A DNA stretch of 21,319 nucleotides from Leptolyngbyaceae cyanobacterium (GTDB lineage: Bacteria > Cyanobacteriota > Cyanobacteriia > Phormidesmidales > Phormidesmidaceae). The translations under genes were made by a program, and so were the position numbers. The stretch covers positions 1 to 21,319 of the forward strand of contig JBHJHA010000043.1 of assembly GCA_050331235.1 (NCBI GenBank), given 5' to 3'. Below the pieces are notes generated by a model. It searched no databases, was not told the DNA's origin, and saw nothing but the letters and a program-made list of their open reading frames with translations. Positions 1 through 21,319 of this stretch are shown here, one piece after another. Each line of letters begins with the position of its first letter. The first letter of the stretch is position 1.

Positions 1-72
1 CCATAACGGATGACGTTTCCCACGAGCCTGGCGATAATCCGGGACAGTCTGGAGGGCTTCGATGAGGTTCAT
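1..72 (-). CDS. ISAs1-family transposase, N-terminal fragment (partial)
   Basis: Manual translation from the ATG at 72: MNLIEALQTVPDYRQARGKRHPLW, matching the 'vpDpRq.rGkrhpL' N-terminal motif of ISAs1/H-repeat transposases. Not in the ORF track. Confidence 0.85.
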   Translation of the reverse strand, partial: MNLIEALQTVPDYRQARGKRHPLW

Positions 73-138
73 GGCAACTCTGGTGATAGAGGTTGCCTTA
101 CAGCATAATTTTTATCTCGTCACAGTGAATCAGCCCTG
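1..138 (-). mobile_element. ISAs1-family insertion sequence, left end (runs off the window)
   Basis: Minus strand from 138 reads CAGGGCTGATTCA, resembling ISAs1-type CAGGG termini; a transposase N-terminus starts 66 nt inside. Confidence 0.8.
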
Positions 139-381
139 CCGCTCTGAATTCAACCATGCTCTAAAACTTTTGTCCCTGTACTGAGACGCTGAACTTACCG
201 AGCGGCTATTCGAGATTTCATCTATACTTTCTTATATCGTTTATTGTTAATAAGTTTAACCGCTATCGCCTATTTAGGTGTTCAGAAATACGGTTTTACA
301 TTAGTTAAATTAAAGTTCTCATCCTCTTTCTTTAAAGTGACAATTGGCGGCAATGATAGAGATATATAGGTTGCCATTGTC

Positions 382-419
382 AAAAAACAAAAGGCATCCA
401 GTGTCGTCTGGATGCCTTT
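382..419 (-). terminator. Rho-independent terminator of the DUF1232 gene
   Basis: 12-bp stem AAAGGCATCCAG (390-401) / CTGGATGCCTTT (408-419) with a 6-nt loop, followed by a T-rich tract on the minus strand, about 20 nt past the stop. Confidence 0.85.
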
Positions 420-440
420 AAATCAGGTTAAAGCTTGTGA

Positions 441-731
441 CTAAGACTCAATATCAATGGTTCTATAATCCGTTTCCTGGGAGATGGGCTCAGAGTCAAT
501 CGGTCCTTTTCGCTTGTTCACCATCTCCAAAAATAATTGGCCTAGCTCTGCAGCCAATAACGTTGCGATCGCTGCATCATCAATCCAGCCAATGATAGGA
601 ATAAAGTCAGGCGCAATGTCAATGGGAGAAATTAAGTACAGCAGCGTGCCGCCAATCAAAACCCATCGATATTTGGGATGACGAATGGTCTGTCGATACC
701 AGCTGTAAAAAGACTGAACAAAATTTTCCAT
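441..731 (-). CDS. YkvA/DUF1232 family small membrane protein
   Basis: Signature LYLISPIDIAPDFIPIIGWIDD. Confidence 0.9.
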   Translation of the reverse strand: MENFVQSFYSWYRQTIRHPKYRWVLIGGTLLYLISPIDIAPDFIPIIGWIDDAAIATLLAAELGQLFLEMVNKRKGPIDSEPISQETDYRTIDIES

Positions 732-909
732 GGGCGATCGCGCTAAATCTTCACTGTCATTATGACGGCCCTAATGTGACATTCCCAGTGCTGAAACCCA
801 CCCCCTAAGGAAAGGTTAGCCGTACATCCAGGCTTCAAAAACGGCAAGCATTCCTGGTCGACAGGACAGCCTACTCACAATTTTTGTGTGCGTATTTCAA
901 AGCGATGCA

Positions 910-951
910 GAGACTACTAGAACTTGTCATTAGGCAGGTCCTAGTAGTCTC
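910..951. other. Stem-loop 3' of icd (mRNA 3'-end/stability hairpin or weak terminator)
   Basis: Perfect 11-bp arms GAGACTACTAG (910-920) / CTAGTAGTCTC (941-951), extended by an imperfect inner stem; no U-tract. Confidence 0.6.
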
Positions 952-975
952 AGAGGGCATGGGCAATCGCAGCTG

Positions 976-2403
976 CTAGTCATCAAAGTGTTGAATGATA
1001 GCCTGGGCAAATTCAGAACACTTGAGGGGTGGATCGACCTGCGGTTCCATCATTCGGGCTAAGTCGTAGGTCACTTCACGGTTAGAGATGGCCGCCGCTA
1101 CTCCTTTTTTAATCAAATCAGCCGCTTCTTGCCAACCCATGTATTCCAGCATCATCACCCCGGAGAGAATCACCGAACCAGGGTTGATCCGATCCAGGCC
1201 GGCATGTTTGGGAGCCGTGCCGTGGGTAGCCTCAAAGATGGCACAGCGATCGCCAATATTGGCACCGGGCCCCATTCCCAACCCGCCGACGATCGCCGCC
1301 GCCGCATCGGACAGATAATCTCCATTCAGATTCATCGTTGCCAAGATAGAGTACTCGTCAGGGCGGGTTTGAATCTGCTGAAAAATACTGTCGGCTATGC
1401 GATCGTTCACCATGATCTTGTCTTTCCACTGACCATTGCCGTGGGTTTCCCAGATGCTGTCGAGGATCGCTTCAACCTCTTGGCGGGCTTCGGCTTGCTT
1501 ATCTGCTGTCAGTGAGCCGTAGCCGGGTTCCACTTTGCGCGCGTTCTCTTCCACCGAAATGTCCGGATTAGCTTCCTTATTACTCAAGACCCACGATTCT
1601 CGTTCAGTAACGCACTCTGTCCGAAACTCTGAGGTCGCCAGCTCATAGCCCCAATCTCGAAACGCCCCTTCGGTATATTTCATGATGTTGCCTTTGTGCA
1701 CCAGGGTGACCTGTTGCTTGGCTTTTGGCAGTCGTAGGGCGTGTTTGATAGCTCGACGCACCAGCCGCTGGGTGCCAAATTTGCTGATGGGTTTGATGCC
1801 AATACCAGAATCAAGGCGAATTTGCTTTTTGCCATGTTCAGGAGTGGCGGGGATCAAATCCTCGTTGAGAATTTTGATGATGCGATCGCAGTTAGGATCG
1901 CCCTGCTTCCACTCAATCCCGAGATAAATGTCTTCTGTATTTTCTCGGTAGACAATCACGTCTAGCTTTTCTGGGCTCTTGTGGGGAGAGGGCGTTCCCT
2001 CGTAGTACTTACAGGGACGGACACAAGCATAGAGATCATTAATTTGTCTCAGGGCTACGTTGAGTGAGCGGATACCGCCGCCGATTGGCGTGGTCAACGG
2101 TCCCTTAATCGCAATACCAAAATCTCGAATTGCCTGTAGAGTGTCCTCTGGCAAATACTGAAACTGCCCGTATTTATCACAGGCCTCGTCACCGGCATAA
2201 ACTTTGAACCAAACAATGCGCCGCTGGCTACTATAAGCCGCCGCGATCGCTGCATCAAATACCGATTGGGCTGCAGGCCAGATATCTACCCCGGTACCGT
2301 CACCCCGAATGAAAGGCACGATTGGCATATCAGGAACAATCGGCTCGCCATCTTTAAAAGAAATTTTTTCGCCGACGGTGGGAGGGGTAATGCTTTCGTA
2401 CAT
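976..2403 (-). CDS. icd: NADP-dependent isocitrate dehydrogenase
   Basis: Motifs [54 protein letters not shown] and EATHGTAPK; 475 aa with the insertion typical of cyanobacterial IDH. Confidence 0.98.
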
Positions 2404-2885
2404 GGGCGCTGCGCTATAAACAACTCGTAAGGCTTACCATACGATAGTTAATTCCCCATTGTGAGCCGTACGCGATATTTGTCAGTGTGGAAGAATACGG
2501 AACCAGAAAGACCAGCAACACTCCCGGTCTGGCAGGCTCATGGGAAACACTGGCTTAGCTTCCTTCGGGCTTCGTTGTTGGCTATTGCCGCTTGATGGCA
2601 GGACCCGGTGCTGCCTAACCCTACCTGACAGCCATCCCCTAAGCTGGCTTACCGGAGGCTGTCAGCTGTGACCTACCGGCCAAGGGCAACTGCCTTGTTA
2701 GACTAAGCCCAATTGTCGTTCGGTGTTTGTCGTTCGGCGTGGATTTTAGTCAATTTCCTTTGAAGGTTGACAGTTTACTCGGCAGTTTGGGTTGTAGGAT
2801 CATGTAAACAATTACAATATTTTTTTGCCTGCTGTTGCGGGCTGTAACCACCCTGAACGCAGATTAGCAATTTTCGTCAATTAAA

Positions 2886-3614
2886 ATGAGCAGTTCTATC
2901 GCTAATAACTCATCCGCTTCTGTAGAACTGTTGGAATCTTTGAAGGGGCAGCTTGAGCGCGCGTCCTTAAAGCAACAACTGACAGCTGTGGCCCAGTGTG
3001 TTGAGGTGGGCGCTCCTGGGTATCAACTGCTGGTAGATTTCTTACGCAACTCACCGTCAACTGCTGCCCCTGAGATCGCTGCTGGGCGCGCTCTACAGGC
3101 ATTACACACCCTAGAAGACGGAGAAATTCAGGCCTTTTTGGCAGACGAGTTTCCCCATGGAGTTGTGCCTTTGCCAGCGACCCTCAAAGTCGACTATAGC
3201 GAAATCCAGACGGCCCTCATCGCTCAAGACTTTGAACACGCCGATCGCCTCACCCTACAAAAGATGTGTGAGTTAGCAGGGCCCAACGCTATTAAGCGTA
3301 AGTGGCTGTATTTCACCGAGGTGAATATCTTCCCGATTTATGAACTCCAAACGCTCGATCAGCTCTGGCGGATCTACTCTGAGGGAAAGTTTGGGTTTTC
3401 CAAGCAGCGCGAGATCTGGCTGGGCGCTGGTCGAGATTGGGAAAAGTTTTGGCCTAGGATTGCTTGGAAGCAAGGCAATGTTTGGACCCGCTATCCGGGC
3501 GAGTTTGCCTGGAATTTGCAGGCTCCTATTGGCCATCTGCCTCTCACTAATCAGCTGCGCGGGGTTAGGGTCATGGATGCGCTTATGAACCATCCTGCTT
3601 GGTCCCAAGAATAA
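2886..3614 (+). CDS. gun4: GUN4/Ycf53 porphyrin-binding Mg-chelatase activator
   Basis: Helical N-terminal domain plus GUN4 core: ADRLTLQKMCELAG, KRKWLYFTEV, LDQLWRIYSEGKFGFSKQREIW, WTRYPGEF, GHLPLTNQLRG. Confidence 0.95.
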   Translation: MSSSIANNSSASVELLESLKGQLERASLKQQLTAVAQCVEVGAPGYQLLVDFLRNSPSTAAPEIAAGRALQALHTLEDGEIQAFLADEFPHGVVPLPATLKVDYSEIQTALIAQDFEHADRLTLQKMCELAGPNAIKRKWLYFTEVNIFPIYELQTLDQLWRIYSEGKFGFSKQREIWLGAGRDWEKFWPRIAWKQGNVWTRYPGEFAWNLQAPIGHLPLTNQLRGVRVMDALMNHPAWSQE

Positions 3615-3624
3615 TGGATTGCCG

Positions 3625-5682
3625 TTAAGCCACTGGCTCGGGCTCACCAAATAGAATCAGAGAGCAGTCGAGGTTTTTGACGAGGCGAGATGAGGTGGAG
3701 CCGATTTTTAGACCCGCTTGGGTCCGTTGCCGTTGGGTACGAGAAACGACCAAATCATGGTGGTTAGCCTCTTCTAGGATGGCTTTTGCGACGTCTCGAT
3801 GGTGAACGACCTTAGGAACAATCGAAAGCGACTCTGGTGCTTCACCGACTAGCTGCATGAGCTTGTCCGCCTCGAGGTTTTCCCGTTCAGGGGATAACCG
3901 GGTGGAAGTGACGTGAAGCAAGGTAATGGATGACTGATTTTGCTGAGCAATGGCGATCGCCAACCGGATCTTGTTGACCTCGCTGGTTGAAAATAGCTTG
4001 ATCGGAATCAAGATTGACTGCACATGCAGCGGAGATGCCAATAAACGGACGATCGCGACAGGACAATGTGCCATCCACAAGACGTCATCAATCAAATCAC
4101 CTAAAAACCGAGACTGGAGATTGAAGTGAGACTTATTGAGCCCCATCACCAGCAAATTGGCCCTCTGTTCGCGGGCAGTTCGGCTAATGCAATCAGCTAA
4201 GCGATGATCGATTCTCAGGAGGGGCTCTACCGCAACGTCCAGCCCTTGCCCAAAAGCTGTGGCGGTTTGCAGCAGCTGTTCTCGTTCAGCAATGGAGCGA
4301 TTCATCTTAGGGGAGTCAAGCTTGGACTGGGCCGGAGCGATCGCCAGAGGCTTGACAACTCCTGCCTTCGCGCGTGCGAAAATTCCCGCTAGTTCCAGCA
4401 AGTATTCTTCGGTTTTAGGATTACAAATTGGCACCAATACTGAAAAGTCTTGCGTTTGAGCAGCAAAAACAGTGGGCGTGTCGTTTTCTGGGTGGATATC
4501 GCGATTAACCTCGGCCAAATTGCGGACTGTTCTACGCACGACGAGCGGCCCTAACACAGCTGTTACCAGCATCATCACCACCACGCTATTGAGCACCGCC
4601 TCAGATATCAGCCCCGCCCGGTTACCCACTAGAGCTGCTGCTAGGGTCGTGGCCACCTGAGGCAGTGTCATACCCCACATGGTAAGCATTTCAGCGCGAT
4701 CGTACTGATATAACCATCGAGCCATCCAGGCGGCGATAAACTTACTGATCAATAGCCCGATAATCAGCAAAGCGGCAAATATCAAGGCCTGTGGACTTTG
4801 CACAAATGCCGTTACGTCAATCAGTAGTCCGATGTCAACAAAGAAAATTGGAACAAATAGAACTGTTCCCACAAAGACAATCTTTTCCTTGACGGGCGAA
4901 TCACCCACCACTTCATTGATAGCTAAGCCAGCCAAAAAAGCACCAACGATCTTCTCCACACCAATCAATTCTGCGCCCAGGGCTGCAATAAAAACCACCA
5001 GCAAGGCAAATAAAAACTGATTGCCCTGATTGCTATCGGAGCGTCTAAAAAAGATCTTGCCTAATAAATCAAACCCATAAAGAATCGCGACAGCATAAAG
5101 ACTTAGGCCAACCAGCAAACGCACAATGTTCAGAAGGCTAAAATCCCCTTCGCCTAAACTGACGCAAATAGCCAGAACAATTAATGCCCCAATATCCGTG
5201 AAAATCGTCGCTCCTAGCGTAGTCACCACTGCTGGGTTGCGGGTCACTCCGGCCTGACTGATAACGGGATATGCCAGCAAACTATGGGAAGCAATCAGCG
5301 AACCAACCAGGACTGAACTCACCCAAGAAAATCCCATGAGCTGAGACAGCCCCACTCCCGTCAGTAGCGGTACCAAAAATGTTAGAGAGCCAAATCCAGC
5401 AGAGCGAAATTTTACTTTCTGAAATTGCTGCATATCGATTTCTAGACCGGCTATAAACATTAAGTACAACAACCCAATATCTGATAGCAGCTCCATAACT
5501 GGCTCGTCAGGATTAAGCAAATCCAAACTATTGGGACCTAGAATAATGCCTGCTAGCAAGAGTCCGATCAAGCCTGGCAAGCCCAGTTTCTCCACCAGAA
5601 TAGGCACCGGCAAAATTATCGCTAGAAGCAATGCAAAGGTGACGATGGGCTCGCCGCTAAAATGTCCCAAGATAGCATCCAT
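3625..5682 (-). CDS. CPA2-family cation:proton (Na+/H+) antiporter with C-terminal universal-stress-protein domains
   Basis: About 12 hydrophobic segments with GLLYLMFIAGLEID, TDI and GAFLAGL motifs; the C-terminus has two USP-like units (VLVPICNP...LLVMG...AHCPVAIV and ILIPI...LLHV...DLVV). Confidence 0.92.
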   Translation of the reverse strand: MDAILGHFSGEPIVTFALLLAIILPVPILVEKLGLPGLIGLLLAGIILGPNSLDLLNPDEPVMELLSDIGLLYLMFIAGLEIDMQQFQKVKFRSAGFGSLTFLVPLLTGVGLSQLMGFSWVSSVLVGSLIASHSLLAYPVISQAGVTRNPAVVTTLGATIFTDIGALIVLAICVSLGEGDFSLLNIVRLLVGLSLYAVAILYGFDLLGKIFFRRSDSNQGNQFLFALLVVFIAALGAELIGVEKIVGAFLAGLAINEVVGDSPVKEKIVFVGTVLFVPIFFVDIGLLIDVTAFVQSPQALIFAALLIIGLLISKFIAAWMARWLYQYDRAEMLTMWGMTLPQVATTLAAALVGNRAGLISEAVLNSVVVMMLVTAVLGPLVVRRTVRNLAEVNRDIHPENDTPTVFAAQTQDFSVLVPICNPKTEEYLLELAGIFARAKAGVVKPLAIAPAQSKLDSPKMNRSIAEREQLLQTATAFGQGLDVAVEPLLRIDHRLADCISRTAREQRANLLVMGLNKSHFNLQSRFLGDLIDDVLWMAHCPVAIVRLLASPLHVQSILIPIKLFSTSEVNKIRLAIAIAQQNQSSITLLHVTSTRLSPERENLEADKLMQLVGEAPESLSIVPKVVHHRDVAKAILEEANHHDLVVSRTQRQRTQAGLKIGSTSSRLVKNLDCSLILFGEPEPVA

Positions 5683-5717
5683 ATTTTGCTTTCAAATAAA
5701 ATGGCAAATTCATGATG

Positions 5718-5749
5718 AAAAACCTGCGGATATGTAGATATCCGCAGGT
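5718..5749 (-). terminator. Rho-independent terminator downstream of the YvlD-like gene
   Basis: Perfect 12-bp stem ACCTGCGGATAT (5722-5733) / ATATCCGCAGGT (5738-5749) with a 4-nt loop, followed by TTTT on the minus strand. Confidence 0.75.
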
Positions 5750-5801
5750 CTGAGTAATGGGTGATTCATTAACTCAACAGGTTGAACTGCTAAGCTAATC
5801 A

Positions 5802-6224
5802 TCAGCCCTCAGTGGTTGAGAGATCAGAGCTATCAGACAAAGATTTATCCGTAGCGGCTGTTCCTCCCATTAGCTCAGGATACTTATCAGCCATATACTT
5901 GCTGAGAAAAGTACCCACCAAGGAAAAGACCACAGGTCCTAACAGAAAGCCTAAAATGCCGCTCACCTGAAATCCTGGAACCGCCAGGGACGAAAGCCAG
6001 AAGCAAAGGCCATTTACAACATACGAAAACAGTCCAAATGTCAGCAAATTAACTGGGACTGACAGAGTACTTAAGACGGGCTTGATAAAAGCATTGACAA
6101 CCCCGATGGAAGCAGCTGCGATCGCTGCCGCAGTGATTGTATCAAGCTGTACACCTGGAACAACAATGTCTACAACTAGAAGGCTCAAGGCCGTCACTAA
6201 GCCGGATAAAAGAATTGAAACCAT
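5802..6224 (-). CDS. Phage holin family 4-2 / YvlD (DUF360) membrane protein
   Basis: Four TM segments with GVVNAFIKPVL...PVNLLTFGLFSYVVN...VPGFQV. Confidence 0.92.
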   Translation of the reverse strand: MVSILLSGLVTALSLLVVDIVVPGVQLDTITAAAIAAASIGVVNAFIKPVLSTLSVPVNLLTFGLFSYVVNGLCFWLSSLAVPGFQVSGILGFLLGPVVFSLVGTFLSKYMADKYPELMGGTAATDKSLSDSSDLSTTEG

Positions 6225-6270
6225 AAAGTCACCTAAAGTTTGTTAATACACGAGTTGTGTGCGTGCTATC

Positions 6271-6314
6271 ACACTAGGATATGCAGCCCCTTATCTCCTC
6301 TACTAAAGGAGATA
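6271..6314 (-). promoter_or_regulatory. Putative activator box plus -10 element of the yvlD-like gene
   Basis: Minus strand: TATCTCC-TT-TAGTAGA (6314-6299), 22 nt, TAGTGT (6276-6271); same geometry as other promoters in the cluster. Confidence 0.5.
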
Positions 6315-6337
6315 TTTTGATTGGTCAATGGGGTGAT

Positions 6338-7360
6338 TCAGATTTCTAATAGTTTGAGAACGGCAAATTCATAATCGTCTAAATAAATAATATTAGAATA
6401 TGTAGATTGCATAATTGTCACTAGTTCTCCTGTGAGATAAGCCTCTGGAACTTTGGGATGAACATAATACTTGCGGCAAGTAGCGGGTCGATTGCCTAAC
6501 TGCCGAGCGGCTATCTCAATGGCTGCTTTGACCTGCTGCTTTCTAAGACTGGTATCAATATGGGTCTCTTGTTCTGCTAATCGCTGAGCGGTCAAAATGG
6601 TGCCCGCCCACGTCCGAAAATCCTTTGCTGTGAAATCGGCTTGGGTAATTAAGCGGAGATAGTCATTAACGTCTTCAGAGTCAACTTTCTGATGATTGCC
6701 GTCATCATCAAGGTATTGAAAGACCCGATATCCCGGAATTTCATAGCAGCGCTTGATGATATTGGCGAGTCGCTGATCAGTCAGGGCTACTTGGTGCTCT
6801 ACGCCACTTTTGCCAGTAAACTCGAAATCAACTTGGTGACCCTCAATTGTGATGTGGCGCGATCGCAATGTCGTCAAACCGTAAGATTGATTGGCTTGGG
6901 CATAAGCCACATTGCCAACGCGAATCAATGTCATCTCTAAAAGTTTAACCACGAGGGCTAATACTTTTTCGCGAGGCAAACCGTCTACCTCAAGGTGACT
7001 ATTGGTTTGTTGGCGAATGCGACTCAGCGCCCTACCGAAGGGGACCAATCGATCAAACTTTGCTTGATTGCGAATTTTCTCCCATTCAGGATGATACCGA
7101 TACTGTTTACGCCCTTTGGCATCTCGTCCAGTTGCTTGTAAATGACCATTTTCATCCGGACAAATCCAAACGTTTTGCCTAGAGGGTGGGATTGCTAACT
7201 GCTCAAAGCGATCGCGCAACTCTTGGTTGTCAATATGCTGGCCATCAAGATCAAGGTAGGTAAATCCGCGGCACCACTTTTTTCGAGTAAAACCAGGTAT
7301 TTGGTCATTCACATAACGCAACCCCGATTGTGCGGCTAGCTGTTTAGCTGACTGCTTCAA
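6338..7360 (-). CDS. Bacterial (poxvirus-like) DNA topoisomerase IB
   Basis: GLRYV, IPP, GHLQATGRDAKGRKQYRYHP; catalytic residues in IRVGN (R), FTGKSG (K), AKDFRTW (R) and LGNRPATCRKYY (N, Tyr). TTG start, with an in-frame TGA five codons upstream. Confidence 0.95.
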   Translation of the reverse strand: MKQSAKQLAAQSGLRYVNDQIPGFTRKKWCRGFTYLDLDGQHIDNQELRDRFEQLAIPPSRQNVWICPDENGHLQATGRDAKGRKQYRYHPEWEKIRNQAKFDRLVPFGRALSRIRQQTNSHLEVDGLPREKVLALVVKLLEMTLIRVGNVAYAQANQSYGLTTLRSRHITIEGHQVDFEFTGKSGVEHQVALTDQRLANIIKRCYEIPGYRVFQYLDDDGNHQKVDSEDVNDYLRLITQADFTAKDFRTWAGTILTAQRLAEQETHIDTSLRKQQVKAAIEIAARQLGNRPATCRKYYVHPKVPEAYLTGELVTIMQSTYSNIIYLDDYEFAVLKLLEI

Positions 7361-7465
7361 AACAACAATTCTTCAAATGATCCTGCTACTTCTATTAAGC
7401 CTGATGAGACTTCTTAACAGACCTATCTGTGGAAGTGACTTAGCTCGACAAACTGCAATCGGTTA

Positions 7466-7509
7466 TACATCTCTAGGAAGATGCTGCGACGGATCTACTC
7501 AGCTAAAGT
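7466..7509 (+). promoter_or_regulatory. Putative activator box plus -10 element of the gene at 7604
   Basis: TACATCT-CT-AGGAAGA (7466-7481), 22 nt, TAAAGT (7504-7509). Confidence 0.5.
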
Positions 7510-7603
7510 TTGCACATGTAGCAATATGCCCACACATCAATTTTTTTAATGCAAGGACATAGGCGCTCGATACAGAAAAAGCATAGATGCCACTCCCCAC
7601 CAG

Positions 7604-8053
7604 ATGTCTAGATCGTCATTAGCCAAATTCCTTAACCCGATCGTTTTTATTATTACTGCCATTTACTTTCTACTGGCTCTATCCATCTTGGTTGTCGGGG
7701 CGTTTGAAGCAAATTTAATCTATGGCTTCAGAAGTGTAGCGGCCTGCCTAATCCCCTTTATTATTCTAATTTTTATCTATGCCTACACGCCACTATCGGA
7801 AAGTGGTCGCCGCAATCCTAACTTTAATTTATTTTTTATTTATGCTGTCTGGACACTAATGCTAATGACATTGAGTGAAATTTGGCAGTTTCAGGCACTT
7901 CCCTTACTAGAACTATTACTAGCTAGCACTTTCGCTTCTATCTTCTGGAGAACGTTGAAACCTTCAAGTTCCTCTCAACTTTACGCCTGCTGTTACGGAA
8001 TTATTGTTGGCGTTTTAGGATATGTCACGGTCTTTGGAACTTCGCCCATTTAA
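7604..8053 (+). CDS. Hypothetical integral membrane protein (about 5 TM)
   Basis: 149-aa ATG ORF with repeated hydrophobic segments; no family recognised. Confidence 0.75.
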   Translation: MSRSSLAKFLNPIVFIITAIYFLLALSILVVGAFEANLIYGFRSVAACLIPFIILIFIYAYTPLSESGRRNPNFNLFFIYAVWTLMLMTLSEIWQFQALPLLELLLASTFASIFWRTLKPSSSSQLYACCYGIIVGVLGYVTVFGTSPI

Positions 8054-8215
8054 CCCTAAAAGGGATAAAGAGTATATAATCTCTTTCACCACACAAAAAA
8101 CTTACTGGCCAGTCACCTATGGGCATTTCAAGTCCATACTTCCGCAACGTTAGCAAACAAAACGGGAAGCAAAGTTATGGCCTTGCCTCCCGAAATAAAA
8201 TGCAAAGCTAAGTTC

Positions 8216-8428
8216 CTAAAGTCCTGGTTGACTAGAGTCGGCATCGAGTTCCCAGCGATTTTCGTCCCTTGCATCAAAGTCTTTCTTAACCGTTACGGGC
8301 TCTTCGACATCAATATCAAGGCCCGCATTATCAGCCAAGCGATCAATGGTGTCTTTCTCCGGCATCGGTTCAGGCTCACCTGCGACTGCTCCCTTACCAT
8401 CAACAAACTGATTATCTTCTGTTGACAT
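8216..8428 (-). CDS. Small acidic protein, DUF6335-like
   Basis: Very acidic 70 aa ending in RDENRWELDADSS, resembling the conserved RD..RWEL..S tail of a cyanobacterial stress-associated family. Confidence 0.7.
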   Translation of the reverse strand: MSTEDNQFVDGKGAVAGEPEPMPEKDTIDRLADNAGLDIDVEEPVTVKKDFDARDENRWELDADSSQPGL

Positions 8429-8454
8429 ACTTTAATTTGTTAAACTTCTCAGTC

Positions 8455-8499
8455 AGAATAGCCTTGAATATAATGAGGAGTCATCCAACGGAGGATACA
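8455..8499 (-). promoter_or_regulatory. Putative activator box plus -10 element of the DUF6335-like gene
   Basis: Minus strand: TGTATCC-TC-CGTTGGA (8499-8484), 23 nt, TATTCT (8460-8455). Confidence 0.45.
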
Positions 8500-8648
8500 G
8501 TCTCTCAAAAGTAGCTTTAATCTTCAGTGCCCTTTCAAAAACTGGGCAAAGGAATAAAGCTGGCGTTGAGACATATTAATCTTGCAGGATAGAATTTGCG
8601 ATTGTTTTCCAGACAGTCAAAGCCCACTTGAAATGAATTGTAGAGACT

Positions 8649-8716
8649 TCTACCCGTTGATGGAATTAACTGAACCTCTTTGGACAGATGTTGACCGCAG
8701 CTTTAAGAGGCATGAT
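8649..8716 (+). promoter_or_regulatory. Two putative activator boxes plus -10 element of yqaE
   Basis: TCTACCC-GT-TGATGGA (8649-8664) and AACCTCT-TT-GGACAGA (8673-8688), then 22 nt, CATGAT (8711-8716). Confidence 0.45.
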
Positions 8717-8744
8717 CAGAACAAACAATAAACGGTTTCTTGAT

Positions 8745-8903
8745 ATGGATATCTTAAGACTGATTGCAGCTGTTCTGCTTCCCCCGCTGGGCGTTTTTTT
8801 ACAGGTTGGTTTGACTGCACAATTTTGGATTAATGTTCTGTTAACGCTGCTCGGATATGTTCCAGGTATCATCCATGCAGTCTGGATTATTCTCAAGCGA
8901 TAG
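8745..8903 (+). CDS. yqaE: YqaE/Pmp3 family membrane proteolipid
   Basis: MDILRLIAAVLLPPLGVFLQVG...FWINVLLTLLGYVPGIIHAVW is the classic Pmp3 signature; start moved to the ATG at 8745 (52 aa). Confidence 0.95.
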   Translation: MDILRLIAAVLLPPLGVFLQVGLTAQFWINVLLTLLGYVPGIIHAVWIILKR

Positions 8904-8926
8904 GTAAGCGACTCAATATTTCACCG

Positions 8927-8968
8927 GATAAGGCTGGCCAGGGAAAGTTTCTCTTGGCCAACCTTATC
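8927..8968 (+). terminator. Hairpin 3' of yqaE
   Basis: Long imperfect stem GATAAGGCTGGCCAGGGA / TCTCTTGGCCAACCTTATC about 23 nt after the stop; weak U-tract. Confidence 0.6.
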
Positions 8969-9137
8969 GTGTTTGCTGCATGGTTTGTGGCTACCCACAT
9001 CAAGAGAGATCAGCTTTCACCTTTCTGGCAATATTTGATGTGAAGCCTGCTCGCTCCTGCTCTATTACTACGCCTTGCCTACGTGCTAAGACTTTCAAGC
9101 GGCGTCAAGCTTTTTCTCTCATCAAGAAATACGTAAA

Positions 9138-9181
9138 TGTACCCCTGGGCTGATGAAATCTTTGCCTGAACATCTAAATAT
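9138..9181 (+). promoter_or_regulatory. Putative activator box plus -10 element of the csbD-like gene
   Basis: TGTACCC-CT-GGGCTGA (9138-9153), 22 nt, AAATAT (9176-9181). Confidence 0.45.
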
Positions 9182-9240
9182 TGAAGAAGTCTGATGCAAT
9201 CCGTTAATTCAGAGCGCATCACTTATTACGGAGATAAATT

Positions 9241-9627
9241 ATGGAATTGAGAGCGATCGCCCGTTCAGTGCAGCGACTTTTCTGTTTTGGCACTAGCGTT
9301 TTCTTGCTTTTTTTCGGCTTCTTTTTTAACTTTGACGAGGCTGCTTTAGCTGGTAATCAAGCTGCCAATGTAGTTCAATCAAGGGCAGCGGAGGAGTTAG
9401 ATAGAGTCGCCGGAGAGGGCACTGCCAATCAGTTAGAAGGTCAAGCCCAAGAAAACCTTGGTCAGATTCAAAAGCAGTTTGACCAAGTCGATGGTGCAGC
9501 CCGGCAGGCCAAAGGGAAAGTGCAAAAAGATATTGGTCGAACTCAGAATGCCGCTGAGGATGCTGCCGACCAAGTCGAAGATGCAAGTGATAGTCTTATC
9601 GATTCTGTCAAAGACTTTTTTGACTAG
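9241..9627 (+). CDS. CsbD-like / LEA-like general stress protein with an N-terminal signal or TM segment
   Basis: GGAG RBS; hydrophobic N-terminus ending AALA; repeated QLEGQAQENLG / QAKGKVQKDIG units typical of CsbD; SVKDFFD tail. Confidence 0.8.
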   Translation: MELRAIARSVQRLFCFGTSVFLLFFGFFFNFDEAALAGNQAANVVQSRAAEELDRVAGEGTANQLEGQAQENLGQIQKQFDQVDGAARQAKGKVQKDIGRTQNAAEDAADQVEDASDSLIDSVKDFFD

Positions 9628-9685
9628 TCATCCGATGAATGAGACTTAAGTTTTGAACTTAGTAAACGTATTGAGAGTAAGCACG

Positions 9686-10036
9686 ATGATTTTTTCCAAC
9701 CTCAACTACCGTCAGTTTGTAAAGGCGGCTGTGGCCTTGTTTGTGTGTACATTACTATTTATCGGTTCGGCCACGTCGGCTTTCGCCATTGGCAGTACTC
9801 CGAGTGATTCTTCCAAGGGAGTGGCAGAACTGAACGATCTCAAAGAAACTTCTAGAAAAGCGGTTAGAGACGAACCCAGAAGTAAAGACGAAGTTAAAGG
9901 TAAAGCACAACGCGGCCCAAATGAAGTGCAAGGGGACGCTGACCTTAACAAAATGAAGAACCCTGGGAATTCTCAGCAGTCGAAAACTGTGGCTGAGCAG
10001 GCAGAGAATGCATTAGAGAACCTTGCTGGTCAATAA
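9686..10036 (+). CDS. Exported hydrophilic stress protein (cyanobacterial low-temperature-induced, Lti-like)
   Basis: Signal peptide ending SAFA, then a charged hydrophilic domain with GPNEVQGDADLNKM; ATG 9686 preferred over TTG 9653. The family name is from recall and tentative. Confidence 0.7.
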   Translation: MIFSNLNYRQFVKAAVALFVCTLLFIGSATSAFAIGSTPSDSSKGVAELNDLKETSRKAVRDEPRSKDEVKGKAQRGPNEVQGDADLNKMKNPGNSQQSKTVAEQAENALENLAGQ

Positions 10037-10061
10037 GCTCTGAACCGATAGGTTGATGGTT

Positions 10062-10090
10062 AAGCAGCTCTAGATATAGGGCTGCTTTTT
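10062..10090 (+). terminator. Rho-independent terminator
   Basis: AAGCAGCTCTA-GATA-TAGGGCTGCTT followed by TTTGTGTGTTTTTT. Confidence 0.85.
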
Positions 10091-10450
10091 GTGTGTTTTT
10101 TTGTAGCTTTCTTGCTAAAGATAAATAGTTTCTGGATTATATTGCGCCAGCTAAGCTGTTGCTGTAGGCCATATTCGAGCGGTGAATCTATGTATTGCTT
10201 ACGGAGTCCTTAGGTTGGCTTCCTGAGTAGAATGCTGTGATCTTGTGGTCTATCCCTCTCTGAGAAGAGGTGGAAATTTATGGGTGTTAACATAGAGGCG
10301 CGGACAAATTAAGGCCGCATCTAATCGATTATCTTGCTTCGGAGTAGATTTCGACTTCTCTGATAAGCTTCGAGGTTGCTACAAGCAATTTCTAAGGGGT
10401 GATCAGTTTGGATACACTACTCACTCTTTAGGAGCTATAAGCCCTATCTA

Positions 10451-10882
10451 ATGCCTACTCATGATTCTTTTCGTAAGCCAAGTATCGAAAGTTTCTATCC
10501 CCAAAAACCGACTGTCGTCAACGTAGATGACGATTCCGACAGTCTTTTATTAGTTAGCTATGTTTTAGAAGCGTTCTCTTGCTCTAGTCTATGTGAAACA
10601 GAGGGGGAATCTGCCTTAAAGTTAATTTCTCGTTTGATTCCTGACTTGATTCTTGTTGACATTCGGTTGCCAAAGCTCAGCGGTTTAGATATCATCCGCA
10701 CGTTGAAAGCGAATCAACCAACGTCAAAGATTCCTGCGATCGCAATTACGGCTGTTCCGGGTGCTGAATATCGTCGTGAAATTTTTCGAGCCGGTTTTGA
10801 CCATTATTTGTGTAAGCCTTACCACTTAGACGACCTCTATGCCGCCATTGGTTGCTATCTCCCTGTTAAGTCCATAGCTTAG
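10451..10882 (+). CDS. Single-domain response regulator (CheY/DivK-like receiver)
   Basis: VDDD acidic pocket, phospho-acceptor Asp in PDLILVDIRLP, SGLD, IAITA and KP motifs. Confidence 0.93.
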   Translation: MPTHDSFRKPSIESFYPQKPTVVNVDDDSDSLLLVSYVLEAFSCSSLCETEGESALKLISRLIPDLILVDIRLPKLSGLDIIRTLKANQPTSKIPAIAITAVPGAEYRREIFRAGFDHYLCKPYHLDDLYAAIGCYLPVKSIA

Positions 10883-10954
10883 AGGGCAAGCCAAAGCAGC
10901 GTCGAGGGTTTTTAATGAGCAGTCCGTGGGCTTGCTTCTAAGCGGCTTGGCTCC

Positions 10955-11368
10955 CTACTCGGCTTTGCCGCCATTGGGCGCAAATGTGGGAACGTTTCCT
11001 AAGATCACAACGATCGCGGTTCTCCCGGTTTCCAGCGTAGTATCGCTCAAAATGTCAACAACGGTTGACGACAACTCTGCCTCAATAACCTCAACTAAAA
11101 GTGGCCTCACTGCGGTATCGAGATCTGCGCGAACTCTTTCTACGTCAGTTTTGACCCCTCCAGCTTGGTCTTTGTCACCCTGGATTAAAAACTTTTCAAC
11201 TTTTGTTAGTGAATCTTCGACAACTAGCATAATTTTGTCGTCGACAATTTGGCAGGCCACCTTTCCCGGAGAGTGTCCCAGCTGATTTTTGTAAACCTTT
11301 TGAATCTTCTGCGATAGCGCTCGCTGGGTTTGACCGCGAGTGGTTGTCAGGGTCGTAGTTGTAGGCAT
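10955..11368 (-). CDS. DUF2294 (MpsC-like) protein
   Basis: TRGQTQRALSQKIQKVYKNQLGHSPGKV...EDSLTKVEKFL...VVDILSDTTLETGRT; ATG at 11368 preferred. Confidence 0.88.
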   Translation of the reverse strand: MPTTTTLTTTRGQTQRALSQKIQKVYKNQLGHSPGKVACQIVDDKIMLVVEDSLTKVEKFLIQGDKDQAGGVKTDVERVRADLDTAVRPLLVEVIEAELSSTVVDILSDTTLETGRTAIVVILGNVPTFAPNGGKAE

Positions 11369-11391
11369 ATAGATAATGAATGTGGGGTTTG

Positions 11392-11437
11392 ACAGCCAGT
11401 TGAGAGTTGCCGAAAAAGCCAAGTCTCAACTGGCTGT
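11392..11437. promoter_or_regulatory. Long stem-loop in the DUF2294 leader
   Basis: Perfect 14-bp inverted repeat ACAGCCAGTTGAGA (11392-11405) / TCTCAACTGGCTGT (11424-11437). Confidence 0.7.
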
Positions 11438-11517
11438 GGCTCATGAAGGAACGTCAGGGGTGGATACCAGATTGTCGATCAAAGCAATCAAGAAGCTGTG
11501 TATCATCAACCATACTT

Positions 11518-11591
11518 ATTTTATTTTTTCTTCACAGCCAGAAAAACGACCAAAAGATGCGTTGATATACGATCTTACATCGGCTGTTAGA
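11518..11591 (-). promoter_or_regulatory. Putative activator boxes plus -10 element of the DUF2294 gene
   Basis: Minus strand: CGCATCT-TT-TGGTCGT (11561-11546), 22 nt, TAAAAT (11523-11518); a second box TACATCG-GC-TGTTAGA on the plus strand at 11576-11591. Confidence 0.45.
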
Positions 11592-11729
11592 TAGAGTTCA
11601 CAATCAACTAATCCGAGCCGCTCTGGACGGTTCATTCCGGCTGGCGGTCTCAGTTGAGCCGACCATTAAAAAATAAAAAGGACTTATTGCTGACAGTCCA
11701 GCGATTGAAGATGGCCACCCGATGACGAC

Positions 11730-11753
11730 TCGCTACGTCATTCGCTACGTCAT
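11730..11753. repeat. Perfect 12-bp tandem duplication
   Basis: TCGCTACGTCAT twice in direct succession. Confidence 0.9.
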
Positions 11754-11776
11754 GATGTTGAGTGCGGTCTTGCCAC

Positions 11777-11808
11777 AAAAAAAGAGCAGCCGATCAACGA
11801 CTGCTCTT
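11777..11808 (-). terminator. Rho-independent terminator of the large repeat-protein gene
   Basis: Minus strand: AAGAGCAGTCG-TTGAT-CGGCTGCTCTT followed by TTTTT, about 17 nt after the stop. Confidence 0.85.
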
Positions 11809-11825
11809 GTGCGGATTTTTTTTAC

Positions 11826-14800
11826 TTAGCTGATGACTGCTAAGCTGCCACCGATCGCGGCGACTATGGCGGAAATGGTTGCCGTTGCGAACAGCCACCA
11901 AGAGGCTGCCTCCGCTGCCTTGCGCATGTCATCGACCTGCTGTTGCGCTTCTTGCTTGAGTACGGTCACCCGCCGCTCTACCTCCTGCTCCAGGCGCTCG
12001 GCTTTTTGTAGAGCACTGTCGCGAGCAGATTCCACTTGGTTGATGACTCGGTGGGCATCCGCTTCAGAGATGGCATCGTGGGAACTGACAATGGCGACCA
12101 GCGTATTGCGATCGCACCGAGCTAAGCGCTGCTTGAGAGCTTCAAAGCCTGATTGCGGATCATCAAATAGAGTCCGCAGGTCGCGACGAATGCCGTCATA
12201 ATCCAGTTCTGGACGTTCAAGGGAATTGAGATATCCCTTAATTCGTGCCAGCAGTCGATCAATCAACGACTGAACGCGTAGTTGCAACTGGTGTAGCTGC
12301 TGCTGAATCTCGTCTCGCACTGACAAAACCTGCTCAACGGTGGCTTCCGCCTCGGCCTGGGTCATGTCGGGGCGCTGGGCCAAGAGTGCCACTACAGTAT
12401 TGCGATCAATTTGGTTGAGCCGTTGCCCCAAACGCTGTGCGCCTAACTGCGGAGAGTTTAACAAGAGACGCAGGTCACGCTTGATGCCCTCGGGGTGCAG
12501 TTCCGCTTTTTGCGTATTGCGCAGATATTCCTCCAAACCTTGCTGAAAGGAGGCGGCCTGTTGTCGAGTCCGACGCGCCAATCGCTGGGGCGCTTTCACA
12601 AGATTGCGAATCGCCTGCTGAATATTGTCAATGATCTCGTTGACTTCAGTGGCGCTCAGATCATCGCGCTGGCTCAAGAGTTGTACAAGCGTATCTCGGT
12701 CCATCGCGGCAAGGCGCGCCCGAATAGCTTCGGCTCCAGCTTGAGGTTGCTCCATCAATAGGCCCAGATCCCGCTGAATGCCCTCAGGATTGAGCTCTGG
12801 CTTGCCGGTACGGCGCAGGTAAGCGGCGATCGCGCTAGTGGCTTCATCCAACTTGGCTTGGGCCTGAGCCGTGAGCTGGGCCGGGGTACCGATCACTTGA
12901 TACCAAGTCGTTTCCACTTCATGCAAAATGCGGCGAATATCGGTCTCACTTAGATCGTCGCGCTGGTTCAGAATCTGTACAAGAGTTTCTCGATCGAACT
13001 GGGCCATGCGCTGTCGCAGACGATGCACGCCGACATTGGGCTCCTTCAGCATCGTCGTTAGATCCCGTTTGATCCCAGCTGGGTCGAGCTCCGAACGTCC
13101 GGTTTGCCGTAGGTAGCTTTGTAGCTGTTGCCAATTTTCTTCAGCCTTAAGTTTCACTTGCTCTTGTAAGCTGTGGGCCTCAGATAGAGTTTGATTTTTT
13201 TGTTGCTCAAAACGGCTCACGAGCAACTGCACTTCCGCCGGATCGAGATCATTGCGCCCGTTCAACGTCTGGGCAAAGAAGTCAGTGTTGATTTCAGAAA
13301 AACGCACCTGGAGATCATCAAAGCTCGCCTCATCATCGGCAATCAAGCTTTGGAAGGCATCTTGTCCCATGTCAGCCAGCAGCTCGGCTTTAGGAGTCTC
13401 CTTTAAGAAGACCGTAACCCGGCTTCGTAATGCCTTAGCGGCTTCAAATCGATCGATATCAATCACTTCACGCAGCACCTGTAGCCGCACAGACTCCAGG
13501 CCAGCAGCCGTTTGCTCAATCTCTGTCGGGGTCAGCAAGCCGCGCCCTGCCAGAATGTTGACAAAATCTGACCGGCTTAACTGTTGGAGTTCCTGACGCA
13601 GCAGGGTCGTACTGGCTTCGGTGTCGTAAATGACATCGCGGAACTGAGCCTCTAACCGTTCTTGCTGTAGCTGCCAGGGAAACGTATTAAGTAGGTAATT
13701 TTCTACATCGGCTCTAACAACGCTGTAACGCTGATTGGCAGCACCTGATGCCGTCAATGGTGAAGGGTTGGAACCAGTCAGTGCTGTTCTGGTCTGATCG
13801 ATCTTGGTGGCGACTTTCTCAACATCAAGGTCAGAGAGATTGACGTTGGCCAGCAGTGCGCCTGAGAGCGTATTTAACCCTTGGGAAATCATGCCTGAGG
13901 ATGACTGCTGTCCCCGACGGCGATACGCGTCTAAAAATTGGTCGAGGCGATCGCCTACTTGCTCCGCTACTCGCTCTTCGGGGCGGGCCGTCCGCAGATA
14001 ATCGGCCAAGTCAGCTAGGGAGCTTTGGCCAGTGGTTTGGCTAATTTCTCGTTGCCAAATGCGATAGAGACGACCGGCAACTCGCTCCACTTCCTGACGC
14101 GACAAATCCGTGCGGCTACTGACCAGATCTTCAAAGGTTTGTTGGTCGAGTTGGGCGAGGCCATCGGCATTGGTCAGCGCCTCCAAATCCGTTGTCTGGA
14201 TTAAGGTTTCAAATTCCCGCTCCAGCTCGGCGGTATCAAGTTGGGGCGATCGCAAGGTCGCGACATAATCCTGCACGGAGTCCAGCAGGTCGCCTTCCCC
14301 AAAGCCTTGGGCAATCTCCTTACGGACGGCCGCTGCAACCGCTTCAGCGGTTTCAAAAACTTGGTTGCTGGCAGCCTTTGCCCCAAATGCCGCCGTGGCG
14401 GTACCCACTAAAGAGTTAAAGCTCGCCGTTGCCGTTCTCACGACGGAGCCGATGAGTGATCCCACCGTGGTGGAACTGACCCAAAACAGTAAGGAAAAAT
14501 AGGTGCCCCAAATCACCAGGCCAGTGATGGCTCCGAGCAAAGCACTGTTGTAAAGACTGAGTTTGACCGCTAACCAGCAGGCAAAAAAGAGTGCCAGGCT
14601 GACCGTGATCAGCGTCCAAATACCCACGGTGACGGTAATGCGGCCAGGGCTTACCCCCCCCGAAGACTTAGACGAAGACGAATGTCCAACATAGGAAATG
14701 CCAGCGGCGATCGACAGATTAGTCAACAGGAGTTGAAATCCGAAGGCCAAGACTAAGCCCGACAGCAGAGCAATAAAAAACTGAGGACCCGAAAATATCA

Positions 14801-14885
14801 GGGCCGCATCTTCGGGAGTTTCAATTCCAGACTGGGGGAGCTGAGCCAGCCAGTGGGCAATTGGACTAGAGAGAAATTCATACAT
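11826..14885 (-). CDS. Large membrane-anchored helical-repeat protein (3 N-terminal TM, about 7 repeats of ~100 aa, 1 C-terminal TM)
   Basis: AAGGA RBS before the ATG at 14885; hydrophobic N- and C-termini; repeats of YLR.T.+.EL.P.GI.RDL...DR.TLV.LL.QR.D[LM]S. Confidence 0.9.
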   Translation of the reverse strand: MYEFLSSPIAHWLAQLPQSGIETPEDAALIFSGPQFFIALLSGLVLAFGFQLLLTNLSIAAGISYVGHSSSSKSSGGVSPGRITVTVGIWTLITVSLALFFACWLAVKLSLYNSALLGAITGLVIWGTYFSLLFWVSSTTVGSLIGSVVRTATASFNSLVGTATAAFGAKAASNQVFETAEAVAAAVRKEIAQGFGEGDLLDSVQDYVATLRSPQLDTAELEREFETLIQTTDLEALTNADGLAQLDQQTFEDLVSSRTDLSRQEVERVAGRLYRIWQREISQTTGQSSLADLADYLRTARPEERVAEQVGDRLDQFLDAYRRRGQQSSSGMISQGLNTLSGALLANVNLSDLDVEKVATKIDQTRTALTGSNPSPLTASGAANQRYSVVRADVENYLLNTFPWQLQQERLEAQFRDVIYDTEASTTLLRQELQQLSRSDFVNILAGRGLLTPTEIEQTAAGLESVRLQVLREVIDIDRFEAAKALRSRVTVFLKETPKAELLADMGQDAFQSLIADDEASFDDLQVRFSEINTDFFAQTLNGRNDLDPAEVQLLVSRFEQQKNQTLSEAHSLQEQVKLKAEENWQQLQSYLRQTGRSELDPAGIKRDLTTMLKEPNVGVHRLRQRMAQFDRETLVQILNQRDDLSETDIRRILHEVETTWYQVIGTPAQLTAQAQAKLDEATSAIAAYLRRTGKPELNPEGIQRDLGLLMEQPQAGAEAIRARLAAMDRDTLVQLLSQRDDLSATEVNEIIDNIQQAIRNLVKAPQRLARRTRQQAASFQQGLEEYLRNTQKAELHPEGIKRDLRLLLNSPQLGAQRLGQRLNQIDRNTVVALLAQRPDMTQAEAEATVEQVLSVRDEIQQQLHQLQLRVQSLIDRLLARIKGYLNSLERPELDYDGIRRDLRTLFDDPQSGFEALKQRLARCDRNTLVAIVSSHDAISEADAHRVINQVESARDSALQKAERLEQEVERRVTVLKQEAQQQVDDMRKAAEAASWWLFATATISAIVAAIGGSLAVIS

Positions 14886-15494
14886 TGGGTATTTCCTTAT
14901 CAAAAAAAGGCCGATAGCAGCTTGAAAAATCTATGGAGGGAATCTGCCTCAAAGCTGGGGCCGGAGCCGGGGATGAGTGCAAATGACTCGCGGCTGGAGC
15001 ACTCGCGAGCGGGCCATCCCCAGAGCCATTACGACCTGCCCGCGCATAGGGACCTCGCCGACGGCCAAGCGCTGGTTTCTGCAACATTTCCATACTCACC
15101 TGAGTGCATGACCGGCCTGGGTCGTTGTGAGTAATCGTGCAACGGATGATGCCTTCTTCTAGTACAGCGGTGATTTACCTAGGATTCATCTGACCTGAGG
15201 CATACCCAAAAGGCATAAATTTTTGCTCACCTGATGGTGTTGGTTAATGGCAGGGACGCTGAAATGCTGTTGTGAGGACCGTTCGTGGCAGCTGGTTCCC
15301 GAGGTGAGGATGGGTAGATTTTGCCGTAGAAACTTAGGAAGGTACTGCCGACTGTGCGATATACAAGCAGAGCTGATTTCCAGGGGCGATGACTCTGCCT
15401 CTGGTCGGCAACACCCCGGCTATCAAGATTATCGATATGATGCTGAGGGCACTCGCGCAAACTCCGGTAGCTGTAATTGTCAGTTGTAATCACT

Positions 15495-16271
15495 ATGACT
15501 TATTGCTTGGGCATCCATGTACGGCAGGGAGTTTTGTTAGCGGCGGACTCTCGGACCAATGCCGGCGTAGACTATATCTCGTCCTATCGGAAGCTATTTG
15601 ACTACTCGGTGCCGGGCGATCGCGCCCTCATTCTTTGCTCATCGGGCAATCTTTCTATTACTCAGGCCGTTTTACATACCCTTGATCGAGACCTGATTAC
15701 CAATACTGAGCCCAATCTGCATACGCTGCCGACCCTGCACGACGTGGCGCGATACATAGGCCACTGCATCCGAAAATTACAAGAAATTGATCGGCCCTGG
15801 CTGCAAAAGGACAACATCGATTTTCAATGCAGCTTTTTACTCGGTGGACAGATTCAGGGAGAAGCCTCCCAGCTATATCTGATTTATAGCCAAGGCAACT
15901 GCATTCGCAGCACCCCCGAAACCCCATTTCTGCAAATCGGTGAAACCAAATACGGCAAACCGATTTTGGACCGCACCCTGACCTACGAATCGCCCTTAGC
16001 AAATGTAGCGAAATTTGCACTGCTGTCCATTGACTCGACGATGCGATCGAACCTGTCCGTTGGTCCGCCGATCAACCTAATCATGTATCACGCCGATAGT
16101 TTCGATATTAGTCACAAGGCGCGCTTTTATGCGGGCGATCCGTATCTGATTAAGATGCGCAAGCATTGGGAAGTCGCGCTCCGAGAAGCAGCGGCCACAA
16201 TGCCCGAAATCGAATGGCACTGTGAAGCTGTGCCCGATGGCCCCGATTTGACCGATATTTCTGAGCCCTAG
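15495..16271 (+). CDS. Anbu proteasome-type Ntn-hydrolase (COG3484)
   Basis: MTYCLGI (Thr1 nucleophile exposed after Met removal), DSRTNAGVD, QIGETKYGKPILDR, DSTMRSNLSVGPP; start moved to the ATG at 15495. Confidence 0.95.
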   Translation: MTYCLGIHVRQGVLLAADSRTNAGVDYISSYRKLFDYSVPGDRALILCSSGNLSITQAVLHTLDRDLITNTEPNLHTLPTLHDVARYIGHCIRKLQEIDRPWLQKDNIDFQCSFLLGGQIQGEASQLYLIYSQGNCIRSTPETPFLQIGETKYGKPILDRTLTYESPLANVAKFALLSIDSTMRSNLSVGPPINLIMYHADSFDISHKARFYAGDPYLIKMRKHWEVALREAAATMPEIEWHCEAVPDGPDLTDISEP

Positions 16272-16300
16272 GGCAACCGGGCACTGGAGACGAAGCACTG

Positions 16301-16314
16301 GTATCCGCTGTTAC
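16301..16314 (+). promoter_or_regulatory. NtcA-binding site
   Basis: GTA-TCCGCTGT-TAC, a perfect GTA-N8-TAC, in the intergenic gap upstream of the ATP-grasp gene; the downstream -10 is imperfect. Confidence 0.6.
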
Positions 16315-16368
16315 GGTTTGTGGTCCTGTTAACCAAGTATGACTGAATCGGTTGCTTGGAGGGAAGAC

Positions 16369-17814
16369 GTGACCCAGTTAGATAGTTATGACCCGGGCGA
16401 CTTTTATGACGAATTATTTGAGTCTCAGGGCACGCCCCGTCCTGCTGCGGCCGAGCTTGTAAAGCGCATCAAATCGCTATCTGTCGAGGAGCTACAGCGT
16501 CGTCAGGAAGCAGCGCAAAATATGCTGTTTAAGATGGGGGTGACGTTTAACGTTTACAGCGATAACCAGGGCACCGAGCGGATTTTTCCGTTTGATGTGA
16601 TTCCCCGGTTTGTGCCCTATCAGGAATGGAAGTGGCTCGAAAGTGGTCTCAAGCAACGCATTGCAGCGCTCAACTGCTTTATCCACGATATTTATAACGA
16701 TCAGAAGATTATTAAAGATCAGGTCATTTCTCGGGCGGCGATCGAGTCTGCGCCGGGCTTTTTGCCGGCCTGTATGGGTTTGCAGCCACCCCAATCGATC
16801 TGGTGTCATATCACCGGCACCGATTTGGTAAAAGACCGTGATGGCCGCTGGTACGTGTTAGAAGATAATCTCCGCTGTCCATCGGGTGTTTCCTATGTGT
16901 TGGAAAACCGGCGCGTGATGAAGAGTTCCTTTCCTACCTTTTTTGATGCCCTCGACATCCAACCCGTCGATGACTATGCTAGCCAGCTTTTGGAAACCCT
17001 GCTCCACCTCGCGCCGGATAATCTCTCCGATCCTTGTGTGGTGGTGCTGAGCCCCGGTATTCATAACTCGGCTTATTTTGAGCATTCCTTTTTGGCGCAG
17101 CAAATGGGTACGGAGCTTGTGGAAGGCCGCGATTTGGTGGTCGCCGATGGCTATTTGCAGATGCGAACCACTAAAGGACTGCGCCGAGTGGATGTCATTT
17201 ATCGCCGGATTGATGATGACTTTCTCGATCCGCAGGCGTTTCGACCCGATTCGATGTTGGGGGTGCCGGGGCTAATGGAGGTCTATCGTAATGGTCGGGT
17301 GGCGATCGCCAATGCGCCCGGCACCGGCGTCGCCGACGATAAGATGATTTACGCCTACGTGCCCGAGATGATCCGCTATTACTTAGACGAAGAGCAAATC
17401 TTGCCCAACGTGCCCACCTATCTTTGCGAAGATGCCCAACAGCGGGAGCATGTGCTGGCCCATCTCGATCAGCTTGTGGTCAAAGCAACCAACGCTTCAG
17501 GCGGCTACGGCATGCTCATGGGGCCCCATGCCACCGATGAGGAACGCACCGCTTTTGCCGAAAAAATTCAGGCCGATCCGCGTAACTATATTGCTCAACC
17601 CACTCTGAGTCTGTCTCGGGTCCCGACGTTAATTGACGGCCAATTTGAGGGCTGTCATGTTGATCTGCGTCCTTTTATTTTGTACGGCCGCGAAATTTAC
17701 GTGAACCCTGGCGGGCTGACCCGAGTCGCCCTCCGGCGGGGGTCATTAGTCGTCAATTCGTCCCAAGGGGGCGGCAGCAAAGATACGTGGGTAGTCAAGG
17801 AGGAGACATGCTAA
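16369..17814 (+). CDS. Circularly permuted type 2 ATP-grasp protein (COG2308)
   Basis: [90 protein letters not shown] at 16369 follows GGAGGG; ATG at 16339 is an alternative start. Confidence 0.96.
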
Positions 17815-18764
17815 GCCGAGTTGCCGACTCGATTTATTGGATGAATCGCTACGTCGAGCGGGCGGAAAATGTCGCCCGTTTTGTCGAGGTCAACTTGAAT
17901 TTGTTGCTCGATGCGCCCCAAGCGGGCGTTGCCCAACAGTGGCAGCCCTTAGTGACTACCACTGGGGATAAAGCCCTGTTCGAGTCTCGCTACGGTCATG
18001 CCAATTCAGAAAATGTTTTGCGGTTTTTGACCTTTGACAGTGCATATCCCAACTCCATTTTGTCTTGTGTCAAGGCAGCTCGCGAAAATGCTCGTTCCGT
18101 TCGCGAGACGATTTCCTCTGAAATGTGGGAACAGGTCAATGCCTTTTATCTTTGGGTTAAAGAGACAGCCACTGCGGAAATTTCGGCGGAACGATTGTAT
18201 AGTTTTTACCCGGAAGTCAAAATGGCCAGCCATCTGTTTGCTGGGGTGACCGATGCCACCATGTCCCACAACGAAGGCTGGCACTTTGGCCGGTTAGGGC
18301 GGTTGCTCGAGCGCGCGGATAAAACGGCGCGGATTCTCGATGTGAAATACTTCATCCTGCTGCCATCGGTCACTGACGTGGGCACGCCGTTAGACGAGCT
18401 CCAGTGGATTGCGTTGCTCAAGTCGGCCAGCGCCTATGAGATGTATCGCAAGCGTCAGCGACGGGTGACGCCTGAGGGGATCACCCGCTTTCTGATTCTC
18501 GATGCCGAGTTTCCCCGGTCAATCCAGTTTTGTTTGTTGCAAGCGGAGCGATCGCTCCATCAAATTACGGGTACGGCGATCGGCAGTTGGTGTAACAATA
18601 GTGAGCGCACCCTGGGACGGCTGCGGTCAGAATTAGAGTATATGACTCTGGAAGAAGTCTTTGATACGGGTTTGCATGAGTTTCTCGACCAGTTGCAAAC
18701 TCGGTTAAACACGGTGGGAGAGCATATCTACCAAGACTTCATGGCCGTTCCCATCGCCAGCTAA
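17808..18764 (+). CDS. Alpha-E domain protein (COG2307)
   Basis: [57 protein letters not shown]; the start overlaps the end of the ATP-grasp gene. Confidence 0.96.
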
Positions 18765-19640
18765 TTGGTACGACCCTTGCGCTATCACATTTCCCATAAG
18801 ACGGTTTATCGTTACGATCAGCCGGTGCGGCTGGGGGTTCACCACTTGCGGTTGCGGCCCCGCAGCGACGGTAGCCAGCATTTGCAGGCCTTTGCTATCA
18901 ACATCCAGCCCCCCCCGGGAACGCAATCTGATCATCTCGATGCCGAAGGCAATGCCTGTCTATCCCTTTGGTTTAGTGATGACTGGACCTCGAAACTGAT
19001 CATCGAGACTACCGCTGAGGTCCAGACCTTTCGCGTCAATCCTTATAACTACTTGAGTGAGCCTTGGGCGATCGCGGCTCCGGTGGACTATCCCCAGAGC
19101 CTCGCTGGGCATTTAGCGCCTTATCTGCGGCCCACCTTAGCGGCAAGCTTTAGCCCCCCTGTCGTTGAATTTGCCCAGTCTTTGCTGAGCTACGTGCAAG
19201 GCAACGTCGGGTTGTTTTTATCACAGCTGACTCAGACCCTGTATGAGGAGTTTGAATATCATCATCGCCCCGAAGGCGCGCCGCAACCGCCCAGCTTAAC
19301 TATGCGCCAAAAAGCGGGCTCCTGTCGCGACTTTGCCATGCTGTTTGTGGAGGCGTGTCAGGCTGTGGGGCTAGCCGCGCGTTTTGTCAGTGGCTACCAG
19401 GAAGGCGACGAAGCCCAACCCCATCGGGAACTCCATGCCTGGCCAGAGGTTTACATTCCTGGGGGCGGATGGCGTGGCTTTGACCCCACCCACGGACTGG
19501 CCGTCGCCGATCGCCACATTCCCTTAGCTGCCGCTGCCCATCCGCAAAATGCTGCCCCCGTCTCAGGGGTCATGAAATTAGGGCAAATTGCCAAAACTAG
19601 CTTGGATTACGTGATTCGCATCCAGCGATCGCCCGATTGA
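18765..19640 (+). CDS. Transglutaminase-like protein (Bact_transglu_N plus core)
   Basis: YHISHKTVYRY...LRLRPR N-terminal domain; catalytic triad in GSCRDFA (C), HAWPEVY (H) and FDPT (D); ARFVSGY. Abuts the alpha-E stop; the exact start codon is uncertain. Confidence 0.95.
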   Translation: MVRPLRYHISHKTVYRYDQPVRLGVHHLRLRPRSDGSQHLQAFAINIQPPPGTQSDHLDAEGNACLSLWFSDDWTSKLIIETTAEVQTFRVNPYNYLSEPWAIAAPVDYPQSLAGHLAPYLRPTLAASFSPPVVEFAQSLLSYVQGNVGLFLSQLTQTLYEEFEYHHRPEGAPQPPSLTMRQKAGSCRDFAMLFVEACQAVGLAARFVSGYQEGDEAQPHRELHAWPEVYIPGGGWRGFDPTHGLAVADRHIPLAAAAHPQNAAPVSGVMKLGQIAKTSLDYVIRIQRSPD

Positions 19641-19648
19641 GTCTGCGA

Positions 19649-20800
19649 CTAACTGCAGGTCCCCACCGGTAGTGATGGCGTTGCAAACTCCAGGGTCGCG
19701 GTGTTATCGATAGGGCAGTATTGACCGGCGGCATCCACTGCGCCAAACGTTTTCAACACTTGATTAATGGCTTGTGGTACCTGCCCGTAATCAAACTGAC
19801 CGTCACCGGCTGATACCGTAGCCCAAAACTCTTTGAATGCAGGGGCATAGCGCGCCGCTTCGGCTGGGGATAAGTTGAATGGCGGCGAGGCAAGAAACTT
19901 CGTCATGAACTGTTGAGAGCGATCGCTCATCCATTGCCGGGAAGCGGTTTGCAAATCCGGCCAGCCAGGGACTGACCGTACCCGATGGCTCTCGACCCGG
20001 AGCTGTCGGTGCCCCGAGGCCTGGGTCGTTAGCGTCAAGATGCGGTAAGGATGGGGATAACTGACCAAAGACCCAGTGGTAATTTCCCATAGGTCGTCCA
20101 ACTGAGCAATGTCTTGCACATGCAAGTGCCCGGTAAAGAGTAGATTGACCCGCCCTTGGCGAAGTCGTTGGATCAAGTCGTCGCGGTTTTGCGTGATGTA
20201 GCGCCGCCCCATTGGATGCTGAGATTGTCCTGGCAGATGCTCCAGCACATTGTGGTGAATCGCCACCATCACCCAGTCATCTCGCAAAGCCTCCAACTTG
20301 GCGGTCAACCACGCGAGCTGTTCAGCATCGACAAAGCCGGAGTAGAGCTGCTTTCCTGCTGCATCAAAGGCAATGGTGTTGAGCCCAATCAGATGCAGAC
20401 CTGGCACGAGGGGTTGATGGTAGTAGAGGCGATCGCCCTCGTAGCCCAAACCTTGATAGATCCGAGGAAACTCAGCGAGGCCGATGGTGTGCCCTTGGCG
20501 CTCAGGGTGAATGATGTCGTGGTTGCCGGGCACAACATAGGCCGGAAAGGGCAGTTGCCGCAACCGCTGTGCCAACCATTCATGGTTTTCCCGTTCCCCA
20601 TGTTGGGTCAGATCCCCTGGTAGCAACAAAAAATCTAGCGGTTGAGTCTCTAGCGATCGCAAAATTTGCTCTATCGCCGGAATGCTGACCTCCACTAAAT
20701 GAAATCGCTGGGGCGTGTAGGCAATGGTCTGGGGGAGCGCAATATGCGGATCGCTAACGATGGCAAAACGGACAGAACGAACCATAGATCTTTTAGCCAT
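19649..20800 (-). CDS. Calcineurin-like metallophosphoesterase
   Basis: SDPH, GDLT, PGNHD, IHH and GHLH metal-binding motifs. Confidence 0.93.
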   Translation of the reverse strand: MAKRSMVRSVRFAIVSDPHIALPQTIAYTPQRFHLVEVSIPAIEQILRSLETQPLDFLLLPGDLTQHGERENHEWLAQRLRQLPFPAYVVPGNHDIIHPERQGHTIGLAEFPRIYQGLGYEGDRLYYHQPLVPGLHLIGLNTIAFDAAGKQLYSGFVDAEQLAWLTAKLEALRDDWVMVAIHHNVLEHLPGQSQHPMGRRYITQNRDDLIQRLRQGRVNLLFTGHLHVQDIAQLDDLWEITTGSLVSYPHPYRILTLTTQASGHRQLRVESHRVRSVPGWPDLQTASRQWMSDRSQQFMTKFLASPPFNLSPAEAARYAPAFKEFWATVSAGDGQFDYGQVPQAINQVLKTFGAVDAAGQYCPIDNTATLEFATPSLPVGTCS

Positions 20801-21002
20801 GGCAAAAGGAAAACTGGCTACAGACTAGCCCAAAAACAGTTTATTAATCTGTGACGTGAATCCTCGAGCGGCGATAGATCTGCCCATAGTCAGTCAACTT
20901 CCCCGTAGTATTAAACATCCCTAGCCGCACCATGGACGCTAGCAGCCAGGCGTGGCAAGTGTTCTCCTAAGCCAACGACGATGAAGCCAACCGCCACCTA
21001 CG

Positions 21003-21179
21003 ATGCTCAAAATCTTTGTTTATGGCACCTTAAAGCCCAGCGAGGTAGCCTTTGCCCGATATTGTCAGCCCTGGGTCATAGAGTCCCAGATGGCTTATGT
21101 TAAGGGGCGGCTGTTTCATCTTCCCCAAGGATATCCAGCCCTCACCGAGGGCGATCGCTGGGTGCAGGGGGCATTGCCA
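21003..21179 (+). pseudogene. Gamma-glutamylcyclotransferase (GGCT/AIG2-like) gene, 5' part, interrupted by an IS
   Basis: KIFVYGTLK...GRLFHL..GYPAL...VQG; similarity stops after about 58 aa, exactly where the IS terminus begins. Confidence 0.85.
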
Positions 21180-21319
21180 ACGTCAGTTCGACGAGTTAAA
21201 AGATGGCTTCAGGGAGCGCCGACAAGCCTTTGAACTCTAGGTCTAAGGCGGGTTTCTTCTCTTGATAGGTATAAGCCACCAAGGCCGCCAGAGTATTGAC
21301 CAGGAAATTGAACGGGCTG
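21180..21319 (-). mobile_element. IS982-family insertion sequence, right end (runs off the window)
   Basis: Terminus ACGTCAGTTCGACGAG at 21180, directly adjacent to the transposase stop codon at 21196-21198. Confidence 0.8.
21196..21318 (-). CDS. IS982-family transposase, C-terminal fragment (partial)
   Basis: Manual translation: SPFNFLVNTLAALVAYTYQEKKPALDLEFKGLSALPEAIF*, matching the IS982 C-terminal 'HRS..NF.VN....L.AY....KKP' pattern. Confidence 0.85.
   Translation of the reverse strand, partial: SPFNFLVNTLAALVAYTYQEKKPALDLEFKGLSALPEAIF

Follow-up and report, generated by a model that had tools for sequence, protein, structure and literature searches.

A 16-base palindromic box recurring before stress genes of a Leptolyngbyaceae cyanobacterium, the likely site of an OrrA-type activator of the NarL family

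In Bacillus, E. coli and alphaproteobacteria, csbD, yqaE/pmp3, dps, PfpI and trehalose genes are under a stress sigma factor. Class II sites of Crp, Fnr and NtcA are 5-6-5 dyads centred at -41.5, with half-sites TGTGA, TTGAT or GTA. In cyanobacteria, OrrA (Alr3768) is a master regulator of salt and drying responses: hundreds of genes induced by either stress are under its control, and dried cells require it to resume growth (PMC9804601). The OrrA regulons of PCC 7120 and N. flagelliforme were defined by knock-out arrays and promoter binding, and the accessible text of the papers gives no motif or geometry (PMC9804601; PMC13131328); because no binding sequence is given there, direct and indirect targets cannot be separated. 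The 7-2-7 architecture of NarL-type activator sites is already known: at E. coli yeaR, the NarL site is described, in the accessible part of the source, as a 7-2-7 site centred at -43.5 (PMC10853779).

We analysed 21,319 nucleotides of Leptolyngbyaceae cyanobacterium DNA (GCA_050331235.1, contig JBHJHA010000043.1, positions 1 to 21,319; here, the window). An earlier note had described seven 16-base boxes before -10-like hexamers in a stress-gene cluster, and all seven pairs were found at the claimed positions, with spacers of 22, 22, 23, 22, 22, 22 and 22 nt. The columns it called conserved (R2, Y3, Y5, C6, Y7 and G15) were present in 7/7 boxes, and GA followed by TG in 5/7. The box at 6299..6314 (minus strand; -10 TAGTGT at 6271-6276, spacer 22; joint score 17.4 under the model described below) precedes a gene for a yvlD-like 4-TMS protein (5802..6224, minus strand; PF04020) and overlaps an 8-pair hairpin at 6292-6314. 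The box at 7466..7481 (plus strand; TAAAGT at 7504-7509, spacer 22; joint 19.7) precedes ORF 7604 (7604..8053, plus strand), which encodes a membrane-like product of 149 aa without a Pfam or NCBIfam family. Read on the minus strand, the same dyad faces the gene for a bacterial topoisomerase IB (6338..7360, minus strand; PF01028, PF21338) with a joint score of 8.8. The DUF6335 gene (8216..8428, minus strand) has its box at 8484..8499 on the minus strand (TATTCT at 8455-8460, spacer 23; joint 12.7).

The gene for the Pmp3/YqaE small membrane protein (8745..8903, plus strand) follows a box at 8673..8688 (plus strand; CATGAT at 8711-8716, spacer 22; joint 13.2). A second, near-palindromic box lies 24 nt upstream of it, at 8649..8664 on the plus strand (box score 9.1 on the plus strand, 11.8 on the minus strand), and the two possibly form a tandem site. 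A CsbD-like protein (weak PF05532 match, below cut-off) and a following small ORF without a family (together 9241..10036, plus strand) are preceded by the box at 9138..9153 (plus strand; AAATAT at 9176-9181, spacer 22; joint 20.3). Both the yqaE/pmp3 and the csbD-like boxes have orthologous sites in genomes G003 and G004. A strong box at 10253..10268 (plus strand; 14.2 with a csbD matrix, joint-model box score 12.5) precedes a receiver-only gene (10451..10882, plus strand; PF00072); the joint model found no -10 at 22-23 nt from it, the -10 score being negative. The box of the DUF2294/MpsC gene (10955..11368, minus strand; PF10057) is weak, at 11546..11561 on the minus strand (box 5.9, joint 10.9), and stands before a good -10 (TAAAAT at 11518-11523, spacer 22). 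The gene of a repeat protein of about 1020 aa without a clear family (11826..14885, minus strand) has its box at 15189..15204 on the minus strand (box 11.6, joint 9.5) and a poor -10 (TGTACT at 15161-15166, spacer 22) that scored negative in the joint model. A canonical sigma-70 scan returned 10 sites against 9.5 expected, none of which was any of the seven box promoters. Six extra copies had also been proposed: those at 8649-8664 and 10253-10268 held, and those at 7422, 9627, 11576 and 15202 were rejected, with joint-model box scores of -8.5 to 4.4.

Other cyanobacteria share the motif: EM started without a seed on 29 csbD promoters from 26 other genomes recovered the box with a log-likelihood of 125, compared to 68-76 in four shuffles. 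A joint EM model of box and -10 was given 97 promoters from other genomes and a spacer prior that was flat over 16-29; it settled on spacers of 22 (0.57) and 23 (0.36), so the claimed distance of 22-23 nt was relearnt outside this genome. Its consensus was TCnnYCY-NN-nGRnRGA followed by KG, which extends the box on the promoter side only, and the first position of the -10 tolerated C or G. The dyad pairs were T1-A16, C2-G15, Y5-R12 and C6-G11, and information reached about -50. The list of conserved columns needed correction: G11 (0.95) is a core position that had been overlooked, Y3 is weak, and position 2, given as R, is mostly C (0.53) in the wider sample. On the 97 promoters the best dyad centre was 8.5 (1.66, against 1.14 for centre 10.5), that is, inverted heptamers 2 bp apart as in sites of NarL/FixJ type, and the 7-2-7 framing thus survived on sequence beyond that from which it had been drawn. 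The seven window sites alone gave a near tie, with centre 10.5 matching 23/49 pairs and 8.5 matching 21/49. With the -10-like hexamer 22-23 nt after the box, the dyad centre would fall at -42.5 or -43.5, counting the hexamer from -12. Start sites are accordingly predicted 34-36 nt beyond the boxes, at about 6264, 7516, 8448, 8723, 9188, 11511 and 15154. Setting the spacer to 14/15 nt as a control told nothing about single promoters, whose scores are dominated by the box.

The box recurring across the cluster is real. When each site was scored by an 18-column matrix built without it, five of the seven fell within the best 0.2-4.6% of upstream regions genome-wide; the DUF6335 site ranked at 10%, and the DUF2294 site, at 53%, did no better than chance. 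A csbD-only matrix from other genomes, with which 5.1% of 2449 regions reached at least 10, scored five of the seven at 11.5-15.0, DUF6335 at 8.3 and DUF2294 below 7. DUF2294 orthologues reached at least 10 in 1/17 cases with the csbD matrix and in 7/16 with the joint model, which had been trained on those orthologues. Under the joint model, 7/9 consecutive upstream regions of the cluster scored at least 9 (background, 6.8% of upstream regions), and this run ranks first among the genome's 2403 overlapping ones (binomial 2e-7, or 5e-4 once corrected for the number of runs). Outside the window, 18/167 strong boxes had a -10 match at spacer 22, compared to a mean of 4.2 at other spacers. The top matches there include two csbD genes, MscS, PfpI, a treZ-like gene, another alpha-amylase-family gene, and receiver and kinase genes. 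When pmp3 promoters were held out, 18/36 of those from genomes carrying an OrrA-type gene reached at least 10, against 2.9% of 760 shuffles, an enrichment over shuffled DNA. The overfitting that the earlier note had feared applies to the DUF2294 site and four of its six extra copies.

Orthologous promoters of five named Nostocales served as a stand-in for PCC 7120, with a score cut-off of at least 8. The box preceded 31/40 orthologues of OrrA-dependent genes and 1/27 controls. Positive promoters comprised 12/16 of avaK, 5/5 of the all0458-type and 5/5 of the all1173-type dps, 6/11 of sucrose synthase and 3/3 of treZ; among controls, the other dps clades gave 1/10, bacterioferritin-like genes 0/5, aroB-like genes 0/5 and other cyclases 0/7. 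Ratios of the four dps genes in PCC 7120 are 112x and 21x versus 2.4x and 0.8x, on an array in which direct and indirect targets are indistinguishable. Receiver genes of the all3766 type reached at least 10 in 6/12 cases; all3766 itself is OrrA-dependent, at 26x and 34x. Counting five catalase-like and three mysA-like promoters as expected positives lowered the figure to 33/48. katA and katB depend on OrrA, and only 2/5 probable Mn-catalase promoters reached 8. mysA and susB promoters of N. flagelliforme are reported, in the accessible text, to be bound by OrrA. In strain FACHB-838, which may differ from that of the binding papers, no box was found before the mysA-like gene, and three sucrose synthase promoters, any of which may be susB, scored 9.8, 7.6 and -0.1. 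Five probable sigD orthologues carried a conserved variant site (9.3-15.8); sigD is not OrrA-dependent (1.4 v 1.5, 1.2 v 1.8).

The genome encodes two OrrA-type NarL regulator paralogues, at C30:33374 and C5:18875, which are 61% and 59% identical to Nostocales OrrA; no regulator gene was found on the window's contig. Nostocales OrrA was identified by the peptide LTMDHT, which a published primer implies, and by a reverse primer that fits L212 without mismatch, and a kinase-receiver cluster is divergent from its gene, as in PCC 7120. The C30 copy is likewise divergent from a receiver-kinase gene, and the C30-type regulator is the paralogue found inside the matching cluster of close relatives. 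With recognition helices that are alike but for one residue, both paralogues could bind the box. In G001, G003, G004, G017, G020 and G037 the matching stress cluster contains or adjoins an OrrA-type gene. Across loci of orrA-type genes, a box of at least 10 occurred within 500 nt in 47/80 and within 250 nt in 37/80; 33/80 had none, and the C30 promoter scored only 7.8. In Nostocales orrA promoters the box and -10 were fixed and the spacer varied; orrA is induced 16x and 32x.

OrrA-type genes were present in 61/101 sampled genomes of the class. A first genome-wide pattern failed to set OrrA-positive genomes (221 v 135) apart from OrrA-negative ones (89 v 63). A stricter pattern, chosen after the first had failed, gave 375 matches against 62 for the reversed control in the 61 OrrA-positive genomes, and 81 against 42 in the 40 OrrA-negative genomes; in four of the latter, 19/22 distinct matches lay inside ORFs. 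The OrrA-negative genomes are mostly small and related, and co-occurrence tests therefore overstate.

We believe that the box is likely the site of an OrrA-type NarL-family activator that would co-activate these stress genes under salt or drying; the earlier note's guess of such an activator withstood sequence comparisons beyond its scope. A kinase would phosphorylate the regulator, and the dimer would bind at about -42.5 or -43.5 (hexamer counted from -12), against the -35 position, where it could recruit RNA polymerase in the way that NarL does at yeaR. Positive feedback would come from the box upstream of orrA, and boxes before a group-2 sigma gene and receiver and kinase genes may set up further loops.

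An unlikely alternative is that the box is bound by another dimeric regulator travelling with OrrA or acting below it, either of the NarL/LuxR family, such as NfSrr1, or of the Crp/Fnr family. GerE and Crp domains were matched 11 and 8 times in the genome, the boxless mysA and the variant site of sigD orthologues would suit such a protein, and NfSrr1 binds treZ and susB promoters according to the accessible text of PMC11962455. A 5-6-5, Crp-like dyad at centre 10.5 was slightly favoured by the seven window sites and was rejected on the 97 promoters, and the motif proposed for NfSrr1 in that text, ATMAGTAARCYYAAT, is unlike the box. Against another regulator also stand the boxes before orrA-type genes and the location of such genes inside clusters; G089, the lone seemingly OrrA-negative genome with a strong pmp3 box, holds an OrrA-type gene whose match is split.

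Quite improbable, in our view, is an upstream promoter element of an OrrA-induced, SigB2-like group-2 sigma factor, in which region 4 would read GAKG at about -36 to -33 and OrrA would act indirectly. The solely promoter-side KG and the tolerant first -10 position agree with it, as does the dependence of sigB2 on OrrA (3.4x v 1.5x; see also the accessible part of PMC12282138), although this induction is small beside that of 100-fold targets. In this genome, as in G020, a group-2 sigma gene comes after orrA-type genes; that sigma gene is itself preceded by a box (16.6). Sigma region 4 would not need the dyad-symmetric information that extends to about -50. An activator could also act together with a sigma contact at KG. 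Very improbable, and largely refuted, is the view that alignment by eye caught a coincidence, or that the box is a scattered palindromic repeat with no part in regulation: the motif is degenerate and 6.8% of upstream regions reach 9, a G+C-rich palindromic repeat in G030 mimics it and the yvlD box overlaps a hairpin, but the motif was recovered without a seed, its spacing was learnt, held-out promoters were enriched, orthologous sites are conserved while the spacer varies, and paralogues that are not induced lack it, all of which speaks against chance.

A defined box with fixed spacing would make stress gene sets predictable from sequence and makes the direct regulon testable. It predicts positive autoregulation of orrA, widens the regulon to cyanobacteria outside Nostocales, and could serve as a compact promoter part for stress induction. 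Somewhat doubtful is a broader reading, in which the box would be the cis-code for general stress in cyanobacteria: genes that other bacteria place under a stress sigma factor would here be switched by a self-amplifying OrrA, and a group-2 sigma factor, itself box-induced, would read the promoter-side KG. If this were true, the genome sequence of any cyanobacterium with OrrA would suffice to list its direct drying regulon.

Like Crp/Fnr/NtcA class II sites, the dyad lies at a fixed distance from a -10-like hexamer and would adjoin the -35 position, but its symmetry is 7-2-7, with a predicted centre at -42.5/-43.5, and its half-site resembles none of TGTGA, TTGAT or GTA. NfSrr1 of N. flagelliforme is likewise a LuxR-family receiver-HTH desiccation regulator of treZ and susB promoters, although its motif differed from our joint matrix in a by-eye comparison (accessible text of PMC11962455). 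With the NarL site at yeaR the box shares a 7-2-7 palindrome, predicted to lie just upstream of the -35, and a candidate protein with NarL/FixJ receiver and LuxR HTH, as far as the accessible text of PMC10853779 describes them; unlike that site (TAACCAATAAATGGTA), it has the half-site TCnnYCY, an extra promoter-side KG, and stress rather than nitrate genes. A NarL site proper was rejected, since the half-site differs and both paralogues, at 138 and 150, fall well short of the 250 required of a NarL equivalog. The accessible OrrA papers do not name csbD, pmp3, yvlD or DUF6335, which are putative targets here; a further difference is that two paralogues are encoded in this genome, and no DUF2382 (avaK) match was found in it. 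The regulators belong to the same family and orthologous group as OrrA as described there (59-61% identity; PMC9804601; PMC13131328), and orthologues of the OrrA-dependent avaK, dps, sus, treZ, all3766 and orrA mostly bear the box.

The window makes up all of contig C43 (21,319 bases) of the 4.8-Mb source genome (G000), and a small stress-type gene cluster occupies 5802-14885, comprising a yvlD-like gene, topoisomerase IB, an unknown ORF, DUF6335, pmp3/yqaE, a csbD-like gene scoring under the Pfam threshold, a receiver-only gene, DUF2294/MpsC and a large repeat gene. When the window sequence was re-read, the seven 16-bp 7-2-7 boxes described in an earlier note, and the -10-like hexamers behind them, were all located exactly where that note had put them. 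Upstream regions are approximate because genes were called with a simple purpose-made dicodon model (4300 genes). In leave-one-out scoring against the upstream regions of the genome, five of the seven sites ranked in the top 0.2-4.6%, the DUF6335 site at 10% and the DUF2294 site at 53%. The note had also proposed a motif search on related promoters. Unseeded EM on 29 csbD promoters from 26 genomes (30 loci were kept, of which the one from G000 was excluded from training) returned the motif, enriched over shuffled DNA with a log-likelihood of 125 vs 68-76 for four shuffled sets. The csbD matrix, for which 5.1% of 2449 upstream regions reach 10, gave 11.5-15.0 at five window sites, 8.3 at DUF6335 and <7 at DUF2294; scores of at least 10 were seen in other families as well (avaK 8/23, pmp3 8/25, large gene 3/11, DUF2294 1/17). 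The box, we conclude, is a genuine feature.

A joint model of box and -10 was trained on 97 promoters of five families, from other genomes only and with G002 and G004 removed as near duplicates. It was seeded with the csbD matrix for the box and a weak T/A/T bias for the -10, with a spacer prior flat over 16-29. From this flat prior EM learnt the same 22-23 nt spacer that had been claimed for the window (0.57 on 22, 0.36 on 23). The consensus was T1 C2 n n Y5 C6 Y7 n n n G11 R12 n R14 G15 A16 K17 G18, and the proposed 7-2-7 frame was borne out by the 97 promoters, with the best symmetry centre at 8.5 (1.66) and the next at 10.5 (1.14); on the seven window sites alone these two centres tie. The model is only partly blind, four of the five families having been picked because they are present in the window; avaK is the family without a match in G000. 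Forty held-out pmp3 promoters were obtained after training (from 61 rows; 2 without an ORF). In OrrA-positive genomes, 18/36 of these reached 10, vs 2.9% of 760 shuffles, and the -10 lay at spacer 22 in 7 of 16 strong boxes. Outside the window, 167 strong boxes in G000 had a -10 at 22 in 18 cases and at 23 in 10, with a mean of 4.2 at other spacers.

Seven of nine upstream regions in the window cluster scored at least 9, the best among 2403 runs in the genome. The runner-up runs, on contigs C8 and C46, had 5/9 regions each, both with csbD genes; box-rich clusters extend there over 14.5-33 kb and 15-33 kb, respectively. Scores of at least 12 were reached by 75 G000 regions, and we annotated the best 38 of the 75 plus two genes adjoining the OrrA-type regulator on contig C5. 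These included MscS, PfpI, two alpha-amylase-family, receiver and kinase genes, a cation-chloride-type permease, two rhodanese genes and 10 genes without a family; a glutamine amidotransferase, an ArsR regulator and binding proteins are probable false positives.

Several further features of the window were seen. The dyad at 7466-7481 may be one site serving two divergent promoters, since it scores 19.7 towards the ORF at 7604 and 8.8 when read in the opposite direction, towards topoisomerase IB. Bacterial topoisomerase IB is a cluster member here and in G004; in the window, an 8-pair hairpin (6292-6314) just beyond the end of its gene shares bases with the yvlD box. The repeat protein (~1020 aa, 11826-14885), with a weak Pfam match only, has near-full-length relatives in 14/40 other genomes, often adjoining stress genes or an OrrA-type gene. 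At 15495-19640, genes for a proteasome-type protease, a circularly permuted ATP-grasp, alpha-E and transglutaminase form a run that has no box (1.9), unlike an ATP-grasp paralogue on contig C19, which has one (17.5). Outside the cluster, a weak site (10.2) lies at 800-815 on the minus strand before a DUF1232 gene.

G000 has 11 GerE-domain matches, and two of them, C5:18875 and C30:33374, form one regulator group, found in 26/41 genomes. The nearest solved relatives of these two paralogues are VraR, NarL and DevR. Primers in PMC9804601 (supplement 2) imply an OrrA peptide LTMDHT; the Nostocales loci contain LTMDHT, and the reverse primer matches the Anabaena azotica locus L212, to which the G000 paralogues are 61% and 59% identical, with zero mismatches. 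In Nostocales OrrA loci a kinase-receiver cluster is divergent from the regulator gene, the same arrangement as the all3767-64 cluster of PCC 7120 (PMC12282138). The box is likely a NarL-type 7-2-7 site, an architecture already known, and we tie it to the OrrA-type group because of the regulator's own promoter, linkage, targets and co-occurrence; judged by these comparisons, it is quite probably an OrrA-type activator site.

Within 500 nt of their own gene, 47/80 orrA-type loci reached 10. In Nostocales orrA promoters the box, TATTTCTATCGGTGGA-TG, is constant, as is a TATCTT hexamer 23 nt away, while the sequence between them varies; orrA itself is up 16-fold with salt and 32-fold with drying. 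The corresponding cluster of G003 and G004 (pmp3, csbD-like, receiver, DUF2294) also encodes a hybrid kinase and a box-bearing C30-type regulator, and both genomes retain the boxes ahead of pmp3 and csbD. An OrrA-type regulator also lies in or beside a matching cluster in G037, G020, G017 and G001; the check covered these six of the 25 OrrA-positive relatives. At C5:18875-21481 (L139) the OrrA-type paralogue, an all0458-type dps and a group-2 sigma factor gene are in a row, with a box (16.6) before the sigma gene.

In five named Nostocales absent from model training, a box reaching the threshold of 8 was found for 31/40 orthologues of OrrA-dependent genes vs 1/27 controls; the Fisher value of 1e-9 is overstated, since the genomes are related and the gene families few (about a dozen). 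One avaK locus without a start and three sucrose-phosphate-synthase-like loci stand outside the 31/40 count, as do loci that we take to be catalase-like (2/5 positive) and mysA-like (0/3). As an internal control, dps genes of the all0458 type had the box in 5/5, the all1173 type in 5/5 and the two remaining clades, which synteny and elimination suggest are alr3808 and all4145, in 1/10. Induction in PCC 7120 is 112-fold and OrrA-dependent for all0458, 21-fold for all1173, 2.4-fold for alr3808 and 0.8-fold for all4145. The all3766-type receiver gene had a box in 6/12 loci (20.2 in A. azotica); all3766 is induced 26-34-fold and all3767 is not.

The initial genome-wide pattern gave no contrast (26 positive genomes, 221 matches vs 135 with the wrong spacer; 15 others, 89 vs 63). 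A stricter pattern, derived afterwards from the refined model, yielded 375 matches vs 62 for the reversed control in 61 OrrA-positive genomes (1.14 per Mb) and 81 vs 42 in 40 others (0.61 per Mb), and the gap remained in held-out genomes of at least 4 Mb (1.20 vs 0.50). In four OrrA-negative genomes, 19/22 distinct strict matches were inside ORFs and the remaining three precede no gene; in G000, 4/6 were intergenic. One apparent counter-example, G089, was ruled out: its OrrA-type gene (G089:C1:382587-383363) has a longer linker that splits the search match in two. This genome has 18 strict boxes, the second-highest count among the 101, and other OrrA-negative genomes may hide such cases. A G+C-rich palindromic repeat, TCTCCCnnnnGGGAGAGGGG, fits the strict pattern in G030 (L433, L448) and G079 and is a source of false matches.

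Some observations count against an OrrA site. Five probable sigD orthologues (L451-L453, L455, L460) are preceded by a conserved variant, TCTAACTGTAGATACT-TG (9.3-15.8), with a -10 at 22 nt; sigD is OrrA-independent, and another regulator may bind this variant. Variants ending GT-T or CT-T may also belong to another factor, and the DUF2294 box, present at its claimed place but weak by both scorings, is of this type. Half of the pmp3 promoters are without a box, and one pmp3-like gene of PCC 7120, asr3796, is not induced. OrrA reportedly binds the N. flagelliforme mysA promoter; the mysA-like gene of strain FACHB-838 had no box on the gene's strand. The csbD upstream regions L037, L060 (G035), L039 (G028) and L042 (G026) are without a box and have in common a different motif, ~TTTGTATCGTAYTYAATCAATT; as aligned by eye, it suggests a second csbD regulator in some lineages.

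No OrrA binding motif was found in PMC9804601 from introduction to discussion with supplements 1-2, in passages of PMC13131328 and PMC11962455, whose supplements could hold one, in passages of PMC12157317, PMC7760821 and PMC12282138, or in portions of PMC10853779, PMC4734099, bioRxiv 10.64898/2026.06.09.731130 and PMC3610870; older studies could also hold one. None of the seven promoters was among the matches of a canonical sigma-70 scan, as activator-dependent promoters would give. For an OrrA-type activator, a phosphorylated dimer would bind the box and recruit polymerase, with Dsp1 as the kinase proposed for OrrA in N. flagelliforme (PMC13131328); sigma may make contact at the unpaired KG. 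With the hexamer start at -12, the box would span -50 to -35, its centre lying at -42.5 for a spacer of 22 and at -43.5 for one of 23. At yeaR, activation by E. coli NarL is from a 7-2-7 site at -43.5 and via the alpha subunit C-terminal domain (PMC10853779).
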